DNA of 62,227 nt, counting the filler, from Collodictyon triciliatum (Eukaryota), in the NCBI GenBank assembly GCA_043381765.1. It is 21 parts of 21 records of this genome, joined end to end, with 100 filler letters (N's around TTAATTAATTAA, not from the genome) between each part and the next. Parts side by side here need not be neighbours in the genome. Positions count along the whole stretch, not along the records: positions 17,830 to 20,698 come from JBHJMP010008159.1; 20 more parts are not named here. One strand, 5' to 3'. The notes beneath the pieces are model-generated. The model was not told the DNA's origin and did not search any database. It saw only the letters and a program-made list of their open reading frames with translations. Below, piece after piece: positions 1-62,227 of this stretch. Position 1 is the first letter of the stretch; every line of letters begins with the position of its first letter. The position numbers and the translations under genes are program-made.

Positions 1-101
1 GAAAAGAAAAGAAAAGAAAAGAAAAGAAAAGAAAAGAAAAGAAAAGAAAAGAAAAGAAAAGAAAAGAAAAGAAAAGAAAAGAAAAGAAAAGAAAAGAAAA
101 G
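1..101 (+). repeat. (GAAAA)n microsatellite at contig end
   Basis: Read directly. Most contigs in the window end in similar simple repeats. Confidence 0.97.
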
Positions 102-220
102 ATTAAAAAATTATATTCATTTATCTGGCTCTAAGCCAATTGGTCTACCATATGCCTTTATTCTAGTCATCTGTAAAGTGAGGCATTCTCGTCATATACT
201 AACGCAAAAAATCGATGCAG

Positions 221-2441
221 GTTATGCGCGAGACTGTTTATTTGGTGGACCATATTAAAAAGAAGGTCGATGAATCCAACTCGGTCGAAGACTTGGTGCG
301 ACTTATAAAGTCTGTTAGAGATGCGCACCAGGTAATACTCATTTCAAGATGCGTGCTAATGTTATTGCAAAATAAAAAAAATAATTGGTCGTTGAAAATA
401 AAGGATTCGATGTCAATAGACGAGGCCATGAACAATGATTCAAATTTCTTTTTCTTTCATTTCCTAAAGGAGTTCCAGCACGAAATAGACTTTGAATTAT
501 TATAATACAACAGATTTTAGAGCCAGTTCAAAATATTTCATTGCCCCAAACCACACCACCGGGTGTTGCGTCTGCTTCACAAAAAGATGAGAAACGCACT
601 TCTTTGTCCTTGAGTTCTAGTGGACAAGAAAAGACGGTTCAAAGGCCAGGACAGCGCTTCGACCAAAAACGTTTCAGCATCTCCCGTTCAAGTCTGCATG
701 CCTCAATTCGCTTTCCTGATTCACAAATGCTGCAGAAGGCCTTCGCTGCTGAGCAGAGGGTCGTTTCATCTCAAGAATTGAAACTAGAAGCGTCAAAGAC
801 TGCCAAAACTTTGGTAAATCGTTGAATTACATCTATCTATGATATATCTTTGTGTCCTGTTCCCTTCCCCTCTCTCCTAGAGTTTCAGACAATATTTTGT
901 ACATTTTAATTCGCTTAATTCAATAACGTGCATTTCCTATGGTAGATGCAGGTTTAGTTTTTATAATTTTATGATTCTAATAGTCGAGCTCAATCCCAAC
1001 CAATATTGCGGCCAATTACCTCAAAGAGCTTCGGAAAACCTCCAGCCTTGTCATCGAGGATATTCACAAGAATCTATCTTTATTACAGGTTTGTGCAAAT
1101 CACTAATCATTATAGAGAAAAATCGACTAATATGCATTGAAAAATGAATGCCTATATTATTTTCATAAATGTAATTCCTTTTTTCAACTACGTCGAACCA
1201 AACATTTATCAATGCCTCTCAAAAATCGTCAAAAAAAAATAGAGACGTGTTGGGGAAATCAAGGAAGTGACAAGTGCCCTCGGCATTCTGCGACTTCTTG
1301 ATGAACTCAAGAAGGTACATGTCGACGTTTATTAATACCATTATCTTCTGCTGTTCATACAACCACTCTATTCATCATATTTGAGAAAACGCTAACATGC
1401 TTCTGCTGTTTAATCCTGCAAAGCCTCTGTATAAATTTCCTGGAAAGGGAAATCTGCAGCAGTTGAGAGTCAAGTTTATGACGATTCAGGACGGATTCTA
1501 TCGCGTATTTTTCTTATCCAACCTTTTGTGTTGCGGATCAATCCAACGCCTGTTTTGCTAGAACAAGGCCAATTGTACTCCGTTTTAGGTTGTCATCGTC
1601 GTTCTCGATGATATAATCAACCGTTTCAAATTATTGCGCACTGCTCTTGACAAGGTCAATATGGTGGAAGAGGCACTTCCTCTCGCAAAAAACTTGAATG
1701 ACATCCGTTCGGTATGGAAAGCATCATGCTTCCTTATCTTCTCATTTGAGTTTATAGTCGTTTCCAGGTCTTTAAACCATTTAATATTCTTATTCTGAAA
1801 CGTTTATAAATAATAGATTCTAGGTAGCTACTTCAGGAAGGTGACTTCAAGTCATGGGGCGCAGCAACCTCGGTCTGCTCGCAGTTCTCTGAGCTATCAA
1901 GACTCCAATTCGTTCTCTAAGCCGGTGCGTTTATTTGTAAATCACTGTAACAACAACAATAATAACCGAAATTATCTTTATGATTGGGTTTCTACTTTTT
2001 ATTATGATTTGTTCATCAAAAGAAAAAAAAGTAGTTCACTGGCTTCTCAAATTTGTTCAACACAGAAGCACTCATGGACTGATCCAAAATATATTGACTA
2101 ACTGACTTTTAAGATGATAATGACTACTCCTCGAGGCGGCCATACAGCTGTAGAATCTTCTTCTCCTCAAGTTAGAGATATGACAATAGTATCGTTGGAG
2201 ACCATTATCAGCGAAATGAAGAAAGTATAAATGGGGCCTTTTACTTTAATATCATGAATATGTCTACTGCTTATATTAGAACGAATTGCACGCATCAGCT
2301 TAAAAATATCCCAAATATAAGTGTTGCGAAGATGGCGGGCTACAGAAAGAAGCAGAAGTGAACCTTACCATGGACAAGAAACTAATTAAGCTCCAGCAAC
2401 TCGTGCGGAAAGACCTTGAGGAATCAAAGACGGCTGCTGAC
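221..2441 (+). CDS. Internal exons of an uncharacterised alpha-helical/coiled-coil protein
   Basis: In-frame exons with AG/GT flanks: VMRETVYLVDHIKKKVDES..., ILEPVQNISLPQTT...KTAKTL, SSSIPTNIAANYLKELRK..., RRVGEIKEVTSALGILRLLDELKK, VVIVVLDDIINRFKLLRTALDKV..., LQQLVRKDLEESKTAAD. No family recognised. Confidence 0.65.
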
Positions 2442-2872
2442 TGTTAGTTTCAAACACGAGTTTCAGCCGACAAGAAGAAACAAAAGAAAAAGAAAAAGAA
2501 AAAACAAAAGAAAAAGAAAAAGAAAAAACAAAAGAAAAAGAAAAAGAAAAAGAAAAAGAAAAAGAAAAAGAAAAAGAAAAAGAAAAAGAAAAAGAAAAAG
2601 AAAAAGAAAAGAAAAGAAAAAGAAAAAGAAAAAAAAAAAGCAAAAGCAAAAGCAAAAGAAAAAGAAAAAGAAAAAAAACAACACAAAAATATATAAAAAA
2701 TACACGCCATTCCCCACCAAGCTCTTCTCGAACATGCCAAATAAACTGAAATGAAACCGAAAAAAGAAACAACACAAAAAACACAAAAAACACAAAAAAC
2801 ACAAAAAACACAAAAACAACAGAAAGAAAAGCAATTCAAAGAAAAGGCAAGATTTTTTTTTTTTTTTTACAA

Positions 2873-2972
2873 NNNNNNNNNNNNNNNNNNNNNNNNNNNN
2901 NNNNNNNNNNNNNNNNTTAATTAATTAANNNNNNNNNNNNNNNNNNNNNNNNNNNNNNNNNNNNNNNNNNNN
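2873..2972. other. Artificial contig linker N44-TTAATTAATTAA-N44 (stop codons in all six frames); first of 20 copies, about every 2.97 kb
   Basis: The same 100-nt block recurs at 5845, 8817, 11790, 14760, 17730, 20699, 23667, 26631, 29646, 32610, 35574, 38536, 41499, 44461, 47422, 50383, 53343, 56303 and 59263. Intervening contigs are about 2860-2915 nt. Confidence 0.99.
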
Positions 2973-3424
2973 AAAAAGCAATAAAAAAAGCAATAAAAAA
3001 AGCAATAAAAAAAGCAATAAAAAAAGCAATAAAAAAAGCAATAAAAAAAGCAATAAAAAAAGCAATAAAAAAGGAATAAAAAGCAAAAAAGAATAAGTAA
3101 GCAGTAATATCATTTGGAATAGGCAGTATACTGTTAACTTGGTACAATCGAAAACGCTTCTGCAAGAAAATATGATGCAGTTTTCTCCTGTTCACGAATA
3201 TCATGTATCTCACACTTCGAAATGTTAATTAAGAGAAGATGGCCACCCTTCTTACCTCTCATACAAAACTTTGTATTGCACACGAAATGATACGCCTTGT
3301 AACCTAAATCAGCCGAGAAGCAAAGAAAAAAACTTTTTATCACATCTCCTTAAATAAGTTATTTTTTTAAAAGCTAACAAGTCAATACCACAGAAAAAGA
3401 AACTATTTGCAGAGAAGAAAGGCG

Positions 3425-5582
<2,158 letters not shown>

Positions 5583-5750
5583 GTGAACCACTTTCTACTT
5601 TTGTGTGCTTTTTTTTTTTGATATTTTCGTTAGAATTATTAGCAATATCATCCTATCAATGGACAATCATCTCTTTATTTTTCTACTTTGAAAAATTAAT
5701 GGGTAAACACTCGTGATGTTCACCGCACCTAAATTCTTTTTGTTATTTTT

Positions 5751-5844
5751 CATACATACATACATACATACATACATACATACATACATACATACATACA
5801 TACATACATACATACATACATACATACATACATACATACATACA
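5751..5844 (+). repeat. (CATA)n microsatellite
   Basis: Read directly. Confidence 0.97.
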
Positions 5845-5949
5845 NNNNNNNNNNNNNNNNNNNNNNNNNNNNNNNNNNNNNNNNNNNNTTAATTAATTAA
5901 NNNNNNNNNNNNNNNNNNNNNNNNNNNNNNNNNNNNNNNNNNNNGTTTC

Positions 5950-8176
5950 AATATCCCCTTGGAGCAGTATTAAATTTGAAGATGACACACCTAAGTTTCT
6001 GTGTTGAATAATTTAAGTACGGGAGTGAAAATATCTTTTATTGGTGAATAGTATAGGGAATTTAGAGCTGAATAACCTTTCTATGATATTCCAAGAATCA
6101 GCTCTTTGAACAATAAGCATGGAAAAGGCTAGAAGATATTGCTTTGAAATGGCATCAGATATGGAATAACCTGGAGTATGATTGTGATTCATTTGAGGCT
6201 AAATCAAAAATGAGGAAAAAAAGAAGAAGAAACAAGTATGTCATTAGACGGGTGTGTGAGACACAAACATGAGTTCTCGTAATCTGGACAGAAGAGTATA
6301 GCAACATAAGGATTCATTAGAACTTCATTTTCAATCTCAACTATCGTTTCCACAATCTTGAGTGGAGTGCTTGATAATCTATTCAGAGTAAACATATATG
6401 TTTTAGCTGGAAATTAACGCGGTCACGCGAATATATCATGTATCACAAAAAAGCCTTAAAAGAAAATCTATTCACTTTTCAATTTGATTTTGCATCACTC
6501 TAGGATATGATGACATGCTGATGCGATAAAAGAATCCAAATCTTTTCAATTAAAGTATAATAAGTAACTTGATTATTCACTAAAAAGATATCTTATCTAT
6601 CATATAACTTTTTGATAACATTTAAGAATATTTTATGCATGGAAAAAGGAATATCATAGATGTGTATTGCACATGTACCACAGAGTAAATAATAGTGCAA
6701 TTTTTTTTCATACGATCTTACAATATATTATATCATTTTTTAACAGTAAATATTTTACCGATAAAGCTTCAGAGAGGGATGTATCTGAAACTCTTCTTTT
6801 TGAAGTACACGATTTTGGAATGCAAGATTTATCAACACAGTTCGAACGTCCTTTTCCAAACATAAATAAAAGGATGTAAATACATATATTTTTAAAAATT
6901 AATTAATGTGATAGAAACGACAGAAGTATAAAAATGTAATTCATAAAACTCATAAAGATTGCTATTTCAATCGTTTTAATTTTTCTTTTTACAAATATTA
7001 CCGTATCTTTAAAGCGAGAAAATAGTTCAACAATAGATGGGAATATGCTATCATGTGCAGAAGACCCTAGTAATGTTAACGTAATGGCATTAAAAAAATA
7101 CATCAGGCCAACTATGTGTACAAATTTTCTTTGTGAAAAATTATTCTATCCATACGAAGATGAAACATACATGACTGATAATAGTAGGCAAGATAAATGA
7201 AGCTGTGGTTCGAATATAGCAATGGGTGAGTAATAGAGTCAAAAAAGTGTAGTTGAACAGGGCATTCAAGTATTGTTTCGTTTGACACATAGATATCACT
7301 CAGGCTTCTTTGAGGAATGGGTTGTTCCAATCCATAGCTATTTGGCTGAGAAACTGGATTATATCCATCCGCATTTTCGTCATTCTTTTTTACCTCTGCA
7401 AGGGCAGCAGTGTGTTCAACTGTATTTCCAGGGTTTTTCAACTCGGTAATCTTCGACAAAATTTCCATGATTTGTGGATTATTTCGGCCTAGCTGTACCA
7501 GTTGCAGCAAGATTGGAGATAGATTTTGCGTGTCAGCTTGCAGGGTTGTCACCTTCTCTTCAGTAGTTTCCTTAATATAAGGATCAGAATCCGGCAGTTC
7601 ATCGCTGGTAGCAAGTAAAGGCTCGTGGTTTGGTGCTGGCATCGGTTTCACAGAAGAGATGCCGTCGAGGATTGAATGTTCTTCCAATTGGATGTGCATG
7701 GTATCAGATTTGGCGTCTGTGTTTGCGTCTCTGTATTTGTCTGTGTCTGTGTCTGTGTCTGTGTCTGTGTCTGTGTCTGTGTCTGTGTCTGTGTCTGTGT
7801 CTGTGTCTGTGTCTGTGTCTGTGTCTGTGTCTGTGTTTGCATTTGGCTCTGCAGTTTTAATTATATCTGGAGTGGATTTAACATCTACATCTGTGATTAA
7901 ATGTATAATATCATTTGTAATTGGGACAGTGTTAGCATTTGCGAGTTCCAAGCCAGCACACATACTTTGCGTTTGCGTCTGCGACTGAGCCCCTGTCAAG
8001 GACTGCACAGACCCGGTCTCTGGCTTTGCAGCGTGGATTTGATCAGAGAGTTTGTTTCCTGTGGGAAGGATCGACTCATGTGCCCGCAGTTGAGGAACAA
8101 GCAATAGGAGAAGCACAAGAACCGCGCTGGCTGGGCGAGAGGCTCCCCAGCAAAGGCAAAGGTTCATATGCTTCAT
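5950..8176 (-). CDS. Putative secreted protein with signal peptide, Asp-Thr repeat and further 3' exons
   Basis: ORF 8176-7112 starts MKHMNLCLCWGASRPASAVLVLLLLLVPQLRAHE (hydrophobic leader). (GTCTGT)n encodes a run of about 15 DT units. Candidate downstream exons DVRTVLINLAFQNRVLQKEEFQIHPSLKLYR and RLSSTPLKIVETIVEIENEVLMNPYVAILFCPDYE. The 3' exon structure is approximate. Confidence 0.6.
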
Positions 8177-8470
8177 GGGCGATCTATGAGTTTAGTGGGT
8201 CAGCTTCTCCCTGGTTTAAGGCGCGTTTATATCATTGTTTTTATTCTGTGGTTGCCACGAATCCTGTGGATCGATTTATGATCAAGTGGCAAACTCTAAT
8301 GAGCAAATTGGTGCTTGGAGACACCGGGCGTCATCAGATGTGCGCTTCCTTTGTCAATATATCGTAATTATAATATGGTAATAAAAATATGGTACATTTT
8401 ATTCCGGATAGTTCTTTTTTTTTTCTTCCTTTCAATTTGTGCATGATGGGGAGGTCTTAGCTTTGATTCG

Positions 8471-8816
8471 CTAGCCATCGTTTGCATGGACGCTCCTTGG
8501 TGGCCGGGTGGCGGATGAGTAGTCGGTAATCAGGGATTGCATCATGCAGTTTGGCCTGTAACCTGGGTCTTGTGCTTGCATGAGAGAGGTAAGACGTGGT
8601 TTAATCTCTTTCTCAGCCTCTTTCCACATGTCTCTTCTCACGGGGTCTGAGTAGTAGAGAATGTACAGGTGGCGAAGGAAACTGTTGAGAAAAGAGATTT
8701 GTATGATGTCATCCAATCTATTATCAGGAATGGGTGGCTGGTTGTTGAGTATTGCTTTGCGTGAGTATATGCGTGCTATCCACATAGTCCATAGCAAATG
8801 GCCTCGCGTCACTGCC
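8471..8816 (-). mobile_element. Probable C-terminus of a non-LTR retrotransposon (L1/Tx1-like) ORF2
   Basis: Intronless, C/A-rich coding strand running off the contig. GHLLWTMWIAR resembles the WxIWxxR motif near the end of L1-clade ORF2. This contig end has no microsatellite, as expected for a break in a dispersed repeat. Confidence 0.45.
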
Positions 8817-9051
8817 NNNNNNNNNNNNNNNNNNNNNNNNNNNNNNNNNNNNNNNNNNNNTTAATTAATTAANNNNNNNNNNNNNNNNNNNNNNNNNNNN
8901 NNNNNNNNNNNNNNNNAAAAGAAAAGAAAAGAAAAGAAAAGAAAAGAAAAGAAAAGAAAAGAAAAGAAAAGAAAAGAAAAGAAAAGAAAAGAAAAGAGAA
9001 GAAAAGAAAATGAAAAAAAGACATCATACATGCATTAATAATCCGATTTAC

Positions 9052-10158
9052 CTGTGACATGAGTCGTAGGTAGCTTGGTCACAAAATAGCTCATCCCGCC
9101 CCATAGATACCAGAGATGTGGCAAATGTTAGAGCCTACAAGATATTTTCATGAACCATTTTATGAATGGATGTAATGTGTGGTAAATTTCCACAGGGTTA
9201 ATACCTCTCCAATCATTGCATACTCTTTGCGCGTTGTGTTGCCAATAGTGCCACAGAATATTTTACCTGAGAATATATTTTTTCTCGATGAATCAAGAAG
9301 CATACTAATCAACAAATCAAATAAGAATGTCCGTGGGTAGTGATGCAACCTGTAGCTATTCCAAAGCAGCTTTTCAAAATGTTTGTTTTCTTCCCAAACA
9401 TCGCTCCCCAGTCGAGCTTCCCGAGAGACTCTCTTATTTCCATCGAGGCACGAACTGCACGAAATGGATCATCTTCGTGGGATTGCGGAGGTAGACCAAA
9501 GCCGGCAACGATGGTAAGACCCTTTTGATGCATAAATCATTTCAGGGAAGTAAGGAGGGCTAATACCAGAGCCTTTTCTGAATAAATATGTCGTTCTTTA
9601 CTCTAAAGATATTTTATCCTTATAATATTGTGTTACTTTTGCGTTAACAAAAAATTGATTGATGGTTCCTTCATAGCGACGTATGGCGGTCTAAATAATG
9701 CATGCTCAGTATTTCCCAAAATTCTGTGCTATTTTTCTTCGATAAACAGAAAAAAGAAAAGGAAAAGAACAAAAATAGCACATAAACTGGATAAAAGGAG
9801 GACGAAACATGTACTTGGACGAGACATGTAAACTTCTGTGCTTTCTCAACTTCCTCCATCATCATGTAGTCAAGTTCGGGAAAGTTAACCACCATCACAG
9901 ACACTGTACGGGCTTCGTTAGAAAACCATCCAAAATTGCCTGTAGCAGCCCTACATATAGAATAGCATAAGTTTACTAGACAAATTCAGAAAGAATTTGG
10001 TCAACGTTAAGTATCGCGAGTTGTGATGTTTTCTCAATAACGTACTGCCCGAGTATGTAGCGAATAGGCCTGGAGATAAACCCAGCAAAAAGTCCTACAA
10101 TCTGGAGTCTATCCCCATCACTAGAATACGTGCATTTCTTTAATGGGCTGTGTTCACT

Positions 10159-10242
<84 letters not shown>

Positions 10243-10966
10243 CTAGTAATAATAATATTTTTTTTTAAAAAAAAGTCTCGTTCATTTATGAGACTGAAAT
10301 CATTTACTATATAAATATTGTTATGAATCCACGGGAAACGGTTTCTGACCTTTTCTTATCAAATATACTGATGTTTTTCTCGACTGGTCTTATATCGAGG
10401 TGTTCTCGAATATCGTCCAACCTTGTATCAGCCGATTTTAATTCTACACCAGTGCAGTAGTCCTACAATACAAATTAAACGTAAGAAGAGTATAATGAAC
10501 ATGAGCATAACGCCTGTAATTCAAAAATACACAAATAAATGTGATACATGAAAGCACAATAAATTATACCTGTATTTCATTCCAGGTTTCCCACGAGCAG
10601 ACAACCTTTACCATGAAAGCAAATTGCAATAAATTAATACAAAATATACATAAGATTTTTTTGGTAGTTATATTGGATGGTAGATAAAATAAGTTTCAGT
10701 ACTTGTCCAGCCTGCCCTTGCTCGGCCGCATTGCTCATCTGGAGGAGGGGATGGCCTGCCAAGACAAGCTCCCACATCCCCCCAACACCGCCGAGACGCT
10801 GAGCCCATACATCACCGGCGCCAATTCCAACAACCAGAGACATTTTAAAATCACCGACGAGATTGTAATTGTGGAGTTTCTTGGACTAATGCGCATTAAA
10901 CATCGATGTTGTAATTTCATCGTTCACTGCTAGAGCAAAACGAGAAAAAAAGGAGAAAAAGAGCAA

Positions 10967-11036
<70 letters not shown>

Positions 11037-11591
11037 AAACACAGCCAAATAGACTAATACACACCATGTACACTGCGCACTGGGCAGCTCTTCGGCATGC
11101 TTCGGATAGAGACACTTCTGTAGACGCGTTGACATCACCATCGATCGAAGGCTTTAATTATGTAAGATTAAAGCTAATTCTTTTCGATTCTTGATTCAAT
11201 TAATCTTGAGAGTGGTTGAAAGATTAAACAAAAAATGAAATAAAATAAGAGATTCTTCAACCAACCTCCGCTTCCCATATTGCAAAAAGAGAGTTTCCTG
11301 TAACTTTAATTATGTCGCCGTCGAATTTTGCGACGGAATCAATAATCAAACTAAAGTATTGGTTGAACAAATTCGCCAAAAGCTCTGTAATAACTTCGCC
11401 CTGTTCAGGTTCGCTCTAAATGGTAACAATAAACAAATTATTCCCAAGATGACGATAATCTTAAAATATCGGACCATCGGAGAGCATTTACCTCTGATGT
11501 GTGTTTGGAATTCTTGTCTTGGGAAGTCGATGAACGAGCAGTAATATGTGAAAATCCGTCGATCTTTGTGTATAAACAAGCAACAGGGATT
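9052..11591 (-). CDS. Soluble adenylyl cyclase (ADCY10)-like C1+C2 region, catalytically degenerate (gene fragment)
   Basis: Spliced exons: ACLYTKIDGFSHIT, FNQYFSLIIDSVAKFDGDIIKVTGNSLFAIWE, SLVVGIGAGDVWAQRLGGVGGMWELVLAGHPLLQMSNAAEQGQAGQV, NEARTVSVMVVNFP, RRYEGTINQFFVNAKGLTIVAGFGLPPQSHEDDPFRAV, GIATG, IFCGTIGNTTRKEYAMIGE. These follow ADCY10 motif order. Confidence 0.88.
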
Positions 11592-11889
11592 CTATAGATA
11601 TTCCAAATTTAAAATTCTCTCAATACCATGCAGCAGATTCGGGTCCATACAGATTAATATTAAATATGTAAAGCTGCTCAAATCAATCAGAAATGTAACA
11701 TGAGTGACAAAGAAAAAGAAAAAAGAAAAGAAAAAAGAAAAGAAAAAAGAAAAGAAAAAAGAAAAGAAAAAGAAAAGAAAAAAGAAAAGNNNNNNNNNNN
11801 NNNNNNNNNNNNNNNNNNNNNNNNNNNNNNNNNTTAATTAATTAANNNNNNNNNNNNNNNNNNNNNNNNNNNNNNNNNNNNNNNNNNNN

Positions 11890-11985
<96 letters not shown>

Positions 11986-11999
11986 TTTCGTTGACAAAC

Positions 12000-14600
12000 C
12001 TATCAACATAAAAACTGGCACTGGAACATCCAATAAAATGAGCAAAAACGCTGGTGTTGTTTCTCTGGCTTAATGTTTGATACACAGCTGCCATAATTGA
12101 TGTCTTTCCAAAACCTTCATTTGATGGCAGACTGAAAATTAGATAATATAGTCTTTTGGAATGAAAAAAAAACTCTTCGAATAAAATGTTGAGCGAACAG
12201 TAATTAATAAATTACCAGAGTCTGCTATCATGACTATTGGAGCATTTATATGTTTTCCAGATACGAAATCAGCCTGTGTATCAAGAAATTTGTTTATTAG
12301 ATTTAACAAAAAAAAAAAGTCAAAGAGGACAGTTTTTTTTTTGTTCAATCCACCTGTATGGTATGCCATCAATCAAAAAAAAAAAAATAGAGCGAATATG
12401 TTTAGGAAAAATTTAATGTTACTTTTGCAATTATTTCAGTAATAGATTTTTCTCGGCCTTCAAAACTCATTAATCTGCTGTTGATTAAACGGGCGTGGTA
12501 AAAGTCCTCTGATTTTATAAACTAGGGGATGTGTATGAGTTCGGAACAGAGCACTCATTTAAAGGGCATATACTATTAAAGAGATGAAAAATGCGATTGG
12601 CGTCTTATGTTGAAAGCGTATATTAAAATTGGCTTTAGAAAATAATCATCCAAAAGAAAAAGGAAACCTCTTGTTCTCCAAAATCAAATGTTATTTGATT
12701 TTGAATATCTTGTACAAGCAAGTCGACAAAATGCTCGTGTCCCTGATACATTTTTACTGAAAAATGGGCTTTAATGAGTTTCTTGAGCCGCTCTTGCTTT
12801 GATCCCTAATCAATTTGTTCATAATTACGTTGAAAAGAATGAATTTGGTTGAGAGGATATTAAGAAATTATATTAAAAAGGTTTCATTTAAATTGCTTCT
12901 ACGGTTATCTTAAGATTTGGGTCATCATATTCACTCAACAAACGCAAGAGCACATGAATTAAATCCAGTGACAGTCAGAATACATCACATACGTCAGCTT
13001 CACTCAAAGGTGTCATTAAAGCTGCTTCATCAGGGTAACTTGCATTTTTCATAGCATAATCATGGTCTCTGAAGTAGAAGAATGCCCTATAAGTCGTCGT
13101 TTTTTCACGAAAAACTGCGCAGTGTACCTTAATATATGGTTTATTTTATTTGCTTTGATGACATATAAATTGTTGTGATTGTGTCGAATTTTCTTTTAAT
13201 AAAGCGTCAGTACAAAGTAGAAACAATTAGAAAATAATGCCTCATATTCGGTAACACTTCTATCTGGAATATCCTTCAGAAATGGGAAAAGGAAGTCGGT
13301 TGCAGGGTCCCATTCATTTGGATTATCTCTGCAAGGAATCCATCCGTATCTTGCGCCCAGGAAGCACACAAAATATGGACAGCTGCTGATTGATTCGCAG
13401 CAGCGGGTTACTACCTAGGTTATGCGCACCCAAATATCGGTTATCTTGAAAATGCAATCAACTCGATTCAATAAAGTGAACGAAAGTGACACATCTTCGC
13501 TTGCTTTCCATAATTCCATCAAGATACCTTTCCAGATGCGCTCTCTTGTCCAGTGAGTCCCCACCTTAAGTCTATGAAAACTAGCTCAAGGTGGTATTTT
13601 CTGGCGTGTACTTTCAGCCTACGCAGCGATGTATTCATTAGAGTGCCAATAAAAGGAACTGGCTATTGACCAACTAAATGGATCATAAGGTCTTGAAATC
13701 AGAAGAAATAGTTTGGTTTCGTATGCTGATGTATTATTGAGGGTATTACTCGCTTGCACCATAGCGAAAGAAATGGTCTCTTTCATGCTGCATGTCGCGG
13801 AAGGTCGAAGATAGAAACACACGCAACACACCAGATTGGGAAACAACTGGTGGTATTGGCGATTGGGACAAAGCTGTGAACTTTGATGCAACCCCTTGCA
13901 TCGATGCTGAAAAAAGATTGGAAAATGATGCTTCGATCTGGCCCTGGAACACAGAGCCGTCTTGTGTCCGAGCTGAAGGGTTCATCATGGGAGAAAGCGG
14001 AGAAAAGGGGGCAGGCAAAGCAAAAGGTGGGCGAATGGATGCGGCTCTGTTTCTTTGAGTCCTTTTTCCTTTCTTTGGTGATGCAGGCAGCGATTGTGTC
14101 TGACTCAGGAGCAAAGACGGGATATTTGATGTCGAGGAAGTCTTGGATTTGTTTCCTGGGTCGACTCCTTTGCCCCGTGTTTGCAAGAGAAGAGGAAGTG
14201 AAACAGAATTCAACAGAATGGGCTTAATCTGCTGCGGCATGTCGTGGCTAGAGTGTGAGGATGGACTTGTGATGGAACGCATACGCTGCGAATTGACAGA
14301 TGATGACTTTGGTAGAGTCGCACGTTCTGTCGAGTTTGTTGGTGTGCCTGGTGTGGTGGGTGCGGAGCGGATCGAGTCATTTTCACTGTGCCTCGTTGAT
14401 TGTGATAAACGTCGGTGTGGAGTGGGTGGGGAGAGCGGGACTGAGTCGGCATAGGTGTTGTTGTGTTGTGTATCCAAGGCAGGGACGGACTCTGCTGCAC
14501 TGGCTCGGCGTTGCGTGTCTTGGCCTCGGGAGGTTGAATTCTTTGAGCTTTCCTGGGAGTCTCCGTGGTTTGCTTGTGGAACGGAGCTGCCAGAGCCCAT
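12000..14600 (-). CDS. DUF4062 + NACHT-type P-loop protein (NPHP3/TTC41/TEP1-like STAND), likely N-myristoylated, long Ser-rich N-terminus
   Basis: MGSGSS start; LRVFLSSTFRDMQHERD; FIDLRWG; PYFVCFLGARYGWIP; SVTEYEV; AFFYFRD; FEGREKSITEIIAK; Walker A IADSGFGKTS; HFIGCS. Confidence 0.9.
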
Positions 14601-15039
14601 TGAGCTGGCGAACGTTTTGTTTTTTGTTTTGTTTATTGTTTTGTTTAATGTTTTGTTTTTTTTTTGTTTTTTGTTTTTTGTTTTTTGTTTTTTGTTTTTT
14701 GTTTTTTGTTTTTTGTTTTTTGTTTTTTGTTTTTTGTTTTTTGTTTTTTGTTTTTTGTTNNNNNNNNNNNNNNNNNNNNNNNNNNNNNNNNNNNNNNNNN
14801 NNNTTAATTAATTAANNNNNNNNNNNNNNNNNNNNNNNNNNNNNNNNNNNNNNNNNNNNTTTTATTTATTTTATTTATTTTATTTATTTTATTTATTTTA
14901 TTTATTTTATTTATTTTATTTATTTTATTTATTTTATTTATTTTATTTATTTTATTTTTTTGGTTTCTTTTCAACAGTTTATTTTTTTATTTATTAAATA
15001 TGATGCAGATGAGAAACGTGAGTGCATAGAGCTAATAGT

Positions 15040-17460
15040 TACATGACATTTTCTTGCTTTGAATCGGAACTCTCTGGCACATTCGGCTGTATCCACGATG
15101 TGTTGAGAATCACCTTGGAATTCATGGGATGTTGCGATTATGCCTGAAATTCTCAAATATTGGTATATTTGAGAGCTGTTGGGGCAGTAAGTCTGGTACA
15201 TTGTCTATATACAATCGGCATTTACCTGCGGTATTTTCAGCCTCAGTTGTTTTAGAAGGTTGTCGCTTCGAGCACGACGAAAAACTATTGGGCATGATGT
15301 CGCATATTTAGTTCATTCATAAATAAATGTGCGACAATAGATTCAGAGAAAAGAAAGGAGAAGAAGGAGTACCAATCAAAATGAAGCGATGAAATGGAAT
15401 GAAAGTGATGCCGACTCACTAATTAGAGCAGTAACTAAACATGCCAAAACTACAATTGACCCAATAGCATATCCACCGTAGTTTCTCGATTCTTTCATTT
15501 TCTTTTCAGAAAATGGAGGAATCCCAGCTACAGAAAAATGTTTAATACTCTTGTATTAATAAATATGAAAATAAATATCATGGATTACCCAACAAGAGGA
15601 CTATATGGGCAAAAGAAAATCCTATTTCCATGTATCCCGCGTACTTGTATACGTAGATATAATTCAACATGATTCCCTGTAGTTCATGAAATTGGGTCCA
15701 TTGAACAATATACTGCTTTGTCTGATATGAAAGATATAGGCTGCAACTAAATCCGAACAAAGGAAAAATTGACAGTAACAATGACAGAGGAGGATAAGGA
15801 TGCTGATATTATTTTATGCATACGTGAACGATAATCCAGCTCACAGACAGGAAAATCAGCGCCATGGACTGAAAAATTTGGTCATTTGTAACCCAGACAG
15901 CAACTTTTTTTTTTTTTTTGCGAGCAAAACAATACAATTATTAGTATAGGTAGACATTCTCTAAAAGCTATTTGGTTTTAAAAACTTTATTACCGCCTGC
16001 CGTTATTATTTTCCGGGCTATATTCAACCATTCTAGAATACAGAAACATGTTAAAGGTATATCTTTGCATTTGTTATGTTTGTTACAACGCTTTATTATA
16101 CCACTTTGAATCGAGTAAAGGAAAAATAATGATTTATTGTACTGATTATGAGGTGTGTGCATCATACAAAGCGGGAATATACCAAATATAAGGCGAGAGG
16201 CTTGTTGATATGGATTGACAAATATGCCCAACTGGACAATAAAGGATTCAAACTCAGGGTGTGTCCGAAATTTCCGATATATGTAAACAATCTAGATTCT
16301 TGGTAATTAGACTGTATCGATGCAAAATATGTGCTTTATTGATATGAGATCGAAGAAATAAGCGACACTATGGGAAAATTTTGCACATCAATAATTGAAT
16401 AATAAAATCATATTAACAGAATCCGGAGATATTACAAGAATAGGGACGATGATTCCATATAAGAATGCCCCAATCACAGCGATCAAAAGGGCAATTTTGT
16501 CATAGAAAGAGGGTGTCCAATTTTTTGTGTGTGATATGTCGAACGAAATGAAACTCAGTGCAATATACTCTATTGTATTTCACATCCAATAAGCTCATAG
16601 GGTATGAGTACCACCTTATCAAATACACTTTATTTTTATAAAGCAATATATGCTCAATCTTACGAAAACTCAGGAAAGCAACCATCGAGCCAGTAGATCG
16701 ATGCATCAGATATCTGAATTAAAGGAATATAGAAGTAAGCTTTGATGAATTGTACATTCCCATCGGAGAGTTAATAGTTTGTGTGAAATAAGTCAAATGA
16801 TACTCTTTTGATTTCTCTAAAAAAAAATAAAAATTAGTGTATTCTATCGCATGAAATAAATTTGTCTTCATATTTGTTTTGTTTTTTTCAAAAAGAAAAG
16901 AAAAGAAAAAAAGGGACTGCGGTATCAGCATTTATGAATTTAATCACAGAATATGGTAAATCTCAATTTTCAGGAGGAAAGAAAAACCTCCATCGTGTTC
17001 TCATTAGCTTGTGCTTCGTTATACATTCATAAAGATACACACATAACACAAGTATAGACATCCATCCAGCAATCGCCACAGGTAACAGAAGTTGGCAAAG
17101 CATTAAATTCTAGGAATAGGAAAAATGAAAACAAAGAAATTAAATTGGTGATAAATCATATATACATAAAAAAAATCGAAGTCGATATCATAAAAAAAAA
17201 TCGATAGTTTCATTCGATGCACTGCTGTGGAATATGTATTAAAGGTGCAGCCATCAAAATTAACAACATATTCTGGAGCTTTGACAGATAATAGAAAGAA
17301 AAATAAGGGGGGGGGGGGATTCCCTCATGGATTTAGTAAACCTCCGGCGATATGTCGCATGAGACTGCAGATAGTAGATCAAAGTTCAAGAAAGATGACG
17401 AAACCAAAAAAAGGCCCTTTCTGAGTGTTGTGTTGAGCCCGACTCCAAAATAACTAAATA
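15040..17460 (-). CDS. Multi-exon multi-pass membrane protein, family not identified
   Basis: Several hydrophobic exons: GLFLVSSSFLNFDLLSAVSCDISPE, LLLPVAIAGWMSILVLCVYLYEC, FIVQLGIFVNPYQQASRLIFGIFPL, MLLSIFPLFGFSCSLYL, YAIGSIVVLACLVTALI. Boundaries approximate. Confidence 0.55.
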
Positions 17461-17829
17461 TTCCCATAACTAATGCAATATAATGGTATTTATCCATCTA
17501 CTATAGAGATTAAGTAGTATTTTAGGTTATTGTTTTTTTTTGTGGTAAGCAGAACACAGAAAAGGATCCCTTCACTATTATTTCTCATGAGGTTTGCAAG
17601 GGAACACATTTTAATAAGAGATGGAAAAAGACGGTGAATGCGAAGCAGAAACCAGAAGCAAACCAGAAGCAAACCAAAAAAAAAAAAAAAAACAAAAAAA
17701 AGGTCAAAAAAAAAAAGGAAAAAAAAAAANNNNNNNNNNNNNNNNNNNNNNNNNNNNNNNNNNNNNNNNNNNNTTAATTAATTAANNNNNNNNNNNNNNN
17801 NNNNNNNNNNNNNNNNNNNNNNNNNNNNN

Positions 17830-18394
17830 TTTTCGAAAGATGAGATGGAGACAGTATGTTAATACAAAAAGAAGTGAAGAGTTGTTTATGGACAGCATCA
17901 AAAAGACATTTTGGCAAGGATGTTGTACTGGCGTATGGAGACTGGAGCAGAAAATGTCCGATGAAGCATTTTATGGCAACAATCAGAAGAGTATTACGAG
18001 AAAAAAAAATACTATCCAAACGTTTTGGTACCAGTTATTGTAAATGGATTAAAACCCTCCAAGATTTGTTGCAACTGCGAAAAAGAACTGGAATACATGC
18101 AATTGAAAGAAAATACAAAAAAAAATATGTATAGATGTCTCACATGTAAAGAATGTAATCACTTGGAAAGCAAACAAACTGCATTCTTGGCAAGGGACTA
18201 TAACAGCGATAAAAATATACTCAACAAAGTTCTTTTTATCCTTCAAAAAATGGACACACCTAGCCCTAAAAAAATGGCTGTTGGGTCTATCCTGGCAGCG
18301 TTCACCACTACGCGAACTTTGTGAAAAAAGTGGCGAGGCATTGGATGCTAGTGCACCAGGTTTACCAATCTTCCGATTGGTATAACCCTTCTAG
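17830..18394 (+). mobile_element. Fanzor1 (eukaryotic TnpB) element 3' end, frameshifted copy A, including conserved 3' non-coding end
   Basis: Across frameshifts: FRKMRWRQYVNTKRSEELF, GKDVVLAYGDWS, PSKICCNC (Zn finger; the RuvC-II Glu position reads VNGL), YRCLTCKEC, RDYNSDKNIL (RuvC-III). Closely similar to 39997-40560 (minus). Confidence 0.9.
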
Positions 18395-18854
18395 TATATT
18401 GTATAAACGACCAGACATCCACTTTGGCATACATGCGAATGAAAAGAACCAGCTTTCCACAACCACACCATCGACCATCACCTCTTTCTCCTTCCCCTCG
18501 ATTAATCTATATACATTCTTATTCTTTTATTCATCTCTCACTCAACCTGTGTGATCAAAAAAAAAAAAAAAGGAGGGGGAGGGGGGTTCATTCTTTATTA
18601 TTATTATTTAGATTCTTACTCATCCATGGGAACATTTGTTAACCATTTTGTTTTCCCCCACACGACGGCGACGAGATACGGAGAAAGGGAGGAAGAGCAA
18701 CAGACACACACACAATTTCACGCACAGGCAGACGCACAGCGGGGTCCACGCAGTGTCTGTGCCGAGTCTCTGGTGCAGGAGCAGAGCCGGGATGGTGGCT
18801 CTGGAAGGCGCGGAGGAAGCCGTATGGGACAGGAGAGCAAGAGGAGGGACGGGG

Positions 18855-19943
18855 TCAGTCGGCAGGGAGGGGGACGTCGAGGGGGACGAGCCTGACGTGG
18901 CGGAAGGGGCGGATGAGGGACTGCGCGCTGTGTTTGCGGTGTTGGGGGGGCGGGGCAGAGGCAGAGGCAGGCGCAGAGGCAGTGTGCTCGAGCGGGGGCG
19001 GGATGTGTGCGGCGAGGACGGTCTTTGGCGGGGACCAGCCGGGGGGCGGGGCGGGGAGGGGCGCGGCCTTTGCGCGGGTCCAGCCGGCGGGGGTCTGGTG
19101 GGGGTTTGGGGCGGGGGCCAGCGGGCTCGGGGCGGCGAGGCTGCGGATGTCCGGGGACGGCGGGACGGCGGCGAGGGCTGCGGCGGCGGTGGCCATGGCG
19201 CGTGCACGCCCGGCGGCCTGCGTGGGGGGGTGCCACTGCTGGTGCGCCGCCCGCTCCTGCCCCTGCCCCTGCCCCTGCCCCTGCTCCCAATCCAGCTCCA
19301 GGGCGGCGTCTGCGGGCGGCGGGTCCGGGCCGATGGGCGGGTGGCGGGCGGTCTCGTGGCGCGCACGCACGTGCCAGCGGCGCAGGATCAGGGCGGCGGC
19401 GCCCAGGGCGCGGTAGCCGTGTGCGGCCAGGTCGCGCGGCGTGTGGAAGGGCAGGGGCGAGCTGACTGTGCTCTCTGCGTACCGCACGTACAGGCGCCCC
19501 TGCCGCGCCCCCACCACAACCGCATCCAGCCCCAGCGGCGTGTGGATCCACGTCCCGGCCGGGAACCCCAGCCCCTCGCACACCGCGCTGCGCGTCTCGA
19601 ACCCCGCAAAGACGCTGCGGTCCCCGCCCCACATCTCGCTCCCTTCGCCCCCGGCCACGCCCCCCGCTCCTGCCCCGCCCCCGCCCCCACCCTTCTTGCT
19701 GCGGCTCCGACCCCGGCTCCGGCTCTGGCTCTGGCTCTGGCTCTGGCCTCCGTTGTTGCTGTTCCCGTTGCTCTTGCGCCCTCGGGTCGGCGCTTGGCTG
19801 CCGCTTCGCCTGCCTGGTTGCGACATGGGCGTCTCGGCGGCGGCTTTTCGTTTGGTGGGTTGGTGCTGTTTGCTCTTGCGGTTTGATGCTTTTGCTAGTG
19901 ATCGGCCCGGGGCTCTTGTTGCTTTCTCGGCTTGCTTGTCCAC
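18855..19943 (-). CDS. GC-rich, apparently intronless hypothetical protein (362 aa) with basic low-complexity N-terminus and a small globular domain
   Basis: ATG-initiated ORF. The segment FETRSAVCEGLGFPAGTWIHTPLGLDAVVVGARQGRLYVRYAESTVSSPLPF looks globular, while overlapping frames are Arg/Pro/Gly-rich shadows. The C-terminal end is uncertain. Confidence 0.65.
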   Translation of the reverse strand: MDKQAEKATRAPGRSLAKASNRKSKQHQPTKRKAAAETPMSQPGRRSGSQAPTRGRKSNGNSNNGGQSQSQSQSRSRGRSRSKKGGGGGGAGAGGVAGGEGSEMWGGDRSVFAGFETRSAVCEGLGFPAGTWIHTPLGLDAVVVGARQGRLYVRYAESTVSSPLPFHTPRDLAAHGYRALGAAALILRRWHVRARHETARHPPIGPDPPPADAALELDWEQGQGQGQGQERAAHQQWHPPTQAAGRARAMATAAAALAAVPPSPDIRSLAAPSPLAPAPNPHQTPAGWTRAKAAPLPAPPPGWSPPKTVLAAHIPPPLEHTASAPASASAPPPQHRKHSAQSLIRPFRHVRLVPLDVPLPAD

Positions 19944-20945
19944 ATATGGTGTTTCCGTTGCTTTGTGGGGGTTAGCTTCCTTGGTTCTTTCCCTTTTTCA
20001 ATTGAATTAATTTATTTGTTTTCTTTTGAAGAGTGCAGGGTTAAAAAAATAATTGTTAAGAAAAAAAAAAGAGGGTGAAATACGTCGAGGATACCGCGTG
20101 GGACAAAAGGATCTACGTCAAGATAGCAACAAAAAGGGATCCAGGAATGTTGAAAGTCAAGCAAGTGACAAAGAAAGTTTTTGTGATTATTTTCTAAAAA
20201 AAAAAAAAAAAAAGGGAGAGGGAGAGAGAGCCTGCTAATCTGCTCTTGTTTCATTAAGATTCACTTAAACAAAAGTTTCGGCTGAATGGCTCCAGCTGCT
20301 GGCGTGTGCGAACTGGCCGATCCCTCGCTCTTGAAAATACCTATCCCACGCAACTGCGTAAATGTCACTAGAATATCTCTCTCTATCTCTCTATCATTTC
20401 CCTACTAAAGTTGTCTAAAATGAGGGGGAGGCATCTTTATAATTTACATACCAAGAGTATTCATGGGAAATCTGTTTCTGACTCAAAAATGAGCTTCTTT
20501 CGGATATGTGGGCTTTGATGTGCTGCGCTGCGATGCATGATTGTCAATAATATTAAACCTATGCGTAGTAATTATGTTAGGTGGTATTACCTTCCCTTTT
20601 TTTTCTTCTTTTTTGGTTTGGTTTGGTTTGGTTTGGTTTGGTTTGGTTTGGTTTGGTTTGGTTTGGTTTGGTTTGGTTTGGTTTGGTTTGGTTTGGTTNN
20701 NNNNNNNNNNNNNNNNNNNNNNNNNNNNNNNNNNNNNNNNNNTTAATTAATTAANNNNNNNNNNNNNNNNNNNNNNNNNNNNNNNNNNNNNNNNNNNNTA
20801 TTATTGTTGTTATTATTGTTGTTATTATTGTTGTTATTATTGTTGTTATTATTGTTGTTTTTGTTATTGTTATTGTTGTTATTGTTATTGTTGTTATTGT
20901 TTTTGCTATTGTTATTGTTGTTATTGTTTTTGTTATTGTTGTTTT

Positions 20946-21056
<111 letters not shown>

Positions 21057-21180
21057 TCTTTTTTATTATTACACTACGTGAATGCTTTATTTTTGATTCA
21101 TTAATATATCTTTGCATTTATTTATCTTCCTCCAAAGATTGTTCCTCCTTGATTAATCCATCGCTTTTTATTTACTGTAG

Positions 21181-23490
21181 GTGGTATTAGCAGCTATACA
21201 GCTTTTGTATTAAATTCGGTTAGTATAGGGTTGTCATCCGATTTTCGACCGCTTTGAACTTATTCACATAGTATTGATAAGAAAATTTCAATTATTCAAA
21301 CATATTTGTCTAATTATGGAAACATATTCACATTCCTCTCTCTAAGGGATACATTCAAATACACGACCACGACGGCAATTTACTTACAAATGAAGATTCT
21401 TTGCATCCCGAACCAGTGACTGCTCTAAGTTTCACTGGGAAAGATTCATATTCTGGTAACCTCATTATTATTTTTCACGCATCCAAAACGAGCTCATCAG
21501 AAAAAAAAAGTTATATTTTCCTTTTTCGAATTTTGATTTATTAGTTTTATTTATGCTTTTTCTATATAATTCACATAAATCGCATTTTTTAGGTGGTTAT
21601 ATGATAACAGGGGATGAAGCAGGATTTATATACTTCCGTAATATGAACAAATATCGTGAAGGTTCAAAAGATTATTTCTGCTATTTCTGAACACTATTTG
21701 TCAGCCTTTTCTCCGTCTAAAATACAAAATACACACAATACTATATACCTTTTTTTTAAAAAAAAAAAAAAAAACAGTAAAAAAAAATACTGGTCTCTCG
21801 GTTCGTTTTTTGTTGTCACTTACTTATTTTTGTTGCCTAGTTGTTATTCGAAATCCAACAAAACCGAGGAAACTCACTCTGTATCGATACAACCTTCCTA
21901 TCAATCACACCATTGAATATGCGCCTTTATCTCACATTCTTCAGCTATATTCATATGATAGATGGGGTTACAGATTAGTTATTTCGATACACAAGGACGG
22001 CACCCTTCGGTAAGCTTTTAGATGCTCTCAGTATATACCGAATCTAGGAGTCCAGATTATCTCTTATGTGTCAGAACCGATTGACTTTCTATTGATCGTA
22101 CAGGAAGTTCTTTTACAATGGTACACTATACTCCGAAGATGCGCTGTCCCCATCTAACCATACTGATATTGTCATAGGAAAAGTATTTATAAATTATCAT
22201 ACTATGTAATTAGTGATATGCCGATAGTTTTTTTTTTTTAAAAAAAAAAAGAATGATCACACACAATCAATTCATTATTTGTTTTATTTTAAAAAAAATC
22301 CAGTCTGCCGATAGCGTCATTTTGGTCAGGGGATTTGTATTTGACATATTCAATTTAAGATATGATACCAAAACTTCCATGGAGTGTCTTCTTGTAAGTC
22401 TTGCTCAAATATTCGATACGATGCATTACCTACATACATTATTTGTTTATTTTATTTTATCTTTAATATTTGCCACCTCCTATTATATTACTTTGAGAAG
22501 CAAATTACTAATAGCACCACCAAACTTATTTGTCTACCAGAAAAAAAAAACGATAGTAATAAATTGGCGCCTTCCGTCTCACCTACATTATATCTTCATA
22601 TTAGTCATCTAACATACACAGTGTGTCTCCAGACCTTGCAGACCAGTCCATTCTTTATATTGGATCAATTGAAGGAGCCTTGAATATTGTCAAATTACGT
22701 GAATCAGATCAGAAAATCACATGTCAAGGCATGCAATCTTTAGGCTATAACTCCTTCTCTTTCTTTCTTTTTGAAGTCAAATTTTAATCCAAACAAGCAG
22801 ACATTAAAGTTACAAAATTACTATCGCTTATAATTATATCAAGTGAAACAAACATGTGGAAAGTTTGATTGATATTCAATACTTTAATACAATATCCAGT
22901 TCTGCATACAATTCCCCCTGGGATTACAGCCGAGAAATCTGCCTGTGTGACACCTATGCACGTGGCAGCGGTGGCGGATTATGTTGTTACTGGCTGTTTG
23001 CTGGGCAATCTCACAATATATAATATACAAGATATTGAAACAAGACCGCCCATTCAACGCTCAAGCATATTCTATCCTATTAATGCTACACAAGTGAAAA
23101 TCTCTTCATTATTATTACTATTTTTATTTTTATTTTTATATTTCATCAATTTTTCAAATATAAGCATACACAATGTCACATTTTACTTCGTCCCCTATAT
23201 AGTTAAAACATTCATTCGAAATCAATTTAATTTTATTATGAATTCTATGCGATTGAATCATTTCACCTATTCCAATCCTTACTTCTAAATCATTTTGTCG
23301 TCTTTTTTTTTTTACACAATATCACCTGCTTCAAAAATAATTCCTAAAAGTAAGTACAATAAAGGATGCGACGATCAAAGGAGAGCTTCCTCTCTTTCTA
23401 TGTAATAGAAATAAGCAGCTTCTAATCGGCACTCAGTACAGCAATATCGTATACCTGTACAATCTTGACATTGATTTTCCCATAATGGAG
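21181..23490 (+). CDS. WD40/beta-propeller-like protein, multi-exon fragment
   Basis: Exons GYIQIHDHDGNLL...HPEPVTALSF, GGYMITGDEAGFIYF, LVISIHKDGTLR, VADYVVTGCLLGNLTIYNI show WD-repeat strand patterns. Confidence 0.6.
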
Positions 23491-23604
23491 TTTGGTCGGT
23501 ATAGAGCTGTTCTGTAAGATTCTGATTATTTATTTTTTATTTTTTTATTTTCAATCATTTATATTCATGCATTATTTATCAGATGAAAAATGGTATTTTT
23601 TTTG

Positions 23605-23666
<62 letters not shown>

Positions 23667-23972
23667 NNNNNNNNNNNNNNNNNNNNNNNNNNNNNNNNNN
23701 NNNNNNNNNNTTAATTAATTAANNNNNNNNNNNNNNNNNNNNNNNNNNNNNNNNNNNNNNNNNNNNAAAGATAAAAAAAGATAAAAAAAGATAAAAAAAG
23801 ATAAAAAAAGATAAAAAAAGATAAAAAAAGATAAAAAAAGATAAAAAAGATAAAAAAAAAGATAAAAAAGATAAAAAAGATAAAAAAAAGATAAAAAAGA
23901 TCTCAAAGCAAATTATCACCAAGTTTTTATAAACTAGAGATTTTACTTGGCTTTGGGGCTGCTAAGTAAGAA

Positions 23973-26450
23973 ATGGAGGACGAGGTCAGGTCTCTACTTG
24001 TCCAATTATTTTCAGAGCAAAGCGGCCTGCAGACAAAGCAGGATATTTGCAAGGATATTTTTGGTCTTCATTTTCCCTCGCAAGACACCGAGTCAAGAAT
24101 CTTACAATGGGTCATTACAGGAGACGCATACGCAACCAAGGTGAAAAACAGCCATTTTACCCCTTGATGTTTACTCATTAGAGTCCCTGGGCCTTTCATA
24201 ACCAAACTTATCCACATAAAATGCTGGATAGAATCCTTGATTTTATTCACAAGATATTTGCATATTTTCGCAGAATCGTATAATGTGGTTATTCCAAGCC
24301 CTCCGCTGGAATATCCCTGAAACGATGCACCCAGAAACTATTGACATTATTCTATCAATATTGCTTCGAAGATTACTGGGAGTGCCAGGTAACTTTCATG
24401 TCTTCTGATACAAATTAGCTCTAGTTCCATCTTCCCCCTTTATTCCATTCAAAAGCTGCAATTCCATTTACATTTTACTTGAGAAATCTGGGAAATAAAA
24501 AATTAAGAAAAATTAAGCCATCTTCTTTAAGGTGAAGAAAAAAAAAAAGAAGAAAAAGTAAAATCGACAAAATAAAAAAGAAACGACCCATCAAAGTCCA
24601 ATTAAAAGGACTCATCGAACTAAATAGATCCAAATCCCAATAAATTGATTATGTGTCTTCCGCTATTCCCAGATGCTCGAGACATACTTGTTCAATCGCT
24701 ATTATGGCTTTGTGATACACTCATTCAAAGTCCAGACATGTCAGAAATATTGAAAGCATGGATGATTCAACTATCTGAAAAATTGAGAGACATCCATGGT
24801 ACCTTGACTTAGTTCGATTTTTTTCTGCCTTTAAATGCCTTTATATGTCCACGAAATCTAAACTATTATATACCCAAACAGAGTGCCCGGAAATCGACCA
24901 GATTTCAAGAAAAGCGCACGTAGATCTCATGCAAAAGATATCACTTCATAGTTTCACTACTATATTTTTTCCCTTTAGTTACACTGCTATATATAAATTG
25001 AATAAATGCTCATACATGGTCAATTAAAATTACACTAGGCTTGGAACATCGATCGATTAGAGTTCGAATGTAAGATGAAACATGCTGTTATATATTTTCG
25101 CTATATGTCTTCAATTTTTTTAATTCCTCAGGCCATCCCCACTTTTTTTAACGTAATAATGTAAATATATGACATTTCAAAATAAGCTCGCTTGAATGGG
25201 TTCAGTACCTTTCATTTAATCGAAGAAAAGATGGATTTCTTGATTAGGAATGTGGATTCATTTGAGATAGTTTCAAAAGAGATTGTAAAGGTTTGATCGG
25301 CGATACTTTTTATATTTTCATTTACTGATGCTTTAAAGGAAGAAGATATTATACTTTTGAATGCAATTGATGCCTGAATATCAACTCTTTCTGAATCCCT
25401 CCTTACATGTATACTTTCCACCATGAAAGCTTACACAGAAACTCAGTTCATATGAATTCGACTTCTTAAATAACATGTATATGGTTTATTATTGCAATTT
25501 TCCATATATTACTATCATTCTGTTTATAAGCATGAATTATTTACTTCACCTATGGATTGTTTCAGTGATACTAGATGTTGCTTTCCTCTCATCTTGTAGG
25601 TTCTCCTTCTATTCTATGGATAATAGCGGAATTGTTTCTCTGATTCAGATTGAACTCTGTAAAGAATGTTGCTTCGTAACAAAAATTTGTTTAAATGTAA
25701 GATTTAATTCAGTTGTCTTTCTCGGCATGCTTCTTTTAAACTAGAAAATAATTCGATTCAACATCCAGAATGGACACCCACTCATCATCCAAGAATTTAT
25801 GACAGACACTGATATAGTCAGTATAGCCAGCCTTTTAAGTGGATCTGAAACACAAACAATGAAGTACATAAAACCCTCATATATATTTATTATTTCTTGT
25901 ATTCATCCTGTGTTTTTTTTAGAAGCACATTAGCACCCGAAATCAAAAGAATTAAAGGTTGGTCACCCTTTCTGTCAATATCTTCATATTCAAGGAAACC
26001 ACAATATCCCTGTGTTATAGCTAACATTATTTCACAAAATTTCAGACACCATCCAGAAAAAGTTTTCTAGAATTATTACAGGTGATTTCCGCTATAAATT
26101 GTATTATCTTAAGAATCTATGCGTTTTACTTTATTGAATTCTTTTCTGCAAAGATTCATTTTCTACTCGAACCACAAGAGTCGTTTATTCACGAGTATCT
26201 TGCGTACGTTATGTAAATGTATTTTTTCTCAATGTAGGAATGGGTGTTGCCGAAGCGGTTGTGGTTGCTGAGAAACTAACAGAATTGTGGATACCATGCC
26301 CCATCTTGTAATTGTTTAATGATAAAATATCAAAAAGGAGTACAAGATTACTCCCTTTTCTAACAGATGTCTCTTCCATGTGCAGGTATTTTGATAGAGT
26401 CGTCGTGTTGACCTTGTTATTTATCTCTTCTATGAATAATTTACTGGAAT
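23973..26450 (+). CDS. Alpha-helical repeat (ARM/HEAT-like) protein, multi-exon N-terminal fragment
   Basis: Exons MEDEVRSLLVQLFSEQ..., NRIMWLFQALRW...DIILSILLRRLLGVP, DARDILVQSLLWLCDTL...LSEKLRDIH, GLEHRSIRVR, with amphipathic Leu-rich helices. Confidence 0.55.
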
Positions 26451-26730
26451 CTCATGACGTGAGTTTGTATTATTTTTTAAAAACTCATTTTACCTCAAAA
26501 GCAACATGAAAGTAAATTATTTGTTTCAGGCAAAAATAAAATAAAATAAAATAAAATAAAATAAAATAAAATAAAATAAAATAAAATAAAATAAAATAAA
26601 ATAAAATAAAATAAAATAAAATAAAATAAANNNNNNNNNNNNNNNNNNNNNNNNNNNNNNNNNNNNNNNNNNNNTTAATTAATTAANNNNNNNNNNNNNN
26701 NNNNNNNNNNNNNNNNNNNNNNNNNNNNNN

Positions 26731-26965
26731 CGTTAGACGAGCGTTCGTTCTTGAGGCGGAAAAAGAATGGCGACGGGATGTCGTATGAGATTGGTCTGCG
26801 TGAGCCCCATTTTCCTTTGTTATTCAGGACGGCTGTGGTTAGCTGTGCATCTTGTGTGCGGAATGCGGTGGAGCCTGGCGTTGTGATGTACGAGCCGTCT
26901 TCTTTGAATGAGATTTCTCTGATGGTGGCCGCGTTGCCTTCGTGAATCTGTTTGATGATGCAAAA
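26731..26965 (-). mobile_element. 5'-truncated non-LTR (L1/Tx1-like) ORF2 fragment
   Basis: C/A-rich open frame running off the contig. KWGSRRPISYDIPSPFFFRLKNER resembles the W...(S/T)xYFFxLxK linker between endonuclease and RT in L1-clade ORF2. Starts abruptly next to AT-rich DNA. Confidence 0.45.
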
Positions 26966-29900
26966 GCCTTTCCAAATCAAAATACTCTTAATTACTAGAA
27001 GAAAAATAAATGGAAAAGGCCATCCGAAGTGCGCTTTTTGCTTAGAGCCTCGCAATGCGCACGTAGGGTATATTCGCTCTGATATTGCAATCCCATCTCA
27101 CTTAACGTTTATCTGTACCCGACATCAGTTTGTTGTGAAAATTATATTATTTTTTATTCTGAAGAGTCTCAAAGGACGTGGGATTTGCGGTTCGTAGCCC
27201 TTTGTTTGCTGCAACCCAGCTCTCCCAGAAGGCGCAGCGCAAAAAAAAGAATAAGGCATATGGTACAAAATCTATGGTGGTGGTGCAGAACACTCCAGAA
27301 CAACCAAATCGGAGGCGACACTTCCAGAACCTTCATGTCCGAAAAGGAAAGCTACTGGGATATAAGTGGCACATAAGTTCAAAAAAATGTTTCCAGGCGA
27401 ATTCTTGTCCTTTGGCTTCTTGTTGGAGGTGTCAGGTTTCTAAATGGATGAAAGCGAGTGGAGCAGGCGACGAAGAATCAGAAAACTGCTGGTAGCACCC
27501 AAGCCAAATTATTGGCGAATTTCCAACAGCAACACCCAGAAAATCGACTGAGCACTTTGCCATAAGAATAGCATGTGCGAGAAAGTAGCGTTGTATTCCA
27601 AAATCAGCATCGGCACCATACGGCCAACACCTATTCAAGCGAGTTGCTGCACGCTAGAAAAAAAATGGAGGAAGAAGAAATTAGCAAGAATCACGGGTGT
27701 TGTCGAGAGCGGAAAGAAATGATTCGGAATGGAACAACGAACCGACCCAGCCCCCTAAATATCACTTGCTTGCAGAACCCACCAAAACTTATGTGCGAAT
27801 CATCCCATTGGACGCAGATACTTAGTGAAGTAATCGGAAATCCCGAATATAGAATACTGGAATTCCACGCCAAGATGAATGAATCCACGGCCTGGTATAT
27901 AATTTTGGTGTTGTTGTCGGTTCCTGCGCCAGAAATCAAAGCATTTGATTATAAATGATAGCGCCTAACCCCTGCGTGCAGATTTTTGTGTCGAGTCAGA
28001 CGAGTGACATGAAGTACCACACTCCCAACCAGAACATCGTTCAACACGCTACCAACCAAGTACACAAGAGCAGCCTCCTTCGATATCAACAAACAAGCCA
28101 GATGCAGTCGCATAAGTACTCTGTAACGTCCTTATCGTCACCCCCCGCCATTTCCCAGCCACACACAGGCCTGATCATTATGGAGCCGACCGCCCAATGC
28201 CGCAGCGCAACAAACAGAGCCAGGAGCGAGCCACTCAACCGGCCGCGCAGCAACCGTCTCCTTGCCACGGCTCACTCCCCCTCAAAGTCTCTTGTTGTTG
28301 GCACGCGCGCACATACCTGCTTCGCCACAGACGCCCTTGCGGCCGGAGACTACAGTTCACCTCGCCCGATGGACCCCGCCTCTCTGGACCGCATTCGCCA
28401 GGTGCTGGACGAGGATGCCGACTGGTATCTCCAGGCGGAGCTGGCAGAGTCAGACCCCGACACTGGCAAATCCGCCCACCTGTCTCTCTTCTGCCACGCC
28501 CACCCGACCCACACCACTTCCGACACACGCTGCCTTCTGTGCCTTCAGGTCGCTGCCCACCCTGCGTCCGGTTCGGCCGAGGATGTTGCATATTTGCATG
28601 TCAACGCGGCCGCGCAGAGCGACCACACTCGGCATAGTTCCTGACTCCCCTAGTCCTCTATCGGACTTGGCTGTCCCTGTTGTCTCAGCCGTGCTGAAGA
28701 CATGTTGTAACTATCTCTGCCTCTTGTTATGTTCTCCTCTCTTTCGTGTTTCTTCATCCAGTATTCTTCGATACCCTACCCAAACCTCCCTCGCTGCCCT
28801 CGTTTGTCGCACACTGCCCACACCAACGGTAACGGGACGTTAGAATCCTCATAAAACCAGAGTTGTAATTCTACAAAGCCCACTCACAAGCTAACTATTA
28901 AAGTGAATATGGACGTCTCTGTCGAAGTTCCCAACTTCCCCCACTCCATCGCTGCCCTTTTCCCTTCTGTCACTCCTTTTTGTCTGGGTGGAGAAGAGAG
29001 AGGGATAAAGATGAGACCGCCTATAGCAGAATTAGATCTAACCAGATCATCCCCAAACGCTGGAGGAGAGGCCGAAACACCAGGAAAACTAGCCACCTCC
29101 ATTCGCACCTGTGCACCCATAATTAAACGAGCGGCCTTTCCCTCTCACAAGACAATTGGTTACATTGACTGACTTCTAAGCACATTTCTACAATGTGTAT
29201 GCAGTTTTCATCAGGCACAGTACAAAATTACACTTTTCAGTAAAATTTCCAGATTAGATTTTAAGTCACAAATAAAGATATTCCTTCATTAAGAAGCCCG
29301 CTTTTGTCCTCTACTGCCGATTATGGATATATAAGTTTTATTGTGACGACAAATTGTCGTCACCAACCCGCATCAGGAATCTTATGTAGAGAAGGGGGTT
29401 CCATAATAGTATATACAGGCCCGTTTTGCAACATCAATTTTCCAGAATTAATTAATTAGTCCGAAAATGCTTCATTATTCCATAATTGGATTTATCTATG
29501 AATTCCACAAGTGAATCATTAGTCCCAAGAAGGCCTCAGCGCCCACAGAACCCAACCCATTATGTGCTTTTTCATCAAATATGGTGAATTATGCCGCCAC
29601 CCTTTTCCGTCTTTTTTCCGCTCTTCCGGCCACATTCTGGCAGAGNNNNNNNNNNNNNNNNNNNNNNNNNNNNNNNNNNNNNNNNNNNNTTAATTAATTA
29701 ANNNNNNNNNNNNNNNNNNNNNNNNNNNNNNNNNNNNNNNNNNNNGTTTTATGTGTTGTGTTTTATGTGTTGTGTTTTATGTGTTGTGTTTTATGTGTTG
29801 TGTTTTATGTGTTGTGTTTTATGTGTTGTGTTTTATGTGTTGTGTTTTATTTTATGTGATGTGTTGTGTTGTATTTTATGTGTTGTGTTGTGTTGTATTT

Positions 29901-31089
29901 TATGTGTTGTGTTGTGTTTTATGTGTGATCGGGAATGATCTCTGTCCGAACCGCGAGCCGGCCGTGCACCCACAGGCAAACCCGATTGAAATTTCGTGAA
30001 TCCCTGTATATGAACACAAGATGCGAGCGACGTGAGGGTGCTCCTTATTCCTGCTGTGGTCAAATCGATGCTCCTTATTTGTGCGTGGGTGTTTCGAGGG
30101 CAGAGCGGCAAATTTAAATGCGAAAATCTGATCCAGGGTGCTGCGTCAACCCCCGCTCGCTCGGCACAAACATCCCATCAGATCAGCAATCTCATCCCGC
30201 TCATCGGGCGGTCGATTTGTCATAACAGCGCCCAGGAGACTGAAACTTCAGAAATGTGGCATCGTGTCCTTATTTCCGGAGCCACACAGCCTGACATCAA
30301 ACTAAAGAACAAGTACAGAACAGATTCTCCCTAGAGGAGCCTGTTGGTTTCTGTTCATCAACCATCCTCTCATGTTCTTTCTCTCGAGGAAATAAAACCC
30401 ATAAGCAGTTTTTTTTTCTTATTTTTATTATCCTTTTTCCTTTTTTTTTAAAAAAAAAAACAAGCAATAGAAATCACCAAAGCACGCTGGTTCTTTTTCT
30501 TTGTGGGGTGATTTCCAATCTGAAACAAAACAAAAAAACGAGAGAACAACCGAGGAAAAGAAATATTTTTTTCAAGTCGCTCCACCCTTCACCCAACATT
30601 CAATGAAAACAAATCTGGAAATTAACTCGCGCAACTGATTCATCTCTCGACCGCGTTTCCCCCAATCAACTCCGATCACACCCAAGCGCAGATCACGCCG
30701 CAGGAAATCAGCCAAGAGCCCGAATCACGGCTGCCCAAGAATGACGCGCCACACTCGCAATAATCCCCACCAACAAAAAGCACAACTCGTTCTTTCATCC
30801 CCATAACAAACCGATCGCCCTCACCCGCCGACCCAGCAGATCGCCACGCAGCCTCACACAACGATCAGCAAGCAAAGACCCGGCCAACAGAACCTTCCAG
30901 ACTGCGGCCGAATGTGTACGTAGAAAACACCCACCTCACCAATAAGCCAGCCCCCCATCCCAAAAAAAAAAAAGAAAGGAAGGAAGGAAGGAAGGCAAGA
31001 AACATGCTCCCCTGAATAGAAGCAAAGAGAAATAAGAAGAAGACAAACAACAACAGCAAAGAAGCCACTCACCCTTCGCGCCGCACCAG

Positions 31090-31932
31090 TCAATCTCTTT
31101 GGGCTGTGGCCATCGGACAGAGACGGCGAGGCGAAGGAGGCGCGCTTCCCCGGGTGGGAGCACGAGATTGTGCTTGAGGGCTGGATCGAAAAGCGGGGCA
31201 GCCGCTTCCACACGTGGCGGCGACGCTGGGCCCGGCTCTACATGGACCGCATCGAGTATGCGCCGTCGATCAGCGGGCCGAACGCGGGCGTGTGGTATCT
31301 GTGCGAGTATCTCAACATCGCCCACGAGCGGCTGCGCTTTGCCGACCGGCCAAACTGCCTGTGCCTGGTGCATCCGGACGCAGACAACCGCTTCTTCCAG
31401 CCTGTACGCGACATCGGCCTCTGGATCGACGCCATCGACGCCATCCTCCACAAGTGCATCCCCACCGTCCTCAAAGCCCGCCGCGTCGATGCCTGGCTCG
31501 CCGTCACGGCCGATGCGCTCCGCTCAGCACGCATCGACCCCTTTGTCGGCTCCGGCGAGCTGGAGGCGCAGCTGCTGTTGGAGGCCCAGGCAAAGGCCAT
31601 GCTTTCCCAGTCCCAGTCGCTGTCGCACTCCCTTTCTCTCTCCCAATCGCAGACGCAATCGCAATCACAATCACAATCACAATCGCAATCGCAGACCCCA
31701 AAGGCGCTCAGAGCCTCTCAGAGCCTGCAGACTCCGCAGAGTCCGTACTCGGCGTTTTCAAACAGGGAGTCTGTCCAGCTGGATGTCTCTGGTCAGATGC
31801 TGCAGTGGGATCGTGCGTCGCATGTGCATGAGTGCATGATGCTGCAGGCGCAGGCGATGGCCATGGGGATGGGGATGGCTGCGCAGCACGTCGAGCCTGT
31901 GGCGGATGATGCGGATAGTGGCTCTGAGCACT
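31090..31932 (+). CDS. PH-domain protein exon with Ser-Gln repeat
   Basis: VLEGWIEKRGSRFHTWRRRWARL...NCLCLVHP...WIDAIDAIL is a canonical PH signature. Bounded by cag| and |gtgagt. Confidence 0.85.
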
Positions 31933-32525
31933 GTGAGTTACTCGTCCTCATTTTGGGGTGTTTTTTTTTTCTTAGGGTCTTTTGGGTAGTTTTTTTTTTT
32001 TGAAAAAAAAATGATTTTTATAGGTACTAATGGTTCTTTATATATATAATTGGTTCATATGATATTTTTTTTTAAAAAAAAAAGGTGTAGTTAATTGTTA
32101 TCTAATGTCACCATCAACATTTTCCCCCCGAGTCTTGTGTTATCAGCATTAAATCATTTTCATCTAATTTTTTTATATAGAAGAGGATGTCCGGGTGTGT
32201 TTGGCGAGCAGTTTGTTGATTTCTGCTCCGTTTAGGATATCTGGCTAATGCTTGCTGCATTTTTTTTTTCGTTTTTATCCGTGCAGCCTCTTGTTGAGTG
32301 GAAGGAAGGGTTGTGATGGACCTCTCCCTTTCTTGTGGGCGATTGATGGATGAAAGCACCGCTTTTGTGCCAAGAAAAAAGGAGAGAGAGAAAAAAAAAC
32401 ATATACACTCAGTTCTATTTTAAATTTAAAATCTGCCTCTTTTTTTTTTTCATAGACTATCATAATCAATTTACTGGGATAATTGAATGACTGCTTCAAC
32501 TTTAAGCATTATACTGTTTTCTTCA

Positions 32526-32565
<40 letters not shown>

Positions 32566-32949
32566 CCTTTTTATAATTAATTTTTTTTTTTTTATTTTTT
32601 TTTTTTTTTNNNNNNNNNNNNNNNNNNNNNNNNNNNNNNNNNNNNNNNNNNNNTTAATTAATTAANNNNNNNNNNNNNNNNNNNNNNNNNNNNNNNNNNN
32701 NNNNNNNNNGAGATATCTTACGACACATTCCCACATCTCTCTTCGCTTGCGGTCAGAGTAGCGAAGAATGCGAGCGTGTTTCAGCAGACTGTTCAGGAAG
32801 CTGTATTGTAGGCAGAACAGCATGTTACAATTCCTGATTACCGACTACAACAGCCACATGACCCCGAGTACCATATGTGCATACGAAGGTTCGCGAACCA
32901 AATCAAACTATTATGTTGCACAATTTAAAGAAAGCACGTAAAACAAATT

Positions 32950-33420
32950 ATGTTTCATATAAAGGAATAAAGCGATGTTTTTTTCATGCTCCTGGTATCA
33001 CTGGAAAAACTTGTTATCGATTCAATACTACTTGCAAGGGTCAGGGCTAGCAGATGTATTGTAATTGGAGTGAAATCATCAGTTAAAGTTGTAACTATAC
33101 GTCAAAGTGACGGTAAGCCAACTCTGTGTTAAAGACTATATTTTGTTATCAGCTTTGATTCTACGGAAAATAATCCCGATAAAAGTCATTTACCCGAAAT
33201 GTGCAATACTATTCTTTGGATGAGTGAATTGTGTCCAACAAAAAAGCCGTGGAAGCATTCAGCGATACCATAAAGGATGAATGGGAAATAGGTGCCATAC
33301 TGAGTGGGTAAACAAATCCATTTTCTTGCGACTTTAATCACACTCTTCTTTTCTTATCAAATGATACCGAGACTGATGGATTATATGTGTGTCTGAATAA
33401 TACGTGATATTGGAGGATTT
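32950..33420 (+). mobile_element. Highly decayed Helitron PIF1-type helicase remnant
   Basis: Collinear degenerate motifs: FFHAPGITGKT (cf. FLDAPGGTGKT), ILLARVRASRCIVIGVKSS (cf. LLAKVR...LAVASS), IL(W)DE*IVSNKKAVEAFSDTIKD (cf. IIWDECTMAHKKALEALDRTLKD), FSCDFNHTL (cf. LAGDFRQTL). Contains stops and frameshifts. Confidence 0.75.
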
Positions 33421-34759
33421 CGTAAAAGCCCCTGAATAAATGAATGTATCAAGTTAGTTTTCTTTGCCATACTCACTCCGGTATGGATGGTCAGTACCAA
33501 CTTGCTGGGACTAGAAGACGAAAAGATAACAGAATACGCAAATAGTTTCATTACTTTCACTTTATGTTTTGTACTATTTCAGACTCTATGGATACTCTCA
33601 CCAATGCTGTAAATCATAATGTTAGACGAAAAAACATCGACGAGGATTGGCTGGCTTAAGGAATCACGCTCAACTCAAGGAATCGATTGGTTTTCTGCAT
33701 CAATTTATTAATTCGAGATGTGATGCTTTGTTCCTTTCTACTTCCATATCATTTTTATGTTATTGCCCTCTAAGAATCTAAGATATTTCCTGTAGTTTTT
33801 GAATACTACGGAGTTTTCTGGATTTCTATCCTATGTAATACATTTGAAAGTAGAATCTCATCGCGGTATTATTTCACAAATTGGAATCCACGAAGCATTG
33901 CAACGAAACCGGATTGGTGATACAATCTGTGAGCATCACAATGTAACCAACCATAAATCCTGACAAGATGTACAAAAGTTGGGACTGTATTTTTAAAGGA
34001 TAGCTTTGGTATTCAAAGAAATACCACTTCAATCAAAGACCTTTTTCCAATAACAATTGCTTATCTCATATCCATAAATTAATCATAATGGAAGTCATTG
34101 AGAGTCATCGGAAGCAATCGTACTGAAGCTCTCTTTTCTCGTGTTCATTTATACCCTTGGCTGTCGGCATTGGAAACCTCAATAACCTCCACATACGGAC
34201 TCTGGACGAAATCACAAACTATACTGTTCACCGAATTATTCTGGCACAAAATAATAGTAAAAAAACAAAAAAGAAACAAAGAAACAATAGACAAAAATCA
34301 TAAAACAATAGACAAAAAACAAACATAAAAACAAAAAACAAAAAACAAAAAACAAAAAAACAACAGTAAAAAAACAAAAAAAATAGTGAAGAGACACGTC
34401 CGGTTCTACATAATATGTAGAGTATAACAGCTTAAGTCAGTTGGTAGAATGTAGAAAAGATGTTTTACATTTTCACTATATTTCCATTTCACTAGTCCAA
34501 TTTTTTATTTCACTAGGTTTTACACTCTCAATTTGAAGCATACGTTCTAAAGTTAAATATAAAGTGTTGTGGAATACACTCCAAATGAAAAGTTATATAC
34601 TGAAGAATATTGTAGTGTTGCACGTAAAAAGTAACTTTTGTGAAACTTACGATAAAGTTGAGATTATGTCATAGTTCAAGTTTAACGAAAATGAAATTGT
34701 GATATTAGATATAGTATATGTGGTAGGCAGCAGATGCAGATAAAAGAGATTAGCATGAG

Positions 34760-35540
34760 TAAGACATCAATGGACAGAAAATAGTGATAGTGAGATAGTC
34801 AGGCAAACTTAATGGCTATTTGAGTGTGTGAGTTGCAATCGCTGGATATGATGGGATATGACTTTCAACACTATTCATCTATCTTCTTATGCAGCCAGAA
34901 AAACGATGAATGCAAGTGTTTCGATAAGCTTTATTTCAGAAGAACTCCCAACTTGACTATATTGAATTCTCGTTCAACTTAGTGGTAAGAGCATTCCGTT
35001 TATGTTCTGTTGTGTGTATATGTAGGATTGTGGGTGGCTATGTGTTTCAGTGGGGCTGTAGAACTGCATAGCGCGTATGTGCCGGTAGTTCGAGTGTGAC
35101 TATTTCCCAGCAGACAAAAGGTCAAATGTCGTATGTTTCTCTCTTTATCGTGATTTTCCTAGACATCTCGATTGTGAACACCTACATATACATGAGAATT
35201 GTGCTTTGCAGAGGGAGCTCCTTCATCTGCGCATCATCGTCAGCTACTTCATCTTACAACATGAATACAAATAGAATGGCGATTGAATAAAGACTTACTG
35301 GCTCGATATATATACTAATTTTTATGATACCTGTCAAACACGATATTTGTGGAGGAAGCAACGACAAATGATTGCCATCAAGACCCAATCTTTTCAGACC
35401 AGTCAACAGAAAGACACCACGAGGAACAGATGTCAGGCTTTTCCCGGCTAAATATAGACTCTGAGAGCTTTTTGAAGAGGCGATGTCACATGATTCATTA
35501 TTCCTCGGAACTCTTCTAAAAGCGCATTCTCGTCGGCCAT
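34760..35540 (-). pseudogene. Leucine-rich-repeat gene, probably pseudogenised
   Basis: ATG at 35540 (MADENALLEEFRGIMNH) is out of frame with SQSLYLAGKSLTSVPRGVFLLTGLKRLGLDGNHLSLLPPQISCLT (LRR, donor at 35330). Downstream exons are degraded and the 3' limit is approximate. Confidence 0.65.
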
Positions 35541-35673
35541 TGTGACAGAAGCGTGGGGCGGAGGCGGTTTGGGNNNNNNNNNNNNNNNNNNNNNNNNNNN
35601 NNNNNNNNNNNNNNNNNTTAATTAATTAANNNNNNNNNNNNNNNNNNNNNNNNNNNNNNNNNNNNNNNNNNNN

Positions 35674-36987
35674 AAGTGACAGATACCCACCTTAGTTAAT
35701 GTCGTTGCTGTTGGCTGTCACAAGGATAACATCCAACTAACAAATTCTGATTGTAAAACAAAGTTCACTTTCTTTATTTTAGCAATAGATAAGCACATAT
35801 TAACGGATTTTTGTGTTTGATTCGCAAACGGTCTTTGCAGCAGCAGCGATTTCGGCAGGGTTGCTACTGTTGATGAAGTGATGCGCTCCAAGCTTGATGG
35901 CTTCCTCTTTCGTTTTCTCTGAGTGAGAAATGGCGGTTACTTCGCCTCCTAGGGCCTGTATTTTTTTTTTTGTTTTAAATATATGAACTAATGAATCCAC
36001 TTTAAAGCGATATTTGCCATGAAGGTATTTTATTTTGTAACATAAATATCATAGTGAAAACAAACCTTGGCAAACTGAATTCCCAAATGCCCATGTCCTC
36101 CGATACCAATGATTCCCACCTTGATTCCGTTGCTTGCACCGTGGCTGTTTATGAGAAAAAAAAAACGTAAAAATAAAGCGCTTCGTTTATTGTATCAAGA
36201 AATTGTGTAACTTAGGTATCTGTGAGTCTAAATGATGTCCCTACCACCTCAGGCAGCGAAAACTATGATTCCAGCGCATAGAAGAGGAGCAACAACATCA
36301 GAAGGGATACTTTCTGGGAAGAGGAAGGCGAAGTCGGACAAGAGACGGATGCGGTCGGCATATCCACCCCTTGAGAGCTCACCGTCAGCGTAGGATATAT
36401 TGTAGGTGAAGACTTTCTTTGGGTACCATTGGTTATCCTCGTAGCTGTACTCATAAAAATCGGACTTCAGACAGGCAAAATACTGAGCGCTCACGCCCAC
36501 CCGGTCTCCTACCTTGAAAGAAGGTCGATATTGATGAGAGGTGAGCGCAAGAATACGTAACATGCAAATCTTTACATGGATGGCATCTTTTTTATGAGAC
36601 TTACCATCAAGTTCGTCAGGTTATAACCTGCGGCAACAACCTCGCCGATAACCTCATGTCCAACAACCACAAGATAGACCGACCTCTTCCAGTCGTTATC
36701 GATGATATGGATATCTGTAAAGTTGTGGATAATACGTATAAGTGGAGCAACAACATCAGAGTCTACGGCGCGGCGTTGCTTCTCATCACAAGCTGAGCTT
36801 TACAACCTGTTGCTGCCTCTGTGTGTTTGTGACAAACGTCACTCACCCGACCGCAGATTCTCAGTGGGTGATTTTGATCTCAATCTTGCGCAGACCAAGG
36901 ATGCGGGGTGATATGTCTATGGCTCAAGAGCTGCTCCGGCACTCAAGCGGCATAGGAGTGGAATGAAACGCTGGTGTCAACGGCCAT
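35674..36987 (-). pseudogene. NADP-dependent Zn alcohol dehydrogenase (cinnamyl ADH/ADH6-like) pseudogene
   Basis: [94 protein letters not shown]. Exon 1 has an in-frame TAG (36917-36919) and frameshifts, and the structural-Zn cysteines are lost. Confidence 0.88.
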
Positions 36988-38147
36988 TTGGCTGCTTTTT
37001 ATATGGGATAGAAGCGGGGTAAGTTGAAAGAAAAGAAAGCAATCTTGGTGGGCATTATCATTGGCGTGCTGGGTTGAGATATCATCCCCAAGATGCTCTG
37101 ACAAGGTTGAGGCAGGGTGATGAAAAATAAATAATGGTTATTTAGATTGTGGTTTTTAAAGATTCTCGTCACTCTTTTTTTTGCAGTTACAGTTGGTTTG
37201 CTGTTGATAGGTCAATTCATTGAGAAAACAGAGATGTGTCACGCGTGGTGCTCGGCAAAGCAATCCACTCATCGTTCAGATTTGATAAGGAAATATCTTA
37301 CCTCTTCAATCTTCCGTCTTCTGTCAAACCGAACACCTATTTGTGTGTTCCTCAAGCTAGACGTGCGTTTTTTTTATGTCCTGTTAAATCCCAGCCGGCA
37401 ATGGCGAAGCACATACGAAACGCATTAGGTGAAGTCCCTTTGGCGAGGTGGCAGACAGGATGACATGTGGGCCCTATTGGGTCAAAGGTATCCCAGAAGC
37501 TTCTGGAAGCTTTCGCCTTCAGTGCAACCTTTACTGGAAAAACCACCTATAATTTATATTCCTCCATAATCTAATCATTCCTTTATGTCACACTGGGAAT
37601 GTCTTTTCAACTTTGGTTTTTTTTTTAGATTTTAAATTGAGTTGCCACACGAAAGTAACTAAAGACACTCCATCACTCTGTGCCTCATTTACTTGAGTAT
37701 CAAGGCAGCCATTGTTACATATCCGAAACGATACTCCAAAGCGAAGGCATCACAAGAACCAGCGCCCACCAAAGATAGTCCGTTTACCCTGCCCCAGCCC
37801 GTTGCACCGAGAACCAAGGAGCAAGAGCAAATACCACAAGTCGAATCCAAGCTTGGAACTTCACACACCAACGACAGTCCGAGCAAGCAGAAGCGTATGT
37901 TTCTAAAACCACAAACAAGTGTGGCCATACTCCGGTTAAGCAAAGTCCACTGCCAAATACGCATGGTTACAAAACCAGGGGACGGTCAAGTGCCACTTCC
38001 GTGAATACCGGACAAACAACGATATATCGCTTTCTGTTTGAGTCGCACAGCAAGAAACGTAAGGAAAGTGACCCGTTGTCCCCTCAAAAGACTCATCCTG
38101 TGGAATGAAATAGGATGTACAGCTTGTCTGAGATAGATGGTTGAAAG

Positions 38148-38250
38148 GTCTTATCGGATTCTATTCTTGAATTAACAGCCTTGCGCTTACTTTCATCGAC
38201 CCGACAACTTTATCCGCTCTTTTACAAGTGTCAAATACAACCAGAAACCG
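38148..38250 (+). pseudogene. Possible degenerate F-box motif
   Basis: LSDSILELTAL / LTFIDPTTLSALLQVSNTTR across a 1-nt frameshift resembles the F-box pattern LxxLPxEL...ILxFLDxxxLxxxxxVS. Confidence 0.35.
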
Positions 38251-38635
38251 CGTTGGAGTTGAATCACCTGGGAAGAATAGTCTGCGTGTGATAACGCTTT
38301 TTCTTTTTTCTTTTTTCTTTTTTCTTTTTTCTTTTTTCTTTTTTCTTTTTTCTTTTTTCTTTTTTCTTTTTCTTTTTTTTCTTTTTTCTTTTTTTCTTTT
38401 TTCTTTTTTTCTTTTTTCTTTTTCTTTTTTCTTTTTCTTTTTTCTTTTTCTTTTACTTTTACTTTTACTTTTACTTTTTTCTTTTTCTTTTTTTCTTTTT
38501 TCTTTTTTTCTTGTTTTCTTTTTTTTCTTTTTTTTNNNNNNNNNNNNNNNNNNNNNNNNNNNNNNNNNNNNNNNNNNNNTTAATTAATTAANNNNNNNNN
38601 NNNNNNNNNNNNNNNNNNNNNNNNNNNNNNNNNNN

Positions 38636-38732
<97 letters not shown>

Positions 38733-39996
38733 ATATTGAACGAGTTGTGAGTAAGAGAAAAATGAAGGAATGCATAAATTGATTGCATCCTTAAAGTCGA
38801 GTGAGGGTGGGTATTTAATTGAACATGACAAGTATGAAAAATAGTGATAAAATGTATGTCATTTCTCGTGATACCCTTATGGCACAAAGGGGGAAAATGA
38901 ATACAAACCTTTTCCCTTGGGACCAGGCTAAGTTAATCCTCGTTTATTGAACAGGCCTGGTTATATATGATAAAGGTAGATAATAAGTGAAACAAGTGTA
39001 TGAATCTTGGCACACATAGACTCTAGTTGTAAAACTCTGCAATAACCTTTTATGAAGAGAACAGCCGCCCAAGGAGACGATTATTCCTAGCGAGTGTTAA
39101 GTCGCTATGGGAAAAGGATACCTTTTTCTTTTCTTTTTTTTTTCGTTCCACGCCTATGTCCAGTTGCTCTATTATTTTATAGAAATGAAGGAAGGAATAT
39201 CGCTTGGCCTTTATTCTCGTTATCGGTTTTTTCATTTTTCATTTTTTTTTCATTTTTTTTTCATTTTTTTCATTTTTTTTTCATTTTTTTCATTTTTTCA
39301 CTGTTTTTCATTTTTTTCATTTTTTCATTTTTTCATTTTTTCACTGTTTTTCATTTTTTCACATTTTTTTTTTAAAAAAAAAGAAAAAGAATGAAGTGGA
39401 ATATGATGTGGAAACGGGTGTTGTTCAAAAGGTAGTTGGATCTAAGGTGATAGTGAAAGTTGAGCGACGATACACAGAACATCAACTCAGATCAACAACT
39501 AAGAAGGTAAATATGTGAAGATAATGGGCAAAAAGCATGCTTTGAAAGACCACACACAATTATATATTCTGCTTGGCAACATTATGTCTTTCCATTTATT
39601 TTAACAGCAGTACATCTGAGTCGCCGGCCTCTTCATCGGGCATTACTTGTCCTTTTAAGGTATTGTGTTTCTACTCCCCGTGTCTTGAAAAGGCCACGCC
39701 CTCCCTTGTTTTTCTTTTTCTTTTTCTTTTGGAACAAAAAATGATCTGCGTTCTGTAAAACTCTTTGCAGAAGACTTCAGCAGCTGCCCAAGAGGTGCGA
39801 CAAAGTGAGAAGGAAAACAAGAAGGCGATATCCGTTCGAGTGTAATTGTTTAGCTTTGGAATCTGTCAAACTGTGCTGCTTGGACATCGCCTTCTGATTC
39901 ACAAGTAACACGCAGACGAACCCACAAGCTGACAATAGCCGCATCGTGTCATAAATGTTAATAGGAATAGTATCTTCACATCAATTTTATCGTATA

Positions 39997-52482: not shown

Positions 52483-53198
52483 CTACTCGCAATCATGCGC
52501 GTCCGACCCGCGAAGCGACTCAAAGACAGGCAGTCTGTGCGACAACGAGTCTTCGCGAGACCGAGTGGAGCTACTTCGAGACGGCCTGTCTTCTGCTGGG
52601 TCGCTCGACAAAAGCGCGTCAGTCCACAGCAGCGACTCCGTCTCGGCGTGATGCATCTGCGCAACGGCGCCTGCAGACAAGGACATCTCGTTGAAGCGGC
52701 CCAGCAGAGACTTTGGCGCCATCAGCGACCCGCGATGAGAATGCGGGGCATCCAAGCCCGGCTCTACCTCTGGCCTTGGCGGCGCCCTTGCGAGCGACTC
52801 GCCAAACATCGGCGAGTAGAGTGTGATTGCAGGGTGCATCTGATTGGGCACGTAGGTGACTGTGTGGTGGATGTTTGATCCGTCCTGATCCGGCGCGTCC
52901 TGCTGGCGGGTGGGGCTGGCCTCCGAGTTTCCTTGGAAGAATCCCATCAGAGTCTGTTCTGAGGACGTGCTTAGTCTGGAGTTTGAGTTTGCGTTGGATG
53001 CTGGGTTCGAGTATGTGAGTCTGGTGGGGCTTTGGGATGAGTTGAGCTCGAGGATTGTTTCGTAGTCGAATGTTTCTGAGGGGAAGTCCGCTGCGTTGGG
53101 CTCCGTTGTGTGGTATTCTGCTTGCTGTGTTGGACTTCCGTGGATGAAGAGGCAGCGTTTGCCGTAGGGACAGCTTCCGGTGGAATGGTATGTGCGGC
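52483..53198 (-). CDS. TTP/ZFP36-family CCCH zinc-finger protein, last exon
   Basis: (C)RTYHSTGSCPYGKRCLFIH is the second tandem finger. C-terminal RLPVFESL matches the CNOT1-binding motif (RLPIF). Confidence 0.88.
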
Positions 53199-53898
53199 CT
53201 GGAGTAGGGTTGGATTTGGTTGAGTGGGTTTGGGCTGGGTTTGAGTTGAGTTGAGTTGAGTTGAGTTGAGTTGAGTTGAGTTGAGTTGAGTTGAGTTGAG
53301 TTGAGTTGAGTTGAGTTGAGTTGAGTTGAGTTGAGTTGAGTTNNNNNNNNNNNNNNNNNNNNNNNNNNNNNNNNNNNNNNNNNNNNTTAATTAATTAANN
53401 NNNNNNNNNNNNNNNNNNNNNNNNNNNNNNNNNNNNNNNNNNTAAAACAATAAAACAATAAAACAATAAAACAATAAAACAATAAAACAATAAAACAATA
53501 AAACAATAAAACAATAAAACAATAAAACAATAAAACATAAAAACATAAAACATAAAAACATAAAACATAAAAACAAACAAAAAACAAACCAAAAACAAAC
53601 CAAAAACAAACCAAAAACAAACAAAAACAAACAAAACAAAAAACGAACAAAAACAAACAAAAACAAACAAAACAAAAAACGAACAAAAAACAAAAACAAA
53701 AAACGATTGTTTAGCCATGAAATGAGTTTCAACCAGTTTTGCCTTCGGGAAGAAATTTCTTTTTGTCCAAGACAGATCGCAAAATCCAGGCTCGCAGAGA
53801 CAAAAAGTATCCCGGCCTTTCTTTTCTTTTCTTTTTTTTAAACTGCGTCACTTTTTCTACGTGCCGATCGCTTCACACTAATTCACTCATATTTAGGT

Positions 53899-56188
53899 AT
53901 GCAAGGCACAAAGAAGACAACAAAGTCGAGTCGCTCTGGTAATTCTAAAAAAGCCTTTCTCTCCATTTTTTTCTACTTTTACTCTTTTACTTTTTTTTTA
54001 CATGCCTTCATTTTTCTTTTCCTTCGTCTTCATCTTTTCTTTATCTTTTCTTCATTTCTATACTTTTTTTTTAATCCCCCTGTTCGGACGCTGGGTATGA
54101 GTAATCCATAAATAACAGGACGATTTCAACAAACTTTGATATTTGAGTGCTTTGTAAAATACATATTTCTATTCTCATTATATCGGCCGTCTGCAAAAAC
54201 GCTCCCTTCGGTGGCCTCTTGCAATATTCTTTTCACCTGATATCGGATGGACCCATCATAATCCAATAGGGACAGCAGCCACTGACGCCAGCGAAGCTAA
54301 GGCAGTCCTTTACCGGCCCAAGGATGTCATCATAACGCCCCTGGCAAACGCGGCACCAGTGATCCAAGTGCCCGGAAAGAAGCAACCCAAATCCACTCAG
54401 GACGATGACAACGTGGACGAAGCCTTTTTGGACGAATATCTGTCTCCTCAGAAGCTGGTTTGTTCACTGAATACATAATAAATGGCTGCTTGTGAAAACT
54501 ACCCGAAAATGTAGTACACGGCCTTTTTTTTTTTTTACTTAAATAAACTAAAAAATTCATCATTCATCATGTTGGTTTATTGTTTATTGTTTTGTTTTTG
54601 TTTGTTTTTGTTTGTTAATTTGTTTTTGTTTGTTTGTGTTTGTGTTTGTTTATTGATTTTTTATTTTGTTTATTTTTGTTTGTTTGTGTTTGTTTATTAT
54701 TATTTTATTTTTGTTAATTTTGCTATACTCAAAGCATGACTTGCCACAATTTTATCAAATATTTACAGAAAGAACTGGCCTCAACGAGCGATCTTTCAAG
54801 GATTAAGCATTTGGATATGTGCGTCGATGCCGTGGAAAATACTCTTGGGATATTTGGTTTTTATTTACCAAAAAAAGAATTTTACCTCTGTTTATAATTT
54901 CAATTGTAATACAAATTCATCATGTAATTATTTTCTTTTGAATATTGCTTAATCTTCATTTTTATCATAACATCTCACTCCTTATTTTCTCTTCATTTTT
55001 GAATATTTTAATGTTATAAATAGGAGACCACATGCCGAATTTGAGGGAACTGAAACTAAACGACAGTAAAGTGCAAAGCTTCAGGTGAAAGGGATATTTT
55101 CAGTTGATTATTTGAAGGTTGCTCATCTTTCACCAACCTTTGTAAAATTATGATGTCGCGTTCAGAAATCTTGGAACGTCCCTCTCGAAAATAGAACTCT
55201 TATGGATTGCTCGATGTCAAATCGATGACCTTGCTGGGGTCTCTTCGATGCCTTGTAATTTTACATCCTTCGTATCTAGTGTCAAACTGAATTAACTGAT
55301 TACATCTGAATGTTCCTTGTAATATCTTCACTATGCCAATATACTAGAGTATTCTATTAATATGATATTTGGTCCAGATTTGAAAGAGCTCTATGTAGCT
55401 TTCAACCAAATCGATGATTTGAGCCCTTTAAGTGGGATGGAATATTTGGAGGTCCTTGACTTGGAATGGTGAATTATTCAAATCTTATCGTCTTTGATAG
55501 CATTCTCGGTTTATGAAGGGCGTTTCCTAATACTTCTTCACAATCTAGCAATTCGATAGAAGGTGTTGATACTGTTGGACTACTATGTAATCAGTTTTAT
55601 AACACGTTACTCCTCAAAATTTGCTGACTTTAATTTATCTTATTTGCATATCGACCGCCATCTTGTTTAAATTAAAGTCATATTGAGAAGTTTTCATGAG
55701 AAGAAATGTTGGTGAATGGCTGATGTAATTGATGTAAATATAAACGATCCAGCTACATGTCCCAAATTATGTGTATTGACTCTGGAGAATAACCCTGTTT
55801 GCCGTAATACTTTTTTACTTGAATTTTTATTTTAATATTTTCTTTTTTTTTTCCTTTCAAAGCATTCGGATTCTTGTTTACTTGTTTGACCAACGTATGC
55901 ATAAATGATCTTGATGTTATTTATTAGAGATACCTCACTACCGAAAACTTGTTTGCAGAGCAATTAAGGCATGCATGTCCATTCAAGCAATCTATCAATT
56001 TTATTCAATTCGTTTTCCTTTTCTATTGCGTTTTAATTGTCATTGTCATTGTCATTGTCATTGTCATTGTCATTGTCATTGTCATTGTCATCGTCATTTT
56101 CATTTTCTATTTGGTTTTTTAAAACAATCAACGCAGACACTTAAAATCATGGATGACCGGACTGTATCCACAGATGACAGGAAGAAGG
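53899..56188 (+). CDS. LRRC56: LRRC56/ODA8 ciliary leucine-rich-repeat protein (5' part)
   Basis: Spliced: DEYLSPQKLKELASTSDLSRIKHLDMCVDAVENTLGIFGDHMPNLRELKLNDSKVQSFRNLGTSLSKIELLWIARCQIDDLAGVSSMPYLKELYVAFNQIDDLSPLSGMEYLEVLDLECNSIE...TCPKLCVLTLENNPVC...YRKLVCRAIKTLKIMDD, collinear with LRRC56. Confidence 0.9.
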
Positions 56189-56649
56189 TACCATAATTAG
56201 CTGATATTGCAACTGCACAAGTGGATATATCAAAGTGCTTCATATTAGCTTGCCTTTTCTCTGCAATGCTAATTATCTGCTTCAAATTTTGCTGCCATGG
56301 GANNNNNNNNNNNNNNNNNNNNNNNNNNNNNNNNNNNNNNNNNNNNTTAATTAATTAANNNNNNNNNNNNNNNNNNNNNNNNNNNNNNNNNNNNNNNNNN
56401 NNAATGAATAGAATAGAATAGAAATGAATAGAAATGAATAGAAATGAATAGAAATGAATAGAAATGAATAGAAATGAATAGAAATGAATAGAAATGAATA
56501 GAAATGAATAGAAATGAATAGAAATGAATAGAAATGAATAGAAATGAATAGAAATGAATAGAAATGAATAGAATAAGATAAAAGTAAATGAGAAAAAGAA
56601 AAATCAACGATAAGAAAAGGAATTAGAATAAAACGTTCCATTCGAAAAC

Positions 56650-58319
56650 TAACCATCAGTTCGCTTAGAGATTTTTGCTTTTATGAAAATTTGAATATTT
56701 TATGCTGAATTATAAATCCCTCATCTGTATACCTTAACACTTTGGAAATCAGATGTTAAAATTTCCATGAGTGATTTTGTAATGCGATTAGAAAAGTCCC
56801 GAGGGTCGGAATAATTTACAATCGGATATTTTTCTCGGACGCGCAAGTGTAGCTCGTTGATGCTTTTCTCCTGGAAAATGAAGTAGTAACAAATTTCAAT
56901 TAAAAAGGATATATTCCTCGCGGATATAATATTGATTCATTTCATAATTGTTTCTTTTGTTTACGTCATCTTTGTTGAGCGGGTGATTCAAATTTTGTTC
57001 TTCTGAAGAAGTGGTCTTTGAAGCGGTTGTATTATCTCTCGAGTAGAATAATACGCGACTGATTTTGGACTTTTTGAAGAACGAAGCCAATAGAACCTAC
57101 CCGTTGGAAAATTTAGAGAAACGCTGTTTCGCCTTTCTTGTAAAAAAGAGTGTTAAAAAGAAAAGGTCATATCAATAACGTTTTTAGATGAAAAAAGAGG
57201 CATATCTTTTTATTCCGATCGCAAAAGTAAATGACATATGTATATTTCTCACCTCATATTCCAAAAGACTCAACTTTTCGTGAGTACTTAAGAAAGGATA
57301 CTGGGTTTCAAGGGAACCGTCCCATTCTTCATCCATTTTCGACTCCTTTATAACACGACCAGCCCGCGAACCCAAAAGGCAGACAAAATATGTTGATTTT
57401 TGAATGGCATCGAAACTGTGTGAGAGGAGCTATTGATTGAATACGTGTTGGTTTATCAGAATTTAGAGCAACTTTAGTCTAATAAGCTTTTTTTCCATCG
57501 TAATGTCGAATTTTCTCAAGAAAAATCATTTGGATAAGGAAATAAAACACACTACAGTATGTAAGGTCATGTTATACCTGGTGAAAGGGACGGTCATCCT
57601 CTCTATCGGTGTTCCCGACAGATTTTTTCAAGTCCGTAATGCTTATGGTAATATTTCTATGGAGACAAAACTCCTCCAACCTTTCAAAGGTGATGGTTGG
57701 CAGTGTAAGAGAGTACAAAACATGCTTGCACAAACAAATCGATATTTCTAAGGACAATTTGATATGAATATGCAACCTTTAAAACAACGCAAAAAGAAAA
57801 ATAATAATAAATAACTCACAATGGAAATCCACAAATCATAAACTCGACACGCTCCTTTGCCGTGTCGGCACCCGAAGACGCAAGATAAATTCGGACATGT
57901 AGTCGGCGAAGCGCAGCTTCAGAAATCCTTTGTGGGACAACTGCGGTGTTTCTGTTAGCATGCTGTTGCGAAGCCGAGTTCAGAGAAGAGGCGGCGGTGT
58001 TATCCGACACTGCATTCAAAGACGGCTGCGATTCAGAGGCGCGTGTGCTCTTGTGATTTGCACTATGATTCGCGCTGTGACTTGGATTCGTCGACATAGA
58101 TGCCGATACAGAAGCAGTCTCTGGCATTGTACTTGCCGTCGAAGATCGCCGCTGGGCCGAGGATGCACTGCCTCCGCCACAGAGTCTCCACCGCCATTCG
58201 AGCAGCCCGTGAAAGCCTCGCGGGTTCCACAACACAGAGCCAATTGCGGCGGCAGATTCTTTGTGCGGCTCAAAGTCGGCTGGGAAAACGCAGTCGATGG
58301 GCAGCTGCGCGGATTCCAT
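56650..58319 (-). CDS. Divergent DUF4062 protein, paralogue of the gene at 12000-14600
   Basis: VRIYLASSGADTAKER (cf. VFLSSTFRDMxxER), ISITDL, YFVCLLGSRAG, YPFL...LSLLEYE|VLLASF...VLFYSRD. Intron positions are shared with the paralogue. Confidence 0.82.
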
Positions 58320-59030
58320 GACGCGGCCCGCGCTGTCTTTCCTGTCAGCGTGTATTCGTCAGTTCTCTGTGTATCTGTTTGCTTGCGCGTATTATAGCCT
58401 ATTCCTCTCTTTTCATTTCTTCTTTTTCTTCTTTTTCTTCTTTTTCTTCTTTTTCTTCTTTTTCTTCTTTTTCTTCTTTTTCTTCTTTCTCTTTCTTCTT
58501 ACTCGGAGCTGCGGAAGTTGGTCGGTGTTTTGTGTTTGTTCTCTATTTGCTTTGTTGAGCTGCGTGTGTGTGTGTGTGTGTGTTTTGGTGATTTGCGCTT
58601 GTTTGTTTGTGTGGTGTGTGTTTGTGTTTGAGACGAAGAAAGGAATTGTGTTGTTGTTGGGCGAGCAGTGAAGTATCAACAAGTAAAGGAAGAAGCGCGG
58701 AGGATGAAAGAAGAAAAGAGGGTTGGAGGGAGCGTAAAGCCAACGAAAGCTGTTAAGTCGGAGAGAATGCGAATAAAGTGGGCGCGCGAATGCCCGACTC
58801 GGGCTGTGCAAATTTATGCTTATGTATTTCGGTCGGATGGACACCGATGTGCGTCGATACGCGAACTGATAATCGGATGCGCTGTTATCCTCGGCAAACA
58901 TCCTTTTTCTTCTTTTCTCTTGAACAATCATATATTACAGTTTGCCTGCTCTTTCTTCCGTTCTTCCCCAGCCTTGCTTTAGTCGTGTTTGAGAACTCTA
59001 ACGGTGGGCGCTGAATGATCGCAGGCGCGT

Positions 59031-59147
59031 CAGACGAAGGGCTTGCTTGCTAAACACTCGGCTTTGCACAGAAGGATCTTGGCTTGAAGTGCTTCTCCAA
59101 ATTCGTCTCTTCGAACTTGCTGGTATGCTTCGATAGCTTCTTCGTTT
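59031..59147 (-). CDS. Possible terminal exon of a TPR-like protein
   Basis: NEEAIEAYQQVRRDEFGEALQAKILLCKAECLASKPFV* is short and helical. Confidence 0.3.
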
Positions 59148-59619
59148 GTCTTTGTCTTTGTCTTTGTCTTTGTCTTTGTCTTTGTCTTTGTCTTTGTCTT
59201 TGTCTTTGTCTTTGTCTTTGTCTTTGTCTTTGTCTTTGTCTTTGTCTTTGTCTTTGTCTTTGNNNNNNNNNNNNNNNNNNNNNNNNNNNNNNNNNNNNNN
59301 NNNNNNTTAATTAATTAANNNNNNNNNNNNNNNNNNNNNNNNNNNNNNNNNNNNNNNNNNNNAAAAAATAATAAAAAGAAATAATAAAAAGAAATAATAA
59401 AAAGAAATAATAAAAAGAAATAATAAAAAGAAATAATAAAAAGAAATAATAAAAAGAAATAATAAAAATAAATAATAAAGAGAAGGACAAAGCGCAGGTG
59501 TCTGCAGTAAGGTGTCTGCAAGCAACTAATTTCACAAGAGGCCAAAAAATGTACATCTCATATACTTAATTTTCTAAAATAATAAGCGTGATTACTTTGA
59601 GGTGTGGTGGTTTCCTTTG

Positions 59620-61605
59620 TATTTAAACGATGCCTTTCAGGACCGTGAGCATCAAACGTGGAATTGAATCTCATCAACATGGATTCCGGAGGTGTGGCCT
59701 GCATAAGTCAAAGAGCAATTAATTAAATAATTATATATTAGAGTGATATTAATAACGAATTTAGACAAACGCATTTTTTGAAGATTGCATACACGCATGA
59801 AGTAATTCATACTTTAATCAAATTTAAAGTACCATCATATACCCTAATTGAGTAACGTTAACCGCAAACCTGCTTTGAGCTGTTTGGCTCAGATTTTTTA
59901 ATCAGAACTTTTGATTGCACTGCTGCAACAGTCCTCTGTGGGAATGGTACCATAAGCTTTATTTCCGGAGGAGTAGCGCAGGAAAGGTCGCGAGTTCTGT
60001 TCTCTCGCTTCTGCTTTCTGTGTTGTCAAAATTAGGGAGCTTACAGATCTAATAACTGGTATTTCCATTCAATAAAAAAATAAGAGTACGCTATCACCTA
60101 TACACGAATTATTGTTATTTTGCGATTCCGTTTCTTGCAATTTTTTTTTGTTATTATAATATCATAAGCCAGGTTGAGCATACAATGAAAATATTTCCTC
60201 ATTACTTTTTCAATTTCATATAGTCATAAATAGAGTAGAAAGTACAAGAAAGAATATATTCAAAGGAAAATTGCCTTAGAGATAAGTCTGGTGATGGTGT
60301 TGCTGGCTCGATGGTTGCGTGTGGATTCTGATGTTCAATTGTGCTATTATCTGTAAGAAAAAAATCATGCCGATTTGATGCGATACTCGAAAAAGCAATA
60401 TTTAATCAACAAAAATTCATAAAATGTTATTTTATACAAGACAAAAATAAAATAGAAAGAAGACTTGGTTGAAACTCATGGATTGAAGACGTATCATTTG
60501 CATAGTGGCGCCTTTTAGCGACAGGGAGTGGTTTGTGAATCAGCGAACTATATATGATATGATTCGTAATGAACCATGAGAAAAGCTCGGTGTAGTACAA
60601 TCGACAATAGAGTGGAATAATTCATTACGTTGAATTTTCCCAGTTACATTTTTTTATATTTTTTTTGCAAATATGACAATATATTGCCACTTACATATTT
60701 GCTGGTGGAGATGACGGTGTGCAAATTAGGTTTCTATCATCACCATCAGGGTGGACATTTACTTTGTTTTGAGTACGTTTTGAAGAAGGTGTTTGAGGTG
60801 GTGATGGGGATTGCGATTCGACCAAATCAGAATCTGTTACTAAAGATATATAAAATTCAACAGGTTAATGCTTAATGTGAATAGTGAGCAAATAAATTAC
60901 AAATGAAAACGTGGTGGATCACATAAATATTGATTTATGAGTAGATACATAAAGAGAATCAATTTTGAAATAGTAGGAAGGAAGAGCAACCGCCTCGATA
61001 TGCGCTTTGGAATATACGACTTTCAATCTCTCTCCTCATAATTTCATTTTGTTCATAAATTTTGGAATAAAGGCGAACCAACTCTGCAAGGGATGCATCA
61101 TCTGAGACCTGGGCATACGCAGAATGTTTACTTTCAAAATAAATTTTCAGAAAAGGATAACAAAACCATCAAAAGATTAGCCAAAATAATAGACTGATAT
61201 AAGATCGAAGCGGAAATCATCAAAAATGATTTACGTTCAATACCCTGAAATAATCAAAATTGAAGAAATCATCTAAATATATCACATATAATCCTAACAT
61301 GTATGTCATCTCTCATATCTTTCAGCATAGTCTCCACATCGTCCAACCGCGCCCCAATCTTGTCAACAACAGATTCGGGCTTGTCTTCTGATCCAAGTTA
61401 TGGAACAAACTCAGTTTTAACTGAACAATGTTTTAAAGGAAACAACTCAACAACTAACCTATTAAAAAACCCTCAAAAAATAAAAATAAAAGTAACAGTA
61501 AAAGTAAAAATAAAAATAAAAAACCCTCAAGAAATGAAACTAAAAATAAAATAAAATAAAAGTAAAAATAAAAAACCCTCAAGAAATGAAACTAAAAATA
61601 AAAAT

Positions 61606-61654
<49 letters not shown>

Positions 61655-62020
61655 AAATAAAAAATAAAAAATAAAAAATAAAAAATAAAAAATAAAAATT
61701 AAAGTAAAAATTAAAGTAAAAATTAAAGTAAAAATTAAAGTAAAAATAAAAGTAAAAATAAAAGTAAAAATAAAAGTAAAAATAAAAGTAAAAATAAAAG
61801 TAAAAATAAAAGTAAAATAAAATAACTATAGAACTAACAGCGAATAATATTAACTAAATCCAATAAACAAAACAAAAGCAAAGTACAAAAAACCCGCTAT
61901 TCCGCCCGCAATAGAGGTTTCTCTGTTGTCGAACACGGCCCTCTTCAGAGCGGCTGTTTCTGAAACGAATCGACTGGAAAATTGGTTGAGCTCATGAAAA
62001 AATCGGCCTATGGGCTCCAT
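59620..62020 (-). CDS. SKA3-like kinetochore protein (N-terminal coiled-coil plus Ser/Pro-rich exons)
   Basis: MEPIGRFFHELNQFSSRFVSETAALKRAVFD resembles the SKA3 N-terminus (MDPIRSF...ETARLQRAL). Followed by VVDKIGARLDDVETMLKDM and LAELVRLYSKIYEQNEIMRREIE, then SP/TP-rich exons. Confidence 0.55.
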
Positions 62021-62227
62021 CCCAACTTTGCGATGGACGAAGGCCATGAGAAAATATTAGTTGTTAGCCTCAAAGTGTAATAGCATACTGCGCAAATGGG
62101 AATGAAAGAGAAATGAAAGAGAAATAAAAGAGAAATAAAAGAGAAATAAAAGAGAAATAAAAGAGAAATAAAAGAGAAATAAAAGAGAAATAAAAGAGAA
62201 ATAAAAGAGAAATAAAAGAGAAATAAA

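What the first reader, a model, noticed from the sequence alone, without database searches (positions are those of the whole stretch)
18270..18415. Fanzor1 copy A: structured 3' end (putative omegaRNA scaffold) with a Helitron-like hairpin + CTAG|T terminus
Seen: similarity between the two Fanzor copies continues about 120 nt across and past the end of the ORF and stops at ...CTAGTATA. The shared region folds into hairpins: CTGTTGGG-tctat-CCTGGCAG, TTCACCACT...AGTGGCGAG, and a perfect 8-bp TACCAATC-ttcc-GATTGGTA that ends 8 nt before CTAG (18391-18394), followed by T. Established: Fanzor/TnpB omegaRNA overlaps the ORF 3' end and element end, and the guide comes from flanking DNA. Helitrons end in a subterminal hairpin plus CTRR followed by a host T, and Fanzor1 has been captured by several transposon types including Helitrons. 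Inference: this is a Helitron-borne Fanzor1 family in which the rolling-circle terminator hairpin also serves as the last omegaRNA stem, with the guide starting near 18395.
Basis: partly seen in the sequence, partly recalled or inferred. Interest (0 to 1): 0.82.

Follow-up and report, generated by a model that had tools for sequence, protein, structure and literature searches.

The report
Decayed Fanzor1 transposon end, not Helitron
This is the worn-out tail of a jumping gene that once carried an RNA-guided DNA cutter (Fanzor1) and its folded guide-RNA end; its relatives are ordinary cut-and-paste mariner-type elements of giant viruses, so the Helitron idea is unsupported and the feature is of a known kind.

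Summary
The window is a chain of about 2.87-kb assembly pieces. It holds two frameshifted Fanzor1 pseudogene copies, A (17830-18394, +) and B (41498-39997, -). Their similarity runs to CTAGTATA and then stops; the flanks share only low-complexity matches. The three hairpins exist in copy A (fold z -3.0; terminal part z -5.1). The 8-bp terminal hairpin is absent in copy B. The "ORF end" at 18324 comes from a 1-nt difference in an A run; the ancestral ORF probably ran almost to the terminus. The nearest intact relatives (634 aa) lie mostly in giant-virus contigs, and their profile matches solved Fanzor1 structures (SpuFz1, E 1.4e-41). Their 3' ends carry a conserved RNA-like fold with covariation, so the omegaRNA reading is plausible. 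These relatives are not Helitrons. They have about 30-nt terminal inverted repeats with termini CACC...GGTG; 60 of 62 parsed elements have TA on both sides, and 40 of 160 loci match a DDE_3 transposase. The T after CTAG most simply fits a mariner-type TA duplication. This rests on analogy: no left end of the window's family is visible, and neither an HMM nor a covariance model of the relatives' ends detects the window's end. Verdict: new, decayed member of a known kind; low interest.

The parts
17830..18394 (+). Copy A: 3' third of a decayed Fanzor1 gene (zinc ribbon and RuvC-III RD motif) running to the element end. It is cut at 17830 by the edge of an assembly piece, has frameshifts, and carries G at the aligned position of the relatives' NEF glutamate (RuvC-II role recalled).
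   Evidence: tblastn of P0025 against 17831-18285, E 1.4e-26; frames; alignment; piece edges
18278..18298 (+). Hairpin 1 (8 bp, 3 of them G.U in A). Kept in copy B, where one U.G becomes C-G.
18301..18337 (+). Stem 2, TTCACCACT with AGTGGCGAG. It has one A/C mismatch in A and is fully paired in B. Its 5' arm starts with the TTCAC motif that is nearly invariant in relatives.
18359..18387 (+). Terminal stem-loop of copy A: the perfect 8-bp hairpin 18363-18382, extended by GGTT 18359-18362 pairing with AACC 18384-18387. Not present in copy B.
   Evidence: z -5.06 for 18340-18394; B z -0.15
18391..18394 (+). CTAG, the last bases assigned to the element. An identical CTAG lies 39 nt upstream (18348-18351), and likewise in B (40040-40037), so it could close the terminal fold.
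   Evidence: the pairing is inference
18395..18398 (+). TATA shared by both copies outside CTAG. The first TA is read as a mariner-type target-site duplication. The second TA is target preference or chance.
   Evidence: analogy with TA flanks of relatives
39997..41498 (-). Copy B: about 500 codons of the same Fanzor1 pseudogene, from about residue 185 of the 634-aa relative to the end. It has several stops and frameshifts and is cut at 41498 by a piece edge. The element end CTAG is at 40000-39997.
   Evidence: tblastn of P0025, E 5.9e-70
39993..39996 (-). TATA following copy B's CTAG. The flank is unrelated to A's flank from 39992 downward.

Best explanation
Positions 18270-18394 are the right end of a dead, multi-copy transposon that carried a Fanzor1 RNA-guided nuclease. 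In the living ancestor this stretch probably did three jobs at once: it encoded the C-terminal tail of Fanzor1, it was transcribed as the 3' part of the omegaRNA scaffold, and it formed the transposon terminus. The scaffold consisted of hairpins 1 and 2 plus a terminal stem-loop reaching the last base of the element, with the guide read from the flanking DNA just beyond. The carrier was most likely a Tc1/mariner-IS630 type cut-and-paste element with terminal inverted repeats and a TA target-site duplication, as in its nearest relatives, and not a Helitron. The element then ends at CTAG (18394), and the following TA is the duplication.

Shown: Fanzor1 homology; decay of both copies; the shared boundary; the hairpins in A; the TIR, TA, transposase and covarying RNA fold in relatives.

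Inferred: that the window's family has the same carrier and that its end once made an omegaRNA.
For: The two copies share a sharp boundary at CTAGTATA.

The window ORFs are homologous to a 634-aa family (tblastn E 5.9e-70 for B and 1.4e-26 for A). The profile of that family matches solved Fanzor1 structures: SpuFz1 8gkh at E 1.4e-41, PpFz1 at 9e-36, GtFz1 at 1.7e-27.

The translated match of copy B extends to P0025 residue 625 of 634 at window 40042.

In relatives the equivalent sequence is kept whether it lies inside the ORF, after an early stop (L085) or across an in-frame stop (L083).

Of 104 distinct right ends of relatives, 101 fold so that at least 8 of the last 14 bases pair with an upstream segment around a nested hairpin. 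The median z is -3.07.

Covariation in relatives. On the MAFFT alignment the outer stem has 82.0% of cells paired, against 74.8 +/- 0.8 in shuffles (0 of 500) and 48-62% when slid. On the model-fitted alignment 89.3% are paired against 78.9 +/- 0.6, 12 of 19 pairs have changes on both sides, and 0 of 500 shuffles reach this. The non-Watson-Crick pairs tallied as standard pairs are all U.G or G.U in the sense orientation, as expected for RNA.

Relatives are TIR elements. Eighty distinct elements have exact inverted matches of 20 nt or more. In 62 the termini could be parsed, and 60 of those 62 have TA on both sides.

A 346-aa ORF next to the left TIR of L003 matches DDE_3 at E 1.3e-13. Its relatives occur in 40 of 160 loci.

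Both window copies have TA right after CTAG (2 of 2).

Passages read in Bao and Jurka 2013 (PMC3627910) describe Fanzor1 in Mariner elements with TA duplications, including Fanzor-only elements and giant-virus copies. Passages read in Saito et al. 2023 (PMC10432273) describe 30-nt inverted repeats around SpuFz1. Passages read in Jiang et al. 2023 (PMC10530073) state that the Fanzor RNA overlaps the terminal inverted repeat.
Against: No left end, TIR partner or transposase of the window's own family is visible. The right-end motif occurs only at the two copies, and both copies are cut by piece edges.

Sequence profiles of the relatives' 3' ends (nhmmer, three profiles) found nothing at either copy at E up to 10. 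A covariance model of the relatives' terminal stem-loop also found nothing there: its best window match, E 0.2, is a low-complexity site elsewhere. RNA-level homology of the terminal part is therefore not demonstrated.

The window terminus (CTAG) does not resemble the relatives' terminus (GGTG).

The terminal hairpin is seen in one copy only.

Two copies cannot show covariation.

Sharing TA after CTAG in an AT-rich genome has a chance of roughly one in ten (my estimate).

Fanzor1 genes are known to change carriers (chimeric elements; PMC3627910, passages read).

Conservation of 18270-18350 could reflect only the coding tail.
Confidence: 0.6

Rival explanations
1. A transposon end of another or unknown superfamily. 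The Fanzor1 gene was captured by a different carrier, or the true end is at 18398 (CTAGTATA) with a different duplication or none. The scaffold reading is otherwise unchanged.
For: Similarity strictly ends at 18398, not at 18394. The terminus sequence is unlike the relatives'. The relatives' models do not detect it. Fanzor1 occurs in several superfamilies and in chimeric elements (PMC3627910 and PMC10530073, passages read).
Against: The nearest protein relatives that could be examined are all of one type: TA, CACC...GGTG, TA. The TA directly after CTAG in both copies needs no extra assumption under the mariner reading.
Confidence: 0.2
2. No RNA role. The conservation up to the end is just the C-terminal coding tail plus a transposase-binding end, and the hairpins of copy A are incidental.
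For: Read in B's frame, the whole stretch is coding, up to the TAG inside CTAG. The tail KKSGE.LD.SAP resembles EKVGQSVDF of relatives at the protein level. The terminal hairpin is absent in B. No RNA evidence exists. There are no double-sided changes between A and B.
Against: In relatives the same stretch is conserved when it is not coding (L085, L083, and the large clade whose ORF match ends about 140 nt before the terminus). It also covaries as RNA. Copy A's fold is better than shuffles (z -3.0 and -5.1).
Confidence: 0.13
3. One reading: a Helitron-borne Fanzor1 family in which the subterminal terminator hairpin plus CTAG, inserted before a host T, doubles as the last omegaRNA stem.
For: CTAG fits CTRR and is followed by T in 2 of 2 copies. 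An 8-bp hairpin ends 8 nt before it in copy A. Helitron-associated Fanzor1 exists (Chlamydomonas CRe-1 to CRe-3 / CrFNuc in Helitron2 elements; PMC3627910 and PMC10530073, passages read).
Against: Under this reading only T is required after CTAG, yet both copies share TATA. The hairpin is missing in copy B. None of the relatives examined has a Helitron-type end; they have TIRs, TA flanks and DDE_3 transposases. No helicase or Rep domain appeared in the 16 long window ORFs scanned, which is a weak test on a fragmented assembly. The documented Helitron-borne Fanzors are of the Helitron2 type, with asymmetric terminal repeats and duplications, not the canonical TC...CTRR type (PMC3627910, passages read).
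Confidence: 0.07

Closest known systems
Fanzor1-carrying Tc1/mariner elements of giant viruses and protists (PGv-1, PUl-1, Fanzor-only PUl-4; Bao and Jurka 2013, PMC3627910, passages read)
   Same: The nuclease belongs to the same family by homology to relatives that have exactly this build: TIRs, TA flanks, an optional DDE transposase, and many Fanzor-only elements of 2.3-2.5 kb. TA follows the end in both window copies. The structured 3' end reaches the terminus.
   Different: The window copies are pseudogenes in a fragmented eukaryote-like assembly. Their left end is unseen. Their terminus is CTAG rather than GGTG, and models of the relatives' ends do not recognise it.
Spu-1 elements of Spizellomyces punctatus with SpuFz1 and its omegaRNA (Saito et al. 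2023, PMC10432273, passages read; PDB 8gkh)
   Same: It is the best solved-structure match of the relatives' profile (E 1.4e-41). The gene is flanked by 30-nt inverted repeats, the omegaRNA overlaps the gene's 3' end and the right end, and the family is multi-copy with many partial copies.
   Different: The relation is distant, and the window fragment alone gives no significant PDB match (best E 0.35 to Cas12g). No RNA data or activity data exist here.
Helitron2-borne Fanzor1c of Chlamydomonas reinhardtii (CRe-1 to CRe-3 / CrFNuc; PMC3627910 and PMC10530073, passages read)
   Same: A Fanzor1 with a conserved, structured 3' RNA. It shows that a rolling-circle carrier is possible in principle.
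   Different: Beyond CTAG plus T and one hairpin in one copy, no Helitron feature is seen here, and the nearest relatives are TIR elements.
IS200/IS605 TnpB with its omegaRNA
   Same: The general principle: the scaffold overlaps the 3' end of the gene and the right end of the element, and the guide is read from the flank (established knowledge; Discussion passages of PMC10432273).
   Different: The carrier is a eukaryotic or viral element with a DDE-type transposase rather than an HUH TnpA. Nothing here is functional.

Membership tests
Fanzor1 (eukaryotic/viral TnpB homologue) | Significant sequence homology to Fanzor1 proteins | tested here: met
   tblastn of the 634-aa relative P0025 gives E 5.9e-70 for copy B and 1.4e-26 for copy A. 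The relatives' profile hits SpuFz1, PpFz1 and GtFz1 at E 1.4e-41 to 1.7e-27, and no other PDB chain at E up to 1. Pfam on 8 window ORF fragments and a direct PDB search gave nothing significant.
Fanzor1 (eukaryotic/viral TnpB homologue) | C-terminal motif D ... [TS][TS]xx, C4 zinc finger, RD (Bao and Jurka 2013) | tested here: inconclusive
   CxxC ... CxxC and RD are present in both copies, and the RuvC-I-like D is present in B (VDAGEF aligned to GADPGKF). At the relatives' NEF glutamate, A has G, while B keeps the E but has a stop next to it. A has PS and B has IS where relatives have TS. The assignment of these residues to the catalytic RuvC motifs is recalled, not tested here.
Fanzor1 (eukaryotic/viral TnpB homologue) | Intact open reading frame | tested here: not met
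   Both copies have frameshifts and stops. The longest pieces are 95-107 aa.
omegaRNA scaffold | Conserved structured region overlapping the gene's 3' end and reaching the element end | tested here: inconclusive
   Met in relatives. In the window, A folds well (z -3.03 and -5.06), but B's terminal part does not (z -0.15).
omegaRNA scaffold | Covariation in the stems | tested here: inconclusive
   Relatives: supported. Window: only two copies, with 2 one-sided changes that fit pairing and no double-sided change.
omegaRNA scaffold | Recognised by a model of the relatives' RNA | tested here: not met
   nhmmer with three profiles gave no hit at either copy at E up to 10. Covariance model R1 with filters off gave 20 matches at E up to 10, none at the copies. 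The same model finds 89 matches at E up to 0.01 in 100 relative loci.
omegaRNA scaffold | An RNA is made that extends into the flank | not testable with these tools
   No RNA holder was listed for this stretch.
Tc1/mariner-IS630 (ITm) transposon | Terminal inverted repeats | not testable with these tools
   The left end is outside both assembly pieces, and no inverted copy of the end occurs in the window. Relatives: 80 distinct elements have exact inverted matches of 20 nt or more.
Tc1/mariner-IS630 (ITm) transposon | TA target-site duplication | tested here: inconclusive
   TA follows CTAG in 2 of 2 copies, but the left side is unseen. Relatives: 60 of 62 parsed elements have TA on both sides. 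No empty sites were compared.
Tc1/mariner-IS630 (ITm) transposon | DDE (DDE_3) transposase in autonomous members | tested here: inconclusive
   Relatives: PF13358 at E 1.3e-13 in L003, with tblastn matches in 40 of 160 loci. Window: only a weak match at 45450-45728, E 0.041.
Helitron (canonical Helitron1) | 3' CTRR end followed by a host T | tested here: met
   CTAG then T in 2 of 2 copies. The same letters fit an element end plus TA.
Helitron (canonical Helitron1) | Subterminal hairpin about 10 nt from the 3' end, kept across copies | tested here: not met
   Present in A (8 bp, ending 8 nt before CTAG) and absent in B.
Helitron (canonical Helitron1) | 5'-TC end after a host A, with no TIR and no duplication | not testable with these tools
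   The 5' ends are not in the window, no genome is held, and no closer copies were found in the collections.
Helitron (canonical Helitron1) | Linked RepHel gene in the family or its relatives | tested here: not met
   No Rep or helicase domain appeared in the 16 long window ORFs scanned, which is a weak test. The neighbour gene of the relatives, checked in L003, is a DDE_3 transposase, with tblastn matches in 40 of 160 loci.

The most novel reading that the evidence does not exclude
The window's family may have swapped carriers. The terminus does differ from all relatives, and their models do not recognise it, so a different carrier is not excluded.
Probability: 0.07. Interest if true: 0.55.

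Novelty: new member of a known kind. Interest (0 to 1): 0.2.

Why it matters
Little changes for biology. Fanzor1 genes in mariner-type elements, their spread by giant viruses and their TIR-overlapping guide RNAs are already in print (PMC3627910, PMC10432273, PMC10530073; passages read).

Two points are useful. First, a hairpin followed by CTAG and T can mimic a Helitron end when it is really an element end plus a TA duplication, so Helitron calls should not be made from 3' ends alone. Second, a eukaryote-like genome here carries many decayed copies of a Fanzor1 family whose nearest intact relatives sit in giant-virus contigs, which fits virus-mediated spread of these nucleases.

The relatives offer a clean example of one stretch of DNA serving as coding tail, guide-RNA scaffold and transposon end at once.

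Tried and rejected

**Sequencing runs.** Seven runs were listed, each holding at most 0.08 of the sampled words, and no RNA holder was listed. Contigs of four coded runs were laid at 80% likeness. X1 gave 74 contigs and X6 gave 46 on the Fanzor part, so diverged copies exist elsewhere. None was laid beyond about 18399. Two contigs (X1 record 8, X6 record 27) stop matching at 18369/18370 and continue with unlike sequence. A part without cover proves nothing, and the contig letters cannot be read, so this gave no new ends.

**Closer relatives or the end motif in public collections.** Nothing was found in viral contigs by protein or by a degenerate end pattern. A 29-nt conserved coding stretch found nothing in genome contigs.

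**Earlier notes.** None for this genome or this sequence.

**Domain and structure look-ups on the window itself.** Pfam on 8 window ORF fragments gave no TnpB-family hit at E up to 1. In relatives PF07282 appears only below its cut-off, in 4 of 7 scanned. A direct PDB search with the window fragment gave a best E of 0.35, to Cas12g.

**RNA searches.** Rfam on the whole window gave 0 matches at gathering score. RNAalifold on the heterogeneous 101-sequence alignment gave only 3 pairs, because the MAFFT registers of the nested hairpin differ; I therefore used a hand-given structure and a model-fitted alignment. nhmmer and covariance model R1 failed to detect the window ends.

**Organism.** The protein atlas on the 924-aa ORF at 41603-44374 gave no usable hit, so the organism was not identified.

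**Flank homology beyond CTAGTATA.** A local score of 27 against 17.9 +/- 2.2 at 300 nt proved to be low-complexity matches only.

**Papers.** Supplementary files could not be seen. The element sequences of Bao and Jurka (their Additional files) might contain this family's ends.

Full report
**What the window is.** The 62,227 bases are not one stretch of genome. They are 21 pieces of about 2.87 kb, joined by spacers of 44 N, TTAATTAATTAA and 44 N. No whole genome is held. The finding lies in the piece 17830-20698. Copy A of the Fanzor gene starts exactly at that piece's first base, so only its last 565 bases are present. Copy B lies on the minus strand of the piece 38636-41498 and is cut at 41498.

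**The observation.** blastn aligns 17830-18363 with 40550-40025 at 83.0% over 536 nt. A global alignment carries the similarity through an indel-rich stretch to CTAGTATA (A 18391-18398, B 40000-39993), after which it stops.
- Identity is 366 of 440 columns in the gene body and 102 of 136 in 18270-18398.
- The first 60 flank bases match at 25 of 60 ungapped.
- A local score excess at 300 nt (27 against 17.9 +/- 2.2) turned out to be scattered poly-A/T and TTA-repeat matches. The boundary is therefore real.
- As RNA, 18270-18394 folds at -42.4 kcal/mol (z -3.03; 1 of 200 shuffles as good), and 18340-18394 at z -5.06 (0 of 200).
- Copy B's terminal part has no fold (z -0.15), and the whole of B reaches only z -1.81.
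- Hairpins 1 and 2 are shared. The two differences between the copies there improve pairing in B but are one-sided. The perfect 8-bp hairpin is a property of copy A alone.

**The 'end of the ORF'.** Both copies are pseudogenes with several frameshifts and stops. The stop at 18322-18324 arises because A has one A fewer than B in a homopolymer run. In B's frame the reading continues to the TAG inside the terminal CTAG. In A's shifted frame it continues to TAA at 18384-18386. The tail so read (KKSGE.LD.SAP) resembles EKVGQSVDF in the tails of intact relatives.

**What the gene is.** An exhaustive HMMER search with the 119-aa fragment 17965-18321 found 21 proteins at E up to 0.001, 2 of them at E up to 1e-10. 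They include intact 634-aa proteins. tblastn of one of them (P0025) against the window gives E 5.9e-70 for copy B and 1.4e-26 for copy A, and finds no third copy. A profile of four relatives hits only Fanzor1 structures in the PDB: SpuFz1 at 1.4e-41, PpFz1 at 9e-36 and GtFz1 at 1.7e-27. Pfam sees the TnpB zinc-ribbon domain in relatives only below its cut-off, and sees nothing in the window fragments. The label Fanzor1 is therefore right, by way of relatives. The zinc finger and the RD motif survive. At the position of the relatives' NEF glutamate, A has G and B has a stop next to the E.

**The relatives and their carrier.** Scans with the relatives' alignment returned 80 loci from metagenomes and 80 from the viral collection. 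Many are giant-virus contigs.
- The thirteen closest loci all show a conserved sequence downstream of, or inside, the end of the ORF, running to ...GGTG followed by TA.
- The reverse complement of that end lies upstream of the gene, so the ends are terminal inverted repeats of about 30 nt.
- Of 80 distinct elements with exact inverted matches of 20 nt or more, my script could place the CACC and GGTG termini in 62. Sixty of those 62 have TA on both sides, most often TTTA...TAAA. The other 18 were not parsed and are not counted.
- Forty-five of the 62 are 2.27-2.49 kb and carry Fanzor only. Seventeen are 2.7-5.3 kb.
- In L003 the extra space holds a 346-aa ORF on the opposite strand with DDE_3 (E 1.3e-13; 51.4 bits against a cut-off of 28.6) and an HTH just under its cut-off. 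tblastn finds its relatives in 40 of 160 loci, counting duplicates between the two collections.
- This is the Mariner-type Fanzor1 element described by Bao and Jurka in 2013 (PGv-1, PUl-1, Fanzor-only PUl-4, TA duplications; PMC3627910, passages read). SpuFz1, the best structural match, is likewise flanked by 30-nt inverted repeats (PMC10432273, passages read).
- No relative showed a Helitron-type end.

**The RNA in the relatives.** Of 160 loci, 145 had GGTGTA in the span searched. The 15 without it are mostly truncated contigs or point variants such as GGTGTC and GGTATA. The 145 collapse to 104 distinct right ends.
- The sequence is kept whether it is coding (L001 type), lies behind an early stop (L085), is crossed by an in-frame stop (L083), or lies fully downstream of the ORF (the large clade). 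This argues for a constraint other than coding.
- Folded one by one, 101 of 104 pair at least 8 of their last 14 bases with an upstream segment, enclosing a nested hairpin. The median z is -3.07, and 86 of 104 are below -2 (30 mononucleotide shuffles each).
- On the plain MAFFT alignment of 95 ends (9 with large insertions were dropped), the 12 outer-stem pairs have 82.0% of cells paired. Shuffles give 74.8 +/- 0.8 (0 of 500 reach the observed value), and slid controls give 48-62%.
- On an alignment fitted to covariance model R1, which leans towards the structure, 89.3% are paired against 78.9 +/- 0.6. Twelve of 19 pairs change on both sides. Slid controls give 41-63%.
- The non-Watson-Crick pairs that the tool tallies as standard pairs are all U.G or G.U in the sense orientation. 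On the other strand they would be A/C mismatches, so this points to RNA rather than a DNA hairpin.
- The relatives thus carry a Fanzor RNA whose last helix is made with the TIR itself, as stated in general terms by Jiang et al. 2023 (PMC10530073, passages read).

**Mapping back to the window.** The translated match of copy B to P0025 extends to residue 625 of 634 at window 40042. The nearly invariant TTCAC and AAAAAGT motifs of the relatives are present there. Copy A's terminal hairpin sits where the relatives have their nested hairpin. It is extended by GGTT with AACC, and the terminal CTAG has an identical CTAG 39 nt upstream in both copies that could close the fold (inference).

The link is weak at the very end. 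Three nhmmer profiles and model R1 (filters off, whole window) find nothing at either copy, and the terminus letters differ from the relatives'. The end motif occurs nowhere else in the window, so no left end can be shown. Searches for closer relatives failed.

**Verdict.** The omegaRNA reading is plausible and well grounded in relatives, but it is unproven for these two dead copies. The Helitron reading rests on CTAG plus T and on a hairpin seen in one copy.

I put 0.6 on a decayed mariner-type Fanzor1 element whose end once served as coding tail, guide-RNA scaffold and terminus. I put 0.2 on another or unknown carrier, 0.13 on no RNA role, and 0.07 on a Helitron.

Earlier notes of this scan on other genomes describe the same giant-virus element type. 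They are leads only; I re-derived the TIRs, TA flanks and RNA fold here. The feature is a new, decayed member of a known kind and is of low interest.

Noticed in passing
window 1-62227 (spacers at 2873-2972, 5845-5944, ... 59263-59362; N run 49043-49461): The window is a concatenation of 21 pieces of about 2.87 kb, joined by 44 N, TTAATTAATTAA and 44 N. Many pieces end in homopolymer or microsatellite runs. This is a very fragmented, AT-rich assembly (about 30-37% GC) with GC-rich islands. Features cannot be assumed to be neighbours across spacers.
   Followed up: partly
window 41543-44377 (-): A 944-codon open frame fills an entire piece. It has no Pfam family at E up to 0.01 and no usable protein-atlas hit.
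   Followed up: partly
window 18612-20010: A 60% GC island starts about 215 nt after copy A's end. It has long overlapping open frames on both strands (up to 424 codons) and no Pfam hit. It may be a GC-rich host gene next to the insertion.
   Followed up: partly
window 47569-48340 and 49470-50200: Arrays of a 13-nt tandem repeat (unit like CATAATCCCGTGG) lie on both sides of the 419-N gap; they look like satellite DNA.
   Followed up: no
window 45450-45728 (+) and 45469-45509 (-): There are two weak, overlapping matches in one piece. One is tblastn to the N-terminal part of the relatives' mariner transposase (E 0.041). The other is nhmmer to the relatives' RNA end (E 0.88). Neither is significant. 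They could be a very decayed element or noise.
   Followed up: no
window 52486-53340 (-): This open frame has a CCCH zinc finger (PF00642, E 3.4e-05, above the cut-off). It is one of the few recognisable host-like domains in the window.
   Followed up: no
L008:1958-2172: In this relative the Fanzor ORF reads through the entire RNA scaffold and the TIR. Its stop codon TAA is made from the flanking TA plus the next A, so coding tail, RNA scaffold and transposon end overlap completely.
   Followed up: partly
L064:9863-10018: Two adjacent matches to the end model lie in opposite orientation (38.2 and 41.5 bits), about 3 kb from the Fanzor element of that contig. They look like a tiny gene-less element made of two ends (a 'ghost' element).
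   Followed up: no
relatives, alignments A6 and A8: In the stem formed by the TIR end and the internal segment, the non-Watson-Crick pairs tallied as standard pairs are all U.G or G.U on the sense strand (for example 61-63 of 82-87 sequences at one pair). This is a strand-specific signature of RNA pairing laid over a transposase-binding repeat.
   Followed up: partly
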